Positions 1 through 64,000 of a DNA stretch of 64,000 nucleotides are shown here, one piece after another; positions within the stretch are counted from its first letter, which is position 1; every line of letters begins with the position of its first letter. The DNA comes from Acidobacteriota bacterium. Lineage in GTDB: Bacteria; Acidobacteriota; UBA890; WLXD01. Where the stretch lies: NCBI GenBank assembly GCA_963666055.2, contig CAXWPH010000006.1, positions 32,001 through 96,000 on the forward strand, in the 5' to 3' direction. The position numbers and the translations under genes are program-made. The notes under the pieces are model-generated. The model ran no database searches. It was not told where the DNA came from and saw nothing but the letters and a program-made list of their open reading frames with translations.

Positions 1-2
1 TG

Positions 3-788
3 ATGCTCGTCTATACCGCGGTGGGTATGGTGATCGCCGCCCTGGTCGCGAGACCGCCGACGGGCCCAGGATTCTGGCGCTTGACGATTCTGCTCGTCCT
101 TACGGGTTTCGGGCTCGGCATGGGATTGCGGCTGAGCAGCTTGAGCGCAGCGCTCCCCCACCCCGGCCGCGAGTCGCTGCTGGCGCTGGGCATCGCGTCG
201 GCGATGCTGATCTGGTTTGGCGCACGCAAGTCGGTCACCGCAGACAAGCGCCACGGCTGGCTGCTCGGCCTCGCTACGATCGCGGCGGTTGCTTCGATCG
301 CGCTGGATCCAGCGATTCGACCAGCAACCGGCGCGGGCACCTTCGAGTCTGTCGTCTATGTAGCGGGTCTGGTCAGCATCGCCATCGTGCTGGGGTCGGT
401 GCTGCTGGCGATGATCCTGGCCCACTGGTACCTCATCGAGCCGCGCATGCCGATCGCGCCGCTCAACCGCGTGTTGGGGATGTTTCTCGCCACCGAGGGC
501 GTCAAGCTGATCCTGTTATTCGCCGTGGTGGCGATCCATCTGCCGGGTTGGACCAACACCGGCGGCGGGCTGCTGCGAGCCTTCGTGGTAGGGGACGCTC
601 TCTTCGTGGCCGTACGCGCCACACTCGGCGTGCTGGCGCCCATCGTGTTGGGGTGGATGACCTGGAAGACCGTCCAGATTCGCTCCATCCAGTCGGCGAC
701 GGGCATCCTGTATGCTGCGATCGTGTTCGTGCTGTTCGGTGAGGTGATCTCGCTTTTTCTCTCGCTCTCGACGGGACATCCGTACTGA
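3..788 (+). CDS. Polytopic membrane protein of unknown function (5' end may lie outside window)
   Basis: About 8 hydrophobic segments; conserved-looking AMILAHWYL and SATGILY motifs; stop overlaps the next ATG (TGATG). Confidence 0.7.
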   Translation: MLVYTAVGMVIAALVARPPTGPGFWRLTILLVLTGFGLGMGLRLSSLSAALPHPGRESLLALGIASAMLIWFGARKSVTADKRHGWLLGLATIAAVASIALDPAIRPATGAGTFESVVYVAGLVSIAIVLGSVLLAMILAHWYLIEPRMPIAPLNRVLGMFLATEGVKLILLFAVVAIHLPGWTNTGGGLLRAFVVGDALFVAVRATLGVLAPIVLGWMTWKTVQIRSIQSATGILYAAIVFVLFGEVISLFLSLSTGHPY

Positions 789-1264
789 TGGGCCACTCGC
801 TTGAATGGCGCTGCCCTGAGTGTCAGCGCCCCGACCAACAGGATCTCGACGGCGAGCGCCGCCTGGCGTGCTCGAGTTGCGGCCACACGATGGCGTATGT
901 CGAGGGCACGCTGGACGACTCCGGCGTCGTCGTCGACCCCGCCGTCGCTTGCATCGCTTGCGGTTATGACCGGCTCTTCGCGCAAAAGGACTTCAACCGC
1001 AAGATCGGATTGCTGTTGGTGGTGATTGGCGCGGTGCTGTCTCCCTGGACCTACGGCTTGAGCCTGGTCGTGTTCATGGGGCTCGACTATGGCCTGTACC
1101 AGTTCGTACCGGAGATCACTGTTTGCTACGGATGCGGGGCGATTCACCGCGGATTCGAACACAACCCGCTGCACCGCGCCCACGATCCGCTGCTGGCGGA
1201 TCGATACCGTCGTGAGGCACCCATCAACGCTCTCACCGAGGAGGCCCAGCAGAGCGACACCTAA
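788..1264 (+). CDS. Zinc-ribbon membrane protein
   Basis: Four CxxC pairs (CPEC, CSSC, CIAC, CYGC) around two TM helices; coupled to upstream gene. Confidence 0.7.
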   Translation: MGHSLEWRCPECQRPDQQDLDGERRLACSSCGHTMAYVEGTLDDSGVVVDPAVACIACGYDRLFAQKDFNRKIGLLLVVIGAVLSPWTYGLSLVVFMGLDYGLYQFVPEITVCYGCGAIHRGFEHNPLHRAHDPLLADRYRREAPINALTEEAQQSDT

Positions 1265-1313
1265 TCGCTCCGGAAGCCCTAATTAGCAGTCTCTCCGCGT
1301 CGATAACGATGAT

Positions 1314-1342
1314 TTGACAGCCCTCGGCATCGAGGGTAGGTT
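1314..1342 (+). promoter_or_regulatory. Sigma70-type promoter with palindromic spacer, upstream of the respiratory operon
   Basis: TTGACA (1314-1319), 17 bp, TAGGTT (1337-1342); spacer holds inverted repeat CCCTCG-gcat-CGAGGG. Confidence 0.6.
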
Positions 1343-1411
1343 GTACCCGCTCCGCGGCCCGGTGGGGGCTGTGCGGCCGCACGATCTGGCAAGGTCTCGA
1401 TACGCGAACCC

Positions 1412-2335
1412 ATGACCGACCCTAACGTTCCGGAGTCTCCCGAGGCCTCTGACGGCGTGGACGAGCCGAGTCCGTTCCGAGTCGCCATCGGGTTCTTCAT
1501 CCTGCCGCTGCTGCTGGTAATGACGGGGATCGCCCTGTTCTTGATGTTCGGCGTCCTGGCCCACGACGGCGCCGACCCGGCGGACTACTTGCCGGCACTC
1601 AGCGGCAACGGCATCAACGAACCCTGGCAGGCGGCCTTCCATCTGTCGCAGCAGCTGCAGTACAACGAGCAGCTCAAAGACGACGTCCAGTTCACCGCAC
1701 AGGTCATCAACGCGCTGCAGCGCGCCGAGGCTGGCGACCCGCGTGTGCGTAGGTTCCTCAGCATCGCTCTCGGGCGACTGGAGCATCCGTCGGCCGTACC
1801 CGTACTCGTGGCGACGACCCGCGACTCGGACTCCGAGGCGCGCGTCAACGCCGCTTGGGCCCTGGGCGTGATCGGCGATCCGAGCGCCGCCACCGCTATC
1901 GCCGAACAGCTGCACGACAGCGTCCCCGCGGTGCGGACAATGGCTGCTTACGTGCTCGGAGTTCTGGGAAACCCCGGCGTCGAGCGCTCGCTACGTGTCG
2001 CGTTGAACGATACTGTGCCAGCGGTACGCTGGAACGCTGCGGTTGCGCTCGCCATGTTGGGGCACGACGGGGGCAAGGAAATGCTTCGACGCATGATCGA
2101 CCGCGAGCACCTCTCCTCGGTACCCGGCATCGACCCACAGGATCACAGCCCCACCATGCTGGCGGCGCTCCGGGCGCTGGAACACCTGGGCGCTGGCGGC
2201 TTGCAAGACGAATTGAAGGATCTACGCGACACCGACCCCGATCTTCACGTACGCGAGGCGGCTCGCCGGGTTCTCTCGGCGCCGCAGGGGTCGGTCGGTC
2301 GCGATGCATCGACGCTCCTGGCTCAGGAGCAATAG
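1412..2335 (+). CDS. Membrane-anchored HEAT-repeat protein
   Basis: N-terminal TM helix; repeats VRRFLSIALG, ARVNAAWALG, VRTMAAYVLG, VRWNAAVALA. Confidence 0.85.
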   Translation: MTDPNVPESPEASDGVDEPSPFRVAIGFFILPLLLVMTGIALFLMFGVLAHDGADPADYLPALSGNGINEPWQAAFHLSQQLQYNEQLKDDVQFTAQVINALQRAEAGDPRVRRFLSIALGRLEHPSAVPVLVATTRDSDSEARVNAAWALGVIGDPSAATAIAEQLHDSVPAVRTMAAYVLGVLGNPGVERSLRVALNDTVPAVRWNAAVALAMLGHDGGKEMLRRMIDREHLSSVPGIDPQDHSPTMLAALRALEHLGAGGLQDELKDLRDTDPDLHVREAARRVLSAPQGSVGRDASTLLAQEQ

Positions 2336-2350
2336 GGGGGAGCCAGAGAG

Positions 2351-2902
2351 ATGGCAGAAACCGAGACACCAAGAGCCGCTGCAGGTGAGCAGGCAGAGGG
2401 CGGCAAGAGTCGCCGTGAGTTCCTCGAATCCTTGCCGTGGGTAACCATCGGCTGGGCGGCGTTCACCGGCGCTGTAGGCGCCATGCTGGCCGCCACGGTG
2501 AGGTTCATGTTTCCCAACGTGCTGTACGAGCCACCCCTGCAGTTCAAGATCGGGCTGCCGGTCGACTTCCAGGTCGGCGAGGTGTCGCTGGCCTTCAAAG
2601 ACCGCTACGGCGTTTGGGTGGTACGCAACGAGGAGGGTTTCTACGCGCTGATCTCGGTGTGCACCCACCTTGGCTGCACACCCAACTGGCTGGCCGCCGA
2701 GAACAAGTTCAAATGCCCGTGCCACGGCAGTGGCTTCTACAGCAGCGGCATGAACTTCGAGGGGCCCGCACCACGTCCGCTGGAACGAGCTGCCGTCTCG
2801 TTGGCCGACGACGGCCAGATCCTGGTCGACAAATCGCGCAAGTTCCTATTCGAGCAGGGCGGCTGGGACGATCCCGACTCTTTCCTCCGCTTTAACGCTT
2901 GA
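2351..2902 (+). CDS. qcrA: Rieske 2Fe-2S subunit of Rieske/cytochrome b complex
   Basis: Tat-like SRREFL + TM; CTHLGC and CPCHGS boxes; GPAPRPL. Confidence 0.95.
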
Positions 2903-2936
2903 GATCGATGCTGAATCCGCCAGGAGCAAAGCTCGG

Positions 2937-3785
2937 ATGAGCAGTCTCGGAGAACGTCTGAAGGGTCTCAAGGAGAAGATCGGCTCACCCAAGGAGTGGT
3001 TCAGCGACTTCACCCGTACCCCGGTGTGGAAGTCGCTCTTCCGCCACAAGCTGCCGCAGGATCCGAAGAACCGGGCGCTGGTGGTGCTGACCAACGTGTT
3101 CCTGCACCTGCATCCGGTGCGCATGCGCAAGCAGGGGCTACGGGTGTCGTACACCTGGTGCATGGGCGGGATCTCGTTCTTTCTCTTCCTCTCGCTGACC
3201 GTCACCGGCATTCTGCTGATGTTCTACTACCGTCCGACCGCGCAGCACGCCTATCCGGACATGCTCGACTTGATGGAGTCGGTGTCGCTCGGCCTGATGC
3301 GTGAGATGCACCGTTGGGGGGCGCACTTGATGGTCATCACGGTGTGGCTCCATATGCTGCGTGTTTTCCTCACCGGCTCGTACAAGCCACCGCGCGAGTT
3401 CAACTGGGTTATCGGCGTCACGCTACTGGTGCTGACCTTGCTGTTTTCGTTCACCGGCTATCTGCTGCCCTGGGACCAGCTGGCCATGTGGGCGGTGACG
3501 GTAGGCAGCAACATGGCGAGGGCGACACCGATCATGGGGGCCGAGGGGCCGGGTCAGCAGTTGATGCAGATCGGCGACGTGCCGCTGATTACCGCCGGCT
3601 CTGACATGCGCTTCGTGCTGCTGGCGGGCAGATTCGTAGGTGAGGCTGCCCTGCTGCGGTTCTACGTGCTGCACTGTCTCGGAATCCCGTTCATCTTCGT
3701 GATCTTGCTCGCGGTGCACTTCTGGCGTGTACGCCGCGACGGCGGGATCTCCGGCCCTGGCAAGGGCGGGAAGCTAGCGCTGTGA
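2937..3785 (+). CDS. qcrB: Cytochrome b N-terminal (b6-like) subunit
   Basis: HRWGAH..WLH and VLH..AVH heme ligands; PREFNW; TGYLLPWDQ; WCMGG (heme ci Cys position). Confidence 0.95.
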
Positions 3786-3801
3786 GCCCGGGGGGACGGC
3801 A

Positions 3802-4890
3802 ATGATGGAGGCGCTCAAGAACTTCATCAACATGCTCTTCCAGCCGTACTTCGCGGTCACGTTGGTTGCCGCGGGCGTGTTGCTGCTGTACCGCTTTCGG
3901 TACCAGGCGACAAAAAACAAGTGGATCGCCGGCAGCATCCTCGCCTCACCGTTGGTGTTCTTCGGGCTCTCGGCGCTGGATGAGAACTTCTGGATCCAGT
4001 TCAAGCGTCCCGACAACCTGCCAATCTCGGGGATGGTGTTCCTGGTCCTCTTCTTCACGTGGTTCGCACTGAAGAAGGCAGTAGCCAACGACGAGCGCAT
4101 CAAGGACGGTCGGCCACCGTATGAGGGCGAGGAGGAGGAAGAGGAGAAGGTCTTCGTGTGGCCGGACCTGGTCTACGCGGAGTTCATGTGCGTGCTGCTG
4201 GTGAGCATTCTGCTGGTGGTATGGTCGATCCTGGTGCCGGCGCCCCTCGAGGAACCCGCCAACCCGCAGCTGACGCCGAATCCCTCCAAGGCGCCGTGGT
4301 ACTTCCTCGGGCTACAGGAGATGCTCGTCTACTTCGATCCGTGGCTGGCGGGGGTGGTCATCCCGACGTTCATCCTCATCGGGCTGATGGCGATCCCGTA
4401 CATGGATCCGAATCCCAAGGGCAACGGCTATTACACCTTCGAGGAGCGCCGCTCCGAAATCGTGTTGTTCCAGCTTGGCTTCATCGTTCTGTGGGTGTTC
4501 CTGATCTTCCAGGGTACGTTCCTGCGCGGACCCAACTGGAACTTCTATGGCCCCTACGAGGTCTGGGACGCGCACAAGCTCGTTCCGCTGGCCAATATCC
4601 AGCTATCCGAGTTCGTCTGGGCACGCGGGTTGGGAATCGGGCTCCCCAGCTTCTGGCTGGTGCGCGAGTCCGTCGGCATCATTCTGCTGCTGCTGTACTT
4701 CATCGCGCTGCCGGCCTGGGCCGCCAGCAGATGGATGCGGAAGTATTTTGACCAGATGGGGATGATGCGGTACGTGATCTTCACCCAGCTGCTCCTGTGG
4801 ATGTTCCTGATCCCGATCAAGATGTATCTGCGCTGGACCGTGAACTTGAAGTACTTCGTCGCGATTCCGGAGTTTTTCTTCAATATCTAG
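3802..4890 (+). CDS. Cytochrome b C-terminal / subunit IV-like protein with extra TM helices
   Basis: VWPDLV, APLEEPANP, PSKAPWYFLGLQE (PEWY-region equivalent). Confidence 0.88.
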   Translation: MMEALKNFINMLFQPYFAVTLVAAGVLLLYRFRYQATKNKWIAGSILASPLVFFGLSALDENFWIQFKRPDNLPISGMVFLVLFFTWFALKKAVANDERIKDGRPPYEGEEEEEEKVFVWPDLVYAEFMCVLLVSILLVVWSILVPAPLEEPANPQLTPNPSKAPWYFLGLQEMLVYFDPWLAGVVIPTFILIGLMAIPYMDPNPKGNGYYTFEERRSEIVLFQLGFIVLWVFLIFQGTFLRGPNWNFYGPYEVWDAHKLVPLANIQLSEFVWARGLGIGLPSFWLVRESVGIILLLLYFIALPAWAASRWMRKYFDQMGMMRYVIFTQLLLWMFLIPIKMYLRWTVNLKYFVAIPEFFFNI

Positions 4891-4955
4891 GTGCGGCGCT
4901 ACGCCGACAACCATTGTGCAACGAGTACGAGCGCTGACCGACCAAGGGGAAACGG

Positions 4956-7859
4956 ATGGCCAAGCCGAGGCGTAGGGGCGTATACGCGCGCGACGTCGAC
5001 CGCCTGAACTTGTGGTTCGCACTAATCGCTATCGCCAGCCTGCTCAGCGTCCTGTGGATGGTCTGGGACGACTACGCCCGGCCGTGGAAGTCGTATCAGC
5101 GGCAGTTCCGCGTCATCGAGGCCGAGGTCACGCGGCAGCAGCTCGCCGATGAGCAAGCCGGTGTCGACCAGCTGCCGCTAGCCGAGCTGCGGCAGCAGCG
5201 CGACGCGGCGGAGGAGACGCTCTCCGGCCAGCAGGCGCAGTTGCGCGAGTTGGAGAGCGAGCTGGCGCGCGTGAGCACTCGGCTGGAGCTCACCGATCAG
5301 AACCTGCGGTTCGCGCGCTCCACCTACGACGCGCGACGTTGGGAGTTCGAGGAAGCGCGCAAGCACGAGGGCGAGGAAGGCGCCGCGAGCGAGCGAGCCA
5401 CGTTGGATGCCTCCTTCGCGGAAGTACAGGGGTACGCCGCGGCGCTCGAGGAGCTGACCCCCGAGAGAGATGCGCTGCAGGCTGAGCTTGTCGGCCTCAC
5501 TGGCACCCGCGATGAGGCGCGGAGCGCGATCACGGCGATGACGCGCGAGATCGAGCGCCTGCAGACGCGAGTGAACGACCTGCGCTTCAACTGGGTCTAC
5601 TACTTGCGCAACGCTCCCTTCATGGACAGCTTCAATCCCTCGGTACGTATCAACCAAGTGGTGCTCAACAACATCCGCTTCGATCTCAACTTCACCGATG
5701 CGCCGCGCGTCGACCGCTGCCAGTCATGCCACTTGGGAGCCGCCTCGACCGATTACGCCACCAGCGAGCAGCCCTTCACCGCCCACCCGCGCCTGGATCT
5801 GTTCGTCGCCGACAACTCGGTGCACCCGGCGGCCCAGTTCGGCTGTAGCTCGTGCCACGGCGGTAAGGGCCACGCCACCAGTTTTCTCAACGCCGTCCAC
5901 ACACCGGACAACGAAAGCGAACGCGAGCGCTGGGAACACGACTACGGCTGGGAGCCCACCCACCTGTGGGAGTGGCCGATGCGGCCCTCGGGCGAAACCC
6001 AGGCCGGCTGCCTGAGCTGCCACGGCAGCGACAACTGGCTACCGGACGCCCCCAAGGTCGAGTACGGGCTCGAGTTGGTCGAGAAATTAGGGTGCTACGG
6101 CTGTCATCAGATCGACCGTTTCGACGACCGCCGCAAGCCGGCACCCAATCTGTCGTACCTGCGATCGAAGACCGATATCGAGTGGGCCTACAACTGGGTA
6201 ATGGAACCCAAGAGCTACCGACCCGACACTCGGATGCCGCGGTTCTTCAACCTCTCGAACACCTCCGATAGCTACTGGACCGAGCGCAACAAGGTAGAGG
6301 CCGAGAGCATCGTCACCTATCTGTTCGACAACTCCGTCGAGATCGAGTTGGAGAACGCACCGAACGGCAACGCCGGGCGCGGCGAGGCGCTGGTCGAGTC
6401 GCTCGGCTGCCTCGGCTGCCACATGATCGGCGAGGACAGCGCCCAGGAGGACACGGAGAGTGAGCGACCTGGTGAAGCAGCGCGCTTCAGCGGCTATCGC
6501 CACCACGGTCCGAACCTCAGCGGGCTGGGCAGCAAGGTGAGCGCCGACTGGCTCTACACCTGGGTGCGTGACCCGACGCACTATTGGGACGAGACGGTGA
6601 TGCCCGACCTGCGGCTGACACCGCAGGAGGCGGGCGACATCACCGCCTATCTGGTCGGCATCGAGCGGCCGGGCTGGGAGGATCCGCAGATTCCCCCCGT
6701 CGACCCGGCACTACGCGACGCGGTGGCGCTCGAGTACTTGCGGACGCAGCTGCCGAGCGAGGAGGCTGCCGCCCGCATCGCGTCGATGGACGAAAACGAG
6801 ACGCGCAACTACCTGGGCGAGCGGCTCATCAATCGCTACGGCTGTTCGGGCTGCCACTTGATCCCCGGCTTCGAGGACGCCGGCCGCGTCGGCACGAGCC
6901 TTTCCGATTGGGGCAGTAAGCCGGTGACCCGCCTCGATTTCGGCCTGCTCGATATGGAGCACGAGCGCGGGGTGTTCCTGGAGCAGAAGCTGCGCGCACC
7001 GCGCAGCTACGACGACGGCCGCGAGCGGTCGGCCGAGGAAATGCTCCGCATGCCGAGCTTCGACCTCACCGAAGAGGAGATCGAAGCGCTCGCCACCGCA
7101 ATCCTCGGGCTCACCAGCGAGGAGACCCCGGCCGAGAGTCTGCCGGCACCGACACCGCGGCGCCTGGCGATTGAAAAGGGCCGCCATATCGCCGACATCT
7201 ACAACTGCCGCGGCTGCCACATCCTGGAAGACCGCGGTGGCGCCATCCGCGATGTGATCGCCGAGGCCAAGCTCGCCTCCGGCGAGGTAGCCAGTCTTGC
7301 TGCCGGGCTGGTGTTCGGACCTCCGAACCTGCGCTCCGAGGGGGCCCGTGTGCAACCTACGTGGCTGTACCGCTTCTTCGACGAGCCCAGCATCGTCCGT
7401 CCGTGGCTGCAAGTACGGATGCCGACATTCCAGTTCGACGATGAGGATCTCAACGCCCTGACCGCCTATTTCGCGGCGCTCGATGAGGCCCCCTACCCGT
7501 TCGAGGAAACGTTCACCACGGCGCACGAGTATCCGGCGAGCTTGGTGCGCGAGGGCGCTGTGCTGGCCGCGGATCAGCGTGGCTCGTTGCAGTGTTTCTC
7601 GTGCCATTTCCAGGGCGACCAGGAGCCGCGCGTGCCACCGACGCAGTGGGCGCCTGACCTCGCCTTGGCGGCCGCCCGCTTACGACCGCAGTGGCTTGAC
7701 GGCTGGATCAAGGATCCACAGAGCCTGCAGCCCGGCACCAACATGCCGCAGTTCTATGCCAGCCTCGACCCGGGCGATGGCTACTGGGCTCCACTGGGCA
7801 ACGATCCGCAGGTCGAGATCGACGCCCTGGTTGCCTACATCATGAGCATCGGCAACTAG
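4956..7859 (+). CDS. Membrane-anchored octaheme cytochrome c with coiled-coil stalk
   Basis: N-terminal TM, long heptad-rich region, eight CxxCH (CQSCH, CSSCH, CLSCH, CYGCH, CLGCH, CSGCH, CRGCH, CFSCH), several MP distal-ligand motifs. Confidence 0.92.
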   Translation: MAKPRRRGVYARDVDRLNLWFALIAIASLLSVLWMVWDDYARPWKSYQRQFRVIEAEVTRQQLADEQAGVDQLPLAELRQQRDAAEETLSGQQAQLRELESELARVSTRLELTDQNLRFARSTYDARRWEFEEARKHEGEEGAASERATLDASFAEVQGYAAALEELTPERDALQAELVGLTGTRDEARSAITAMTREIERLQTRVNDLRFNWVYYLRNAPFMDSFNPSVRINQVVLNNIRFDLNFTDAPRVDRCQSCHLGAASTDYATSEQPFTAHPRLDLFVADNSVHPAAQFGCSSCHGGKGHATSFLNAVHTPDNESERERWEHDYGWEPTHLWEWPMRPSGETQAGCLSCHGSDNWLPDAPKVEYGLELVEKLGCYGCHQIDRFDDRRKPAPNLSYLRSKTDIEWAYNWVMEPKSYRPDTRMPRFFNLSNTSDSYWTERNKVEAESIVTYLFDNSVEIELENAPNGNAGRGEALVESLGCLGCHMIGEDSAQEDTESERPGEAARFSGYRHHGPNLSGLGSKVSADWLYTWVRDPTHYWDETVMPDLRLTPQEAGDITAYLVGIERPGWEDPQIPPVDPALRDAVALEYLRTQLPSEEAAARIASMDENETRNYLGERLINRYGCSGCHLIPGFEDAGRVGTSLSDWGSKPVTRLDFGLLDMEHERGVFLEQKLRAPRSYDDGRERSAEEMLRMPSFDLTEEEIEALATAILGLTSEETPAESLPAPTPRRLAIEKGRHIADIYNCRGCHILEDRGGAIRDVIAEAKLASGEVASLAAGLVFGPPNLRSEGARVQPTWLYRFFDEPSIVRPWLQVRMPTFQFDDEDLNALTAYFAALDEAPYPFEETFTTAHEYPASLVREGAVLAADQRGSLQCFSCHFQGDQEPRVPPTQWAPDLALAAARLRPQWLDGWIKDPQSLQPGTNMPQFYASLDPGDGYWAPLGNDPQVEIDALVAYIMSIGN

Positions 7860-8034
7860 TTCCCGTGAAGGAAAGCACCCCGCTTCCTGACGCAACGCAG
7901 CAGCAGCCCCTGCGCCCGCAGACAGGCGGGCGCGAAGCGCCCAACCAGGGCATAATCAACGCCGTTGTTCTGAACAGATTCCCGCGCTCCGCCCGATCCC
8001 GGCGCGGCGGTGGGAATCGCCCTAGGAGTTGACA

Positions 8035-8808
8035 ATGCAGCAGCGAAAGTTCGCAGCGGTCGTCGCGTTGATCGCGCTTGTCACCATAGCCGCCTGCAGC
8101 GGTGGCGACGATGCGGCCGCGCCGACCCCGGATGCCAGTGCCCCGGCAGCGACCGCCCCTGACCTGAGCGACGCCGGCGGCATCAGCGGCACGGTGATGT
8201 TCTCGGGCGATGCGCCCGCCGCCGACATCATTCAGATGGCCGCCGACCCGTTCTGTCAGCTCGCCCACAGCGACACAGTAACGACGTCGCCGGTGTTGGT
8301 CGACGACGCCGGCGGCCTGATGAACGTGGTCGTGCACGTCGCCAGCGGGCTCGAAGGCTACACCTTCCCGGCCGCCAGCGGCCCGGCAAGCATGGGCCAG
8401 AACGGGTGCATCTACGCACCGCACATCGTCACGCTGCGCGCCGGCCAGATGCTGACGATCCTAAACGACGACGACACGCTCCATAACGTCAACGTCCAGC
8501 CAAACGAAAACTCCGCGTTCAACCAGGCGCAGCCGCTCGCCGGAATGATCATCGAAAAGGTGTTCGACAACGCCGAGATCGGCATTCCCGCACGATGCGA
8601 TGTACACCCCTGGATGTCGGCGTTCATCAACGTGTTCGACCATCCGTACTTCGCCGTGTCGGGCACCGACGGCAGCTTCGCGATCGCCAACCTGCCGCCA
8701 GGCGATTACGTGATCGAGGCATGGCACGAGACGTTGGGCACGCAGACGCAGAGCATTACCGTGGCCCCGAACGAGACGGCCGCGGCGAGCATCAGCTTCG
8801 GAGGCTAA
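8035..8808 (+). CDS. Lipoprotein with cupredoxin-like and carboxypeptidase-regulatory-like domains
   Basis: AGGAG RBS; lipobox IAAC; LHNV and CDVHPWM type-1 copper-like ligands; LPPGDYVIEAWHE. Confidence 0.8.
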   Translation: MQQRKFAAVVALIALVTIAACSGGDDAAAPTPDASAPAATAPDLSDAGGISGTVMFSGDAPAADIIQMAADPFCQLAHSDTVTTSPVLVDDAGGLMNVVVHVASGLEGYTFPAASGPASMGQNGCIYAPHIVTLRAGQMLTILNDDDTLHNVNVQPNENSAFNQAQPLAGMIIEKVFDNAEIGIPARCDVHPWMSAFINVFDHPYFAVSGTDGSFAIANLPPGDYVIEAWHETLGTQTQSITVAPNETAAASISFGG

Positions 8809-8857
8809 CCCCCACACGCCTGTCGCGCTGCGACCAGGCTCACAGCACGGCCTTCTT

Positions 8858-8888
8858 CGTCGGCGCCCCACCAGGAGGGGCGCCGACG
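8858..8888 (+). terminator. GC-rich hairpin (terminator or mRNA-stability stem)
   Basis: Perfect 12-bp stem CGTCGGCGCCCC / GGGGCGCCGACG, weak U tract. Confidence 0.45.
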
Positions 8889-8913
8889 TCGTTTGGGAAC
8901 AATCGAGACCACG

Positions 8914-9876
8914 ATGAGCAGGCGCCAGGAGACGGCCGGGGGGTGGCTGCACCGGTACGCGCTGTTGGTGACAGCGGCGACCCTGGTGCTGATCGTCGCG
9001 GGCGGTATGGTGACCAGTACCGACTCAGGCCTGGCGGTACCCGACTGGCCGCTGTCGTACGGCATGCTCTTTCCACCGATGGTGGGCGGAATCTTCTACG
9101 AGCACGGCCATCGCATGATCGCCGGCGCCGTCGGCCTGATGACCGCAGTGCTGGCGTTCTGGGTATCGCGCCGTGAGGCCCGTGCTTGGGTGCGACGACT
9201 GGGCTGGCTGGCGCTCGGCACGGTGGTCGTTCAGGCGTTGCTCGGCGGCATCACGGTGATCTGGCTGCTGCCGCCTGTGGTGTCGACGTCGCATCTGGGA
9301 ACAGCGATGCTGTTCCTGGCAATCGTCACGCTGCTGGCGATCGCAACCTCGCCGAGCTGGCACGCCACCCACCGACGAACCACGGCGCCTACTGGTGAGC
9401 TGCGGCGGCTCGCCCTGGCGGCTACCGCCGCCGTTTACCTGCAGATCCTGCTCGGTGCGGCGATGCGCCACACCGGAGCCGGTCTCGCCTGCCCCGATTT
9501 CCCGCTGTGCAACGGACGGTTGCTACCCGATCTGACCAACGGCGCGATTGCCCTTCACATGTCGCACCGAGTCGGCGCGCTCGTGGTCACCGCTCTCGTG
9601 TTCTGGCTCGCCGAGCGCGCCTGGCCGCGGTATCCAGACGTACCCGAGTTCCGCCGCCCGGCGCTGGCGGCTCTCGGCTGCGTGACCCTGCAGGTCCTGC
9701 TCGGAGCGCTCAGCGTGATCTCGCGGCTGGGTGTCTACACGACCACCGCACACGTGCTCGGCGGCGCACTGTTGCTCTGCAGCCTGGTAGTGATCACCGC
9801 CCGGGCGCATCGCCGAATCACCCCGTCATCGGAGTCGCCCGTCGACGTGCGACAGGTCTCGGAGGCAATCGCTTGA
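8914..9876 (+). CDS. ctaA: Heme A synthase (COX15/CtaA)
   Basis: GLAVPDWP, EHGHRMIA, CPDFPLC, HMSHR; 8 TM. Confidence 0.9.
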   Translation: MSRRQETAGGWLHRYALLVTAATLVLIVAGGMVTSTDSGLAVPDWPLSYGMLFPPMVGGIFYEHGHRMIAGAVGLMTAVLAFWVSRREARAWVRRLGWLALGTVVVQALLGGITVIWLLPPVVSTSHLGTAMLFLAIVTLLAIATSPSWHATHRRTTAPTGELRRLALAATAAVYLQILLGAAMRHTGAGLACPDFPLCNGRLLPDLTNGAIALHMSHRVGALVVTALVFWLAERAWPRYPDVPEFRRPALAALGCVTLQVLLGALSVISRLGVYTTTAHVLGGALLLCSLVVITARAHRRITPSSESPVDVRQVSEAIA

Positions 9877-10766
9877 CCACGTCGTCGGCCTCCGCAGCTA
9901 GCAGCCCTCCCACCCGGCTCGCCGATTACTTGGCGCTCACCAAGCCGCGCCTGAGCGCGCTCGTGCTCGCCACCACGGCGGCCGGGTTCCTGCTGGCGCC
10001 ACGGCCGAGCGCCACGTTGCTCCCACTGGCCTTCGCGCTGTTGGGCACCATCCTCGTGGTCGGCGGAGCAAACGCGCTCAACCAGGTGTACGAGCGTGAG
10101 ATCGACGCCCTGATGCGCCGCACGCGCGATCGGCCGCTGCCGTCCGGTCGCCTGTGGGCCGGACCCGCCGGGGCCTTCGGAGTCATGCTCGCGGTCGTCG
10201 GCGTCGCCGTTCTGGCGCTCCAGGTCAACCTTCTGTCGGCACTACTGGGCGCTGGCGGGTTCGTGCTCTACGTCTTCGTCTACACTCCACTGAAGCGTCT
10301 GTCGCGGCTCTGTACGCTGGTCGGCGCAATTCCTGGTGCCACTCCGCCGATGATCGGTTGGGCGGCGGCTACCGGGCAGCTCGATCGCACCGCCGCGGTG
10401 CTGTTCGCCATCCTGTTCTTCTGGCAGATGCCCCACTTTCTGGCTATTGCGCGGCTGTTTCGCGACGACTATCGCAACGCCGGCATGATGATGACGGGCG
10501 TTCAGGAGGACGATCCCCAAGCGTACCGACACATGATCCTCTACTGTGTAGCGCTGATCCCGATCTCAGCGTCGCTGGCCTGGACCGGCGCGACGGGAAC
10601 CGTGTACCTGGCCGGGTCGATCTTGCTCGGTGTGGGTTTCTTGGCGAGCGCCGTGCGCGCCGCATTGAAGCCCTCGCGGCAGACCGACCGGGCTGCCTTC
10701 CTCTACTCGTTGGTCTACCTGCCGGCGCTGCTCGCCCTCATGCTGCTAGACCGGCAAATCGTCTGA
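9873..10766 (+). CDS. ctaB: Protoheme IX farnesyltransferase (heme O synthase)
   Basis: LTKPR, NQVYEREIDALMRRTRDRPLPSG, YTPLKR, WQMPHF; TTG start overlapping ctaA stop, GGAGG RBS at 9861. Confidence 0.95.
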   Translation: MTTSSASAASSPPTRLADYLALTKPRLSALVLATTAAGFLLAPRPSATLLPLAFALLGTILVVGGANALNQVYEREIDALMRRTRDRPLPSGRLWAGPAGAFGVMLAVVGVAVLALQVNLLSALLGAGGFVLYVFVYTPLKRLSRLCTLVGAIPGATPPMIGWAAATGQLDRTAAVLFAILFFWQMPHFLAIARLFRDDYRNAGMMMTGVQEDDPQAYRHMILYCVALIPISASLAWTGATGTVYLAGSILLGVGFLASAVRAALKPSRQTDRAAFLYSLVYLPALLALMLLDRQIV

Positions 10767-10779
10767 GCAGCCCATCCGA

Positions 10780-11232
10780 ATGGATACCGCTCCCGACTGG
10801 GTTCGCTCCCTGCCGCTCATCAACGCCGGGCTCAACGCCACCTGTGCCGTGCTGCTGCTGAGCGGCTACCGGTTCATTCGCAGGCGACGTATCGGGGCGC
10901 ATCGTGCCTGTATGCTCGGCGCTTTCGTCAGCAGCCTGTTCTTCCTGACCGGCTACCTGACGCTTCACTACCACATCGGCATAACCCGCTTCGGGCACGA
11001 GGGAACGACCGTCCGCGCCCTCTTCATGACAATCCTGCTGACCCACACGGTTCTCGCGGTCGCCACCGCGCCCATGGTCCTGTGGACGTTGGCGCTCGCG
11101 CTCCGCGGGCGGTTCGCGCAACACGCCGCGCTAGCGCGCTGGACGCTGCCGATCTGGTTCTACGTCTCGGTGACCGGGATCGTCGTCTACGTGATGCTGT
11201 ATCACGTGCCGGGGGCAGCGGGTGGACCCTGA
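10780..11232 (+). CDS. DUF420 family membrane protein (oxidase assembly associated)
   Basis: LPLINAGLNA, HRACM, ILLTHTVLA, PIWFYVSVTG. Confidence 0.88.
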   Translation: MDTAPDWVRSLPLINAGLNATCAVLLLSGYRFIRRRRIGAHRACMLGAFVSSLFFLTGYLTLHYHIGITRFGHEGTTVRALFMTILLTHTVLAVATAPMVLWTLALALRGRFAQHAALARWTLPIWFYVSVTGIVVYVMLYHVPGAAGGP

Positions 11233-11504
11233 CGTGGCGGCAAATTTTCGCATAAGTCCTTTTATTCAAAGGAGGCGACGTCGAGAAGGCGCGACGCCGG
11301 AGATCCACTGACACCACTCTATGCCTTAGAGGGACCGAACTATTGAGTAGCGGCCAGGCAATCGGCCCAGCCAAAGAACAGACAAATAGGCCGCGGGCCC
11401 AGTCGCTGCCCTTGCGAACCGGCACGGGTCCTGACCGCGATCATGCACAGATCACACCGCTCAGGATAACCTGACGACGTCGAGTTTCCGAGGAGTCCCT
11501 GCCG

Positions 11505-11523
11505 CCCCCCCCCCCCCCCCCCC
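11505..11523. repeat. 19-bp poly-C homopolymer
   Basis: Directly visible; may be a sequencing or assembly artefact. Confidence 0.9.
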
Positions 11524-11638
11524 AGCAGAGTTCGATCCGGACAACCACACCTCGCGGCGAGGGTTGCGCCCCAGCTTTCGCCCTCGGGTTCGCTCGGCAA
11601 ACTAGCCGTTCCATCATCGCATCAAGCCGAGAGTACAA

Positions 11639-13018
11639 ATGGAAACCCTGCAGGAAACGGCCGGCATTTGGTGGCTGCCGGATGCTCCGGATCGCTGCGT
11701 TCCGGGGCTCGTCAGCTTTTCGATCAACGACGGTTTCCGTCTACGATTACCGCTGGAAAATCTTGCGGAAGGCACAGCGCCGGACGCGGGCCCGTTCCAC
11801 GCGGACAGGTGCATTCACGGTCGGCTCCAAAACGGCAAGAAGGTCACGCTAGCGTCGCCCGACCGGGTAGCAAGTTACGTCGGCGTCCCCGGTGAAGAGT
11901 ACATGTGCGATGTGGGCTTTCTCGGCAAAGTCAACTGTTCGGCGGATCCCCAGATCGACCTGGCGAGAATCTCATACACCAACCTGAGAGAGTGGGCAGC
12001 TGAACATCCCCTGGACGTAACGTTCCACGAGGACCGCGCAGGTAGCCTCGGCCGTGTTGAGTACGAATACGAAGGGCTGCCCGCTCGGAAATTGGCAGCG
12101 GGCGGCGAATGGTCCATCGAGATCTGCCACACAACGACGCTTCCGGTGCCGAGCCCAGCAGGCGCTAACATTCGGCATGACTGCTACCTAGAAATTACCT
12201 TCGATCCGCCACGGGGTCTCTCTGACGCCGACGATCAACTGCACGGGCCACTGTGGCAGTTCGTTTCGTTCGCAATTGACAAACCTGTGGCCTGCAAGAG
12301 CCTCAAAGTCCGAGAAGCGCAAACGGGCGCATGGCTTGAGGTCAGGAGAGCTCAGTCAGAGATCCGGGAGGAGCGTGCAACGCCACTTGCCGCGATGATG
12401 CTCTTGCCGCTGCCGTCGTGCCTCGACCGGCAACCACGCCTCCTGGAGACGTGGCTCCACTTCCGAGGGGATCTTCGCCGAGCCGCTTCTCTGCTCTTTG
12501 GCTTGGGCAGGGAAGAACTGCTCATAGACTTGCGATTCCTGGCTGCCGTACAGGCCTTTGAAGCCATGGCACGGTCGATCGCAGATGAGTTCGAACTTGA
12601 GCAAGAGGAGTTCGCGAGGCGCCTAAGCGTAGTAGAACGGGCCCTTGGGGACGACAATAGGATCAGGCGGTGGGCCAAGCGAAAGCTCCAGCATGCCAAT
12701 CGAAAATCCGCAGACCATCTAGCACGCGAACTCTTGCGTTTCGTCGGAATATACGCGACCAAGCTAGTGCCGAGTGCAGACCGCTTCCTGAAGCAGATTC
12801 GTGAGAATCGAAACTTCTACACCCATCGCGATAGTCGTGGGAAGGAAGTCGTCCTTGAAGGCATTCCACACCACTTGCTCACGGAAGCCGTTATCTGTCT
12901 GCTCAAGGCAAGTCTCGTGCGCCACCTCGGATTCGGGCCGGAGGAGACAGCCGCCATTCTCGCCGATTGCCCGAAAGTTCAGCAGACTACGCGACGCGTC
13001 GCCGCGGAGTATCTATAG
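11639..13018 (+). CDS. ApeA-like protein: ApeA N-terminal domain + HEPN RNase (putative anti-phage)
   Basis: N-terminal GIWWLPD..VPGLVSF and IHGRLQNGKKVTL; C-terminal RFLAAVQAFEA and RNFYTH (RxxxxH HEPN motif). Confidence 0.82.
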   Translation: METLQETAGIWWLPDAPDRCVPGLVSFSINDGFRLRLPLENLAEGTAPDAGPFHADRCIHGRLQNGKKVTLASPDRVASYVGVPGEEYMCDVGFLGKVNCSADPQIDLARISYTNLREWAAEHPLDVTFHEDRAGSLGRVEYEYEGLPARKLAAGGEWSIEICHTTTLPVPSPAGANIRHDCYLEITFDPPRGLSDADDQLHGPLWQFVSFAIDKPVACKSLKVREAQTGAWLEVRRAQSEIREERATPLAAMMLLPLPSCLDRQPRLLETWLHFRGDLRRAASLLFGLGREELLIDLRFLAAVQAFEAMARSIADEFELEQEEFARRLSVVERALGDDNRIRRWAKRKLQHANRKSADHLARELLRFVGIYATKLVPSADRFLKQIRENRNFYTHRDSRGKEVVLEGIPHHLLTEAVICLLKASLVRHLGFGPEETAAILADCPKVQQTTRRVAAEYL

Positions 13019-13573
13019 ACCCGACCGAAGGAGCCCGCACTACGCTGCACGATGAGACCAGGGATCGAGGCACCATGGTCCAAGCTGCCGATCCCGGACC
13101 TGATCCCGCCACGCTGCGCCATCAGCACCATCTTCCGCACCGATCGATGTCGGCCTGCCACCGTGCCCAGTTACCACGATCGATTGCCACTGCCCTGCGT
13201 TCTCGGACAGCCCGAGCGACGCGCTGAAGCGTACCTCGTTGACGAACGGCCTGATCCCCGAAAACGGACACAGATGTAATCTCACGATCTGGGTCGATGA
13301 CGCCACCCAGAAATCGGCACCAGTCAGAGGTTTAGGATTCGATGTTCCGAAGCCTCCGGGTGCCAGCCCGTGGCGAGGCGCTGTTGTCGTACTGACTCAC
13401 GAGGGACCATTCGAGCTTCTCGCCGGTGTAGTGATCAACAGGTCCGTGACGCGGCACGCGGACGACGCGCCGCGGTCAGCTGCTGGCGCTTGATGCTTAT
13501 CAAGGCCCCCTCTTCAGAGGTACACACCAGCTAGCCTGGTGCTGTGCTGTCCACCGAGAGAGGAGGCCTCGAT

Positions 13574-14620
13574 ATGCGCTTCTACACTCAGCAACATCAG
13601 TATTACTGCGGCATCGATCTTCACACCAGAGTGATGTACGTCTGCGTGCTCGATGCCGCGGGCGACAAGCTCGTGCACCGCAACATTCCGGCCCGGGCAG
13701 CGCCGCTGCTGAAGCTGCTCGAGCCCTACCGCCCCGACGTCGTTGTCGGCGTGGAGTGCATGTTCACCTGGTACTGGATCGCCGATCTGTGCGAGGCGCA
13801 AGAGTTGCCGTTCGTACTCGGCCACGCCCTCTACATGAAGGCGGTCCATGGCGGCAAGGCGAAGAACGATCGGATCGACTCGCTGCAAATCGCCTCCATC
13901 CTCCGCGGCGGCAACTTCCCGCAGGCGTACGTATACCCACGGGCCATGCGCTCCACCCGTGATCTGCTGCGGCGCCGTACCCACTTCGTACGCAAGCGCG
14001 CTGAGCTACTCAGCCACATCCGCAACACCAACTCCCAGTACAACCTCCCCGACCTGACCCGCTCCCTGGCCCCCAAGGCCAACCGCGCCGATGTCGCCGA
14101 GCGGTTCGCCGATCCCTCCGTGGCTGCCAGTGTCCAACTGGACCTGGAGCTCATCGACACCTACGACCGGCTGATCACCGCCGTGGAGTTGAAGCTCATG
14201 CGCGCCGCCAAGCGCCACGACGCCAACGGAGTGCATCGGCTGCGCTCCATTCCCGGCGTCGGTAAGGTGCTGTCGCTGACCATCCTGTACGAGATCGGCG
14301 ACATCGGCCGCTTCGACCGCGTGCAGCAGTTCGCCTCGTACTGTCGCCTGGTGAAGCCGCAGCGCTCCTCGGCTGGCAAGCTCCAGGGTCATGCCAACTC
14401 CAAGATCGGCAACCCGCACCTGAAGTGGGCGTTCTCCGAGGCCGCCATCACCTTCATCCGCCACTGCCCCCAAGGGCGCCGGCTGTACGAGCGACTCGTC
14501 CGCAAGCACGGCAAGGGCAAGGGCAAGGCGCTCTCGGTGCTCGCTCACAAGCTCGCTCGAGCCGCCTACTTCATGCTCCGCAGACAGCAGACCTTCGACA
14601 TCGACAGGCTCGTGGCCTGA
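13574..14620 (+). CDS. IS110-family DEDD transposase/recombinase
   Basis: AGGAGG RBS; CGIDLH, VGVEC, KNDRID, SIPGVG, SSAGK, GNPHLK. Confidence 0.95.
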   Translation: MRFYTQQHQYYCGIDLHTRVMYVCVLDAAGDKLVHRNIPARAAPLLKLLEPYRPDVVVGVECMFTWYWIADLCEAQELPFVLGHALYMKAVHGGKAKNDRIDSLQIASILRGGNFPQAYVYPRAMRSTRDLLRRRTHFVRKRAELLSHIRNTNSQYNLPDLTRSLAPKANRADVAERFADPSVAASVQLDLELIDTYDRLITAVELKLMRAAKRHDANGVHRLRSIPGVGKVLSLTILYEIGDIGRFDRVQQFASYCRLVKPQRSSAGKLQGHANSKIGNPHLKWAFSEAAITFIRHCPQGRRLYERLVRKHGKGKGKALSVLAHKLARAAYFMLRRQQTFDIDRLVA

Positions 14621-14624
14621 TGGT

Positions 14625-15060
14625 AGGGCGGCGGGTGAGCCAGACGTCTAACGGGACGATCAGGGCCCAACCGACCAAGGTATGGTATCCATTCGGTGGC
14701 ACCGACCACGAACCCGACCGTACCGCGGTGACCGTGCCCGGAGCCCGCGCGCTTGATGGGACGCCCGCCGTCGCTGCCGCTACGCCAGATCCGTGGCGCT
14801 CTGCCCCTCACCCGAGCCTGCGCCTAACTGGAGAGTCGTCGCTGGCGGCTCATCCCTGCTCTTGAAGAGGCCGGCACGAGGGTACCGATTAGTTTCTAGG
14901 CCCGCGGGCGGTGCCGCCCGCTCCCGGCGTATCGTCGGGTGAGCCTCGATAGGTGTTGGGTGCAGACGCCTCTGCACCAGATCTTGAAACGAAGTCGGAG
15001 CCGGCGGATCTCGATGCAATCCAACCGCGGTAATCCTTCCGCGCTAGGACCGACTGTGCC
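14625..15060 (+). ncRNA. Putative bridge/seek RNA of the IS110 element
   Basis: Non-coding end with segments matching the left flank (GCGCTTGATG 14749-14758), the reverse complement of the right flank (CGCCTAAC 14821-14828) and the element end (ATAGGTG 14949-14955); RNA ends are approximate. Confidence 0.6.
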
Positions 15061-15086
15061 CTTGACCACCAGGGGCCTTATAGGTG

Positions 15087-15381
15087 TTAGGCGGCTGTTA
15101 ATGGCCGCCCCTGGTGAGGCGCGATCGACGTCATCGCCAGCACCTAGACCAACCACTTTCTGATACGGCCCTTGGTCGACACGGACGGACGTGATCCGAA
15201 ATAACTCCATCGACTCGGTGTTGCTCCCGAGGCGAAACGCATTCGACCTAGATTTGAAGAGCCGCGCCGTAGTGATCTTGTAAAACTCCGGCTTGATCAC
15301 CCTACCGAAAGGGTTTGTTAGCACAGAATTCGAACCGCGCCAGAGTGTCTTTTCCTTCGGCTTCTTGGAGAACAGACCCAT
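15087..15381 (-). pseudogene. Truncated bacterial PH-domain (bPH_2-like) gene
   Basis: GGAGG RBS; YKITTARL..MELFRITSVRVDQGPYQKVVGLG pattern, then similarity is lost and the frame runs into the IS end. Confidence 0.55.
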
Positions 15382-15465
15382 GGACTACCTCCGCTTGAGG
15401 TTAGATCATGAGCATACGGACAAGCGGCCGCAGGGTGGCGGTCGGCTGCCCCGGCCAGATTACTG

Positions 15466-16695
15466 CTAGCTCACACCCTCGACCACAAACTCAAAAAGGT
15501 CCGCCTTCGACGTGCGCTTACGTATCGTCCGATAGGTTACTTGGTGGAATCCCGCCTCCCCGAAGATCGACACAAGCGCCTTTTCAGTCTCCACTAAGTG
15601 TCCGTAGAACGTGGAATTCCCCACTACGTAGTGAAACCTTCCTTTCGGAGCCATTACCGATCTGAGCGCCTGAGCATGGCGCCACATGTCAGAAAAGTAA
15701 CGCAGAACGTACGTCGACATTGCGGTTGCGCTCGGGACATCCTCCCTGCCGATCCGTTTCGCCACACTGCTGATCGTCGCAGGGACGAAGACATCGTGCG
15801 GGACAACCCAATCCGTCAGCCGAGACGTAGCCGCTCCCCACGTACCCCCGATCGCGTTCCAGTCAAGAACCCCGGCATCTGAAGGAGAGACCAAGTACCC
15901 CAACCAGTACATGAACGGTCGTAGCTCCCGAATCAATGACACACGATTAGGGTAGGGTGGAGACGTCGCAACGACGTCGATCGAGCCTCGATCGACGATG
16001 TCAAGCGTACGCGCGTCGCCAGTGCTCGTGGTTGGAGTGCGCTCAGGATTAACTGCCGCCGTCTCGAGAACGAAGCGCATGGCGTCCCCAAAGGGATCTT
16101 CCTCAAGCGGAAGCGACTCTTGGGCTGGTCCGTCGAACTGAAATGATAGCGACTGGTGCCGCGGTGTCAGGTTGGCCAGCTCGCCGACCACTCTGCAAAA
16201 GCCGACTAGCAAAAGGTCCCGGGCCTTGGCACCACACGGGGCGTTGGCGATGCCCGTCTTTGTCTTTCTAAGAAATAGGAGACGCTCGGGAGTCCACCAA
16301 CGCTCGATATTGTGGACGGGCGGCGCGCAGACCAGCGGCCGGCTGACCGCGCTATTCGTGACGATCGCGTCCATCACCTCGCGCGCCTCGCTCAGATCTT
16401 CGGAAGTGTACGTCGCGCACTTGGCTCGCGTGAGCCAGGACATGAACGGATTAATGTCAAGGCTTACTGCGTGTAGTCCCCGCGTGGCCGCGGCAAGCGC
16501 TGTCGTGCCGGTCCCCCCGAAAGGATCCAGAACAGTCGCATCAGCGGTTGTTTCTGCGAGCAGCTCTTCCGCAAGCGTTACTGAATACGCTGGCGCTACA
16601 CGGAGCCACCCGTGACGCCCCTTTTTCCTGTTATGACGCGATGTGTACTCCGGTCGCAACGTCAGCGGGGCAGGCAGGTTTCCTCGGCGTGGCAT
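15466..16695 (-). CDS. DNA methyltransferase, probably N4-cytosine, motif I before motif IV; no cognate endonuclease seen
   Basis: VLDPFGGTGTT (SAM binding), DINP, TSPPY (catalytic), YVVGNS. Confidence 0.88.
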   Translation of the reverse strand: MPRRGNLPAPLTLRPEYTSRHNRKKGRHGWLRVAPAYSVTLAEELLAETTADATVLDPFGGTGTTALAAATRGLHAVSLDINPFMSWLTRAKCATYTSEDLSEAREVMDAIVTNSAVSRPLVCAPPVHNIERWWTPERLLFLRKTKTGIANAPCGAKARDLLLVGFCRVVGELANLTPRHQSLSFQFDGPAQESLPLEEDPFGDAMRFVLETAAVNPERTPTTSTGDARTLDIVDRGSIDVVATSPPYPNRVSLIRELRPFMYWLGYLVSPSDAGVLDWNAIGGTWGAATSRLTDWVVPHDVFVPATISSVAKRIGREDVPSATAMSTYVLRYFSDMWRHAQALRSVMAPKGRFHYVVGNSTFYGHLVETEKALVSIFGEAGFHQVTYRTIRKRTSKADLFEFVVEGVS

Positions 16696-16709
16696 ATGCG
16701 TGTGCAGCT

Positions 16710-17438
16710 CTATATGGGCCTGCGGAGGCTTTTCATCTCCGCCAGCTGGGCCTTCACCCTGGCAAGTTCTCTGCGGCAGCCTCGTAGCGTCAGTCCATCA
16801 TCTTCAACAACGATTGTCGGCTGAGTCCCGGTCTCGAGTTGAAATACAGCGACAGCCTCGCTGAACCCCTTTGATCGGAACTCACCGATCGGCTGCCAAC
16901 GAGTGTGTGTTCTAGACGCCTCGCGGAACGCCGCTGAACAGAGAACGGCGCCAGCAACGCATTGCCCCATCAGCCGGGCGCACCGATCGACCACAGCGCC
17001 GTGAGGATCCTGCATGTGGAGTCCGGGTGAGGCGTCGGTGCCCTCGGACTCCGCCTGTCCGAAATCCAGAAGACTCACCGCGCCGTAGTCCATGGCGATC
17101 TTTACCCGGAACCGCTCCTCTTCGATCTCCTCACAGAAGCTCAACACTCGCTCAGCGGCCTGTTCGGCCGACAACACGGCGGCATTGCCGTCAAATGTCG
17201 CCATGACTTCGTCGCCAATGTACTTCACTACGCGCCCCGACGACTCTATTATCCGTGTCACTCCAAGCAGGAACTTAGCCAACCTCGGTAGCCATTCTTC
17301 TTCATTCGGGTGCTCCGTCTTGAACTCCGTGGATCCAGCTAGGTCCACGAACATCACCGCGAGCGTCTTCTGAGACCTGAGACTTTCAAGGTCCTCACTG
17401 ACGCGCTTAGCGAGCCTGACAATCTCCTGGAGTTCCAT
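16710..17438 (-). CDS. Class III adenylate/guanylate-type nucleotide cyclase, soluble single domain
   Basis: VMFVDLAGSTE, VVKYIGDEVMA, GAVVDRCARL, KGFSEAV; ATG at 17438 lies 1 bp after the upstream stop. Confidence 0.85.
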   Translation of the reverse strand: MELQEIVRLAKRVSEDLESLRSQKTLAVMFVDLAGSTEFKTEHPNEEEWLPRLAKFLLGVTRIIESSGRVVKYIGDEVMATFDGNAAVLSAEQAAERVLSFCEEIEEERFRVKIAMDYGAVSLLDFGQAESEGTDASPGLHMQDPHGAVVDRCARLMGQCVAGAVLCSAAFREASRTHTRWQPIGEFRSKGFSEAVAVFQLETGTQPTIVVEDDGLTLRGCRRELARVKAQLAEMKSLRRPI

Positions 17439-17439
17439 G

Positions 17440-19917
17440 CTATCGAACGGTGCTCCTGTGCTTGTTGGTCGCCTTTTTGAGGGCGTCGAGAAGCAACTTC
17501 TCCAGGTCAATCTGCGCCGCGAGTATTCGAGCCTTGCCGATCGCGTCCCGCACGCTTCCTGGAATGAATAGCCGCACAGTCCGAGAGAGGTTGTGGAACT
17601 CTTTCTTCAACGTCTCGATGAAAGGCGACCTGACGCTCCGAGTTGGATGCCCGTCGAGCGCGAGGTCGGCGACGAACACCGCGCCTATTTCCTGGTCGAG
17701 TGGCCGGCCGGGAATGTCCAGGAGCACGACTAGTTCATCTGCTTCGGGAGCATCCCGTAGGTCGGGGAAGATAGTGACCAAGTGTTCCGACAAGTACGTT
17801 GAAACCGCCGCTCGCTCCGTGTCGGACAAATCCTGCAGTAAGCTTACTATCTGCTGTCGTCGCTCTTCGTCGGTCGTTCCCTCCGCTCCCCAAGGTGCTC
17901 GCAAGCTCAAGAGTCTCTTGAACAGTCCTGCCCGCCTCGTTACGAGATCGCGCAGAATCGACGCCGCGCCGAAGGCTTCTTCGTAGCTCCTGTCCAGGTA
18001 GTCAAGGGCAGCCGCCTCGGTGAATGCCTGCGCCTCGTCAACGTACGTCTTAAGGCTCAGAGTTCCCTTATCTTTCAGGCACCGCAACACGTGCGTCACC
18101 ATCGCGCCTAGCGCCCGGTTGGTATGGTGCCAGTAGACTTGTCGGAAGTTCCAATACCTTGCCAGCAGGAGACTCTCGACGGCAGACAAGGCTTCCGGCC
18201 GAAAGCAGATGTGCCAGTTTTCGTCGCCGTCTCCGGGCTGCATCATGACGTCCGCCGCCGACAACAAAGTGCGCCTATCCACCCCCCGTCCAAAGGGAAC
18301 CCCAGTAGCTCGCGCGTCGCCCTGCACGTAGCACAGCTTGTCGATGTCAACACCGCTATCGAGGCTGGACCGGATTACTTGTTCTCGACCATCAGTCAGA
18401 TCGCGGTGGTCAGTAGTCAAGAGATCGATGATGATCGCCGGATCGGCGCCGGCGTTGTAGATGACGTCAGCTATGGTGGGGGAGCCTGTGCCGCCCGCGG
18501 GGACTTCGCTAATGAACAATCTGAAGAGGTTCAGCGGCTCGCCCGACGCGAGGTCTAGCTCCTGGCAGTAGTGTAGGAACGGAAAGTGATTGACATCGTG
18601 GAGTAGTGCACAGAGCAGGAATTTGGTCACGTCCAGCGTGTCGAACAGCCGTGTAAATCGCGGCGACCGAACGAAGCACTGAACGAGTTCGACAGCGGTC
18701 GAATACACCATCAGACTATGGTCGAATCGCGTCTGAGTCGCGCTGGGATACACAAAGTCCAGGAGGCTGAGCTGCTTGAGTTGCTGTAGCCGGCGGAAGC
18801 TCCGTGTCTCGATGATCCGCTCCACGAAGTCAGGCGCCAGGAACGCGGCCTCGCCGAGCGCAATTCGTCGCACTGGCTGCCCTGGGGCTAGCTGAGGCGC
18901 GTGTGGAGTGGCTGCGCCGGCCCAAAAGCCGGACTCCAGCTTGCGAATCTGCCCAAGTACTTCGCTCGTCCGCAGGGTGCTAGCCTGCGCCCAGGTCACG
19001 AGGGCCTGGGCGTGGAGGGTCAGGACCTCCCTATCCAACTCAGTGATGAGCGATGGCAACGGAGAGTCCTCGAGTAGTTCCTCAAACAACTTGCCAAGGT
19101 GATATAGGTCTAGACCTGGAAAGAGGAGGTCGCGAAGCGCTTCACGGGGGACAGCTTTAGGATCCTCGGCGAGGATGGGCTTGAGCAATTCTTCAAGCTC
19201 AGCCGGGGCATTGAGCAGCCTGAGCGGCCTTACACGGGTGGTCGGTACGCTTTCGATCAACGCGCTGTCAAAGGCCTGCGCATAGCCGAAGTCGATAAGT
19301 ACGGGCCTTCCCGAGGACGTTTCGATCAGCACGTTGTCGGATCGGAGGTCCGAATGCTGATGGAGCTTTGTCTCGTGGAGATAAGTGAGGGCCTCCAGTA
19401 TTTGAACAAGTACCGTGATGATCTTCGTCCGAATCGCGTCTCGTTCCGGAGAGGTGGCTTGGCTAGCTGACTCGTTCAGCTTGTTGATCCATTCAGAGAG
19501 AGAGTCGCCTTCGATATACCGCGTTACCAGAAACCTGACCTTGTCGTCCGCCGGCACGCGGAAGCCTGCCTCTTCGCCGAACACCACAATCGCATCTGAG
19601 ACCTCACCCCACCCAAGCACTCGTTGGATACCTGGATGATCGAGATCTCTCAGCGCGGCACGCTCCCTGTTGTATGCAAGTTCGTCGCCCTTATCCCAAA
19701 ACGACTGAGCGGTCGTGTCAAATAGGAAGAGCTCGTCGGGAATCAGGTAGAACTTGACGGCCACCGCCACCTGCTCATCGTCAAGGTCCTTGGCCAGATA
19801 GACGACGCCAGAAGAGCCAGAGCCGACCAGGGTTTCTACGCGGTACTCGTCACCGACATTTGTCTTAATTGTGCCGATTGGGACCCGAGGGCCGCTCCGT
19901 TCGTCCGCTTTCCCCAT
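17440..19917 (-). CDS. Ser/Thr protein kinase fused to SAMHD1-like HD dNTP triphosphohydrolase domain
   Basis: Kinase: GSGSSG, VAVK, HSDLRSDN, DFG, APAE, DLYHLG. HD: FRRLQQLKQL, VYPSATQTRFDHSL, ALLHDVNHFPFLH, DIDKLCY, ARYWNFRQVYWH. GGAGAG RBS. Confidence 0.88.
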   Translation of the reverse strand: MGKADERSGPRVPIGTIKTNVGDEYRVETLVGSGSSGVVYLAKDLDDEQVAVAVKFYLIPDELFLFDTTAQSFWDKGDELAYNRERAALRDLDHPGIQRVLGWGEVSDAIVVFGEEAGFRVPADDKVRFLVTRYIEGDSLSEWINKLNESASQATSPERDAIRTKIITVLVQILEALTYLHETKLHQHSDLRSDNVLIETSSGRPVLIDFGYAQAFDSALIESVPTTRVRPLRLLNAPAELEELLKPILAEDPKAVPREALRDLLFPGLDLYHLGKLFEELLEDSPLPSLITELDREVLTLHAQALVTWAQASTLRTSEVLGQIRKLESGFWAGAATPHAPQLAPGQPVRRIALGEAAFLAPDFVERIIETRSFRRLQQLKQLSLLDFVYPSATQTRFDHSLMVYSTAVELVQCFVRSPRFTRLFDTLDVTKFLLCALLHDVNHFPFLHYCQELDLASGEPLNLFRLFISEVPAGGTGSPTIADVIYNAGADPAIIIDLLTTDHRDLTDGREQVIRSSLDSGVDIDKLCYVQGDARATGVPFGRGVDRRTLLSAADVMMQPGDGDENWHICFRPEALSAVESLLLARYWNFRQVYWHHTNRALGAMVTHVLRCLKDKGTLSLKTYVDEAQAFTEAAALDYLDRSYEEAFGAASILRDLVTRRAGLFKRLLSLRAPWGAEGTTDEERRQQIVSLLQDLSDTERAAVSTYLSEHLVTIFPDLRDAPEADELVVLLDIPGRPLDQEIGAVFVADLALDGHPTRSVRSPFIETLKKEFHNLSRTVRLFIPGSVRDAIGKARILAAQIDLEKLLLDALKKATNKHRSTVR

Positions 19918-20643
19918 TTAGCTCTCCAACGCCCAGGGTGGGGTGGGCACGATCGGAACGTAGGCAACCAAGAGGCTTGCCGAACGGCGGAATTGAACGA
20001 GTGCTCGCCGGCGGCCAGAAGTCACAATAACCCTATCGAGCTTTTCTCGTGTTCGCCACGGCTTGACCTCCGCTACGCGGAGAGATCGAAGCCCAGCTTC
20101 GATACGAATCACACGACCCGTTCGGCGGCGATCAAGGTTGCCCAGGTGGAACATGTTGGCCGCGGCTTGTCGCGATCATCCTCTCCTCCGCACCCGCATC
20201 GCTTGAAGAACTACCTTTGAGCTGCCGCGGCGCCGTTGTGGGGCAGCCACTGTCAATCAGGTTAGCCTTGCGTTCTTCCAGGTTAACAACAGCAATCGGG
20301 GACAGCGGCAGTTTCCGATGGCGGCGTGCGAAAAGAATCGTCTTTCAGGGCACCCTCGAGCGCCCATGATAGCTTGGCAAAAGGTACTCCTAATCCCGCG
20401 CTGATTCCCCGAATCCGGAACGCGCGCGTTTGCGGCCTCTACTGAGGAGTACCTGGCTACCCCCTTTTTCCGTAACCGTCCGGGAAGTTCCCTGTCGTGG
20501 GGAAGACCGAGATTCGAATCGCTCGCGCATGACTCAAGCGTGACTCTCGTCAACCGTATCGGCGAAAACCTGTAGTAGATGGGCGGTTCCCCGCCGGGGT
20601 CGTGTGATTGCCAGTCAGATAGCCTCACCTTCTCCAACTTCTG

Positions 20644-20692
20644 TTGGATCTCGCCCGCTCCGGCGATAGGCTTCACGCGCTCACCCACCCCT
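20644..20692 (+). repeat. Copy 1 of ~49-bp imperfect direct repeat with promoter-like boxes
   Basis: TTGGAT-17-TAGGCT..GCTCACCCACCCCT; second copy at 22500-22548. Confidence 0.7.
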
Positions 20693-20705
20693 TTGTGGAC
20701 GCGCC

Positions 20706-20879
20706 ATGGAACCCGGCACCAAACTAGGCCCCTACGAAGTCACCGAGCAGCTCGGTGCAGGCGGCATGGGGCAGGAGATTGAAGCCAAATTCGAGCGGCT
20801 TTTTCAAAGCGTGAAGGAAAAGGTGCGAGAAGAAGCTAGCGATTCATTGTCGGCGGATAGCCCAACGCCATTTCGATGA
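20706..20879 (+). pseudogene. N-terminal remnant of a Hanks-type Ser/Thr kinase gene
   Basis: Manual translation MEPGTKLGPYEVTEQLGAGGMG, then unrelated sequence and a stop after 57 codons. Confidence 0.75.
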
Positions 20880-21747
20880 ACATACTTATTTCAACGATGC
20901 TCCCAACAAAGCGTACGGTGTGGTTATCGATACGCTCCACGTTTGGGAGATAAGCAATCATTTCCGCCGCCTTGTCGTTCTTATATGTCATATCGAGAGC
21001 AAGCGGGCCTTCGATTCTGAAAGGTTCAAGCTGCCGCCGACGGCTCAGCCCGGCCTTGACTTTTTCCTTGATCAGAGCTCGTGCAGCCCCCGGCATCAGG
21101 GTGCGTCCCGAAGTGTGACTGTAGTGCCACTTGACGACGGCTCCCTCAATAGGACCCAGCATGTCGGACACTTCGCGTACCGCGGCATCGTCGCCGCTGA
21201 TCATCACCACCGGAACCCCGAAGTGACCGGCAATCAGTGCGTTCATGCCGCCTTCGGTCATTTCCATGTCGTTTATTTTTACGGATAGCAAGTCGCCGCC
21301 GGATATCGTATGCGCGGCAATACCGTCGATATTGCCCGCACTCGCATGGTAACCAATAAGAATTGCGGCACTGAAACTCTCGTCAATTCCCTCCATCATC
21401 CCGAGCGGTCTCGGCCAGGCACGAACGAGTTCGATGTCCTGCGGCAGCGCATTCAGCAAGAGATTCAGGCCGTTTCCGTGCGAATCGCTAACCAGAATCT
21501 CGCTAGCACCTGCATCGCGTGCGGCCTCAATGGCGGCGTTGATTTCCGCAGTCATCAATTCGCGGAACTGGCTGTACTCGAATCCTCCCGGTGAAAGTTG
21601 GTTCCCGGCGACGACTCCGGCTATGCCTTCCATGTCTGCAGATATGTAGACTTTCAGCTCCTGAGCAATTGCGCCGTTAGCCATTAGCAGCAAGAAAAAC
21701 AGGAACAAGAGCTCGCGAATACCACGATTGTGCCTTCCCAAATTCAT
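20836..21747 (-). CDS. Secreted M55 family D-aminopeptidase (DppA-like)
   Basis: Signal peptide; KVYISADMEG, SDSHG, IGYHA, AHT, ISGDD; start uncertain. Confidence 0.9.
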   Translation of the reverse strand: MNLGRHNRGIRELLFLFFLLLMANGAIAQELKVYISADMEGIAGVVAGNQLSPGGFEYSQFRELMTAEINAAIEAARDAGASEILVSDSHGNGLNLLLNALPQDIELVRAWPRPLGMMEGIDESFSAAILIGYHASAGNIDGIAAHTISGGDLLSVKINDMEMTEGGMNALIAGHFGVPVVMISGDDAAVREVSDMLGPIEGAVVKWHYSHTSGRTLMPGAARALIKEKVKAGLSRRRQLEPFRIEGPLALDMTYKNDKAAEMIAYLPNVERIDNHTVRFVGSIVEISMFIEMALGYPPTMNR

Positions 21748-21862
21748 TTGGCGCTTCCCATGTTTGGTTCTCGGATCGGTCATCTTGCTAACTCCCAGGC
21801 CCATTCCTCGTCGTGGGCAGGGTTCGATCTGACATGGACGAACGCCTCCCTCGGTGAGGCCG

Positions 21863-22312
21863 CTACTGTCCTTCGACAGCGTGCAACTCGATCCACAACT
21901 CCGCAATCTTGCCGTTTTCGATGCGCGTTAAGTCGATTCCCTCGTAGGTTGCCTGCTCTCCAGACTCCCCGACCCCGATCAAGATCCAATGGAACGCAAC
22001 CAAGTTTCCGTCCGCCACAACATTGTCGTGTTTGAAATCCATGCTCTTCGGAAAGGCCCTTTGATCTGACAGGGCGATTTGTCTTGCCTTCTCACGCCCT
22101 GTGACATCTGGGGACCCATAATGAATAACGGGATTGGCCGTGAAGATCTCATCGATCAATGCCAGATTCTTCCCCTGAATGACCTCCATGTGGAAACGAT
22201 GCGCCAGAGCCTTGTTCTTCTCTAGCGCTTCCGCGCTCTGCGCAAATGCCAAAGCACTGTGCGCGACAACAGCTACGACCGCTACAACCGCTACGGTGAC
22301 TGCTCTTTTCAT
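21863..22312 (-). CDS. Secreted SnoaL-like / ester cyclase (NTF2 fold) protein
   Basis: GGAGGAG RBS; signal peptide; NKALAHRF, VVADGNLVA, RIENGKIAELW. Confidence 0.85.
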   Translation of the reverse strand: MKRAVTVAVVAVVAVVAHSALAFAQSAEALEKNKALAHRFHMEVIQGKNLALIDEIFTANPVIHYGSPDVTGREKARQIALSDQRAFPKSMDFKHDNVVADGNLVAFHWILIGVGESGEQATYEGIDLTRIENGKIAELWIELHAVEGQ

Positions 22313-22421
22313 CACCCTGTCTCCTCCAGCGTGTGCCGAAATTGTTACAACTCCTTTCTTGGTACCACGCGAATGAGTCTCTTGCCAGGTACCGTTACAT
22401 CCCGGTTGGCAACCGGATCGC

Positions 22422-22494
22422 CGGAGGAGCAACGCCGCAGACGGGCCCATTTCGCCGCCATCCTGCGGACAGATGGGCAACGATCAACTGCTAC
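22422..22494 (+). repeat. Fragment of MITE-like repeat (shared with 34415-34503)
   Basis: GGAGGAGCAACGCCGCAGACGG(G/A)CCCATTTCGCCGCCATCCT(G/C)CGGACA(G/A)ATGGGCA at both sites. Confidence 0.8.
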
Positions 22495-22499
22495 GTCCA

Positions 22500-22548
22500 T
22501 TGGATCCTGGCACGCTCTGACGATAGGCTTCAGGGCTCACCCACCCCT
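22500..22548 (+). repeat. Copy 2 of promoter-like direct repeat
   Basis: TTGGAT-18-TAGGCT..GCTCACCCACCCCT upstream of the amidohydrolase gene. Confidence 0.7.
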
Positions 22549-22606
22549 CGCTGGCCGCCGAGTTCGCCTCTGACCCCGAGCGTCTGGCCTGCGGCATGAC
22601 TACCCG

Positions 22607-24112
22607 ATGAGAGCTCCAACGACCACATCGTTCGCCCTAACCGTACTGATCGGACTTCAGGTGATCCTGGGCGGAGGCGCACTTCAGGGGCAAGCCGCTG
22701 CAGACACGGGGCTTCTGACACGGCCGGGTCAGGCGGTGGTGATTCGTGGCGGGTGGTTGTTCGATGGGGTCGCGGACACTCGCGTACAGAACGAAGGGCT
22801 CCTCATCCGGGGAGGGAAGTTCCTCGACGTCGACGGCGGCCTCGGCGGCTACGAGGTGCGGGGCGCGCTCGTCGTTGATCTAGACGACGAGGAGACGATC
22901 ATGCCGGGCATGTTCGATCTGCATGCCCATCACCGGCTCGGATTCGGCACGGACGACGCAGAGGAAACCCGATGGGTGCCCATGTTGCATCTGGCGAACG
23001 GCGTGACGTCCACGTTCCCTGCCGGCGAGCTCGATCCTGAAGGCATGATGGAGGCTCGCCGCCGGATCGAATCCGGGGAGCAGATCGGGGCCCGGATCTT
23101 CAACTCGGGACCCTATTTCGGCAACGCGCGCAATCAATGTCCAGAGGTTCGAACCTACCAGGACAGCTGTGCGCACTGGCCCGCTGATATGACGGACCAG
23201 CAGATCCGTGATCGTGTCGACGAGTGGGCGTTCCGTGGGATCAAGAGTATCAAGGCGAAGCAGGCGAGCCCGCGCGAGCTTGGGATCATCATCGACCAGG
23301 CGCACCGGCATGGGATTACGGTGACCGCGCACCTCCACAACTACGCCGGTCGGGGCACCGACGTCAGCGTGCGTGACGCAATTCTCATGGGCATCGATCG
23401 CGTGGAGCACTCATTCTTCGACCAGCATCTGATTCTGGCCGGCCAGATGGCGCCCGGGACATCGGAGTTCGAGGAGTGGTTACGTCTCTTCGTCGATCAC
23501 AACGTCTACTTCGACGGTACGAACTGGCTGTACGGCCGGGCCGTGATCGAAGCCGAGGTCGACTCCGGCGACCTGACGGAGGTCGATACGGACCGCTTCC
23601 TCACGCCCTATCTGCGGAGCTTGCGATCGGCGAGGGGGCCAAGGGGTGGCGCCGACTCCCAGCTCACCGAGCAAGAGCGGGAGTGGGACCGGATCAACGG
23701 CACCGATGGGTACACGACGGTTTTCCACAACAAGGCTCCGGCGTTGCTGAGGCTCTATGAGTTGGGTGGGGGGCATCTCATCACCACGGGGACGGACGAC
23801 TGGAGCGGTTTCAGCATCCACAACGAGTTGTTCGCCCTCGCCTATGTCGGTCTTCCGCTGCATGCCGTGCTGAAGGCCGCGACGATAAACGGGGCCAGCG
23901 CCCTGGGCGTCAGTGATGGGCTTGGAACGATCGAGACGGGTAAGATCGCGGACCTCTATGTTTTGCGAGGCAATCCCCTGGATGACATCCTCGCCACCCG
24001 GAACGGTCATCTGGTGATGAAGGCGGGACAGCTCTACGACGTAGAGACTCTCATCCGGGCAGCGGAGGGGAAAATAGGCCCGACCGGGCCGCGAGGCTCT
24101 CAGAGCCGGTAG
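22607..24112 (+). CDS. Secreted amidohydrolase family protein
   Basis: Signal peptide; MPGMFDLHAH, TAHL, VEHS, GTD, GTIETGKIADL. Confidence 0.9.
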   Translation: MRAPTTTSFALTVLIGLQVILGGGALQGQAAADTGLLTRPGQAVVIRGGWLFDGVADTRVQNEGLLIRGGKFLDVDGGLGGYEVRGALVVDLDDEETIMPGMFDLHAHHRLGFGTDDAEETRWVPMLHLANGVTSTFPAGELDPEGMMEARRRIESGEQIGARIFNSGPYFGNARNQCPEVRTYQDSCAHWPADMTDQQIRDRVDEWAFRGIKSIKAKQASPRELGIIIDQAHRHGITVTAHLHNYAGRGTDVSVRDAILMGIDRVEHSFFDQHLILAGQMAPGTSEFEEWLRLFVDHNVYFDGTNWLYGRAVIEAEVDSGDLTEVDTDRFLTPYLRSLRSARGPRGGADSQLTEQEREWDRINGTDGYTTVFHNKAPALLRLYELGGGHLITTGTDDWSGFSIHNELFALAYVGLPLHAVLKAATINGASALGVSDGLGTIETGKIADLYVLRGNPLDDILATRNGHLVMKAGQLYDVETLIRAAEGKIGPTGPRGSQSR

Positions 24113-24374
24113 TCTCGCACGTCGCCCCTTAGGATCCGTCGATCTTCCCGCTCAGGAGGCTGTCCCGGGAGCGTGATGCTGTCACGTACCGAGGACTGCC
24201 CCCGTAGTCGTCATCGATGATCCGAGTTACGCCGGCATCTACGGATTTCGAGGAGTCGGCGGTGTGCGTTTGTTGGCTATAGAGCTCTCCCCTGTTGATG
24301 CCGGCCCAACGTTCCGATTACCTTGCATGCCTACCGCGTAGACGCCTGGGTGCCCGCGTACGATGGAGGTTCGC

Positions 24375-25292
24375 ATGGCCGTTCCCAAGAGAACCGACCC
24401 GACCGCGCGCCGCGCGGGCGCGGCCTGTAGCTTCCTCGGCGCCGTCACCGTGGCGCTGCTGTTGGCGGTGGCGCTCGGTGCGAGCACGCTCGCTTGGGCG
24501 CATCAGTCTCAGGATCATGCAGAGATTGCCCGCCCGTGGCCGGGGCCCGATGGCAAACCGTTGCCGTTTCGAACCTACGATGAGGCGACGGAGTTCCTGC
24601 GCACCGCCCGGATCGTGTCGTCTGTGAATGTCGGCATCGGCATCGCGGGGATAAAGCGCCTGGTGCTCGAGCGCAACGGCATCCGCGCGCGCGGAGCGTT
24701 TCACGCCATCAACAACGTGACGCGCGATTCCCGAGTGGACGGGCGCATGTTCCGCAGCTACTACGACAGCTACAAGAACCAGTGCGCTGCCTACGAGCTG
24801 GCGCGCCTGTTCGAGCTCGACAACGTGCCGCCGACGGTGTGCCGAAGGGTCAACGGCATCGACGGCAGCATACAGCTCTGGATAGAGGAAACGCGCAGCG
24901 AGACCGATCGAACGGAGGCGGGATTGCGCACGCCGGTGATAAGCGACTGGCTACGCCAGGTCCAGGCCATGCGGCTGTTCGACAGCTTGATCTTCAACGA
25001 CGACCGGAACCCAGGCAACTACCTCTTCGACGCCGATTGGAAGCTCTGGATGATCGATCACTCACGCGCATTCCAGATGCGCAGGGAGCTGGAGTACAGC
25101 GATGAGTTCGTCTGGTGCGCTCGGCGCACGTGGCAGCTGCTGAACCAGGTAACCGATGACCAGATCCGCGCCGCGATCGACACCTACCTCGCGCCACCGC
25201 AGATGGGCGCGCTAGTGGAGCGGCGAGGACTGCTCGTTGAGCACATCCAGAAGTTGATTGACGAGCGTGGCGAAGACGCCGTAATCCACTAG
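24375..25292 (+). CDS. Secreted atypical kinase-like protein (PI3/4-kinase-like fold)
   Basis: Signal peptide; AAYELARL..VPPTV, GSIQLW, FDSLIFNDDRNPGN, IDH. Confidence 0.7.
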   Translation: MAVPKRTDPTARRAGAACSFLGAVTVALLLAVALGASTLAWAHQSQDHAEIARPWPGPDGKPLPFRTYDEATEFLRTARIVSSVNVGIGIAGIKRLVLERNGIRARGAFHAINNVTRDSRVDGRMFRSYYDSYKNQCAAYELARLFELDNVPPTVCRRVNGIDGSIQLWIEETRSETDRTEAGLRTPVISDWLRQVQAMRLFDSLIFNDDRNPGNYLFDADWKLWMIDHSRAFQMRRELEYSDEFVWCARRTWQLLNQVTDDQIRAAIDTYLAPPQMGALVERRGLLVEHIQKLIDERGEDAVIH

Positions 25293-25605
25293 CGATCAGG
25301 CTCTCTCCTTAGCGTAAGAGCAACCCGCGTCGCCGGCATCGTCGTCTACGTGATGCCGTATCAGCTTCCGGGGACGGCGGGCTGATCAACCGCCTCCGCA
25401 GGCCGTGGCCTCTCCTCGTACTCGCCGGCTTCGGGCTTGAGCTCGTCGCGCCGCAAACGCTGCTGAGTCACCTTCGTCACCCTGCCGGTTTGGACGCGGA
25501 TCAGTCTAGTCTGTCGGCGTGCTAGATCATCGAACGGGCGGTAGCCGAGCGACCCCGCGGGTCCGCTCGGCGTATTCTCCGTACCGAGACCTTCCAGGAG
25601 ATGCC

Positions 25606-26064
25606 ATGTTACGCAGCGTCGCGATCGCCACCTCCGCCGCAATCCTCCATGGCTCCGTTCTTGTCGCTGCAACCGCGATGGGCGCCGGCGCTTTCGCCCA
25701 GGGAATCGCAGCGCCCGAAATCACCAACGCGGCCATTCGGGCGATTCTCGCGTCCCGAAGCGCACGCCTCGAGAGCATCCATCGGCATCTCTCTCGAGGT
25801 GCCTTCGGCGAGAACAACAAGGCTCTGTTGCAGGCCAGAGATCTATCGGCGCTACCGCTTCAGGAGCGCGCCGCCGTCCAGAAGCTGCTGCGCGAGGAGA
25901 ACGCCGACCGAGAGAGCATGTTCATCGAGATCGCTGCTGCTACCGGAACCGATCTGAGCCAGCTACCGCGGATCCGAGAACGCTATGCTGCCGCGCTGCG
26001 CGCCGACGCGCGTCGAGGTGACTGGATCCAAATGCCCGATGGGTCGTGGCGGCAGCATCAGTGA
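25606..26064 (+). CDS. DUF1318 (YdbL-like) exported protein
   Basis: Signal peptide; GENNKALL, ENADRESMFIEIA, GDWIQMPDGSW. Confidence 0.8.
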   Translation: MLRSVAIATSAAILHGSVLVAATAMGAGAFAQGIAAPEITNAAIRAILASRSARLESIHRHLSRGAFGENNKALLQARDLSALPLQERAAVQKLLREENADRESMFIEIAAATGTDLSQLPRIRERYAAALRADARRGDWIQMPDGSWRQHQ

Positions 26065-26136
26065 AAGTCGGGGGTCGCAACCGGCTCAGGCAACGGGCGA
26101 GGCGGCCGCACCTGCGACGATCCTCGCGCCTCCCGC

Positions 26137-29025
26137 CTACTCCACGACCCGCATGAGCCCCTGCATCGTTTGCCAGTGGTTCGGGAACGTGCAGAGAAAG
26201 TCGTAGTCGCCGACCACGCTCGGAGCGGTGAACTCGAGCACCTGGTACTCGCGGTGGTTGAGCAACTCCGACGCGGCAATGATCTTGTCGCTGGCGGGCA
26301 GGAACCCGACGGCGAAGCCCACCGCGCCGAGCGCCTCGGCGGCCAGGCCGATCTCCTCGGCCGAGCCGGGCTCGCCGATGATCAGGTTGTGCGGCATGTA
26401 GTCGGGGTTCTCGAACCAGATCTTCACGCTCTGCCCGGGGTTGACGGTGAACTCGGCAATATCGAACCGCGTCTGGTCGACGAGCGTCCGGATGACGATG
26501 GCGTCCGGATCGGGAGTGACGTCTTCGATGTCGGGGTCGTCCGCGAGCCGCGAGGCGAAGTCGAACGGCTCCGCGGCGTTGTGATCCCAGAACTGCTCCA
26601 CCGTCCGGGCCGCGATGCGCGCGTGCGGCTCGGGAGAGTTGAGCACTAGCGCCAGCAGGTCGCGGTTGACGACGTTGTGCTGCTGATGCACCCAGAGCGC
26701 TTCCAGAAAATGGTGCGCGTCGCGCGCACCGCGGGCATCGAACTGCTGCAGCCAATCCTCAGTGGCGGCAATCACCGCAGCGCTGTCGCGTTCGGAAAGC
26801 TCCACGCGCGCCCGACGCCGGATGCCGTTGATCGGATGCTCGAGAGCGGCGAGCAGCTCCGGGATCGGCCGTCCATCGATGGCGACGTGGTCCGACAAGG
26901 GCCGCCCCGGCACGGTGATCCGGTGGATGCGCCCGTGTGCATGGTCGCGAGCAGGGTCGCGGACGTTGTGCTGCATGTGTCCGACGATGGCATTGGCCCA
27001 GTCGGCGACGTACACCGCACCGTCGTCGGCGATCTCGAAGTCGGTGGGCCGGAAGTTGGGGTCGGTGGAGACCAGGAAATCGTCGGTCTCGGTGCCGTGC
27101 ACGTCGCCGGTGTCGGTGTCGAACGTCAGCTCGTATTGCTTGATCCCGAGGAACGCGATGGCGTTGAGGATGAGGAAGTTACCCTGGCTCTTGTCGGGAA
27201 AGTGCGCGCTGGAGAGGATTCCGCTGCTCGGCACCGGTCGCACCGTGTGTTGCAGCAACGAGCGCATGCTGAACGAGCCGTCGCCGTTAGGCTTCACCTG
27301 ATAGGCGGCTCCGCCGGTGGCGTCGGTGGCGTAGTGGTAGCCCCAGTAGTCGAAGCTGATTCCGTGCGCGTTGGGCACATTCTCGGTGTGGAAGCTGAAC
27401 TCGTAGGTGCGCGGGTTGAAGCGGTACATCCCGGAGGCGTTCGATTCCTGGTTCGACCTCCAGGGCGTCTCGACGTTAGAGACGTTGAAGATGCCGCGCT
27501 GGTAGTAGATGAACCCGTCGGGGCCGTAGACGAAGTTGTTGGCCGAGTGATGGGTGTCTGCCGATCCGAGCGCGCCGAGGACGCGGATGCGCACATCGGC
27601 CACGTCGTCGCCGTCGGTGTCCTTGAGGAACAGCAGGTCGGGCACCGAGGCGACGATCACGCCGCCGTTCCAGAACTCGAAGCCGGTCGGATTGTGTACG
27701 TAGGCGAAGGTGATCGCCTCGTCGGCGATGCCGTCGCGATCCTCGTCGGGGAGGATCAGCAGGCGATCGTCCATCGCCTTGGTCGGCTCCCACTTCGGGT
27801 AGGTCGCCCACGTCGCCGCCCACAGCCGCCCGCGCGTGTCGACGCCCAGCTGCACCGGGTTGACGAGCTCCGGGAACATCTCCTCGGAGGCGAAGAGATT
27901 GGCCTGTAGGCCCTCTTCCAGGGTCATCGTGTCGATGCTCTCCCGCGGGGTCATGAAGTCGAGCGTGCCGGTGATGCTCACGCCGTCCTGAACCTGAGGC
28001 TCCGCCAGGTTCGTCTTGACCTCGACGGGCTCGGGCACGTCGGAGTCGTCGGGCGCCAGGGAGGCGCCGCTGGCCGCGGCCCAGATCACCGCATCGCGGT
28101 TCGCAGCCATCACATCGAGCTGTGTGAGCTCGTGCTGCAGCACCTCGAAGTTCGTCTGGTCATCGGTGAAGGCGAGCGTTGAGCGTGTGCCCCAGACGTC
28201 GTTGCCGTCGGTGGCGCGGTAGCGGTTGAACCAGTGCCAGTTCTTGTCGAGAACCGCGGTGCGCACCGCCTCGAGCGTCTCCGGATCGGCACTCGGCCCC
28301 CGACCCAGCAACGACTCGACGATCACCTCGGCGATCCGCCGGTTACCGTCGCTATTCAGGTGGACGCCGTTAATGGTCAGCGGATCCGCGGCGGCGCGAT
28401 AGAGCTCCTGCGAAGGACCGAACAGGTCGACGTAGGGCACGCCCCTGTCTCGCGCCACCGCCGCCATGGCCTCCGTGTAGGCGGCGAGGCGGGCGTTGTT
28501 CTCGCGGCCGTCAGGTAGGTTCGGGTCGTGAAGATCCTCGTGCGCGATGGGCGACAGCAGCACGATCCGAGGCGCTCCACGGCCGGAATAGCTCTGCGCT
28601 CGCGTGTGATCGATCCAGTCGCTCAACGCTTCGGCAAACTGCGCCGGTTGCCCGTCGAAGGATTCGTTGTAGCCGAACATGGCGACAACGACGTCGGCTT
28701 GCGAGAACGCCAGGTACTCGTCGGCGCTCGGGAACCCGGGCCCGGCAGGCCCATCATCACGATCAGGCACCGATCCCTTGACGCGCGGGCGATGATCGAT
28801 GCGGTCACCGGCAAAGCCGTGGTTGCGGATCACCAGTTGCAGATCCGGGAGCTCCGATTGCAGGTGCGCTTCCAGCCAGCCGTCGTGCTGCATGCGGTCC
28901 GCCAGCGCGTTGCCGATGAGCACAACGTGGTCGCCTTGCTCGAACGGGATCTCGGTGGTGCTGCACGCCGCAGCGGCAGCGAGCAAAACGAGCACCGGTG
29001 TGATGCCTCGGGAGCAGCTCGACAT
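26137..29025 (-). CDS. Lipoprotein: SGNH/GDSL + PVC-type beta-propeller dehydrogenase-like + helical repeat + azurin/auracyanin-like domain
   Basis: Lipobox AAAC; IGNAL, FGYNES, NGVH; LFASEE, DTRGRLW, FRPTD, GRIHRI; MPHNL and CTFPNHWQTM. Confidence 0.85.
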   Translation of the reverse strand: MSSCSRGITPVLVLLAAAAACSTTEIPFEQGDHVVLIGNALADRMQHDGWLEAHLQSELPDLQLVIRNHGFAGDRIDHRPRVKGSVPDRDDGPAGPGFPSADEYLAFSQADVVVAMFGYNESFDGQPAQFAEALSDWIDHTRAQSYSGRGAPRIVLLSPIAHEDLHDPNLPDGRENNARLAAYTEAMAAVARDRGVPYVDLFGPSQELYRAAADPLTINGVHLNSDGNRRIAEVIVESLLGRGPSADPETLEAVRTAVLDKNWHWFNRYRATDGNDVWGTRSTLAFTDDQTNFEVLQHELTQLDVMAANRDAVIWAAASGASLAPDDSDVPEPVEVKTNLAEPQVQDGVSITGTLDFMTPRESIDTMTLEEGLQANLFASEEMFPELVNPVQLGVDTRGRLWAATWATYPKWEPTKAMDDRLLILPDEDRDGIADEAITFAYVHNPTGFEFWNGGVIVASVPDLLFLKDTDGDDVADVRIRVLGALGSADTHHSANNFVYGPDGFIYYQRGIFNVSNVETPWRSNQESNASGMYRFNPRTYEFSFHTENVPNAHGISFDYWGYHYATDATGGAAYQVKPNGDGSFSMRSLLQHTVRPVPSSGILSSAHFPDKSQGNFLILNAIAFLGIKQYELTFDTDTGDVHGTETDDFLVSTDPNFRPTDFEIADDGAVYVADWANAIVGHMQHNVRDPARDHAHGRIHRITVPGRPLSDHVAIDGRPIPELLAALEHPINGIRRRARVELSERDSAAVIAATEDWLQQFDARGARDAHHFLEALWVHQQHNVVNRDLLALVLNSPEPHARIAARTVEQFWDHNAAEPFDFASRLADDPDIEDVTPDPDAIVIRTLVDQTRFDIAEFTVNPGQSVKIWFENPDYMPHNLIIGEPGSAEEIGLAAEALGAVGFAVGFLPASDKIIAASELLNHREYQVLEFTAPSVVGDYDFLCTFPNHWQTMQGLMRVVE

Positions 29026-29029
29026 GGGC

Positions 29030-30061
29030 TCAGTCCTGCGTCGGCCTGTCCGTCGACATGATCGGCGTATCCCAGCCGGCGAGATCGGCCGGCCTCACGC
29101 CGCGGCGGTAGCCATCGAAGTTGAAGGTCACGGGATTATAGGACCCCACAAAGGATAGGTCGCTGTCGGCGCGAATCGAATCCTCCAAGCCCGCGGCCCA
29201 CAGGGCCGCGTTGAGCAGCAGCCGGCGAAACCCCTCGTTCAGGAAGTCCTCGGAGGCGCCGTGCGTCGTAGTGAAGACCCGGGCCTGGCTACCGTCCCCA
29301 GCCTCGTAAGTGCGCGTCCAAGCGACGGGCAGCACCGCCTTGTCGGGTGCCGGAGGCGAATCGGCGGTCAGGCCGTCGAGGACCTGCCCGCGGGCCAGCA
29401 CCACGGAATCAGGCATCGGGTCGGCGTAGTAGCCGCCGGACTGCACGTGCACGTCGTGTACGCCGCGAAGAATCGGGTGCGACTCCTGCCCCTCCAGCAG
29501 CAGCCTGGAGCTCTGCTGGTGGTTCTCGCCATGATGGGTCACCCAGGTCTCGCCGAGCACTTGGCGGCCAAAGCCGCCCTCGTAACCCGAGCCCGAGTAG
29601 TCCCAGGTGTACTTGACGAAGGGCCCTTCCTCGATCTCGAAGGCGTGGGTCGCGGTGCGGATGCCGACGATCGGGCCGCCGCGCTCGAGGTAGTCGACGA
29701 TGTGCTGCATCTCGGCAGCCGGGAAGTCCTGAAAGCGCAGGCCGACGATCAGCAGGTCGGCACTCTCGAGCGCCTCCAGACCAGCGATGTCGGAGCTCCC
29801 GGGCTCGATGAAACCGTCGGCGTCGAGGGTGAAGAAGATGCTGCACTTGAAGCCGAATCGGCTGGCTAGAATGCGCCCCATCGCCGGCAGCAACTCTTCC
29901 GACCGATACTCGTGGTCCCCGGCAATCAGGACGATGTGCTTGCCGGCGCCGGGCCCCCCCGTACCTTCGTAGACGACGCCATGGGGAGTGTCCAGCGGTA
30001 TGTTAGCGGCACAACTCGCCAGGGCGGCAAGGATCGGCAGCGACCAGAGCGCCATTCTCAT
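29030..30061 (-). CDS. ThuA-like domain lipoprotein
   Basis: Lipobox LASC; AGDHEYRSEE, GIRTATHAF, PVAWTR, RVFTTTHG. Confidence 0.85.
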   Translation of the reverse strand: MRMALWSLPILAALASCAANIPLDTPHGVVYEGTGGPGAGKHIVLIAGDHEYRSEELLPAMGRILASRFGFKCSIFFTLDADGFIEPGSSDIAGLEALESADLLIVGLRFQDFPAAEMQHIVDYLERGGPIVGIRTATHAFEIEEGPFVKYTWDYSGSGYEGGFGRQVLGETWVTHHGENHQQSSRLLLEGQESHPILRGVHDVHVQSGGYYADPMPDSVVLARGQVLDGLTADSPPAPDKAVLPVAWTRTYEAGDGSQARVFTTTHGASEDFLNEGFRRLLLNAALWAAGLEDSIRADSDLSFVGSYNPVTFNFDGYRRGVRPADLAGWDTPIMSTDRPTQD

Positions 30062-30080
30062 CGGAGACCTTCAAGCACCA

Positions 30081-31385
30081 TCACGTCCCCGGAGAAGCCG
30101 CCGCCTCGGCGCCCTCGCCAGCGACCAGTCGACCACGCTTGATAACCCAACGCGGGCGCAGCTGTCCGAACCGGTACGGCAGCATGCGGTAGTCATGAGT
30201 GGAGTAGATCTGCAGGTCGGCGCGCATCCCCGGCTCCAACCGACCTACGACGTCGCCTTGACCGATGGCATGTGCGGCGTTGGTCGTCGCCGCCACCAGC
30301 GCCGCCTCCGGTGTCATTCCCAGCAGGGTGCATGCTAGCGAGACAATCAACCCCATGGACTCGACGGGGCTCGTTCCGGGGTTGAAGTCGGTGGCCAGAG
30401 CGATCGGCACACCGGCTGCCTGCAGCCGGCGCGCCGGTGCCTGGCGGCGCGACATGACATACAGCGGTACCGACGGCAGGAGCACCGCGACCACGCCGGC
30501 GCCGGCCAGCGCGGCGATTCCCCCCGTCGAGATGTAGTCGAGATGGTCGGCCGAGATTGCCCCGACCTCGGCCGCCAGCGCGGCGCCGTCGGTGTCACCG
30601 AGTTGATCCGCGTGGACCTTGATGCCGCACCCGGCGCGCGCCGCCGCGGCGAAGACCCGGCGGCACTCCGAAACGGTAAACGCACCTTCCTCACAGAAGG
30701 CATCGACAAAATCGATGCGATCGGCAAGCGTAGCGATCATCTCCTCCACCAGGCTCAGGTAGCCATCTCGATTCTCTCGATACTCGGGTGGCAGCGCATG
30801 TGCCGCCAGCAGCGTCACCACCACGTCGGTCGCCTCTGTGGCAGCCAGGCGCCGCGCTGCTCGAACGAGCTTGGCCTCGTCGGCGGCGCTGAGGCCGTAG
30901 CCGCTCTTCGCCTCAACGGTGGTCGTGCCGGCGCTCAGCATGCGCCGTAATCTGCGCATGCCAATCTCGACGAGCTCCTCTTCACTGCACGCCCGAGTAG
31001 CATCGACCGTGCTGAGGATGCCGCCGCCGGCCTGCAGAATTTCGCCGTAGCTGGCGCCAACGATGCGCTGGGCGAACTCACCGGGCCGCCAGCCACCAAA
31101 CAACACGTGCGTGTGTGGGTCGACGAATCCCGGCAGCAGCACGCCGCCGCCGGCGTCCAGGCTTATCGCATGAGCAGCGACGCGAACCGTCGACAGAACG
31201 CCGCTTGCCGGACCCGCGTACACGATCTCTTCGCCGGCAACTGCGACGGCGGCGTCCTCAACCAGACCGACGTTCCCCTGATCGCCGCCGCGCTGCGGGT
31301 ACGTGGTCCCGCCGGCCATGGTGAGGCACTGTCGGATGCCGCGAACGACGAGCGTGGCAACGGTCTTACCACCCGACTCAGCCAT
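30081..31385 (-). CDS. hutI: Imidazolonepropionase
   Basis: [39 protein letters not shown]. Confidence 0.95.
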
Positions 31386-33102
31386 CGAGCGAGGGCATTT
31401 TCACGTTGCGCGTCCGCGCCGTCTCGATTGCCAGCTCGTAGCCAGCGTCGGCATGACGCACGACGCCGAGCCCGGGATCGACGGTGAGGACTCGCTCGAG
31501 CCGCTCCGCCTTGCGCTCGGTGCCGTCGGCGACGATCACCATCCCGGCATGCAACGCGCGCCCCATCCCGACCCCACCGCCGTGATGAAACGACACCCAC
31601 GAGGCGCCGCTAACCGCGTTCATGGCGAAGTTCAAGAGCGGCCAGTCGGCTACCGCATCGGAGCCGTCGAGCATCGCCTCGGTCTCCCGGTTCGGCGAAG
31701 CCACAGATCCGCAATCGAGGTGATCGCGGCCGATGGCGACCGGTGCCGACACCTCGCCCGAGGCTACTAGCCGGTTGATCTCGAGACCGAACCGCGCCCG
31801 TTCGCCATATCCGAGCCAGCAGATCCTCGATGGCAGCCCGAGCTGAGGGACGCGCTCCCGCGCCAAGCTCACCCAGCGGTGCAGCACCCGATCGTCTGGG
31901 AACACACGGAGCAGGGCGTCGTCGAGCACGGCGAGGTCCGCCTCGGCCCCAGACAAGCAGGCCCAACGGAAAGGTCCCTTGCCCTCGCAGAACAACGGAC
32001 GAACGTACGCTGGAACGAAGCCGGGATAGAGGTAGTGGCCATCGTCATCGCGCACCGTCAGGCCACCGCGCTCCGCCTGACCTCGCAGATTGTTGCCATA
32101 GTCGAAGCACACCGAGCCGGCGCGCTGCAGGTCGAGGATGCCCTGCGTATGCACCACGATCGAGTCGAGAGCGCGGCGACGATATTCGTCGGGGGCATCG
32201 ACCCGCAATCGGTCGAGTTCTTCGAGGTCGCCGAGCGGTACGTAGTCGAGCAGGTTGTGCGCCGACGTTTGGTCGGTGACCACGTCGGGGATCGCGCCCA
32301 TCGCGGCCAGCCGCGGATAGACCTCGGCAGCGTTGCCAACCAGCCCCACAGACAGACCTCTCCCCTGACTCCGGGCCTCCTCGATCCAGCCTACTGCCTC
32401 CTCGAGATCGTCCGATTGGCGGTCACAGTATCCCTCCTCGACCTTGCGGGCGACGCGATCCGGGCGCACCTCGACGACCAGCGCGGCGGCGTCGTTCATG
32501 GTCGCTGCCAGCGGTTGGGCGCCGCTCATCCCGCCGAGCCCGGCGGTGAGGACGAATTTTCCCCGCAGGCTGTCGACGCCGAACTCCTGCTTCGCACAGG
32601 CGGCGAAAGTCTCGTACGTCCCCTGCAAGATCCCCTGAGTGCCGATGTAGATCCAGGATCCAGCCGTCATCTGCCCGTACATCATGAGACCGGCCAGATC
32701 GAGCTCCTCGAAATGCTCCTCGGTTGCCCAATCCGGCACCAGGTTGGAGTTAGCGATGATCACTCGCGGAGCATCAGGCGATGTGCGAGCCACGTAGACG
32801 GGCTTGCCCGACTGAACACACAAGGTCTCGTCGGTGGCCAGGCTACGCAGGCTCTCGACGATCTGTCCGTAGGCTCGCCAGTTCCGCGCCGCCCTACCGC
32901 TCCCTCCGTACACCACCAGATTCGGCCAGTCGACGGCAACCTCAGGGTCGAGGTTGTTCATCAGCATCCGCAGAGCGCCCTCTGTGTCCCAGGTCGAGCA
33001 AGTGCGCTGCACTCCGCGCGGCGCCCGAATCGGCCCTGCTGGACGCTCCTCCGCGTACATCGGCCGCCCGATGTTCGCGGTCTCGGTCATCCTCGTACCC
33101 AT
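31378..33102 (-). CDS. hutU: Urocanate hydratase
   Basis: [48 protein letters not shown]. Confidence 0.97.
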
Positions 33103-33109
33103 GCTCGGC

Positions 33110-34264
33110 TCAGGGTTGGCCTCCCGGGCTGATGCCGCGAAGACGCCAGACAGCGATGTCGGCGACGAAAGCCTCGCCCAGTTGTGTCGTGCGCAACGGC
33201 TCGAAGTACGCCTCGAACGCCCGGTCCCACCGGTTCAAGATCCCGTCACCGGCCCCGCCTGGGCCGCGATCCTCGTATAGCACCCCGGCATGATCGTCGA
33301 TGGTGAGAATATCGCCCTGGCGCACGACGTCGAAACCCACCGCACGCAATGGATCGCTGGTCCAGTAGTAGGCGCCGTCAACGGCCAGAAACATGTCGTC
33401 CACTACCCTGTCGGCGATGTCTTCCAGACGATCCCACGGCAGGATCGGCCCTTCAAAGTCACCGGCGCGACGCCGTGACGCCTGCCAGAATGCGAGCACC
33501 GTACCTCCCAGAAAACGCTCGGCCGGATGATCGTCCATCTCCCCGATCATCGGCACATAGGGCAACCCGGCAAACCCCTGGAGGATCCCGAACGCATCGT
33601 CGCCGGCGCGCACCGTCACCCGATGGGGACGCCCGCTCGGTGAGGTCGCGTGGGCCTCGTCGCCCCCTGGGGAGGCCGACCGTTGGAGGATTCGGTTGCG
33701 CTGATCACGAATCACGGCGCGCACCATGAAGCGCATCGTGCCGGTTCCGAGATCGGGGTAGGCATCACCGCTGGGGTTGATGTCCGCGGCGTGGCTCCAC
33801 CCGAAGCCCCAGCTCACCTGATAGTTGTCGGTGAAGCCGATCTGCGTGGCGACGAAGCTCGGGTCGAAGTTCTCGTTGGCGAACGGAAACGTCGGCTCGA
33901 CCTTGAACCAGAGAAACTCCGGCGTGTACCACCAACTGCTCCACGCCTCGACCGGGCGCGGCGCGGCTTCCGGGGCGAGACGCACACTGGGCGTGCTGCC
34001 GAAGAGCACCGTCTCTCCGCCGCCAAAGCGCGGCGTCGCCTCCAGGATAGCGAACAAGGTAACCGGCGTGCCCGAGACCGCCTCCTTCGATGCAACGCTG
34101 GCTACCGAGTCGTCGAGCGCCGCCGACGTCACCCATACGCGCTGAATCTGCGGGGTCAGCCAGGCACGTGCCCGCGGCACCCCGAAAACCACCGAGAGCA
34201 GCGCCGCAACGACGGTGGAGGCAATCAACGCCAACCGCAGTCGTTCAGCAGCCGGCGGACGCAT
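33110..34264 (-). CDS. Exported hypothetical protein, C-terminus loosely NlpC/P60-like
   Basis: Signal/TM segment; GLPYV..RQGDIL..HAGVLY; host-like codon usage. Confidence 0.65.
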
Positions 34265-34345
34265 CAGCGAGCGCCTAGTGTGCTGTGCGGGAAGCAAATC
34301 GACACTCGTGGCTCCGCAAGGCGGCGAGGTCGAGAAGCAGCAGCA

Positions 34346-34470
34346 CTAGCAGGCCGTGGTGAAATGGGCCCGGTTGCCAGGCGCGACGACGAGACGATGT
34401 TTGCCCATCGTGGAGGAGGAGCAACGCCGCAGACGGACCCATTTCGCCGCCATCCTCCGGACAAATGGGC
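34346..34470 (+). repeat. Partial MITE-like element (left TIR + first arm)
   Basis: Starts CTAGCAGGCCGTGGTGAAA, identical to the 58141 element end; internal IR GAAATGGG / CCCATTTC. Confidence 0.8.
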
Positions 34471-34509
34471 AGTTGCGGGCGATATGCAACGATCATCTGT
34501 TACAGACCA

Positions 34510-35352
34510 CTAGGATGTCGCGATCTCGGCGCGTTCCTCTTCAGGGGCTAGCAGCCCGGCGCGGCCGATAAGGCGCGCCGCCACGCGACGCACGGTATTG
34601 ATCGGGATAGCGAAGCCAACGCCGGCGTAGGCACCACGCCCAGTCCTTGACGCCGCCTCAGACACCGCGATCGCCGTGTTGATGCCGATAACTTCACCAC
34701 GCAGATTCGCTAGCGGGCCGCCCGAGTTGCCAGGGTTGATCGCCGCGTCGGTCTGGATGAATCCGCTGCGCATCGACAGTGACCGCACGCGGCGATCGAG
34801 GGCACTCACGATGCCTGTCGACACAGTCCCCGTCAGCCGAAACGGCGCTCCCATGGCTACCACCCACTCACCCACTCGAAGCACCTCGGAATCGCCCAAT
34901 GCCGCGGCCTGTAGCGGCTCGGTGACATCGACCTTGAGGACCGCGAGGTCAGTGCCGCTGTCGCGCCCCACCACGGTCGCCAACAATGGAGGCAAGCCTT
35001 GCAGTTGGATCTCGATCTGTCCGGCGCCCTCCACGACGTGCCAATTGGTCACCAGGTAACCGTCGGAGCGGACCACCAGCGCCGAGCCGCTCGAACGCTG
35101 CGGAGCCCCCTCCTCGCGCGCCCCGTCGTAGATAGCCACCACAGCTACGGAAGGCTCGAGCACACGGGCAACCTCTGTCCACGACGTGGCGAGCGGATCG
35201 GTGCGGAACTCCGGCAGCGGGCCACCAAGATCGACCTCGGGCCACAAGGCGCCGTCCGCGGCCACGTAGTAGCTACCAGCCAGCGACACCGCCAGGAGGC
35301 CGAGCACCGTCAGCAGCGTACGCTGCGTCAGCTGTTTGAAAGTGTAGCTCAC
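34510..35352 (-). CDS. Trypsin-like (HtrA/S1C) serine protease without PDZ domain
   Basis: N-terminal TM; TNWHVV, TDLAVL, IQTDAAINPGNSGG. Confidence 0.92.
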   Translation of the reverse strand: MSYTFKQLTQRTLLTVLGLLAVSLAGSYYVAADGALWPEVDLGGPLPEFRTDPLATSWTEVARVLEPSVAVVAIYDGAREEGAPQRSSGSALVVRSDGYLVTNWHVVEGAGQIEIQLQGLPPLLATVVGRDSGTDLAVLKVDVTEPLQAAALGDSEVLRVGEWVVAMGAPFRLTGTVSTGIVSALDRRVRSLSMRSGFIQTDAAINPGNSGGPLANLRGEVIGINTAIAVSEAASRTGRGAYAGVGFAIPINTVRRVAARLIGRAGLLAPEEERAEIATS

Positions 35353-35590
35353 GGGGGCAGTTTAGCACGGTGGTCAGGCTACCCTGGAAGCAAATAAACC
35401 CTTGTGGGCCGGCACATTGAGCAGGAGCGATAGTCTGCTCGACGCCGCTCAACCAGGCCCACCGACCGTCCGTCGGAGCAGCGCGCCGACGACGAAATGT
35501 TGCTTGCCGGCAGCGCGCAGCGTGACTACCCTCATCTATGGAGATACCGACTCCGCTCCCCCCCTCAGAATCCGCCACATCTGCGAAATC

Positions 35591-36886
35591 ATGCTGAAGA
35601 AGATACTGATCGGGGTCGTCGCGGCGCTCATCGTCACCGCCGGCGTGTATGCGAATCGCGGACGCACCGCCAAGGCGATCGAGGTGCAAACCGAGAACGT
35701 CAAGCGCCGCGACCTTACCGCGACCGTCTCCGGCTCGGGCAAAATCCGGCCGTTCAAGGAGGTCGACATCTCCTCCAACGTCAGCGGTCGCGTAGTACAG
35801 CTCTCGATACTGGAAGGACAGGACGTATCGGCCGGGCAGTTCCTGCTCCGAATCGACCCGGTTCGCTACCGCAGCGCCGTCGAGCAGGTCGAGGCATCGA
35901 TCCAGTCGGCAGAAACCAACACCGAGCTGGCCCGCCAGAATCTCACCTACGCACGCGACGTGCTCGACCGGCGCGAGGGTCTGTACCAGCAGGACCTGCT
36001 GGCTGAGGAAACCTACCTGGAGGCGCTGCAAGCGGTGCGACGCGAGGAGCAAAACCTGCAGATGCGAGAGACCGACGTCGAGCGGCTGCGCGCCCAGCTC
36101 AAGCAGTCCGAGCATGACCTGTCGCAGGTGGCGTTCCGGGCGCCGATCAGCGGGGTCATCACCAAGCTCAACATCGAAGAGGGGGAGACCGCCATTACCG
36201 GGACCATGAACAACCCCGGCACAGTGCTCCTGACGATCGCCGACCTGTCGTTCGTCGAGGCGGAGATCGAGATCGACGAGACCGACATCGTCGACGTCGA
36301 ACTGGGGCAACAAGCAGAAGTCCGCATCGACGCGTTTCCAGATTCCGTGTTCGCAGCGAGCGTCATCGAAGTGGGGAGGAGCCCGATCAACGACACGCAA
36401 GCCACCTCGAGCACGCAGGCAATCAACTTCAAGGTAGTTGTGCGCGTGCTCGAAGCGGTCCCAGGCGCTCGGCCGGGGTTGTCGTGCACCGCCGACATCG
36501 TCACCGCCACCCGTGACGCGGCGCTGGCGGTGCCGATCCAATCGTTGATTCTGCGCGAGGTCGAGCTGGACGAGAACGGGCAGATCGTGCAGCGGGACCC
36601 CCTCGCCGAGCTCTTGGCCGAGGTTGAAAATGGGGCGGCAAATGACGATACCGAGCAGGAGCTTCAAGAGCTCGAAGGAGCTTTCTTGGTTCGAGACGAC
36701 AAGGCGGAGTTCGTTCCGGTGAAGATCGGCGTAGCCGGCGAGCGATACTTCGAGGTACTTTCGGGGATCGACGAGGGCGATGAAGTGGTGGTCGGCCCAT
36801 TCGATGTGATCCGCACGCTGCAGTCCGGCGAGCGCGTCGACACCGGCACGACACGGCGAGATCGATCCGCGGAGGAAGCGGGGTGA
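35591..36886 (+). CDS. Efflux periplasmic adaptor subunit (MacA-like)
   Basis: N-terminal TM; VSGRV, coiled hairpin, APISGVI, IDETDI. Confidence 0.92.
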
Positions 36887-36890
36887 GCGC

Positions 36891-37646
36891 ATGAGCGAGG
36901 CACGGACGCGCGGCACCGATGGCGGCTCGCTGATCATCGAGATCCGTGGCCTGGGAAAGACGTACGACATGGGCAAGGTTAAGGTCGAGGCACTTCGCGG
37001 TGTCGACTTGGACGTGTGTCAGAACGAGTTCATCGCCATCATGGGCCCTTCGGGATCCGGCAAATCGACCCTGATGAACTTGATCGGCTGCCTGGATACG
37101 CCAACCACCGGCACATACACGCTCAATCATCAAGAGGTCAGCAATCTCGATGACAACGAGCTAGCCGCAGTACGCAACAGCGAGATCGGCTTCGTCTTCC
37201 AGACCTTCAACCTGCTGCCGCGTGCCACCGCCCTGCACAACGTCGAGCTGCCGCTGATCTACGCCGGCGTCTCCGGCCGCGAGCGCAAGAAGCGGGCGTT
37301 GCACGCACTCGAGGTAACCGGCCTCGCCGACCGCTCGGACCACCGTCCGAACGAGCTCTCCGGTGGCCAGCGGCAGCGCGTTGCGATCGCTCGAGCGTTG
37401 GTCAACGAGCCTGCCATCCTGCTTGCCGACGAGCCCACCGGAAACCTCGACTCGAAGACCTCCTACGAGGTCATGGAGCTGTTCATCGACCTGCACGACA
37501 AGGGTCAGACCGTGATCGTCGTGACGCACGAAGCGGACATCGCCAAGTATGCACACCGCGTCGTACATTTCCTCGACGGCGAGATCGTTCGCGATGAACA
37601 GCAGACACCGTGGCTGATCGGCGCCGAGCACGCTTCGGCCGGATGA
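36891..37646 (+). CDS. ABC transporter ATP-binding protein (MacB/LolD-type)
   Basis: [27 protein letters not shown]. Confidence 0.95.
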
Positions 37647-38890
37647 ACAGCACCCGCCGCGCTATCGGGCTTTCGGAGGGTGTGCTCATCGCTCTTGACT
37701 CGATCTGGGCCAACAAGCTGCGCTCGTTCCTCACGGTGCTCGGCAACATCATCGCCGTCAGTTCGATCATCCTCGTGGTGACAATCATCCAGGGAGTCAA
37801 CGCCGAGGTAACCGGCCTGCTCACCGCTGAAGGCGCCGACGTGTACTCGATCGAGCGTTCGGGCATCGCCTTCTCGCACGATGAGGCTGTGGCCATGCGC
37901 AATCGACCTCGGCTTACGCGCGCCGATGCCCGTTTCGTACGCCAGGAGGCGACGACGATCGCCGCACTGTCGGTCGGCGCCGACCGCAGCACGCTAGTGG
38001 AGTACGGGACGCGATCGGTCGACAGGGTCAGTATCGAGGGAAGGTCGTATGACTGGGCGTTGCTCGACCAAACCGGAATGCGTGCGGGACGCTACCCGTC
38101 CGCCCTCGAGGTGGACCGTAACCGTGCCGTCGCGATGCTGGGTCTCGATGTGGTGGAGGAGTTGTTTCCCGGGCTCCCGCCGGAGGCAGCGCTGGGCCGC
38201 CGTATTCGTATCGGGAGCCTGCATTTTGTCGTCATCGGAGTGCTCGAGACCCGCGGATCGGTGTTCGGCTTCAGCCAGGACGAAGTGGCAGTAATTCCAA
38301 TCGGAACCTGGCAACGCCTTTTCGGTTACCGGACCTCGTTGGAATTTCGCGTCAAGCCGCGACGACCCGACCTGGTTGAGGCGTCGATGGACGAGGCTCG
38401 GATGCTGATGCGCATTCGACACCGCCTACGGCCCCGCGACGTGGACGACTTCGCGGTGACCAGCTCGGACACCTTCCTGGATCTCTATCATCAATTTACC
38501 GCCGGCATCTACGCGGCGTTGATCGGCATCGTCGCGATGGCGCTGGTGGTTGGCGGAATAGTGATCATGAACATCATGTTGATGGTGGTCACCGAGCGCA
38601 CCCGCGAGGTGGGCATCCGCAAGGCGGTGGGGGCCACATATCAGCAGATCCTGTGGCAGTTCCTCGTCGAGGCGGTCACCGTCTCGCTGGTCGGCGGCGT
38701 GGCGGGAATCACCCTCGGCTACGCCGCGGCGGCGGGAATATCCAACTTCACTCCGTTGCCGTTCGTGCTCGTGCCCTGGTCGGTGGCAGCGGCGCTCGCC
38801 ACCGTCATGGTCGTGGGTGTGGTCTTCGGAATTTACCCGGCGAGCCGCGCCGCCACGCTCGACCCGATCGCCGCGCTCCGCTACGAGTGA
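37643..38890 (+). CDS. ABC transporter permease (MacB/FtsX-type)
   Basis: [43 protein letters not shown]; ATGA overlap. Confidence 0.93.
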
Positions 38891-40146
38891 TGCGCTCCGT
38901 CGTCATTAGCCAAGTCCTCGGGATGGCCTGGGAGAGTCTGCGTGTCCACAAGATGCGCTCGTTCCTCACTATCCTGGGTATCGTCATCGGCATCACGATG
39001 GTGGTCGGAATGACGAGCCTCATACGGGGCTTCGATCAGTCGATGACCGGCCAGATCGAGTCGCTCGGCTCGGACACCGTGTACCTCATCAAGTGGGGTG
39101 GCCGACTGGTCACCTCGGGAGAGGAGTTCCGTCGACTCAACGCCCGGCCGGACATTACCGAGCGCGACGCGGACGCCATCGGTCGACTCGCCGAATCAGT
39201 CGAGCGGGTCTCGATCATGTATGGGGCCGGCTTTCCACCGACCCAGGCGGTGGTTCGATTCGCCGGCCGCCGCACCAACCAGACTCAGGTCATGGGGATC
39301 GCCCCGCGGTTCCTGGATGCCGGCGACATGGAGCTAGAACTAGGCCGCTTCATCAGCCCGATCGACGTACGGCAGCGCACAGACGTCGTCGTGCTGGGTG
39401 ACGGACCTCGCTCTGTGCTGTTTCCAGACCGCGATCCGATCAGTCGCCGGGTGCGCGTCAACGGGCGCGAGTATCGGGTAATCGGCACGATCAAGTCACG
39501 GGACACATCCAGCTTGGCCGGCGAACAGGCCGACAACTTTGTTCTGGTGTCGTCAACCAACTACAGCAAGCTGTTCGGCCCACGCCCCAAAGGAGCGATG
39601 GTGGTCATGCGGGCCAAGGCCGAGCACGGCGTGGAGCGGATGCAAACCGAGGTCGAGGGCATCATGCGGGCGAGGCACGGCCTCCGCGCCAATGAGGATA
39701 GGGACTTCGATCTTGCCACCCAGGAAAGCCTGTTGGAGCTCTGGAAGAACCTCACGCAGTACTTCTTCCTGACGCTGGTGGCGCTCTCCTCGGTGGCCCT
39801 GATGGTCGGCGGCATCGGTGTAATGGCGATCATGCTCGTGTCGGTCACCGAGCGCACCCGTGAGATCGGCGTGCGCAAAGCTCTGGGTGCGCGGCGCTCC
39901 GACGTTCTCCTGCAGTTTCTGGCCGAGGCGGTAGTGCTGGCTGCGGTCGGCGGGCTGCTGGGTGCGCTGGTGGGCGCTGGCTTCGGCTACGCAGCGCACA
40001 TGGCCACCGGCTTCCCGATATCGTTACCGTGGTGGTCGTTCGCTATCGCAGTGGGAACCTCGTCCTTGATTGGCGTCGCCTCCGGTATTTATCCTGCTAA
40101 CCGTGCGGCCCGACTCGACCCCGTAGAAGCCTTGCGATACGAGTAA
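38890..40146 (+). CDS. Second ABC transporter permease (MacB/FtsX-type)
   Basis: HKMRSFLT, SVTERTREIGVRKALGA, LDPVEALRYE; TGATG overlap. Confidence 0.93.
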   Translation: MRSVVISQVLGMAWESLRVHKMRSFLTILGIVIGITMVVGMTSLIRGFDQSMTGQIESLGSDTVYLIKWGGRLVTSGEEFRRLNARPDITERDADAIGRLAESVERVSIMYGAGFPPTQAVVRFAGRRTNQTQVMGIAPRFLDAGDMELELGRFISPIDVRQRTDVVVLGDGPRSVLFPDRDPISRRVRVNGREYRVIGTIKSRDTSSLAGEQADNFVLVSSTNYSKLFGPRPKGAMVVMRAKAEHGVERMQTEVEGIMRARHGLRANEDRDFDLATQESLLELWKNLTQYFFLTLVALSSVALMVGGIGVMAIMLVSVTERTREIGVRKALGARRSDVLLQFLAEAVVLAAVGGLLGALVGAGFGYAAHMATGFPISLPWWSFAIAVGTSSLIGVASGIYPANRAARLDPVEALRYE

Positions 40147-40295
40147 TGGGTCCGTCTTCTTGAAACAACGAGCGGTGGGCGACCGTCTCCCGATGAAAAG
40201 GATGGCGTCGTGCGCCCTTCGAAAGCCTCGCTCTTACGCGACTCCCTCGCTGGCTGGTATCTACAAGCGCCATCCCGACAGCGTCGAGAAACGGC

Positions 40296-41924
40296 ATGAT
40301 CCGAGTCCGCATGTTCAAGCTCTTGCACTTGGTCGCAGCGGTTGCGATCGTTCTCAGCCCACTGCCTGTCTCGGCACAGGAGCAAACAGCGGCTGCCCCG
40401 ATGACGGAGGACGATGTGCCGACGCTCGAGCTGACGCTGCTCGAGGCCGCCGAGATGGCACTGCGACACAACCTCCAAGTGCGTATCAACAAGTTTGCGC
40501 CGCAGGTCCAAGCCGAGAACATCACCTCCGCCCGCGCTCGCTTCGACCCGAGCCTAACCTTCGACGTGCCGAGCGTCTTTGGCCGTAACACGAGCCAGGG
40601 CACCTCGACCCTAGCGGGCGGCGACATCGTCACCGATGAGACTTTCTCGGGCGGGTTCGGCTTCAGTCATCTGCTGGAATACGGCACCAACTATTCAATC
40701 AACTGGACCGCTCAACGACGCTTCAGCACCAACACCTTCTCAACGTTCAACCCGAACTTCAGTTCCACGCTGAGGGTTCAGCTGACCCAGCCGCTGCTTC
40801 GTAACTTCGGCAAGGAGAACAACATCAGCCAGATCGTGATTGCCCAGGACAATCTCGAAGTCAGCATGGAGACCTTCCGCAATCAGGTGCAGCAGACGAT
40901 CCTGAGCGTTTACGAGGCATACTGGCAGCTCGTTTTCGCCGAGGACGACCTGGCGGTCAAGGAGCTGTCGCTCGACCTGGCGCGGCAGCAATTCGAGCGC
41001 AACAAGGTGCAGGTCGAGATCGGCACTCTGGCGCCGATCGAGACGATCCAGGCCGAGCAGCAGGTGGCCACCAACGAGCTACAGCTCACCCAGGCTCGAC
41101 AGGCGCTGGCCGACGCGAGCGACGACCTCAGACGACTGTTGAACGTAGAGGCCGGGGCGCAGGCGGGCTGGGACGTGCCGCTGGTGGCAGCCGACGAGCC
41201 ACAGGTGACCGATGAGGTCATCGACCTCGACGAGGCGATCAACCAGGCCCTCGAGCGTGATCCGCAGCTTCGCAGCCTTCGAATAGGGTCCCGTACCCGC
41301 GCACTCAGCGTTCGCACGGCGCGTAACGCGCTCCTCCCACAGCTGAACTTCAGTGGCTCGATCGTGCTGTCCGGCCAGGGCGGCGACACCCTGATACGGA
41401 GCGGCGGCTTCGGCTCCAGCGAGATTCTGGAGGTTCAAGAAGGCGGTTTCTCGGACGCGCTCCGCAACCTGTTCTCGGGCGAGTTCCGCAACTGGCAAGT
41501 GGGGCTTCAGGTACAGTTCCCGATCAACAACTGGGCCGCCAAGGCACAGCATGCTCAGGCGATCATCAACGAGCGCCAGCTGCTTGTGCAGATCGCCGAT
41601 CGCGAGCAGCAGCTCCGGGTGGATATCACCAAGGCCGTCCGCCAGGTGACCAGCGGCGCCCAGCAGGTAGCGCAGGCCACCGTGGCGCGCGTGCTCGCCG
41701 AACGGCAGCTCGACGCCGAGGAACGCAAATTCGCCGTAGGCACGACAACGAACTTCGAGGTGCTAACGTTCCAGCGAGATCTCGCTAACGCGCGCACCTC
41801 GGAGCTGCAAGCGATGACCAATTACATGAACTCGGGCGCCCGGCTCGAGCAGGCAAAGGGTACGCTGCTGGAGAGCCTCGGGATTAGCATCAACATGGCC
41901 GGAGTGCCTGGCAGACCGAGGTAG
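40296..41924 (+). CDS. TolC-family outer membrane efflux protein
   Basis: Signal peptide; LTQPLLR, AYWQL, LLPQLN, EERKFAVG. Confidence 0.9.
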   Translation: MIRVRMFKLLHLVAAVAIVLSPLPVSAQEQTAAAPMTEDDVPTLELTLLEAAEMALRHNLQVRINKFAPQVQAENITSARARFDPSLTFDVPSVFGRNTSQGTSTLAGGDIVTDETFSGGFGFSHLLEYGTNYSINWTAQRRFSTNTFSTFNPNFSSTLRVQLTQPLLRNFGKENNISQIVIAQDNLEVSMETFRNQVQQTILSVYEAYWQLVFAEDDLAVKELSLDLARQQFERNKVQVEIGTLAPIETIQAEQQVATNELQLTQARQALADASDDLRRLLNVEAGAQAGWDVPLVAADEPQVTDEVIDLDEAINQALERDPQLRSLRIGSRTRALSVRTARNALLPQLNFSGSIVLSGQGGDTLIRSGGFGSSEILEVQEGGFSDALRNLFSGEFRNWQVGLQVQFPINNWAAKAQHAQAIINERQLLVQIADREQQLRVDITKAVRQVTSGAQQVAQATVARVLAERQLDAEERKFAVGTTTNFEVLTFQRDLANARTSELQAMTNYMNSGARLEQAKGTLLESLGISINMAGVPGRPR

Positions 41925-41929
41925 ACCTC

Positions 41930-44900
41930 CTGACTCAGCGCCGCCGACTCGCCGCCGGGATCGCTATCGCCGCGGTTGCGGTCATCGGCTGCCGCAATAC
42001 CGCTCGCACAGGCTCTTCGCTCGACCCCGACCAGCCCATCGCAATTACGTTTCTGAGCGACTCCGCCGAGCCGACGATGCCCGAGGAGGAGCGGGCGGCG
42101 CTAGAGTGGCTACAGGCTCAACCGGGGTTCGCGACGAAGTTCGTGCAGCTGTCCGACCTCGACACCGCGCGGCCTGACCCGAACAGCGTGCTCTGGTGGC
42201 ACCATGCCGCCTCGGCCGCACTGCCGACAAGCGCTATGCGGCAACCGGCAATCGCCGCCGTGCGCGCCCATCTTCGCGGCGGCGGCGCGCTGATGTTGTC
42301 GCTCTTCGCGGCCACTTGGGTCGTACCTCTGGAACTTGAAACCCGACCTCCGGACGATGTGGGCCTGCGACTGGGAACCGATTGGGCCCGCTGGACGCCC
42401 GACGACGAACGTCTCCTGACCGGGCTTCAGAGCTACCGTGGACACCCGTTGCTGCGCCGCTTCTGGGGCGGCGTCTATACGGGCACACTGCACCGCGACA
42501 AGCGCTATGCGTCAGTACGCTGGAGCGGCGACAACTGGCCACTAGACGGCGCCGTGGTGGCGGTCGGGAAGCGCTACATCAGTATCGACGCAGACCACCG
42601 CGTGATCGTCGAGTATGCGCCGGGCGATGGCCGCGCCGGACCCGTTCTGGTAATCGGCGAAGGTCTCTACTTCGCCGATCAGGACAACCGCAACCGCATG
42701 CAGCTGGAGCTGTTTACCCGCGACGCGCTCGCCTACATCAGTGGAGATCAACCACCGGCGCCGCCCGGGGCTACGGTTGCCTCTACCGGAGCGGTGGCCC
42801 TGCCGGCCGTACGGACGATGGCCGCTGGCGACAGCAATGCCCCGCCACCTCCACCGGGTGGGGCCGATCTGCCGCCCGTTTCGCCTGAGCCCTCCGCCGA
42901 GGAGTTGCCGGGAGTGCTCGGGGCAACCACGTATTGGATGCCTCTCCAGGCCGGCACGCGCTGGTTCGAGGCAAGCTCCGAGGAGTCTGCCACCGAGCTA
43001 CGCGCGGATGTAGTCGAGGCGGTCTCCGCCGCCCGATCGGGCCTCGCTCTCGAGCAGGAGGTAACCGACAACGCGCCGTTCGATCTATACAGTCCACGGA
43101 CGCTCGTGGTCGGCACCCGGAACGGGCGCGTCGATGAGCTATGGGGATATCCGCTCCGTATGTTGCGCGACCTGCGATTTGGCTTCAGTCGCGATGTCGC
43201 TCGACGAGATACGGCTCAGATCAGATGGCTGGACACCGCAGCGGAGAGCATCACCTACACCATCCGGCCGGAGGGCGCGTCGTTCCGATACACGCTCGAC
43301 GATCTGACGATCGTTGTCCACCTGGCTGTGCCGCGCGATCGACCCGGGCTGGTGGCGCTATTGGAAGTCGAAAGCGACACCCCCGTGGTCATACACGCAC
43401 GCTGGCGAAGCGATCATGCTTCGATGTGGCCGCGAGAGCCGCGACACCTCGGCCCAATCGAGCTGGGCTGGGATGCCGGCGTAGCGGCGGTAGTGTGGCG
43501 CGATCCGACGGCGACGTTCACCGCCTATGCCGGATTCAGCGCGCCAGCGTCAAGCGCCACGATCGGCGGCCGGCAGCTCGACGTCAGCGCCGCAGAGCCG
43601 GTCGGCGAAGCGACCGCAGCGCCGCCGTCGCAGGGGGAATCTGCCAACCTGTTGGAAAATGCACGCGTGTCGCTCCAGGTCATACACGATCCGACCCTCG
43701 AGCCCGCCGTGGCGTTTGTGGTGGCCAGTGCCTTCGATGACCGCACCGCGCGCGACTCGTACCTCGAGTTGCTCGGCGATCCGGCCGCCACCTGGACGGC
43801 GAACGCCAACCATTACCGGCAATTCCTGGCCGAGTCGCTGTCGATCGCGTCTCCCGATCCGACGTTCAACGAGGCTTTTCGATGGGCCACGGTCGGCCTG
43901 GATGCGTTCCGCGTCACGACGCCGGGAATGGGGACTGGGCTGGTCGCCGGGTACGCCGCCAGCGCCGATTCAGGCGCCGCTGCGTGGCACCGCGACAACG
44001 ATTTCCTGCGCCGGCCCGGCTACGCTTGGTACTTCGGCCGCGATGCAGTTTGGACGACCTTTGCTGCCGACGCGTACGGCGGCACCGACCTCACCGCCGA
44101 GGCCCTCCGCTTCTTGGCCAGGTACCAGGACGTCGACGGGAAGATCGCCCATGAGATATCACCCGGATGGGCGATCCATTATGACGCCGCCGACTCCACG
44201 CCGCTATTTCTCCTCGGCCTTGACCACCATATTCGGGCCACGGGCAACCGAGACTTGTTGCGCCAGCTGTGGCCGAGCGTCCGGCGCGCGATGCGCTTCC
44301 TCGAGAGCACCGATACCGACGGCGATGGCCTAATCGAAAACACCGGCGTCGGACATGGATGGATCGAGGGAGGAGAGATCTACGGAGCTCACACTACCTT
44401 CTACCTTGCGGGCCTCTGGGTAGCCACCCTGCAAGCGGTCGAGCGCATGGCCGTGTGGATGGTCGATGACGAGCTCACGGCGCTATCGCAACAGCGGCGC
44501 GCCAGCGCCGAGGCGACCCTAGAAGAGGGATTCTGGGATCCCCAGGCGCGCACCTATTATTACGGGCGGCGGGTCGACGGCACCTACCAGTCGGCTCCGA
44601 CCATCCTGCCGGCGGTCCCGATGTACTTCGGATTGCTCGATGGAGCCAAGGTGCAGCCGCTGTTGGAGCGATTCGCAAGCTCCGAGATCACCAGCGATTG
44701 GGGCGCCCGGCTGATAGAGCGGTCGAGTCCGGCGTACGATCCCAACGGGTACCACCAGGGCATGGTTTGGCCGCTGTTCTCCGGCTGGACATCGCTGGCC
44801 GCATACGCCCATGGACGCCCTCTGGCCGGGTACCTCAACCTGAACCAGAACTTGCGACTCGTGCGTCAGGGCAATCTCGGGCACATCCCCGAGGCGCTGC

Positions 44901-45643
44901 ACGGGGAAACCTACGAACTGGCCGGCGAAACTACTCATCAGGCGGCGTCGCACGCCATGGCCGTCCTCCCGGCCGTAGAGGGCATGCTCGGCATTCGGCC
45001 CGACGCACCGCAGGGGCGGCTCAGGATCTACCCGCACCTACCCGGTGGATGGACCGAGACCACGGTGCAGCCCGTAAGGGTCGGCGCGGAGTCATTTCGA
45101 GTCACGATCTTCCGCGCGCCGGAATCGAGCGGCTTCACCATCGACCGCCTGGCCGGCAGCGACCCGGTGCAACTCGAGCTTGCATTGCCCTTCCCGCGCG
45201 ACGTGCTCGTCAACCTTGATCCCGACAACACCACAGGTGTCGCCATCGCCGGAGGCCTTTCGGTAATCGACCACCCGCGGGAAAAGGAAGCTCGGGTTAC
45301 CGTCACCCTGACCGAGCCGCAGGCCACTGTGGTCTTCCGTCACAGCCCGTATCCCGAGGTGGTGCAACCAATCCCGGCGCCGGAGCCAGCTGCTACCAGC
45401 ACGGCGCTGCGAGTGCTCGAGTCGGTGCTCGTCGGCGGAGCGCTGCAGCTGCGCCTCGAGGGCATCCCGGGGCAAAGCTACCGATTGGAGATCGCAACGC
45501 CTTGGCCGGTGCGTTCCGTCGAGGGCATCGCCACCACCAACGTCATCGTCGGCGGTCCCGGGCGTGCGGTACTGGAGCTCATGCTTCCGGGAACCACCGA
45601 AAGCTATCAACGGGCCTCCATTACGGTGTACTTCACGCCGTAG
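41930..45643 (+). CDS. Lipoprotein glycoside hydrolase: DUF4960-like N-terminus + (alpha/alpha)6 amylo-alpha-1,6-glucosidase-like domain
   Basis: RPGYAWYFGRD, GKIAHE, YDAADSTP, YHQGMVWP, IPEAL; frame open upstream of 42077 to CTG at 41930, adding a signal peptide and lipobox VIGC. Confidence 0.85.
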   Translation: MTQRRRLAAGIAIAAVAVIGCRNTARTGSSLDPDQPIAITFLSDSAEPTMPEEERAALEWLQAQPGFATKFVQLSDLDTARPDPNSVLWWHHAASAALPTSAMRQPAIAAVRAHLRGGGALMLSLFAATWVVPLELETRPPDDVGLRLGTDWARWTPDDERLLTGLQSYRGHPLLRRFWGGVYTGTLHRDKRYASVRWSGDNWPLDGAVVAVGKRYISIDADHRVIVEYAPGDGRAGPVLVIGEGLYFADQDNRNRMQLELFTRDALAYISGDQPPAPPGATVASTGAVALPAVRTMAAGDSNAPPPPPGGADLPPVSPEPSAEELPGVLGATTYWMPLQAGTRWFEASSEESATELRADVVEAVSAARSGLALEQEVTDNAPFDLYSPRTLVVGTRNGRVDELWGYPLRMLRDLRFGFSRDVARRDTAQIRWLDTAAESITYTIRPEGASFRYTLDDLTIVVHLAVPRDRPGLVALLEVESDTPVVIHARWRSDHASMWPREPRHLGPIELGWDAGVAAVVWRDPTATFTAYAGFSAPASSATIGGRQLDVSAAEPVGEATAAPPSQGESANLLENARVSLQVIHDPTLEPAVAFVVASAFDDRTARDSYLELLGDPAATWTANANHYRQFLAESLSIASPDPTFNEAFRWATVGLDAFRVTTPGMGTGLVAGYAASADSGAAAWHRDNDFLRRPGYAWYFGRDAVWTTFAADAYGGTDLTAEALRFLARYQDVDGKIAHEISPGWAIHYDAADSTPLFLLGLDHHIRATGNRDLLRQLWPSVRRAMRFLESTDTDGDGLIENTGVGHGWIEGGEIYGAHTTFYLAGLWVATLQAVERMAVWMVDDELTALSQQRRASAEATLEEGFWDPQARTYYYGRRVDGTYQSAPTILPAVPMYFGLLDGAKVQPLLERFASSEITSDWGARLIERSSPAYDPNGYHQGMVWPLFSGWTSLAAYAHGRPLAGYLNLNQNLRLVRQGNLGHIPEALHGETYELAGETTHQAASHAMAVLPAVEGMLGIRPDAPQGRLRIYPHLPGGWTETTVQPVRVGAESFRVTIFRAPESSGFTIDRLAGSDPVQLELALPFPRDVLVNLDPDNTTGVAIAGGLSVIDHPREKEARVTVTLTEPQATVVFRHSPYPEVVQPIPAPEPAATSTALRVLESVLVGGALQLRLEGIPGQSYRLEIATPWPVRSVEGIATTNVIVGGPGRAVLELMLPGTTESYQRASITVYFTP

Positions 45644-45662
45644 GCGTAGGATCTGAGCCTGG

Positions 45663-45731
45663 CAGGCCGCCTTGCATCTGACCCCGACTCGCCGTAACCA
45701 GGCCCGCCACACTTTCACCACGGCCTGCTAG
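45663..45731 (-). repeat. Partial MITE copy (left ~70 bp, inverted)
   Basis: Reverse complement is near-identical to 58141-58209; its CTAG contains the stop of the DUF4097 gene. Confidence 0.88.
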
Positions 45732-46942
45732 CCTCCCTCGGCAATTCTGATGCTGCCGCTCCCGGTATCGATGACCACGCGGGCGATCGGATCGTCGCCG
45801 ACACGGCCTACGAGGAGGTTGCGCTCGTCGCGTTCCAGGACCAGCGCGGGCAGGTCGACGTCGATGCCGCCGCTGCCGGTGCTCAACTTGAGGCTCATCG
45901 CCGGATAGGCTCGCAGGCGCATCTCGACGCGACCGCTGGAGGTGTTGATCTCGATGTTCCTAGCACGCGAAACATCGCCGTTGAACCGCACGCTACCGCT
46001 ACCGGTATCAACCAGGATGCGCTCCCCGGAAACGACTCCGTCGGCGCGAACCGACCCCGATCCCGTGCGTATGGAGATCGAACCGCTGACCTGATCGAGC
46101 GTCACACGGCCGGAGCCAGTATCCACCTCGACCACTTCGGCGGTTACGCCCGTCAGTCGGACAGCGCCGGAACCGGTATCAGCCACGACGTCTCCCACGA
46201 CCTCGCTCATTTCGACGCGACCTGAGCCAGTATCAGCCACCACCTCACCGCGATGCCCGTCGACCGTAATACTGCCGCTGCCCGTATCGAGCACTAGCGA
46301 GCCCTCCCCGTTCCGCGACTTGATGCTGCCAAGATGGGCCTCGAGACGGATCTCGCCGCTCACCGACGCCGACTGAATCTCGCCGACCGCGTTGAGCACC
46401 TGGAGTCGCGTACCGCTCGGCACGCGCACATGGAAGTCCGCCCAGACAGAGGCCGACCGTCCTGCACGACGGGTCGAGACCCTCACCCGACGGCCCATGT
46501 ACTCCAGCCGGGCGCTGCTCGTGTCGAACATGCCAAAGAACGAATGCGACTCACTGTCGCCCGGGTAATAGAACTCCGAGTAGTCGTCCACAGGGTAGGT
46601 GGCGCGCAGGACTCGCGTGCTGCCATCTTCTTCGAGCGCCAGTTGGATACGTTCCGCGAGCAAGTTCGCCTCGTCCTGTTCGTGCCCCCCTGCATGCACC
46701 AGGACCTCGATCTCCACGCTCGTACCGTCGGTTGGCTCAACCAAGAAGTCGCCGGCGAGGTTCTCGATCCGTAAAGTGGTCCCCGCGGCGACTTCTAGGC
46801 TGCGCTCGAGACGGCGTTCGGCCTCGAACGGCAACGGCGGCGCGGAGGAGACGGTCACAGCGCAGGCGGGCAGTGCCAGGACGGTGGCCAACGCCAGGAT
46901 CTGGCGCCGCGATGAGATCTGGTTGGCAAGCTTGCTGGTCAT
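45728..46942 (-). CDS. DUF4097 beta-strand repeat lipoprotein
   Basis: Lipobox LPAC; many DTGSG repeats; GGAGG RBS. Confidence 0.88.
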   Translation of the reverse strand: MTSKLANQISSRRQILALATVLALPACAVTVSSAPPLPFEAERRLERSLEVAAGTTLRIENLAGDFLVEPTDGTSVEIEVLVHAGGHEQDEANLLAERIQLALEEDGSTRVLRATYPVDDYSEFYYPGDSESHSFFGMFDTSSARLEYMGRRVRVSTRRAGRSASVWADFHVRVPSGTRLQVLNAVGEIQSASVSGEIRLEAHLGSIKSRNGEGSLVLDTGSGSITVDGHRGEVVADTGSGRVEMSEVVGDVVADTGSGAVRLTGVTAEVVEVDTGSGRVTLDQVSGSISIRTGSGSVRADGVVSGERILVDTGSGSVRFNGDVSRARNIEINTSSGRVEMRLRAYPAMSLKLSTGSGGIDVDLPALVLERDERNLLVGRVGDDPIARVVIDTGSGSIRIAEGG

Positions 46943-47071
46943 ACCGCCTCCGAAAGTTCCGTTGAGCGAATCGACCTCGCAGATCGATCCGCTGTTCTGT
47001 GTAGGATACGGACCGTTTCGCTCCGCGGTTTCACAGGTCGGCGCGGACACGCCGAAAGTCGACACCCGGAA

Positions 47072-48013
47072 TCACCGGTCAGCCAGCGAGGCAATCATGG
47101 CCGGTAACGATGCGATCGCCTCGGTACCCGACAGCAGGCAGGCCGCCGACGCCGCACTGACCGCGGCTCGCGCTGCCGTCACAGCATCAGCGCCGCCGAC
47201 ACGCGCCACGACGAACGCCGCACCGAAGGTATCCCCCGCACCAGTCGGATCGAGCGCCTCCACGTCCGGCGCCGCAACCCGAACATCCGGTGCTCCACAC
47301 TCGAAGACTTCCGCTCCAGCAGCCCCACGAGTGATCACGACAGTGCGAGGTCCGACCTGCTGATCCAGCGTCGTGCACACGAAGCGCTCCACCGGGTCCG
47401 AGCACCGTTCACCCAACGCCGCCCGGCCGGCCAGCACCGTCGCCTCCTGCTCGTTGCACTGGAGCGTATGGGCAACCTCGATCCAGCGGCGCCAGTCGGC
47501 GGGTCGCTCCGGGTATCGGAGGCCGCCGGAAGCACGGCCGAGCACTAGGCTATGTACATCCAGGTGAACCGGAATCCTTGACGCCGTGAGCCGCGCCAGC
47601 GCCTCGGGGGTGAGCACTGCTCCGGTCACGCAGTTGAGCAGAATTGCGTCGGCGGTGAGCGCCAGGTCGATCTCATGTGAATCAAGTGGTGGGGTCGGAC
47701 AAAGCAACCGTTCCTCGCGATCTCCGCCAATGCGGCCCCCATCTCGGTACTCGAGGTGCACCTGGCTGGGTGGTCCGCTCCAGGGAAGGAGTCCCGAGTC
47801 ATTGACGTTGCTGAAAGCGAACCACTCGCCATACAGGCGGTCGCGAAGGGCATGTGCGACGCGGCACACCGGCAGGATCTCGGCGTCCGGACCGGCTAGC
47901 GCAGCCATCGAGCTGACACTGTAGGCGAGGCCGCCGAGACTATGGACGATGGTGCCGTCGGGCCGCGCAATGTGATCGTCGACCACGACACCGACGACCG
48001 CGATCCTTGCCAT
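47072..48013 (-). CDS. PfkB-family carbohydrate kinase
   Basis: SLGGLAY, CNEQEA, VITRGAAG, DPTGAGDTF. Confidence 0.9.
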   Translation of the reverse strand: MARIAVVGVVVDDHIARPDGTIVHSLGGLAYSVSSMAALAGPDAEILPVCRVAHALRDRLYGEWFAFSNVNDSGLLPWSGPPSQVHLEYRDGGRIGGDREERLLCPTPPLDSHEIDLALTADAILLNCVTGAVLTPEALARLTASRIPVHLDVHSLVLGRASGGLRYPERPADWRRWIEVAHTLQCNEQEATVLAGRAALGERCSDPVERFVCTTLDQQVGPRTVVITRGAAGAEVFECGAPDVRVAAPDVEALDPTGAGDTFGAAFVVARVGGADAVTAARAAVSAASAACLLSGTEAIASLPAMIASLADR

Positions 48014-48019
48014 CGACGA

Positions 48020-49456
48020 TCAGATTTCGCCTGTCGGCGACAACAACGTGAACGAGGCACCCACGACGAACGTGACCGTCGCACCGAGCGGCGCCAACCA
48101 AGTCCACGCCAGAGCTGTCTGTTGCTGAGCGAAGAGCGCAGCGCCCACACCAACCAGCAGGGCAATCGCTACGTGCGCTTCGCGGACGCGCCAGGAGGTG
48201 CCGGCGAGCAGGAACACGCCCAGAACACCGCCGAACGTGATCGACGTGATCGTCAATCCGGCCTCCAGCACCGACCCCCACGCGCGCGCCACCGCTGCCA
48301 CCGCGGCCAGCGCCAACGCGGCCCCGGCGGTATACAACCTTGCGGTGCGCAGCGCGCTCGCCTCGACGCGCCGGCCCTGGCCGCGGCGTGTGAAGTCCAG
48401 GGTCGCGACCGAGGCGACCGAGCTCATCGACGACGAAAGCGTCGACATCGCGGCAGCAAACACGGCGGCTATCACCAGCCCGCCCACCCCGGCCGGCATC
48501 TGCTCGGCAATGAAGCGCGGGAACACGTGATCGTTGGTGGTAAACGGCGTCGACGGCGCGTGGATCTCGTAGAACACGAATAGCAGAGAGCCGAGAACCA
48601 AGAAGAGCGCTAATTGGGCCAGCACGAGCACACCGGACGCCACCACGGCGCGGCGCGCCTGCCGAGCTGAGCCGCAGGCCAGCAGACGCTGCACGAACAT
48701 CTGGTCGGTGCCGTGCGTGGCCATCGTCAGCGTGGCACCTCCAATCAGGCCGGCCCAGAACACATAGGGCGTCGACCAACTCCATGCGAAGTCGAACACC
48801 CGTAGCTTGGCGAGTGGCTCGAGTACGGCGTGCGCGCCAGCCCAACCCCCGGGAATGCGCCACAGAAGAAGAACGAGTGCCAGCACCGCACCGCCAAGGT
48901 AGACAATCAACTGAACGGCGTCGTTCCAAATCACCGCCCGCAACCCGCCACGCAGCGTATAAACAAGCGTTACCCCCGACACACCGACAATCGCCAGCCA
49001 CACCGGCATTGGCAGCAGCGCCTGCAGCACCAGCGCCGTGGCGAACAGCCTGACACCGTCTGCAAGGCAACGAGAAATCAGGAAGAGCATCGAGGTCAGG
49101 CGCTGAACAAGGGCGCCAAAACGCTGGCCCAGGAACTCGTACGCCGTCTCGATACGGCCGGCAAAGTAGGCCGGCACCAGCAACCACGCCACCAGCACGC
49201 GTCCGAGGACATATCCCAAGGCGACCTGCAAGAACGTCAGATCACCGCCGTAGGCAATCGCCGGAACACCCACGAAGGTGAGCGTCGATGTCTCGGTACC
49301 GACAATCGACAGACAGGTGCTCCACCAGGGCATCCGACGACCGGCGAGGAAGTAGTCCTCGACGGTTTGCTGACCGCGCCCGACGCGCTCGCCCAGCCAG
49401 AGGGTCAGCGCGAAGTAGGCGACAACGACAAGCCAATTAGTCGCCAGCGGCGTCAT
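48020..49456 (-). CDS. Sodium:solute symporter (amino-sugar type)
   Basis: DYFLAGR, TETSTLTF, HGTDQMFVQR, AAAMSTLSS. Confidence 0.92.
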   Translation of the reverse strand: MTPLATNWLVVVAYFALTLWLGERVGRGQQTVEDYFLAGRRMPWWSTCLSIVGTETSTLTFVGVPAIAYGGDLTFLQVALGYVLGRVLVAWLLVPAYFAGRIETAYEFLGQRFGALVQRLTSMLFLISRCLADGVRLFATALVLQALLPMPVWLAIVGVSGVTLVYTLRGGLRAVIWNDAVQLIVYLGGAVLALVLLLWRIPGGWAGAHAVLEPLAKLRVFDFAWSWSTPYVFWAGLIGGATLTMATHGTDQMFVQRLLACGSARQARRAVVASGVLVLAQLALFLVLGSLLFVFYEIHAPSTPFTTNDHVFPRFIAEQMPAGVGGLVIAAVFAAAMSTLSSSMSSVASVATLDFTRRGQGRRVEASALRTARLYTAGAALALAAVAAVARAWGSVLEAGLTITSITFGGVLGVFLLAGTSWRVREAHVAIALLVGVGAALFAQQQTALAWTWLAPLGATVTFVVGASFTLLSPTGEI

Positions 49457-52400
49457 GAAGCCCGGTCGATCGCCCGCACTACCTCGCGATGAAACTCAAC
49501 CCGTGCCTCGATATGCTGCTGGTTCTCACGCGTCGGGTGCACGCGGTTGGTCAGCAAGATGACGAACAAACCGCGCCTCGGATCGATCCACATCGAGGTT
49601 CCGGTGAAACCAGTGTGGCCGTACGCGCTGGCATTGAACATCGACCAGCGCTGGCTGCGGCGCGCCGTATCCCACCCGAGGGCACGACTGCTGTCCGCGA
49701 CGATGTCCTGCGGCTTCCGCCAGCGATCGATGGTCGACCGCAACAGCACCCGATGATGATCGTAGCTGCCCAGGTTCAGCATCATCTGCGCGTAAGTCGC
49801 CAGATCCCGAGCGGTCGAAAACAGTCCGGCGTGGGGCGCCACGCCGCCCATCGCGTAGGCGTTCTCGTCGTGCACGGCGCCACGCACCATCGCACCACGC
49901 CACCCATCGTATTCGGTCGGGGGGATTCGTTGATGCTCGGAGGCCGGCGGATTCCACATCGTGTCGTACATCTCCAGCGGCTCGAAGAGCTCGCGCCGAG
50001 CATACTCCGCGAAAGGCTCGCCGAGCGCTCGGCTAAGAATCTCTCCGAGCAACACGATGCCGAGGTCGGAATAAGCGTACCGACTGCCCGCCGGTGCTTC
50101 CAACTCGGTCGCGTAGATCCTCTCGAGCACCGCGGCTCGTACCGCGGAACCCGCATCGCCAGGCGCGTAGTCGCGGAAGAACTCCACATACGCAGGCAAT
50201 CCAGAGGTGTGCGTCAAGAGGTGGCGAATCGTGACCGCCGATTTGTCGGCACCCTGAAACTCCGGCACCAGAGCTTGTACCGGATAGTCGAGCCGCAGCA
50301 TGCCGCGCTCGACGGCGCGCATTGCCACGGGTGTCGTCGCCACAACCTTGGTAACAGAGGCAAGGTCGAAGAGCGCATCGACGGGCATCGGCGGGGCGCC
50401 ATCGTCGTAACTCATCTTGCCTACGGCGCCTAGTCCGACCAGTCGGCGTCGATGCCCGACAGCGTAGACTGCGCCCGGGAACGCGCCGGCATCCACCCAG
50501 CGTTGCAGGGCCGCCGCAGCGGCCGTCAGGTCCACCGCATCGGCGCGGGGCGCGTCGCCGGCCGGCGCTCCGTAGACAACGTCTGCGGGCGGCGCAAGCT
50601 TGGCGTCGATGGCAACGCGTTGCTCGCCGTACCCGACAGGGTAGAGGCCGGGTACCGAGACCGGCAGCTTGCCGGTGACGGAAATCTCGCCGGTGACGGC
50701 GCGGGCCACCGCGCGTTGCAGCGGATCACTCCATCCGTAGACCGTCAAGATCGTCGAGGCCTGCGGAAACGCGGCAACAGCATAGGGGCTGCCGAGCGCT
50801 GCCACGATCGTCGGCACCTGCAGGTCGGCGAGCATCGCAGCGTACAGAGCCTGACGTCGCGGCAACCTGATGCGGCCGGTGCTCGTGCGTATGCGCACGC
50901 GAACCGCCAGGATCAACACTTTCGCCTTCGACGCGGCGGTAACGATCTCGGCGACCTCATCGCCCCGAGTTCGCCCATCGATCGACCGCGACGTGACGTT
51001 GGCTAACGGTACGCGCAAGGCGCTCACCAGTGCCGATATTGGCGCCGGCTGATCGTTGTCCGACACTCCGACCACCATGACGTTGTTCCAATCGCGGGCG
51101 TCCAAAGGCAGCAGCCCATTACGATCGCGCAGCAGTGTCACCGTGCGGTCCGAAACCTCCTGGGCGCGTTTCTGGTCGGAGGCCGGCGCGAAGTTCTCCG
51201 GAAGCGTCGCCAGCGGGGACGCGACGGTACCCTCGCGGAGCCCCAGTCGCATCTTGGCGCGCAACACGCCGCGTACAGCGTCATCAAGACGATCCCGGCT
51301 GAGATCCCCACCTTCGACAGCTCGGACGAGCGCCGCGTGGACGGCACGCGGGTTGGGCGGCAACAACACCACATCGGCGCCCGCCACCATCGCCTCGACG
51401 GCTGCCTGACCGGCCCACCAACGCCGCGAGATGCCACCCATCTCCATGGCGTCGGTAACCACCAGACCGCGAAAGCCGAGCTGCGTCCGTAGAAGATCCG
51501 TCAGCACCGCGTACGACAACGTCGCTGGCAAACTGCTGTCGGCAGTTAAGGCGGGCACCGCTATGTGCGCGGTCATGATGCTGGCCACCCCGGCATCGAT
51601 TGCGGCCCGGAAAGGGGCCAGCTCCACCGCTTGCAGCCGGCGGTTGTCGTGGTCCATCACAGGCAACGCGGTGTGCGAGTCGACCGCCGTGTCGCCGTGC
51701 CCGGGAAAGTGCTTGGCGGTTGCCAGGACCCCGCCTTGCTGCGCTCCACGTACGAACGCCGCCACCATACCGCTGACGTGATCTGGATCCTCACCGAAGG
51801 CACGCACGTTGATCACCGGGTTGCGCGGGTTGACGTTGACGTCAGCCACCGGTGCGAAGATCCAGTGCACCCCCAGCGCACGAGCATCGCGCCCACTAGC
51901 ACGTCCCATCCACTCGGCCGCGTCCGGATCGTAGGTGGCCCCGACCGCCATGGCAGTTGGAAACGGCACGGCACCGTCGATGCGAAAATTCGCTCCCCAC
52001 TCGAAGTCGGCGGCCACGATGAGTGGCAGATGGCCGGCGGCAGCTGCAGCTTCCTGCAGATCGTGTAGCAGTGCCGCCGCCTCGTAAGCTTGCGACCGGA
52101 AGAGGATCACACCTCCCAGAGCGAGATCCCTCACTAGCGACACCAGCTCGCGCCGGGCATTGTCATCGGCCGCGTAATACTCGCCGAAAGCCCGCACCAT
52201 GAGTACCTGGCCGACGCGGTCCTCGAGGCTCATGTGGGCGAGCGTGGCGTCGATCTCCGCTTCGGCGGCAGGCGAAAGCGGCACCCGAGGATCGATGGAT
52301 GGTGGCGCCGGACGCTGCAGCAGCGCGACCTCGACCACGACCGGACCCGCCGGCGCGGTGCCGCCGGCGCTCGCCAGGAGTATCAGCACGAAGGCGAGAC

Positions 52401-52470
52401 CACCTGCTAGGCCATGCATTAGTGAGCTAAGATGTGCATCCTGGAGCCGAATCATGGATTCCTGCGACAT
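49453..52470 (-). CDS. nagZ: GH3 beta-N-acetylglucosaminidase fused to beta-lactamase-like serine hydrolase (NagZ-AmiE-like)
   Basis: ADFEWG, KHFPGHGDTAVDSH, VTDAMEM; LASVTK (SxxK), YSD, GHTGFTG; start may be further downstream. Confidence 0.9.
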   Translation of the reverse strand: MSQESMIRLQDAHLSSLMHGLAGGLAFVLILLASAGGTAPAGPVVVEVALLQRPAPPSIDPRVPLSPAAEAEIDATLAHMSLEDRVGQVLMVRAFGEYYAADDNARRELVSLVRDLALGGVILFRSQAYEAAALLHDLQEAAAAAGHLPLIVAADFEWGANFRIDGAVPFPTAMAVGATYDPDAAEWMGRASGRDARALGVHWIFAPVADVNVNPRNPVINVRAFGEDPDHVSGMVAAFVRGAQQGGVLATAKHFPGHGDTAVDSHTALPVMDHDNRRLQAVELAPFRAAIDAGVASIMTAHIAVPALTADSSLPATLSYAVLTDLLRTQLGFRGLVVTDAMEMGGISRRWWAGQAAVEAMVAGADVVLLPPNPRAVHAALVRAVEGGDLSRDRLDDAVRGVLRAKMRLGLREGTVASPLATLPENFAPASDQKRAQEVSDRTVTLLRDRNGLLPLDARDWNNVMVVGVSDNDQPAPISALVSALRVPLANVTSRSIDGRTRGDEVAEIVTAASKAKVLILAVRVRIRTSTGRIRLPRRQALYAAMLADLQVPTIVAALGSPYAVAAFPQASTILTVYGWSDPLQRAVARAVTGEISVTGKLPVSVPGLYPVGYGEQRVAIDAKLAPPADVVYGAPAGDAPRADAVDLTAAAAALQRWVDAGAFPGAVYAVGHRRRLVGLGAVGKMSYDDGAPPMPVDALFDLASVTKVVATTPVAMRAVERGMLRLDYPVQALVPEFQGADKSAVTIRHLLTHTSGLPAYVEFFRDYAPGDAGSAVRAAVLERIYATELEAPAGSRYAYSDLGIVLLGEILSRALGEPFAEYARRELFEPLEMYDTMWNPPASEHQRIPPTEYDGWRGAMVRGAVHDENAYAMGGVAPHAGLFSTARDLATYAQMMLNLGSYDHHRVLLRSTIDRWRKPQDIVADSSRALGWDTARRSQRWSMFNASAYGHTGFTGTSMWIDPRRGLFVILLTNRVHPTRENQQHIEARVEFHREVVRAIDRAS

Positions 52471-52485
52471 GGCAGCAGCGTTGAC

Positions 52486-53751
52486 ATGAGTGTACGGCCC
52501 GCCACCGGCGGCAACAAACCCCGTGGTCGCAGCCAGCAGCTGTGGATAGGCGTGCTGGCGCTAGCCAGCCTGGCGATCACCAGCCCCACCGCATCGACTC
52601 TGCCCCCCGTGGCCGCTGCAGCTCCGGTAAGACCCGGGATCGACGTTTGGCGGGCTGCGGGCTTCCACCCACTGGCGGGAAAACGCGTCGGGCTAGTTAC
52701 CAACGACACGGGCCGCACCAGCGGAGGTGCCCTGACCGCCATCGTTCTATCCAACTCACCGGCAATCGAATTGGCCGCAATATTCAGTCCGGAACATGGG
52801 TTTGCCGCCGCCCTCGAGGGTGACGTCGCTGATTCCTTCGACTCGGCTACCGGCCTCCCGATCCACAGCCTCTACGGAGACACCCAGCGCCCCACAGCCG
52901 AGATGCTGAGCGGCCTGGAGGGGTTGGTCTTCGATATCCAGGACGTCGGCACGCGTTTTTACACCTACGCTACGACGCTCGCGTATTGCATGGAGGAGGC
53001 AGCACGCCTCGGACTCCCCATCGTCGTCCTGGACCGCCCAAATCCCATTGGTGGCGTGGCGATCAGCGGGCCTGTGCTTGATGAATCGCTGTTGGCGTTC
53101 GTCGGCTACGCACCGATACCGACCCGGCACGGTATGACGATCGGCGAGCTAGCCGGCTACTTCAACGACGAGCGTGGCATCGACGCGGAGCTGACGGTGG
53201 TCCGCGCCGAGGGCTGGCAACGTAGCATGTGGTACGATCAGACGGGCTTGTTGTGGCGCAACCCGTCGCCCAACATTCGCAACCTCACCCAAGCTTTGCT
53301 GTACCCGGCTCTCGGCCCGCTGGAATGGACCAATATCTCTGTAGGTCGCGGCACCGACACCCCATTCGAATGGTTCGGTGCCCCCTGGATCAACGCTCGG
53401 GAGCTCGCCATGGCGCTCAACGCCGCCGCACTCCCCGGGCTCCGATTCATACCTCGACATCTGACTCCGGCGGCCTCGGTGTACGCTGGCGAGGAATGCG
53501 CTGGCGTCGACCTGATGGTGGTCGACCGCGAAGCATTCGATGCCGGACTGACCGCGGCGACGCTCGCGATTACGCTCGAGCGCCTTCACGCCGACTCGTG
53601 GGAGCGCAGTCGACTCACGACCCTGTGGGGTGATCCGGCGATACACGAACAGCTCCGGTCGGGAATAGACGCTCGCGCCGTGACCACCAGCTGGTCGCCG
53701 GCATTACAAGAATTCCGCCGCATCCGGGACCGTTACCTGCTCTACGATTGA
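52486..53751 (+). CDS. namZ: Exo-beta-N-acetylmuramidase (DUF1343)
   Basis: RVGLVTN, FSPEHG, SLYG, FDIQDVGTRFYTY, LDRPNP, PSPN, SVGRGT. Confidence 0.92.
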   Translation: MSVRPATGGNKPRGRSQQLWIGVLALASLAITSPTASTLPPVAAAAPVRPGIDVWRAAGFHPLAGKRVGLVTNDTGRTSGGALTAIVLSNSPAIELAAIFSPEHGFAAALEGDVADSFDSATGLPIHSLYGDTQRPTAEMLSGLEGLVFDIQDVGTRFYTYATTLAYCMEEAARLGLPIVVLDRPNPIGGVAISGPVLDESLLAFVGYAPIPTRHGMTIGELAGYFNDERGIDAELTVVRAEGWQRSMWYDQTGLLWRNPSPNIRNLTQALLYPALGPLEWTNISVGRGTDTPFEWFGAPWINARELAMALNAAALPGLRFIPRHLTPAASVYAGEECAGVDLMVVDREAFDAGLTAATLAITLERLHADSWERSRLTTLWGDPAIHEQLRSGIDARAVTTSWSPALQEFRRIRDRYLLYD

Positions 53752-53755
53752 GTGC

Positions 53756-54199
53756 TCAGGTCGCCGAGGTCGAGGTGCTCTGACCATCGGGATGGCTCGG
53801 CCAGATAGTCCAGACTCCATGAGCGACGGCTACCACCCGATCACGGGCATCGACCACTTCGCCCTCGGCGAACGCCACGCGACGGCCGCGACGCGCAACG
53901 CGCCCACGCGCACAGAGGGGGCCGTGGCGGGCCGGGTCTCGAAACTGTACCGAGAGCTCGAGCGTGCCGCACCATTCCGATTCGCTCAGGGTTGACACCA
54001 CGGCCGCACCCAAGGCGGTGTCGAGCATCCCACACACGACACCTCCGTGGGCCACGCCGCGCCGATTGCAATGGGCTGCTACCAGCTCCAGCAGTACCTC
54101 CGACTCACCGTCGCGCGCCGCCTTCACGTCGAGGCCGAGGAGGGCATCAAACGGCGTCGATTTGCGCACCATCGGTTCGTTCATGGTCTTCCGTTGCAC
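53756..54199 (-). CDS. PaaI-family hotdog thioesterase
   Basis: NRRGVAHGGVVCGMLDTALG. Confidence 0.9.
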   Translation of the reverse strand: MQRKTMNEPMVRKSTPFDALLGLDVKAARDGESEVLLELVAAHCNRRGVAHGGVVCGMLDTALGAAVVSTLSESEWCGTLELSVQFRDPARHGPLCARGRVARRGRRVAFAEGEVVDARDRVVAVAHGVWTIWPSHPDGQSTSTSAT

Positions 54200-54248
54200 C
54201 TCCAGTCAAGAGAAGTGGGTTCCGGAGGCCCTCTCCTCCTATGCTAAT

Positions 54249-55187
54249 ATGGGTTTTCTGCGCGCACGATCTGCCGCGCCCCGGCCTTCGCAAACGCCAT
54301 CGGGAGCCGTCTTCTTGCCCTGGCCTCCTCCCCTGTCCGCGCGCTGGACCGCGATGGCGCTCTTCTTGTTCGCTCTCGCCCTCCATCTGTTCCTGGCGAT
54401 GGGTGGAACCATCGCCGGACTCGACTTCAAGCTTCTCATCGTGGTGGACGAGATCGGCGCAATCCTCGCCGCCCCGGTCTTGTTCGCACTGCTGCTCAGA
54501 CTGAACTTCCGCGACGCGTTCCTGCTGCGTTCCACGCATTGGATCCACTACGTGGTCGCTGGCGCCACTGCGATTCCCTTGCAGATGTTCGGCGGCGCTA
54601 CGCAGGAGCTGGTCCTCGAGTTGATACCCGGCGGCGACGACTGGCGCGAGTTACTGGAGCAGATGCTGGAACCGCTGTTGAAAACCGAAACCACTGGCGA
54701 GCTGGCGCTGCTGCTGTTCGGCGGAGTATTTCTGGCCGCGGTGTGCGAGGAGCTTCTCTTCCGTGGCCTGATGCTGCAACTGCTGGCTCGCGGTCGCCGC
54801 TGGGGTGTGCCGATTTTCATCACCGGGCTGTTGTTCGCGCTGTTCCACCTGGACATTATCGGGCTGCTGCCGCGCACACTTCTGGGCGTCTACTTCGGTA
54901 TTCTCGTGTGGCGCTCAGGCTCGATATTTCCAGCCATGTTGGCGCACGGCGCCAACAACTTGCTGGCATTCGCCGCCATCCCGTTACTCGAGACAACCGA
55001 AAGCCAAGCGCCGGAGTTCGGCGATGCAGGGCTACTGGCGCTGTTATCCGGAGCTGCTTTCCTGGCCATCCTGATCACCTACGTGCGGCTGACACCACTA
55101 CCGAGCTCGAGTGACTCCGCACCGGTCACGCCACCGGAACCGATCGCCACGAGCCCACCGGACGCCGAGCCGCGCGAGGGCTCTTGA
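54249..55187 (+). CDS. CPBP-family intramembrane protease
   Basis: EELLFRG, FALFH, AHGANN; multiple TM; start uncertain. Confidence 0.88.
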   Translation: MGFLRARSAAPRPSQTPSGAVFLPWPPPLSARWTAMALFLFALALHLFLAMGGTIAGLDFKLLIVVDEIGAILAAPVLFALLLRLNFRDAFLLRSTHWIHYVVAGATAIPLQMFGGATQELVLELIPGGDDWRELLEQMLEPLLKTETTGELALLLFGGVFLAAVCEELLFRGLMLQLLARGRRWGVPIFITGLLFALFHLDIIGLLPRTLLGVYFGILVWRSGSIFPAMLAHGANNLLAFAAIPLLETTESQAPEFGDAGLLALLSGAAFLAILITYVRLTPLPSSSDSAPVTPPEPIATSPPDAEPREGS

Positions 55188-55212
55188 TCGCGGTACTCTG
55201 CTGAACGGCCTG

Positions 55213-56235
55213 CTAGCGCAGCAACCGCGACCATGGGCAGCGGTCCTCGCCCGGACAGTACTCGCCGCACGGATCCGCGTGGATGGTCACGTCGGTACGC
55301 GGAATCGCAAGCTCGAGCTCCTGCTCCACGTGGTCAACGATGTGGTGCGAGGTCTCGAAGCTGATCGCCTTGCACAGCACCAAGTGCAGACTGACGATCT
55401 TCTGGCTTCCGGCACGACGTGTGCGCAGACCGTGATACGCCAGCACCTCGCCACCATGCTCATCCAGGACGCTGACAATCTCCTGTTGAACATCCTCCGG
55501 CAACTCGCGATCCAAGAGATCCTGGGCGGTGTCGATGATCAGCGCCCGCACCTGCCAAAGTACGAACACGGCGATCAGGATCGACACGAACGGATCGAAA
55601 TAGATGACGCCCGTCGTCGCCTGCAGAATGAGCGCAAGAATCACAGCGGCGTGACTGGTGAAATCCATCGAGTAGTGCAGCTGTTCGGTGGCGATTATCG
55701 GTGACTCGCTTCCGGCTCCACGCGAGCGGATGAGGCGCGAGAGCCCGAGGGCGACCAACGCCGAGATCAGCATCACGCCGACACCCAAGGCGGTACCGAC
55801 GACGGGCTCCGGAGAGCGCAGACGCTCGACCCCCTGAACGCCGATAAACACTGCCACACCGGCCAATATCAACGCCTGAATACCGCCAACCAGACTCTCG
55901 ACCTTGCCGTGCCCGAACGGGTGCTCGGTGTCCGGCGGCTCCTCCGCCTTCCGGGCTGAGAACCAGTTGAGCCCGGAGAGCGCCGCGTCGAGCATCGAGT
56001 CGAGGCCAGAGGCGAGAATCGCCAGGCTGTTGGTCCACCAGGCGGCGCCGAGCTTCAGCAGCACCAGCCCGAGCGCAGCGGCGACCGACAGCCGGAAGAT
56101 AGACGTCTTCACGGCAAGCTCCCGCACCCGCTGAGCTTCCATGACTCGAAGCGCGCGATCGTGTTCCGGAGCTCGGAAACGATCACGGGTGTCGGGACCT
56201 GGAGGCGACGGGGGCTGGCTTCGGTCGCGGGTCAT
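55213..56235 (-). CDS. Cation diffusion facilitator (FieF-like)
   Basis: ASGLDSMLD, PPDTEHPFGHGKVE, HYSMD, IHADP. Confidence 0.92.
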   Translation of the reverse strand: MTRDRSQPPSPPGPDTRDRFRAPEHDRALRVMEAQRVRELAVKTSIFRLSVAAALGLVLLKLGAAWWTNSLAILASGLDSMLDAALSGLNWFSARKAEEPPDTEHPFGHGKVESLVGGIQALILAGVAVFIGVQGVERLRSPEPVVGTALGVGVMLISALVALGLSRLIRSRGAGSESPIIATEQLHYSMDFTSHAAVILALILQATTGVIYFDPFVSILIAVFVLWQVRALIIDTAQDLLDRELPEDVQQEIVSVLDEHGGEVLAYHGLRTRRAGSQKIVSLHLVLCKAISFETSHHIVDHVEQELELAIPRTDVTIHADPCGEYCPGEDRCPWSRLLR

Positions 56236-56499
56236 GACGAGCGTCCGATACCCTCGACCTGACGCCAGCCCGAAGATGCGCCTTTCGGCATCGCTGCCTC
56301 TCGTTTCAGGGTTGGGCGGACACCGCCGACGCAGTCTCAACGCCCGGATCGCGGGCGTCAAGGAGTCTGGCGGCCCGACCAGGCGCGGCCGAGCGCGGGG
56401 TCAACGGTGGATCATCGAGCATGCGAAAATATGCCGTGCACGGTGCGACCGACGCCCACCGAGTGTCTATTTGCCGCTCTCCGGAACTACGAGATCTCG

Positions 56500-57138
56500 A
56501 TGCTAGGACGTAGTGTACTCGTGCTGGCGATGTTGATCGTCGCACCTGCCGCATTTGGCCAGGACAGACCGAGCAGTACGGCGGGAATACCGCCGACACC
56601 GGACGTCGATCAGCCCGCCAACCCAACACTCAAACGGACACGCTGGGCGGTGGGTGCCAGCCATGGCATCGGCGTGGAGATCAACTCTTCGCGTGAGATC
56701 GATATCAGCTCGCTTTGGGTTCGCCTTTCACAGATCATCGGAGACCAGGATTCGGTCGCTGGTGCGAAGACCTTCCTCGGTGGGCAGCCGGCAATAGCCG
56801 TCGAGCTGATACCGCTCAGTTACTTTCGACAATCCCCTAGCGCCTGGGGAGCCGGCCTGAACGTCCTCTACGAGCACCGGCTGCGACCTACGGAGTCTGT
56901 CAGGCCGATCATTCGGGCCGGCGCCGGTACGGTGTACACAACGGAAAGGGTGCCGCCCGGCGAAACACGCTACAACTTCTCGCTGTTCGTCGGCGCGGGG
57001 ATCGAATTCGCGACCTTCGACGACAAGGCGATCCAGATCGACTACCGACTCCATCACATCTCCAACGCTGACTCCGGAGCAGAGAACCCCGGGATCAACG
57101 CACACACCGTGGTGGTGGGGTTGGCCTGGGGCTTTTGA
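56500..57138 (+). CDS. PagL-like lipid A 3-O-deacylase / acyloxyacyl hydrolase beta-barrel
   Basis: Signal peptide; YNF, YRLHHISNA, NPGIN, terminal Phe. Confidence 0.82.
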   Translation: MLGRSVLVLAMLIVAPAAFGQDRPSSTAGIPPTPDVDQPANPTLKRTRWAVGASHGIGVEINSSREIDISSLWVRLSQIIGDQDSVAGAKTFLGGQPAIAVELIPLSYFRQSPSAWGAGLNVLYEHRLRPTESVRPIIRAGAGTVYTTERVPPGETRYNFSLFVGAGIEFATFDDKAIQIDYRLHHISNADSGAENPGINAHTVVVGLAWGF

Positions 57139-57139
57139 C

Positions 57140-58141
57140 TCACTGCCCCGAAACAAGTGGCCGCGCCGTGGGCGCGGCCTCGGTCGTAGCGCCGCGGGCA
57201 CCAGCGCGGGCCGCATCCAGCGCTTCACGGCCGGTGTATTGGGGTCGGATCCCGAAATGGGTCTTGAGTCGGGTGTTGTCGAGGATCGGCAACCCGGACG
57301 AGAAGCGCAGCTGACGCGCCGGCGACGGTGCCCGCCTGAACAACCACGCAGCCCACGCTAGACCCCAGGCCACTCCCCCGGGAAGTACCGCGCTGGGTCG
57401 CGACAGGGCCCGGCACACCTCAGAAAGGCGCAGCAGGCCGTCGGCGGCCACGTTGTAGGTGCCACCGTGCCGCTCCTGCACTGCCCGCCAGAGAACGTCT
57501 GCGGCGTCGTCCTCGTGAAGAAACTGCAGCATCGGGTCGCGGCGCAGACGTGGGACCAACGGCGTGCGCAGCAGCTCTTCGATGACCCTCACGTTGCGGG
57601 GCCCTATGGTTGTAGCCACGCGGAACACGTAGACGTTCGTCCGACCGTGTACCCCGGCGAACTCACGCACAGCGCGATCTATTGCCGTCTGGTCGTTGGC
57701 CCCTACTGCGGCATCGAGCGCATCGGTCTCCAACCAAGGGCGCCCGTTCGACGACGGTTGCGGGTATGCCGCCGCGCTCCCCCAGTGGATCAGCAGTGGT
57801 ACGCGCACGCTCGCCGCAGCGCGCATCGCGGTATTGGCAAGAGCGAGCCGTCCAGAGCAGTCGAGCGAGTCGGCGCAGAAGTTGACCAGGCACTGTGGTC
57901 GATGCTCGCGTACGGCCGTAGCGACTCCACGCCGGTCTCGGCGTATCTGAAAAACAGCTTCACCCGGCCACCCGGGCGGCTCCTCGGCGCCCACCCCGAC
58001 GGCGTCACCGCCCGCCCCCAGGATCCGCTCTGCGACAAGACCCGCCACCGTATCAAGCGACCCGAACATCATCACCGGGCCTGGTCTGCTGCTGGACTCG
58101 GTCGAGTCCACTGGTGGCTCGGGCCGGAAGCGAGCTGACAC
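57140..58141 (-). CDS. NAD-dependent epimerase/dehydratase-like protein with degenerate motifs
   Basis: GSAAAY, FRVATTIGP, QFLHEDDAA, GTYNVAADG; start uncertain. Confidence 0.75.
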   Translation of the reverse strand: MSARFRPEPPVDSTESSSRPGPVMMFGSLDTVAGLVAERILGAGGDAVGVGAEEPPGWPGEAVFQIRRDRRGVATAVREHRPQCLVNFCADSLDCSGRLALANTAMRAAASVRVPLLIHWGSAAAYPQPSSNGRPWLETDALDAAVGANDQTAIDRAVREFAGVHGRTNVYVFRVATTIGPRNVRVIEELLRTPLVPRLRRDPMLQFLHEDDAADVLWRAVQERHGGTYNVAADGLLRLSEVCRALSRPSAVLPGGVAWGLAWAAWLFRRAPSPARQLRFSSGLPILDNTRLKTHFGIRPQYTGREALDAARAGARGATTEAAPTARPLVSGQ

Positions 58142-58419
58142 TAGCAGGCCGTGGTGAAAGTGTGGTGGGTCTGGTTACGGCGAGTTGGGGCCAGATGCAA
58201 GGCGGCCTGACGCAGGCGATGCCCCGGCCATCGTCCAGGAAGGCCAACACCGCAAATGGCCCCAACTCGCCGTAACCCTTCGGGCGACAGGGGGTTGCGC
58301 GCGTAGGCTGCGTCGTTCCTCGTCAACGATGCGGTAACCATCGCCTCCTCCTCTCTCCTTGCCTGCACTTCGCAAGACCCTGTCGCCAGATCCACCACAC
58401 TTTCACCACGGCCTGCTAG
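58141..58419. mobile_element. Complete 279-bp MITE-like element bounded by CTAG
   Basis: Perfect 28-bp terminal IR CTAGCAGGCCGTGGTGAAAGTGTGGTGG; two internal hairpin arms; no transposase. Confidence 0.88.
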
Positions 58420-59162
58420 CCGGCGCTCAGCGACGCGCCGCCGTCTACCGGCAGGATGGTGCCAGTTATGTAGTCCGGCGCTTCGGCGAAGAAGAGCACG
58501 CCGCGCGCTACGTCTTCGGGAGTCCCGGCAGACCCCGCTGGCACGCGGGCCAGCACCTCCTCGCGTTCTGCCTCCGACGTTCCCTCGGGGAACAGGATGG
58601 CGCCCGGCGCCACCCCGTTCACCTGTACGCGCGGCGCCAGAGCTTGAGCGCTGCAACGGGTCAGCGCATCGAGACCGCTCTTGGCAACGCAATACGCAGC
58701 GTAGTCCCCGAGTGGATGGATGCCGATGGTGCCGCAAATGTTAACAATGCGGCCCCGGCCCCGCTCCCACATCCGCTCCCCCACCAAGCGAGTGAGCCGG
58801 AAAGGCGCTTCGAGGTTCACGCTGAGATGGTATCGCCAGGTTGTCTCGTCCAGTTCGACGAATGCCCGGCGTTCGAAGACCGCGGCGTTGTTGACCAGCA
58901 GATCAAGCTCGCCGAGCTCGTCCCTGACCGCGTCGACGAGCTCGGTGACCGACCGCGGATTGGTGATGTCTGCCTGCAGCGCCGCCGCTTGCCCTCCGGC
59001 GCTCCGCAACTCCGACACCAGCTCGTTGGCCGGCTGCGCCGATCGCAGGTAATTGACCGCCACCGCGTAGCCTGCGCGCCCCAACGCCGTGCTGATAGCG
59101 CGCCCAACACGGATGGCGCCCCCGGTGACCAAGGCAACACGGTGCGGTGGTGTGGGGGGCAA
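58416..59162 (-). CDS. SDR oxidoreductase, pteridine reductase/FolM-like
   Basis: TGGAIRVG, VNNAA, YCVAK, APRVQVNGVAPG. Confidence 0.9.
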   Translation of the reverse strand: MPPTPPHRVALVTGGAIRVGRAISTALGRAGYAVAVNYLRSAQPANELVSELRSAGGQAAALQADITNPRSVTELVDAVRDELGELDLLVNNAAVFERRAFVELDETTWRYHLSVNLEAPFRLTRLVGERMWERGRGRIVNICGTIGIHPLGDYAAYCVAKSGLDALTRCSAQALAPRVQVNGVAPGAILFPEGTSEAEREEVLARVPAGSAGTPEDVARGVLFFAEAPDYITGTILPVDGGASLSAG

Positions 59163-59364
59163 GAGTCCCTCTCGGAAGGAACAGCGGCATCAACCAGTCG
59201 TGGTCTCGGGGGCCCCGCGCGGGCCCTGCTGAAGTGTAGTGGCTGGCGAGCGGCCCAGCATACGAGCGCGTCCGTGTCGCGACACATCCGTCACCGCGGC
59301 AAGAGTTAGGATGATCTCTGACCGATCGACCGAGCCCCGTCAACACCATCCACCACCCGCGCCG

Positions 59365-60642
59365 ATGCCTCAAATTGTCGTCTACACCAAGTCGTTCTGC
59401 TCATACTGCAGCTGGGCCAAGAACCTGCTCGCAGCGAAGGGCGTGGAATGGGACGAGATCAACGTCTCGACCGACCCGGCTCGCTTCGCGGAGATGATCG
59501 AGCGCTCCAACGGCCGTGCCACCGCGCCACAGATATTCATCGACGATCTGCACATCGGCGGGTTCGACGAGCTCGCCACGCTCGAGACGCGCGGCGAACT
59601 GGACCCGCTGCTGAGCCCCGACCGCGATGGCCACAACGGCGCCGGGGTTGTGGACGCCGATAGCCCTACCACAACCCCGCAGAAGGAGGTGGCTGAGAGC
59701 CATCGTGAGCTGATCATCGTCGGCTCCGGCTGCGCCGGCCTGACAGCGGCCATCTATAGTGCCCGCGCCAACTTGGCACCGCTGGTGATCACCGGTCGCG
59801 AGCTAGGTGGACAGCTCTACACGACAACGGATGTCGAGAACTTTCCGGGGTTTCCAGACGGCATCCAAGGACCCGACCTCATCGACCGAATGCGGGCGCA
59901 GGCGGAGCGATTCGGCGCCGAGCTCGTGTTCGGTCACGTTGCCAGCCTTCAGCTCAGTGAGCACCCCTTCAGAGTCGTCCTGGAGGGTAGTGTCGAGCAC
60001 ACCTGCGATGCGCTGATCATTGCCACGGGGGCATCGCCAAAAGCCCTGGGTGTACCCGGCGAGATGGAGCTGCGCGGCTACGGCGTCTCCACCTGCGCGA
60101 CGTGCGATGCAGCCTTCTTCCGCGATCGACCCGTAGCGATCGTCGGCGGCGGTGACTCCGCCATGGAAGAGGCGCTGTTCCTCACCAAGTTCGCGTCCTC
60201 GGTGACGCTTCTACACCGACGCGACGAGCTCCGGGCCAGCCCCATCATGGCGGGACGCGTTCTGGAGCACGAGAAGATCGATATCCTGTGGAACACCCAG
60301 GTCGAGGAGTTCGTCGGCACGTCAGAAACGGGACTCACCGGCGTGCGAGTGATCAACAATCAAACTGGTGAGAGTGCTGACCTGCAGGTCGACGGCTGCT
60401 TCATCGCCATCGGTCACGACCCCAACACCGAAGTGCTGGTCGACTGGCCGATCCGGCTCGATGAGCTAGGCTACGTAGCCGACGACGAACGGCCGCTGCC
60501 CAGCACGGCGATCGACGGCGTGTTCGTGGCGGGCGATATTCACGACCACCACTACCGGCAGGCAATCACCGCCGCGGGATATGGCTGCCGCGCCGCCCTC
60601 GATGCCGAAAAGTGGCTCACCAAGAGGCTCATGGGAGCCTGA
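59365..60642 (+). CDS. trxB: Glutaredoxin-thioredoxin reductase fusion
   Basis: Grx: CSYC, TAPQIFI, IGGFDEL; linker; TrxB: [38 protein letters not shown]. Confidence 0.92.
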
Positions 60643-60644
60643 GC

Positions 60645-61283
60645 CTAGCAGGGCCGCGCGGTAAGAAACGGGTTGGTGCGCCGCTCCTGACCCAGTGTCG
60701 TTTCCGGGCCATGGCCAGGAAGCACGGTGACCTCTTCGCCGAGAGGTAGCAACACGGTGCGAATCGACTGCATCAGGACTTCGTAGCTGCCGCCCGGCAG
60801 ATCAGTGCGGCCGATCGAGCCGGCAAACAGGCAATCACCCGAAACCACGACATCGAGATCAGCGAACCAGAAGGCCACGTGTCCTGGCGCGTGACCCGGG
60901 ACGTGCAGCACTCGGGCGCGCAGCCCTCCCAGCACCATCACCTCGTCAGTTTCAAGCCAGCGGGTCGGTGTCGGCAACGGTGGCACATGAAGCCCGAACG
61001 TCGCCGCCTGCTGCTCGACCGCGTCGTATAGCGGTCGATCGAGCGGGTGGAGCGCCAGCGACGCACCGGTCGCGTCTACCGCCTCGGCAACACCCGCGAC
61101 GTGATCGATGTGAGCATGAGTGAGCCAGATCTGCTCCACGTCGAGCCCCTGTTGCCCAGCAACGGCGAGCAACTCCGTGACGTGACCACCCGGATCGACA
61201 AGCGCCGCAGCACCGGTTTCGGGGCAGCCGATCAACCACGAGTTCTCGCTGAACGGCGCCACCACCTCAACGTGTCGAAACAT
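60645..61283 (-). CDS. MBL-fold metallo-hydrolase (glyoxalase II-like)
   Basis: THAHIDH, PGHAPG, SGDCLF, GRTD, PGHG. Confidence 0.93.
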   Translation of the reverse strand: MFRHVEVVAPFSENSWLIGCPETGAAALVDPGGHVTELLAVAGQQGLDVEQIWLTHAHIDHVAGVAEAVDATGASLALHPLDRPLYDAVEQQAATFGLHVPPLPTPTRWLETDEVMVLGGLRARVLHVPGHAPGHVAFWFADLDVVVSGDCLFAGSIGRTDLPGGSYEVLMQSIRTVLLPLGEEVTVLPGHGPETTLGQERRTNPFLTARPC

Positions 61284-61322
61284 GCGTAGCCAGCTCCCTG
61301 GGTTGGCTCCGTGGTTGGCCTG

Positions 61323-63557
61323 CTAGTGCGCCGGTGTGATGGGTAGGATAGGCGCGACGCCATCGAGCGCCTCGCGAATGCGCTCAGCCAGGGTGGTGTT
61401 GCGAGCTGACGGCGATGCGTTGCCGACGGCGCGGGCGAGCGCCTCGCGACTGCTGATCAGCACCGCAACCCGCTGAGCCCGGGTCAACGCCGTGTAGAGC
61501 AGATTGCGCTGCAGCATGATGTGGTGCTCCGGCATGAGAACGATCACGACGGCGGGATACTCGCTCCCCTGACTCTTATGCACCGAGATAGCGTATGCTA
61601 GCGTCAGGTCGGTCGCAGCGTTACGGTCGTAGCCCACCAGGCGACCGTCAAAATCGACCGTCAAGCCCTCCTCCGGATCGGCGATCACCACGTGCCCGAT
61701 ATCGCCGTTGAACACCTCGCGATCGTAGTCGTTGCGCAGCTGCATGACTCGGTCCCCGACACCTAGCATCGGGTTCTCCGACAACGCCGCCACCGAACCA
61801 GGGTTGAGCGCCGCCTGAAGCTCGGAGTTGAGTCGGCTTACCCCGCAGCGGCCCCGGTGCATCGGCGCCAGCACCTGCACGTCGCGCATGGGGTCCAGCC
61901 CGAAGCGCCGGGGAATACGCTGTGTAACCAGCCGTTGCACGAGCGCACGAGCGCGGTCCGGATCGCGCTCATCAATCATGTAGAAGTCTGCATCGGGCTC
62001 ATCGGCCGATGCCGGAGCCTCGGGAACCTGGCCAGCGTTCACCCGATGTGCGTTCCGCACGATGAGGCTCGCGCGTGCCTGGCGAAAGATTCGCCGCAAC
62101 CGCACTGTGGGCACGCGCTCCGACGCAATGAGATCGCGTAATACCGCTCCGGGACCAACGGGAGGCAGTTGGTCGGCATCGCCAACCATCAGCAGTCGCG
62201 CGTCCGGTCGCAACGCGGCGATGAACGCGTCCATGAGTACCAGATCGACCATGGAGAACTCGTCAATCACCGCGAGATCAGCGTCGATGGGATTATCCGG
62301 CCCACGACCGAAGCCTTGTCCATACCCGAACTCGAGTAGACGGTGGATCGTCTTGGCCTCGCGCCCCGTCGCCTGCTCCATCCGCTTGGCGGCGCGGCCG
62401 GTCGGAGCCGCAAGGGCGACGCGCAAGTCAAGCATGGCGGCACACCGGACAATCGCATCGACCAGCGTCGTCTTGCCGGTGCCAGGGCCGCCGGTGACTA
62501 CCACCAGGCGGCCGAGAAGCGCGGCCTCGAGGGCGCTGCGTTGCTCCTCCGCGAGGCCGAGCTCGAGGCCCGCCTCGACTTGGCGTACCACGCCGATCAC
62601 GCGGCCGCTCTCGTCCGCCGGCTCGCACACGGTCGAAGCTCCCAGCACGGCTAGCCGACGCGCCACTCGCAGCTCCGCGGCATGCAAACCGGTCATGTAG
62701 ACCCGCGGGTCTGCGTCGCCGGCCGGCTCCACCACCACCTCGCGCCGTTGCGCCAGGGCATCGACTGTCGACAGCAGAGCGCGCCAGTCCTCGAGCTCGA
62801 GCAACTTGGCCGCCGCCGCCTGCAGATCGGAACGCAAGAGGAAACAGTTGCCCCGGCCGGCTGCCGCGAGCAGCGCCTCCGCCAACCCCGCCATCAACCG
62901 CTCAGGAGCGTCCGGGGCGATGCCCAATCGCATTGCCAGTCCATCGGCGGTGCGAAACCCGATGCCGCGCACCTCGCGGGCGAGCGCGTAGGGATCCCTC
63001 TTGACCCGGCGGATGGTCTCCTCTCCCAAGGTGCGCACGACTCTCTCGGCAAGCGCCGGACCCAGCCCAAGCCCCTGAAGAAAGATCCGCGCCTGTCGAT
63101 GCGCGGTTTTCTCCAACCATCCTGCCTTGATTTGCTCGAGCCTCTTGGCGCCGATGCCGCGCACCGTGAGGAGACGATCTGGCTCTTCATCCAGAACGCG
63201 CAGCGTGTCGGTGCCGAAGCGCTCAACGAGCCGCTTGGCGAACTCAGGGCCGATCCCGGGGATCACGCCGGAAGCAAGGTAGCGCCGCGCCCCGCTCTCG
63301 CTCTGGGGCTCGGCGGGTATGCTTGCGCGCGCCCGAAATTGCCTGCCGTAGCGCCGATCCGTTTCCCATTCGCCCTCGACCTCGATGCACTCGCCAGCAA
63401 AGAGCGGGGCCAGTGGACCCACGACGGTAACCAATCCACCATCGTCGGTCTCGAAGTGCACTACAGCCCAGCCCGTGTCGCGGTTCTCGAACACCACACG
63501 GGCAACGGTGCCTCGAAGCCGTCCGTCGAACAGCGACGGCTCCTGCGCTCGTGCCAT
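61323..63557 (-). CDS. recD2: RecD2-like ATP-dependent helicase
   Basis: HhH GIG motifs, GGPGTGKT, APTGRAAKR, DE, GDADQLP, HKSQGSEY. Confidence 0.93.
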   Translation of the reverse strand: MARAQEPSLFDGRLRGTVARVVFENRDTGWAVVHFETDDGGLVTVVGPLAPLFAGECIEVEGEWETDRRYGRQFRARASIPAEPQSESGARRYLASGVIPGIGPEFAKRLVERFGTDTLRVLDEEPDRLLTVRGIGAKRLEQIKAGWLEKTAHRQARIFLQGLGLGPALAERVVRTLGEETIRRVKRDPYALAREVRGIGFRTADGLAMRLGIAPDAPERLMAGLAEALLAAAGRGNCFLLRSDLQAAAAKLLELEDWRALLSTVDALAQRREVVVEPAGDADPRVYMTGLHAAELRVARRLAVLGASTVCEPADESGRVIGVVRQVEAGLELGLAEEQRSALEAALLGRLVVVTGGPGTGKTTLVDAIVRCAAMLDLRVALAAPTGRAAKRMEQATGREAKTIHRLLEFGYGQGFGRGPDNPIDADLAVIDEFSMVDLVLMDAFIAALRPDARLLMVGDADQLPPVGPGAVLRDLIASERVPTVRLRRIFRQARASLIVRNAHRVNAGQVPEAPASADEPDADFYMIDERDPDRARALVQRLVTQRIPRRFGLDPMRDVQVLAPMHRGRCGVSRLNSELQAALNPGSVAALSENPMLGVGDRVMQLRNDYDREVFNGDIGHVVIADPEEGLTVDFDGRLVGYDRNAATDLTLAYAISVHKSQGSEYPAVVIVLMPEHHIMLQRNLLYTALTRAQRVAVLISSREALARAVGNASPSARNTTLAERIREALDGVAPILPITPAH

Positions 63558-63564
63558 CGGCCGA

Positions 63565-64000
63565 TCAGATATGTAGCGGGCGGCCGTCAACCGCCAGCGC
63601 GGCTTCCTTGAACGCCTCCGACAACGTGGGGTGCGCGTGGACGGTTAACGCAAGGTCTTCAGCGTAGCCGCCGTACCCCATTGCCACGACCGCCTCGTGA
63701 ATCAGATGCCCGGCCTCCGGGCCAACGCAGTGAACTCCCAGGATCACGTCGGTGTCGGCGTCGGCGATCACCTTCACCCAACCCTCCATGTCATCGCGCG
63801 CGCGTGCCCGGCCGTTGCCGCGGAACGGAAAGCGGCCAACCTTGAGTCTGTGCCCGCGCAGCTTGGCCTCCTCTTCCTTGAGTCCCACCGAGGCGAGCTC
63901 CGGATGGGTGAACACAACCGCAGGGATCGCGTCGTACTCCATCGCGGCGGCTCGGCCGGCGATACATTCCGCCGCAACAACACCCTCGTCCATGGCCACG
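63565..64000 (-). CDS. lpdA: Dihydrolipoyl dehydrogenase, 3' part only
   Basis: IPAVVFTHPE, FPFRGNGRA, HAHPTLSE; truncated by window edge. Confidence 0.9.
   Translation of the reverse strand, partial: VAMDEGVVAAECIAGRAAAMEYDAIPAVVFTHPELASVGLKEEEAKLRGHRLKVGRFPFRGNGRARARDDMEGWVKVIADADTDVILGVHCVGPEAGHLIHEAVVAMGYGGYAEDLALTVHAHPTLSEAFKEAALAVDGRPLHI

Follow-up and report, generated by a model that had tools for sequence, protein, structure and literature searches.

Among described systems, IS621 and the IS1111 elements with seekRNAs are closest to the element reported here. According to the accessible parts of the IS621 reports (PMC11208160, PMC11208158, PMC13626964), IS621 combines a recombinase of the DEDD and Tnp type with paired guides for the two strands and a 2-nt core; its target and donor modules are separate and its handshake dinucleotides are set for insertion. 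All of these features recur in our element, and we use the term handshake guide as it is defined for IS621 in the accessible text of PMC11208158.

The IS1111 seekRNAs of ISEc11 and ISPa11 are encoded in a non-coding region downstream of tnp, the elements carry sub-terminal repeats, and the match to the top strand lies 5' of the match to the bottom strand (PMC11187229, accessible part). In multi-loop donor regions of the IS1111 group the donor bases lie in a multi-way junction (PMC11208160, accessible part). Our element resembles them in all these respects. The published IS1111 seekRNA ends are about 260–275 nt long and have one pair of target matches, and no second target-type loop is described in the accessible part of PMC11187229.

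One subset of these elements, the IS1111-attC group (ISKpn4, ISPst6, ISPa25, ISPa21), inserts close to the 5' end of integron attC sites, antisense to the cassettes (PMC3001079, accessible part). Several predicted donor loops, with no conserved second target-type loop, are reported for one IS110 locus in the accessible text of 10.64898/2026.08.14.744561. We found no RNA with two target loops in the accessible text of the literature, including that of 10.1101/2025.05.14.653916, 10.1101/2024.01.24.577089, 10.64898/2026.04.29.721476 and 10.64898/2026.10.21.760802.

Here we analyze an element from a stretch of 64,000 nucleotides of an Acidobacteriota genome (below, the window), whose long non-coding end is predicted to encode a guide RNA with three loops. 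An earlier note on this DNA had proposed that two of the loops recognize two target variants.

The element, its ends and its attC-like target

Comparison with homolog ends placed the element at 13493–15086, one copy of the TG core counted in. The left ends of homologs read TG-AT-N, with ATA in 75, ATC in 12, ATG in five, ATT in four and ACT in three of 99 loci, and the right ends read ATA(A/G)G-TG-TT. Since G is third at only 5 of the 99 left ends, the core is the first TG, at 13491–92. The core at 13494–95 and the empty site GCGCTTGA-TG-TTAGGCG given in the earlier note were therefore replaced; the corrected empty site is GCGCT-TG-TTAGGCG. Of the bases in the 10/10 match at the left junction, five are flank, two are the core and three are those with which the element begins.

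The recombinase carries D15, E61, D99 and D102 and a serine pair at 265–266, all placed by motif, and its gene is single-copy in the 5.7-Mb genome. The non-coding ends measure 81 nt on the left and 464 nt on the right, the long one being downstream of tnp, and a sub-terminal inverted repeat pair is formed by AAGGCCCC (13502–09) and GGGGCCTT (15072–79), with equivalents in homologs. These repeats and the lengths of the two ends make the element IS1111-type by the criteria in the accessible part of PMC11208160. By the sequence features tested, it is thus a member of the IS110 family, IS1111 group.

TTGAC precedes the right ends of homologs, in a comparison where TTGAC was also part of the end filter, and a possible –10 spans the circle junction by eye; scanning the linear form of the element revealed neither a promoter nor a terminator. 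Neither a circle junction nor an empty site was among the matches listed for the contigs of seven runs, where near-identical and ~96% identical relatives of the element were present. The host genome itself contains no other copy or empty site beyond an 83-nt remnant of the right terminus (G000:C15:421921–422003), which is 89% identical, has no guide loops and is located upstream of a gene that looks kinase-like by eye. A viral scan for the element found none, and no RNA run was listed as containing this stretch.

Read on the minus strand, the rebuilt empty site is GCCTAAC-AAGCG-CCAGCAGC... and lies directly at the end of the small ORF interrupted by the element. This ORF, whose similarity to PF03703 (bPH_2) has E=0.014 and is below the cut-off, stops just inside the attC-like arm when translated through the rebuilt site. 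The names R'', R' and L'' are the attC boxes to which we take the pieces at 13433–13490 and 15087–15093 to correspond. An attC-like partner arm was found at 64 of 86 element sites, the window's own among them, and CG-TT stands at the far end of the site in 54 of the 86 examined. Where the attC-like alignments are clear, the extra bases sit on the element-proximal arm. The element lies at the 5' end of the attC-like site, in antisense orientation relative to the array.

It should be mentioned that the attC scan of the window revealed no clean array and that the genome has no intact integron integrase; a stop-containing fragment is present on C10 only. This is the C-terminal part of an integron integrase (G000:C10, ~50400–51500), and a small gene pair next to it has the look of a PemK/MazF-type toxin–antitoxin system by eye. 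Unoccupied attC-like hairpins ending in TTGTTAGGC were noted at G000:C5:49984, C15:773827, C15:780853 and C10:91851.

The target of ISKpn4 likewise reads ...TTGTTAG on the strand of the element, and ISKpn4 is inserted 5 nt to the left of the core used by the window element, at AA*CGAATTGTTAG (PMC13604230, accessible part). Its non-coding end is ~260 nt long and ends in CATATG (PMC11187229, accessible part), unlike that of the window element by eye. On this comparison with ISKpn4, by insertion point and, by eye, by non-coding end, we do not file the element in the IS1111-attC group. None of the named members of that group was among the matches listed in two plasmid searches.

Several features of the neighborhood were also noted. 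To the left of the attC-like site, 13250–13376 is a repeated piece with high run depth and eight other partial copies in the genome (one of 127 nt), which looks like the remnant of a mobile-element end and is presumably IS3-like. Further left lies a defence-like ApeA-HEPN gene (11639–13018, plus strand). On the right, 15466–19917 (minus strand) carries further defence-like neighbors, namely a DNA methyltransferase, an ORF that is cyclase-like by eye (no Pfam match) and a kinase-HD fusion.

Table 1. Coordinates of the element, its predicted guide RNA and its target in the window
Feature	Position	Strand	Evidence or remarks
Left piece of degenerate attC-like site	13433-13490	-	R'-like end 13433-39, L'' arm, left target GCGCT 13486-90
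Left TG core copy	13491-13492	+	TG-AT kept at homolog left ends
Short left end, 81 nt	13493-13573	+	Begins with AT (handshake bases); putative -10 half of junction promoter
IS110-family DEDD recombinase, 348 aa	13574-14620	+	Pfam PF01548 E=2e-15, PF02371 E=1.3e-21
Loop 1 hairpin, likely site-choosing target loop	14622-14778	+	Fold, stem covariation, guide-flank covariation
Loop 1 guides	Top-strand 14645-52, bottom-strand 14749-55	+	Handshake AT 14756-57
Loop 2 arm, second target-type loop	14805-14882	+	Compensatory stems; core-proximal letters follow target class
Loop 2 guides	14821-28, 14858-64	+	Handshake position AA 14865-66
Donor module	14887-14957	+	Left-end guide 14887-96, inner stem 14898-14946
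Donor right-end guide ATAGGTG	14949-55	+	Handshake TT 14956-57
3' hairpin and conserved GAAAC-N-AAGTCGG segment	14959-14999	+	Hairpin 14959-78, segment 14986-99; predicted closed state
Right terminus	15062-15084	+	TTGACC (predicted -35 of circle-junction promoter), GGGGCCTT 15072-79, ATAGG
Right TG core copy	15085-15086	+	Homolog right ends
Right target TTAGGCG, R'' inverse core of attC-like site	15087-15093	+	Site read on minus strand
Cassette-like ORF, 3' end interrupted by element	15087-15381	-	Weak bPH_2 similarity

Three guide-like modules in the right end

All the guide motifs quoted in the earlier note were confirmed: GCGCTTGATG at 13486 and 14749, CGCCTAAC at 14821 (the reverse complement of 15086–15093), CGTCTAAC at 14645, GCTCTTGAAG at 14858, ATAGGTG at 14949 and 15080, and GATTAG at 14887. 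The GAG(CC) motif that it placed ahead of most segments also holds, GAGCC preceding four of the six (14637, 14741, 14814, 14941). In 5000 dinucleotide shuffles of 14621–15070, an exact 9-nt match to the left junction arose in 0.42%, an exact 8-nt match to the right flank in 1.2% and an exact 9-nt match to the right junction in 0.08%. The right-flank 8-mer had two near copies in 2.7% of shuffles, and the left 9-mer had two in 15.6%. Near copies being this common, the variant copies taken alone are weak evidence, and it is their conservation in homologs that carries them. An Rfam search gave no match up to E=1; the unconstrained fold is modestly stable only (z –1.72), and keeping all guides open costs 14–21 kcal/mol in the fold.

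Loci were gathered from genomes (80), metagenomes (80) and relatives (three), their proteins being 52–70% identical. Of 163 loci with a match, the window included, 146 had enough downstream DNA. All six guide anchors scored above 3 bits in 109 of the 146, with profiles built from part of the same set, and the three modules recurred in 115 of 146 by thresholds set for loops 1 and 2. Eight of the 115 were left out because an anchor was not fixable, leaving 107 for analysis. Eighteen of the 31 failing loci were listed: in 14 soil relatives an unrelated ORF comes after loop 1, and the other four have divergent three-loop ends. In the soil subclade (L092, L096, L105, L107, L109, L112, L116, L123, L130, L131, L135, L140, L148, L149) a short ORF resembling the start of a helix-turn-helix transposase stands in place of loops 2 and 3. 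Cultured three-loop members are found on plasmids of Vibrio campbellii (L173, NC_022271.1) and Alteromonas macleodii (L174, NZ_OX359242.1). A copy search in 15 multi-copy genomes added few new sites, and searches by class and phylum added little.

Compensatory pairs were revealed among 71 sequences in each module: 14630:14769 and 14636:14763 in the stem of loop 1; 14809:14878, 14817:14870 and 14819:14868 in that of loop 2; and 14901:14943 in the inner stem of the donor module. In the RNAalifold consensus of 34 sequences, 10 of 19 pairs showed changes on both sides. The match to the top strand precedes that to the bottom strand in loop 1 (14645–52, 14749–55) as well as in loop 2 (14821–28, 14858–64).

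The handshake positions of the three modules are different. In loop 1 they read AT, the usual element start, in 104 of 107 homologs; AT after TG in this guide being the start of the element, it is a handshake guide. In the donor guide TT, the start of the right target, occupies them in 98 of 104. In loop 2 they read AA in 35, AG in 33, AC in 21, AT in 14 and otherwise in four (n=107).

Conservation and compensatory stems thus support a three-loop guide RNA of IS1111 type with two target-type loops and a donor module, as the earlier note had suggested, and not the arrangement of IS621 with exactly one target and one donor loop. Further differences from IS621 are the location of the RNA in the right end, the opposite orientation of the target, the TG core, the 464-nt non-coding end, and a donor module with competing 3' pairing beside the third guide-like loop. 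Judged by these sequence features, the predicted RNA would work as a bridge/seek RNA but is not of the two-loop type.

For the donor module, within-clade covariation with the element end was seen for the right-end guide (p=0.0002); the left-end guide covaries with the element between clades only. This left-end guide could form seven pairs and one wobble over 10 positions, made up of the core G and the nine bases that open the element; position +2 is mismatched in each of the 65 homologs scored. The conserved segment at 14986–99 can pair over the core-proximal half of this left-end guide and with 14800–03. The helix 14892–96:14986–90 is paired in 94–100% of 71 sequences with compensatory changes (within-clade p=0.02), and many outgroup elements have a similar helix over the guide in other letters. 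A pseudoknot reading of this helix was dropped, for it fits the nested fold.

Two folds of this region were compared. In one, 14800–04:14962–66 is closed and the left-end guide is free; in the other, 14800–03:14996–99 is closed together with the hairpin 14959–78, and the guide is hidden. The energy difference between them is 1.0 ± 3.0 kcal/mol across 70 homologs, in 43 of which the closed fold is the lower one. Position 14800 covaries with 14966 and 14999 between clades only (within-clade p 0.92 and 0.17), so that a two-state switch is a lead and not a result. The modelled folds thus make it possible that the 3' segment over the donor guide acts as a switch.

Loops 1 and 2 and the insertion site

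Covariation with the flanks was scored with one element per 93% cluster and with global and within-clade permutations. For the bottom-strand guide of loop 1, the mean match to its own left flank was 3.22 of six positions; global permutations gave 2.11 and within-clade permutations 2.68, and the observed value was not attained in any of 5000 (n=69). For loop 2 the match to the left flank was 2.30, against 1.89 globally (p=0.0004) and 2.21 within clades (p=0.10). Matches to the right flank showed a marginal excess for loop 1, 3.48 against 3.32 (p=0.04 in global and 0.08 in within-clade permutations); the values for loop 2 were 2.05 against 2.19 (n=56). With both arms taken together within clades (n=50), loop 1 scored 6.47 against 5.88 of 10, a value reached in none of 3000 permutations, whereas loop 2 did not predict the site (4.40 against 4.32 of 10, p=0.24).

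Direct comparison of the two loops gave the same picture. Loop 1 was the better-fitting loop at 58 of 65 sites and loop 2 at five, with two ties. The letters of loops 1 and 2 disagree at 486 positions; there the flank agrees with loop 1 in 267 cases, with loop 2 in 73 and with neither in 146. None of the 31 elements whose loop 2 spells GTTAGT is in a TTAGT site, and none of the 13 with GTTGT is in such a site. Many sites fit loop 1 at just 4–6 of 10 positions. Sites with a poor fit to loop 1 are not rescued by loop 2, whose mean residual was 0.05 at 19 such sites and 0.51 at the rest. A reading in which loop 2 is directed at the distant R' arm of the occupied attC was also rejected (p 0.14–0.69, n=50).

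Thus, it is likely from these comparisons that loop 1 chooses the insertion site. The expectation that the guides covary with flanks and ends was borne out for the left-flank guide of loop 1 and the right-end donor guide, and not for loop 2 within clades. At the family level we reject loop 2 as an independent address, since flanks follow loop 1, and recognition of two target variants has no family-wide support, as loop 2 has no within-clade site prediction. It should be mentioned that CGTCTAAC, which the earlier note regarded as a variant copy, is the commonest loop 1 guide (45 of 107) and pairs with the window target via one U:G wobble.

The window element itself is unusual. Its loop 2 fits its own site at nine of 10 positions, the highest value among 69 (the next being seven), and its loop 1 scores 9.5 of 10 there. 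For the two closest relatives scored, loops 2 and 1 gave 6 and 6.5 in L023 and 7 and 4 in L164. In addition, at C15:1867118 the genome has a free site that is a single wobble short of a full match to loop 2. Loop 2 may therefore act as a local second address in the window element and these two relatives, though three elements are too few for more than that. A natural reprogramming of loop 1 to GTTTCGAG was found in L047, L048 and L053, with sites TTCCGG or TTTCGA, and loop 2 of these elements keeps the attC-like GTTAGGTG despite the change.

On average loop 2 is more open than loop 1 (0.63 against 0.45), and AAC and TG are almost invariant in it. A loop 2 zipped on itself was rejected as a general feature, as it is seen in one clade only, an Acidobacteria clade in which loop 2 is partly self-paired and has no attC match.

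An outgroup was assembled from 30 loci found as plasmid matches 32–37% identical to the window protein, plus their relatives; one outgroup recombinase, compared directly, was 33% identical to that of the window. Four loci were passed over, loop 2 could not be parsed in three, and two near-duplicates were removed; 18–19 with the needed flank were kept. The outgroup shares the three-loop layout and has TG|TC.. or TG|AC.. targets that are not attC. Among elements with a family label, L175 (ISGsu4 family in the plasmid record) has a 33% identical recombinase and shares the three-loop layout, the TG core and the anti-guide helix; it differs in its TG|TC.. or TG|AC.. non-attC targets, in its shorter loops and in a loop 2 without the donor handshake. 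We also noted that the right flanks of L225, L236, L238 and L243 carry short tandem repeats starting with their target sequence, and that in the right end of L248 a natural deletion fuses the 5' guide of loop 1 to the hairpin of loop 2, giving a two-loop RNA.

The core-proximal letters of the outgroup loop 2 matched their own flanks at 2.58 against 2.13 of three positions (n=19) and, in the second core-proximal set, at 1.67 against 1.10 of two (n=18), both with p<=0.0002 in permutations that were global only, so that relatedness inflates their significance; further out the match was weak (p 0.02–0.03). On a scale of six, the ingroup loop 2 scored 4.43 with its own sites and 1.28 with those of the outgroup; the outgroup loop 2 scored 4.84 with its own sites and 1.94 with those of the ingroup. 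In the outgroup, the handshake is identical to the start of the element in 19 of 21 cases for loop 1 and in 0 of 18 for loop 2. Comparison of the two groups thus revealed that: (i) the core-proximal letters of loop 2 shift with the target class (TG|TTAG, TG|TC.. and TG|AC..); (ii) loop 2 is unlike loop 1 in its hairpin and in the bases that immediately follow TG. By these comparisons of sequence, loop 2 is reprogrammed with the target class and not with individual sites. Copying from loop 1 appears the weaker account of its target likeness, because the neighboring bases and the hairpins differ.

Possible roles of loop 2

We tentatively favor, at somewhat less than even confidence, a three-loop RNA in which loop 1 reads the site, loop 3 reads the element's own ends, and loop 2 reads the core-adjacent target bases at another step, probably excision. 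By comparison with IS621 and ISEc11, the element would leave as a circle, whose junction would join the TTGACC at 15062 to the –10; the RNA would be made with or after the tnp message. Each loop would take one recombinase dimer. By analogy, the dimer on loop 1 would open the R'' end of attC and that on the donor module would hold the circle junction, the strands would be exchanged at TG, and the handshakes of loops 1 and 3 would favor insertion. The segment 14986–99, folded over the left-end guide, would gate donor binding.

In excision, loop 2, lying beside the donor module, would read both junctions with a short register. It would have to fit whichever attC is occupied, and only the core-proximal bases that attC sites share would then be selected. 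It would also make fewer handshake pairs to the first bases of the element, easing excision as in IS621, where handshake pairing before strand exchange lowers excision (PMC13626964, accessible part); for ISEc11, movement is reported to need the flanking target (PMC11187229, accessible part).

Several observations count against a role in excision. The donor loop of IS621 alone can drive excision (PMC13626964 and 10.64898/2026.08.31.748434, accessible parts), in which case a loop of target type may not be needed for this step. Neither a circle junction nor an empty site was among the matches listed for the seven runs. In 103 of 107 ingroup elements the first handshake base of loop 2 is still A, which makes the net handshake change on excision equal to that of loop 1, and the excision-optimal handshake, TT, is not seen as a class in the 107 ingroup elements. 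The fit of the window loop 2 to its whole site is more than a short register needs. The soil relatives without loops 2 and 3, the self-paired Acidobacteria clade and the unchanged GTTAGGTG speak against it as well. The fuller version, in which a widespread IS1111 lineage splits targeting between a precise insertion loop and a short-register excision loop lacking the full donor handshake and the 3' anti-guide segment adds a switch, we regard as doubtful.

The retained first handshake base would also be expected of a loop that helps insertion, by placing an extra recombinase dimer on the shared core, or of a spare loop that serves as a specificity reservoir without fixing the site. Such a loop would track the target class just as well, the modest fit of many sites to loop 1 would leave room for it, the likeness between loops 1 and 2 of the same element (4.73 of 10, against 4.42 in within-clade shuffles) agrees with it, and so does the deletion in L248. 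This is rather unlikely, however, given that loop 2 scores no higher where loop 1 fits poorly, that it does not match the far R' arm, and that the outgroup loop 2 has no insertion handshake. The absence of within-clade covariation with the flanks would be explained if loop 2 were a structural arm or recombinase scaffold derived from loop 1 by duplication, with no DNA binding and a likeness due to ancestry or copying. Its strongly conserved stems, their joining to the donor module and the partial self-pairing in one clade fit this view, which we consider unlikely, as the core-proximal letters change in step with three target classes, the bases after TG and the hairpins are unlike those of loop 1, and copying should have brought the neighboring bases along. 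Nor are these core-proximal letters a protein-binding motif shared by all loops, the donor loop having others at these places.

The model of the earlier note, with loops 1 and 2 as equal addresses for two target variants, each directing insertion, draws on the window element itself, where both loops fit the site, on L023 and L164 with their nearly equal or better loop 2, and on the unoccupied site at C15:1867118. It is improbable for the family, in view of the few discriminating positions and sites at which loop 2 prevails and of the elements never found in the site spelled by their own loop 2.

Bridge recombinases are under development for genome editing, and excision against the strong insertion bias is described as unsolved in the accessible part of PMC13626964. 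If the favored reading is true and loop 2 serves excision, the direction of recombination would be set by the loop used, a natural design for directional control and a natural answer to the ~2,000-fold insertion bias of IS621. If loop 2 is instead a second address in this sub-lineage, two sites could be within reach of a single RNA. In addition, the lineage seems to have come to the integron attC at another base than the described IS1111-attC elements, which bears on the disruption of cassette arrays. A third loop that is conserved, changes along with the target and yet does not appear to choose the site may offer a handle on how these elements excise.

What the first reader, a model, noticed from the sequence alone, without database searches (positions are those of the whole stretch)
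15466..19917. Candidate new defence system: kinase-SAMHD1-like dNTPase fusion + nucleotide cyclase + orphan DNA methyltransferase
Seen: three co-oriented genes packed as an operon (1 bp and 14 bp gaps) in a lower-GC island next to an ApeA-HEPN gene and an IS. They encode an 825-aa kinase-HD fusion, a 242-aa class III cyclase and an SPPY methyltransferase with no endonuclease. Known: HD-family dNTP triphosphohydrolases restrict phages and viruses by nucleotide depletion, class III cyclases make the signal in Pycsar, kinases act in Stk2 and BREX (PglW), and methylases mark self DNA. I do not recognise this combination as a named system. Inference: a signalling or guard-type abortive system in which infection or methylase inhibition triggers cNMP and/or phosphorylation that switches on dNTP depletion.
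Basis: partly seen in the sequence, partly recalled or inferred. Interest (0 to 1): 0.9.

Follow-up and report, generated by a model that had tools for sequence, protein, structure and literature searches.

The report
Kinase–SAMHD1 fusion with cyclase partner
A mobile island carries an unnamed, conserved gene set, a protein kinase fused to a relative of the human antiviral enzyme SAMHD1 followed by an adenylate-cyclase-type gene and a DNA methylase, that is likely a new anti-phage system in which the SAMHD1-like part probably senses DNA building blocks rather than destroying them and would switch the kinase on.

Summary
The three genes, lengths and gaps are as described, on a 13-kb insertion missing from the same site in a close relative. 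The unit is nested, not fixed: the kinase-HD fusion is a wide unnamed family (152 full-length homologs) that mostly stands alone; one clade carries the cyclase directly downstream (9 of 9 loci with downstream DNA, 0 of 14 outside the clade); a sub-clade adds a methylase taken from a type II restriction system without its nuclease. Relatives sit beside type I R-M, short pAgo and Septu genes, so defence is likely (about 0.75). Best reading (0.42): dNTP sensor driving a toxic kinase; dNTP depletion 0.30. A sliding-clamp-type QxxLF motif sits in the kinase loop of many relatives. No description found in nine answered paper searches. The scan earlier noted a kinase-HD plus methylase pair in an archaeon. 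Nothing is tested experimentally.

The parts
17440..19917 (-). Ser/Thr kinase - SAMHD1-like HD fusion, 825 aa (P0001); core gene
18928..19860 (-). Kinase domain, about residues 20-330: K55, E85, H188-S-D190, N195, D209-F-G; non-RD type
19720..19737 (-). Residues 61-66 DELFLF in the beta3-alphaC loop; degenerate copy of a QxxLF clamp-binding-like motif seen in relatives (binding inferred, untested)
17473..18885 (-). SAMHD1/EF1143-like HD domain, about residues 345-815: metal ligands H400, H440, D441, D526 and dNTP pocket Q382, L383, R397, K527, Y530, D534, R587, Y595 kept; Q452 at the Asp218 position; no His233 equivalent
16710..17438 (-). Class III nucleotide cyclase, 242 aa (P0047): D32, D76 (metal), K72, D144 (ATP-specifying), R155; Asp151 replaces the transition-state Asn; N-terminal helix and C-terminal coiled-coil-like helix
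15466..16695 (-). Amino-methyltransferase (DPFGGTGTT before SPPY), 409 aa (P0302), from a type II R-M family, nuclease lost, conserved Tyr after SPPY lost
11215..24171 (.). 13-kb insertion at the 3' end of the 150-aa gene at 10780-11232, absent at the orthologous site of G019; imperfect direct repeat at about 11191-11207 and 24173-24187
11639..13018 (+). ApeA N-terminal + HEPN gene (PADLOC PDC-S58 2.6e-38); island neighbour, not part of the module
13544..14620 (+). IS110-family transposase; island neighbour

Best explanation
This is likely an anti-phage module whose core is the kinase-HD fusion: the SAMHD1-derived domain probably binds a deoxynucleoside triphosphate as a sensor (hydrolysing it slowly or not at all) and would switch on the attached Ser/Thr kinase, which would arrest or kill the infected cell. 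Shown: gene order, conservation, fold, which active-site residues are kept and lost, island and defence context. Inferred: the trigger is the dNTP surge, imbalance or modified dNTP of phage replication; a QxxLF-type loop next to helix alphaC would park the kinase on the replication sliding clamp. In this clade the co-inherited ATP-type cyclase is most likely a partner output of the kinase (cAMP flood or ATP drain) rather than the maker of the HD ligand, because the HD pocket does not change when the cyclase is gained. The methylase is a late accessory, likely a decoy or retuned methylase that widens the trigger to phage anti-restriction proteins (weakest step).
For: Kinase catalytic residues are nearly invariant in 152 full-length homologs (K55 147, E85 147, D190 151, N195 151, D209 152) and so is the dNTP pocket (Q382 150, L383 151, R397 151, Y530 152, D534 152, Y595 152). 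HD metal ligands are changed in 12 of 152, in several branches, and all 12 keep the five kinase residues and nearly all of the pocket. The 'HE' motif (SAMHD1 His233) is found in 0 of 43 cyclase-clade rows, 1 of 46 sister rows, 13 of 89 others; the Asp218 position is Gln in 69 of 152, including this protein. In SAMHD1, H233A cuts kcat about 300-fold and D218A about 40-fold while tetramers still form (PMC7311409, passages). The pocket signature is the same in cyclase-bearing and several cyclase-less relatives. [LM]F lies 6-16 residues after the VAVK Lys in 26 of 39 distinct cyclase-clade loops (6.6 in shuffles; 0 of 28 ordinary kinases of the host), with Gln most often three before it; textbook QLSLF, QMNLF, QLDLF, QTSLF occur (consensus QL(S/D)LF in PMC9690074). 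Defence context: 8 of 22 scanned loci have a PADLOC neighbour at E<=1e-25 (type I R-M, TIR-APAZ/pAgo, Septu, Vsr/Z1, Fic, Cas1, dGTPase); 3 of 14 HD-only control loci do, and only DinG/RecQ/HerA-type helicases. Patchy: 0 of 25 class relatives.
Against: No experiment. In the window's clade and its sister group all four primary metal ligands and the general acid H449 are intact in every row, and an acidic residue at 453 is kept in 148 of 152 and could replace His233, so real dNTPase activity is not excluded; the 12 metal-ligand losses are all in other branches. The window's own clamp motif lacks the Gln. Several loci with long flanks (L001, L002, L004, L031, L047, L129) show no defence neighbour; test neighbours were hand-picked whereas control ORFs were called automatically; L066 and L119 are close kin and the L003 dGTPase may be housekeeping. 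No kinase substrate is known, and the roles given to cyclase and methylase are inference only.
Confidence: 0.42

Rival explanations
1. Nucleotide-depletion defence: the HD domain is an active dNTP triphosphohydrolase and the effector; the kinase (and in this clade cAMP from the cyclase) is the infection-triggered switch.
For: SAMHD1/EF1143 fold over the whole HD part; all four metal ligands, H449 and the deoxyribose gate kept in this clade; basal members keep HE and the guanine allosteric residues; precedent in defensive dGTPases (bioRxiv 2021.04.26.441389, passages); SAMHD1 itself is kinase-regulated (recalled).
Against: His233 equivalent absent and Asp218 position Gln in this clade; 12 homologs lost metal ligands yet kept the kinase, the reverse pattern is rare (5 kinase changes, 3 of them one Glu85 column); weak dGTPase model scores (25 bits against cut-off 152).
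Confidence: 0.3
2. Guard or toxin-antitoxin logic: the cyclase makes a steady signal (or binds the fusion) that keeps the kinase off; phage enzymes that remove the signal, or anti-restriction proteins that hit the methylase decoy, release it.
For: Cyclase always directly downstream, 1 bp away here, and co-inherited (distance correlation 0.82 over 22 pairs, 0 of 2000 permutations); clade-specific residues near the C-terminus (R790, G794) could be an interface; signal-loss detection has precedent (PMC13640721, search listing only).
Against: The fusion persists without any cyclase in 14 of 14 assessable out-of-clade loci, so it does not need an antitoxin; no cNMP-binding domain in the operon.
Confidence: 0.13
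3. Not defence: a horizontally moved replication-stress or nucleotide-pool signalling cassette, or an addiction module of the island.
For: Many loci sit between housekeeping genes; the island also holds peptidase and amidohydrolase cargo; absent from viral contigs and plasmids searched.
Against: Repeated adjacency to R-M, pAgo, Septu and ApeA; rare, scattered occurrence across Acidobacteriota-like, Gemmatimonadota, SAR324, Actinomycetota and Nitrospirota records.
Confidence: 0.15

Closest known systems
SAMHD1 / Enterococcus EF1143 dNTP triphosphohydrolases (PDB 2o6i, 4lrl) and anti-phage dGTPase (Tal et al., bioRxiv 2021.04.26.441389)
   Same: HD fold, metal-1 ligands, general-acid His, deoxyribose gate; defence-island context
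   Different: N-terminal Ser/Thr kinase fused; His233 equivalent absent, Asp218 position Gln, guanine allosteric site altered; far below dGTPase model cut-offs
Pycsar (PycC + cNMP-binding effector)
   Same: Class III cyclase next to a putative effector; weak PycC profile hit (1.2e-9 over 89 residues); top sequence hit 7r65 (that this entry is a PycC is recalled)
   Different: Keeps the Lys/Asp ATP signature where 7r65 has Ala; Asp for Asn; no cNMP-binding, TM or TIR effector; partner is a kinase-HD protein
Kinase abortive systems Stk2, PD-T4-6; HipA-like DS-6
   Same: Eukaryote-like Ser/Thr kinase as likely effector
   Different: PADLOC hits cover only the generic kinase core (residues 19-222); sensor is a SAMHD1-like domain
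BREX type 2/Pgl and MADS (kinase + DNA methylase)
   Same: Kinase and amino-methylase in one operon
   Different: No PglZ, BrxC/PglY, specificity subunit or nuclease; MAD6 score 39 bits against cut-off 460
Type II R-M pair with REase model PDLC03512
   Same: The methylase is 45-46% identical to methylases lying next to this nuclease in 4 of 4 genomes
   Different: Nuclease absent here; the linked methylases form their own clade and lost the Tyr of NRMSY (0 of 12 against 108 of 108)

Membership tests
SAMHD1-type dNTPase | HD fold with His..His-Asp..Asp metal ligands | tested here: met
   H400, H440, D441, D526; Foldseek 4lrl 7e-13
SAMHD1-type dNTPase | Deoxyribose gate and phosphate binders (Gln149, Leu150, Arg164, His210, Lys312, 319, Arg366, Tyr374) | tested here: met
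   Q382, L383, R397, H444, K527, D534, R587, Y595 by alignment
SAMHD1-type dNTPase | Second-metal His233 and His215-Asp218 relay | tested here: not met
   H449 kept, Q452 at the acid position, no HE in 0 of 43 clade rows; sequence-level mapping, no atomic coordinates inspected
SAMHD1-type dNTPase | dNTP hydrolysis to nucleoside + triphosphate | not testable with these tools
   needs assay
Anti-phage dGTPase (Sp-dGTPase / Dgt) | Family model above cut-off, stand-alone gene | tested here: not met
   NF041026 18.8 bits vs 400; TIGR01353 25.5 vs 152; no PADLOC dGTPase hit among the 25 shown
Pycsar | Class III cyclase fold with two metal Asp | tested here: met
   D32, D76
Pycsar | Pyrimidine-type pocket (no purine-reading Lys; recalled, the Cell 2021 paper was not held) | tested here: not met
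   K72 and D144 invariant in 33 aligned homologs; Ala at the K72 column in 7r65; Lys-Asp = ATP per PMC4886424
Pycsar | Adjacent effector with cNMP-binding domain | tested here: not met
   none in Pfam or PADLOC scans of the operon
BREX/Pgl or MADS | PglZ + BrxC/PglY, or MAD specificity and nuclease subunits, in the locus | tested here: not met
   island ORFs scanned show none; neighbours of relatives show none
Type II restriction-modification | Cognate endonuclease next to the methylase | tested here: not met
   four partner nucleases give no tblastn hit in the genome or in the first 160 loci
Type II restriction-modification | Methylation of a DNA motif | not testable with these tools
   needs methylome
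Sliding-clamp-binding proteins | QL(S/D)LF-like motif in an exposed loop | tested here: inconclusive
   enriched in the clade and canonical in several members; degenerate in this copy; loop pLDDT 54-58

The most novel reading that the evidence does not exclude
A bacterial immune kinase that rides the replication sliding clamp and uses a catalytically retired SAMHD1 domain as a dNTP receptor, with a dedicated Asp-for-Asn adenylate cyclase as output and a disarmed restriction methylase as bait: replication-fork surveillance by phosphorylation, and the first purine-cNMP arm of anti-phage defence.
Probability: 0.22. Interest if true: 0.93.

Novelty: categorically new. Interest (0 to 1): 0.8.

Why it matters
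The kinase-SAMHD1 fusion is a sizeable family with no name in Pfam, NCBIfam or PADLOC 2.0 and no description in the papers searched. Either outcome of a simple mutant test is informative: a phosphorylation-switched SAMHD1-like dNTPase in bacteria would mirror how the human enzyme is controlled, while a SAMHD1 pseudo-enzyme used as a dNTP sensor would be a new way to detect phage replication. The clade-specific gain of an ATP-type cyclase and then of a nuclease-less methylase shows a defence system being built up step by step.

Tried and rejected
Complex prediction of the host sliding clamp with kinase residues 12-332 gave no answer (score 0.00); it is not evidence either way. A fusion-cyclase complex was not predicted (one job only). 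No RNA holder listed. No homolog in plasmids or viral contigs (five weak generic cyclase hits). Promoter/terminator scan at chance level. The multi-copy stretch at 20643-20770 looked like a cassette repeat but is the 5' end of a host Ser/Thr kinase gene. 'Asn-to-Asp means a dead cyclase' was set aside: established cyclases lack the Asn (PMC4886424, passages) and DRxAR is kept in 110 of 116 homologs. The 390-420-aa cyclases with the same motif share no contig length with any fusion protein (0 of 56), so they are treated as a separate family. Literature: nine answered searches plus a clamp-motif search found no description; passages of PMC13092281, PMC13069673, PMC7159879, PMC11090510, PMC13276650 do not mention it; supplements of the first two gave no HD_assoc_2/PF19276 row apart from the dGTPase HD_assoc entry (2 of 3 occurrences seen). 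Subscription papers, bioRxiv supplements and DefenseFinder models were not searchable, so a recent naming could have been missed. VIA-align second look did not run.
Full report
1. Observation. The three minus-strand ORFs are exactly as reported: 19917-17440 (825 aa), 17438-16710 (242 aa), 16695-15466 (409 aa), separated by 1 and 14 bp. Domain calls are Pkinase + HD_assoc_2, a weak Guanylate_cyc and N6_N4_Mtase. Their GC and GC3 are well below three flanking core genes. In same-genus G019 (about 94% identical DNA) window position 11214 runs straight into 24172, so 13 kb are inserted here, bounded by an imperfect repeat of the 3' end of the gene at 10780-11232. The insertion also holds ApeA-HEPN, IS110 and unrelated cargo. 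Single contigs from three runs of two studies span the operon with 0-1 differences (the best holder may be the source sample).

2. The family. A word-based search gave 46 hits; a profile search of 50%-identity representatives listed 150, most of about 800 aa; 152 proteins of 700-1000 aa were aligned. The ESM Atlas has several clusters of 50-150 members with the same two Pfam families and only automatic names. The fusion is rare: 0 of 25 class relatives; in 400 phylum genomes six matches, two in frames long enough for a distant fusion. The AlphaFold model (pLDDT 84) matches EF1143 and SAMHD1.

3. Nested architecture. Of 160 loci fetched, 34 held the fusion or part of it; 26 remained after dropping duplicates and short fragments. 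On a tree of 178 rows the cyclase maps to one clade (FastTree 1.0; SH-aLRT 98.5 on a 37-row subset). In it, 9 of 9 loci with downstream DNA have the cyclase right behind the fusion (L001, L002, L081, L082, L085, L087, L089, L093, L096; L099 ends at the gene); outside it 0 of 14 loci with at least 300 bp downstream do (12 have at least 750 bp). Indirectly, 14 of 35 fusion proteins share their longest-contig length with one of 43 short cyclases and none with 56 long cyclases. Fusion and cyclase distances correlate (Spearman 0.82, 22 pairs), as expected for co-inheritance. The methylase was seen directly only in the window and L081 (57%) among ten cyclase loci, two of which end too early to hold it. 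Its family is large (4686 hits) and is the methylase of a type II R-M pair: in 4 of 4 genomes fetched it abuts a nuclease scoring about 1e-75 on REase model PDLC03512. The window's enzyme and 11 relatives form their own clade (support 1.0 on a 46-row tree); 7 of the 11 share a contig length with a fusion or short cyclase, against 1 of 108 others. All 12 have lost the Tyr of SPPYxNRMSY that 108 of 108 others keep. So the trio is real and recurrent, but it is the innermost of three layers.

4. Context. Neighbours include a complete type I R-M system and McrBC-like gene (L082), an integrase and TIR-APAZ/short pAgo (L085), Vsr, DUF4420 and Z1 (L096), Septu and McrBC (L066, L119), a type I R subunit (L147), Fic and IS91 (L081), Cas1 (L091). 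At E<=1e-25, 8 of 22 scanned loci have a PADLOC neighbour other than the operon's own methylase; among 14 control loci of stand-alone HD genes (129 ORFs, 14 of 20 prepared) 3 have hits, all to DinG/RecQ/HerA-type models. Against: the test ORFs were hand-picked, some loci are kin, and L001, L002, L004, L031, L047, L129 show no defence neighbour. I put a defence role at about 0.75.

5. Active sites. Kinase: K55, E85, H188, D190, N195, D209 are kept in 147-152 of 152. HD: the residues that PMC7311409 (passages) names for deoxyribose selection and phosphate binding are all present and nearly invariant. The same paper shows His233 (second metal) and Asp218 (relay with His215) are worth about 300- and 40-fold in kcat. 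Aligned to EF1143, the window protein has Gln452 at the acid position and no His at the HE position; HE is found in 0 of 43, 1 of 46 and 13 of 89 rows of the three groups (rows include some duplicates). Twelve homologs outside this clade have also changed primary metal ligands while keeping the kinase. The pattern 'pocket and kinase fixed, hydrolytic chemistry eroding' is what a nucleotide sensor coupled to a kinase would leave. Against it, the four primary ligands and H449 are intact throughout this clade and E453 could be a substitute ligand; I could not inspect coordinates. Cyclase: class III fold, two metal Asp, Lys72/Asp144 (ATP signature per PMC4886424), Arg155, and Asp151 for the usual Asn, kept in 110 of 116 homologs. 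No cNMP-binding domain is in the operon, and the HD pocket signature is unchanged between cyclase-bearing and several cyclase-less relatives, so the cyclase product is probably not the HD ligand.

6. Clamp-type motif. Between the VAVK strand and helix alphaC the clade has an inserted loop with [LM]F in 26 of 39 distinct sequences (6.6 by shuffle; sister group 11 of 41 vs 5.8; rest 10 of 83 vs 8.5; 0 of 28 ordinary host kinases), Gln being the commonest residue three before; strict QxxLF in 8 of 43, 4 of 41 and 4 of 86 rows against 0.2-0.4 expected. The bacterial clamp consensus is QL(S/D)LF (PMC9690074, passages). The window's copy reads DELFLF, without Gln, and kin share motifs, so this is a lead. 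Many of the methylases carry a looser Q-x-x-L-x-L stretch (64 of 114, no control run).

7. Mechanism. Most likely (0.42): dNTP binding in the HD pocket, changed by phage replication, switches on the kinase, which arrests the cell; the cyclase is a co-inherited output or amplifier; the methylase is an accessory bait or retuned methylase. Rivals: kinase-switched dNTP depletion (0.30), guard/antitoxin role of the cyclase (0.13), non-defence signalling (0.15). All steps after the anatomy are inference.

8. Comparison and novelty. It works like a blend of Stk2-type kinase abortive infection (PMC13276650, passages) and SAMHD1/dGTPase nucleotide surveillance, but fails membership of dGTPase, Pycsar, BREX/MADS and type II R-M on tested features. 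Paper searches and two supplement searches found no description; a 2026 review says SAMHD1-like bacterial defence proteins may remain unidentified. An earlier unchecked note of this scan (e1-6517015) reports a kinase-HD plus adenine methylase pair in an archaeon, which hints at a repeated link to methylases; I did not test it. Verdict: real, conserved, unnamed, probably defensive, mechanism open; interest 0.8.

Noticed in passing
P0082-P0148 (e.g. P0143 Paenibacillus oenotherae WP_219871052.1, P0146 Priestia megaterium WP_258357131.1): A second family of 390-420-aa cyclases with the same DRCAR motif, a coiled coil and an unannotated C-terminal domain; no sign of linkage to the fusion; occurs in cultured Bacillota, so it offers an easy test of the Asp-for-Asn cyclase product.
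   Followed up: partly
P0221, P0237, P0262, P0277, P0279, P0285, P0290, P0265, P0246, P0275, P0278, P0288: Kinase-HD homologs with changed HD metal ligands but intact kinase and dNTP pocket: natural SAMHD1 pseudo-enzymes.
   Followed up: partly
window 15381 to about 15140, minus strand: Start of a bacterial PH-domain-like gene (bPH_2, E 0.012) directly after the methylase; the match stops after about 80 residues, so it looks truncated.
   Followed up: partly
window 20707-20775, plus strand: 5' remnant of a host Ser/Thr kinase gene (about 90 similar stretches in the genome) inside the island; the cargo genes around it lie at other places in same-genus genomes.
   Followed up: partly
L085:8664-16110: Integrase, kinase-HD, cyclase, TIR-APAZ and short pAgo in one co-oriented row on an integrated element.
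   Followed up: partly
L099:528-1022; L003:2240-3841; L095:541-1368 and 3978-4883: Nucleotide-handling or defence-type neighbours of the fusion: nucleoside 2-deoxyribosyltransferase, dGTPase, DUF3800 and ThiF.
   Followed up: no
L184:1047-3755, L185:1-2757: Longer (about 900-aa) kinase-HD proteins of a more distant branch in the same phylum, one keeping an HE-type motif.
   Followed up: no
L173:4177-5334: HNH-type protein resembling SAVED-HNH/CBASS effector models beside the type II R-M pair.
   Followed up: no
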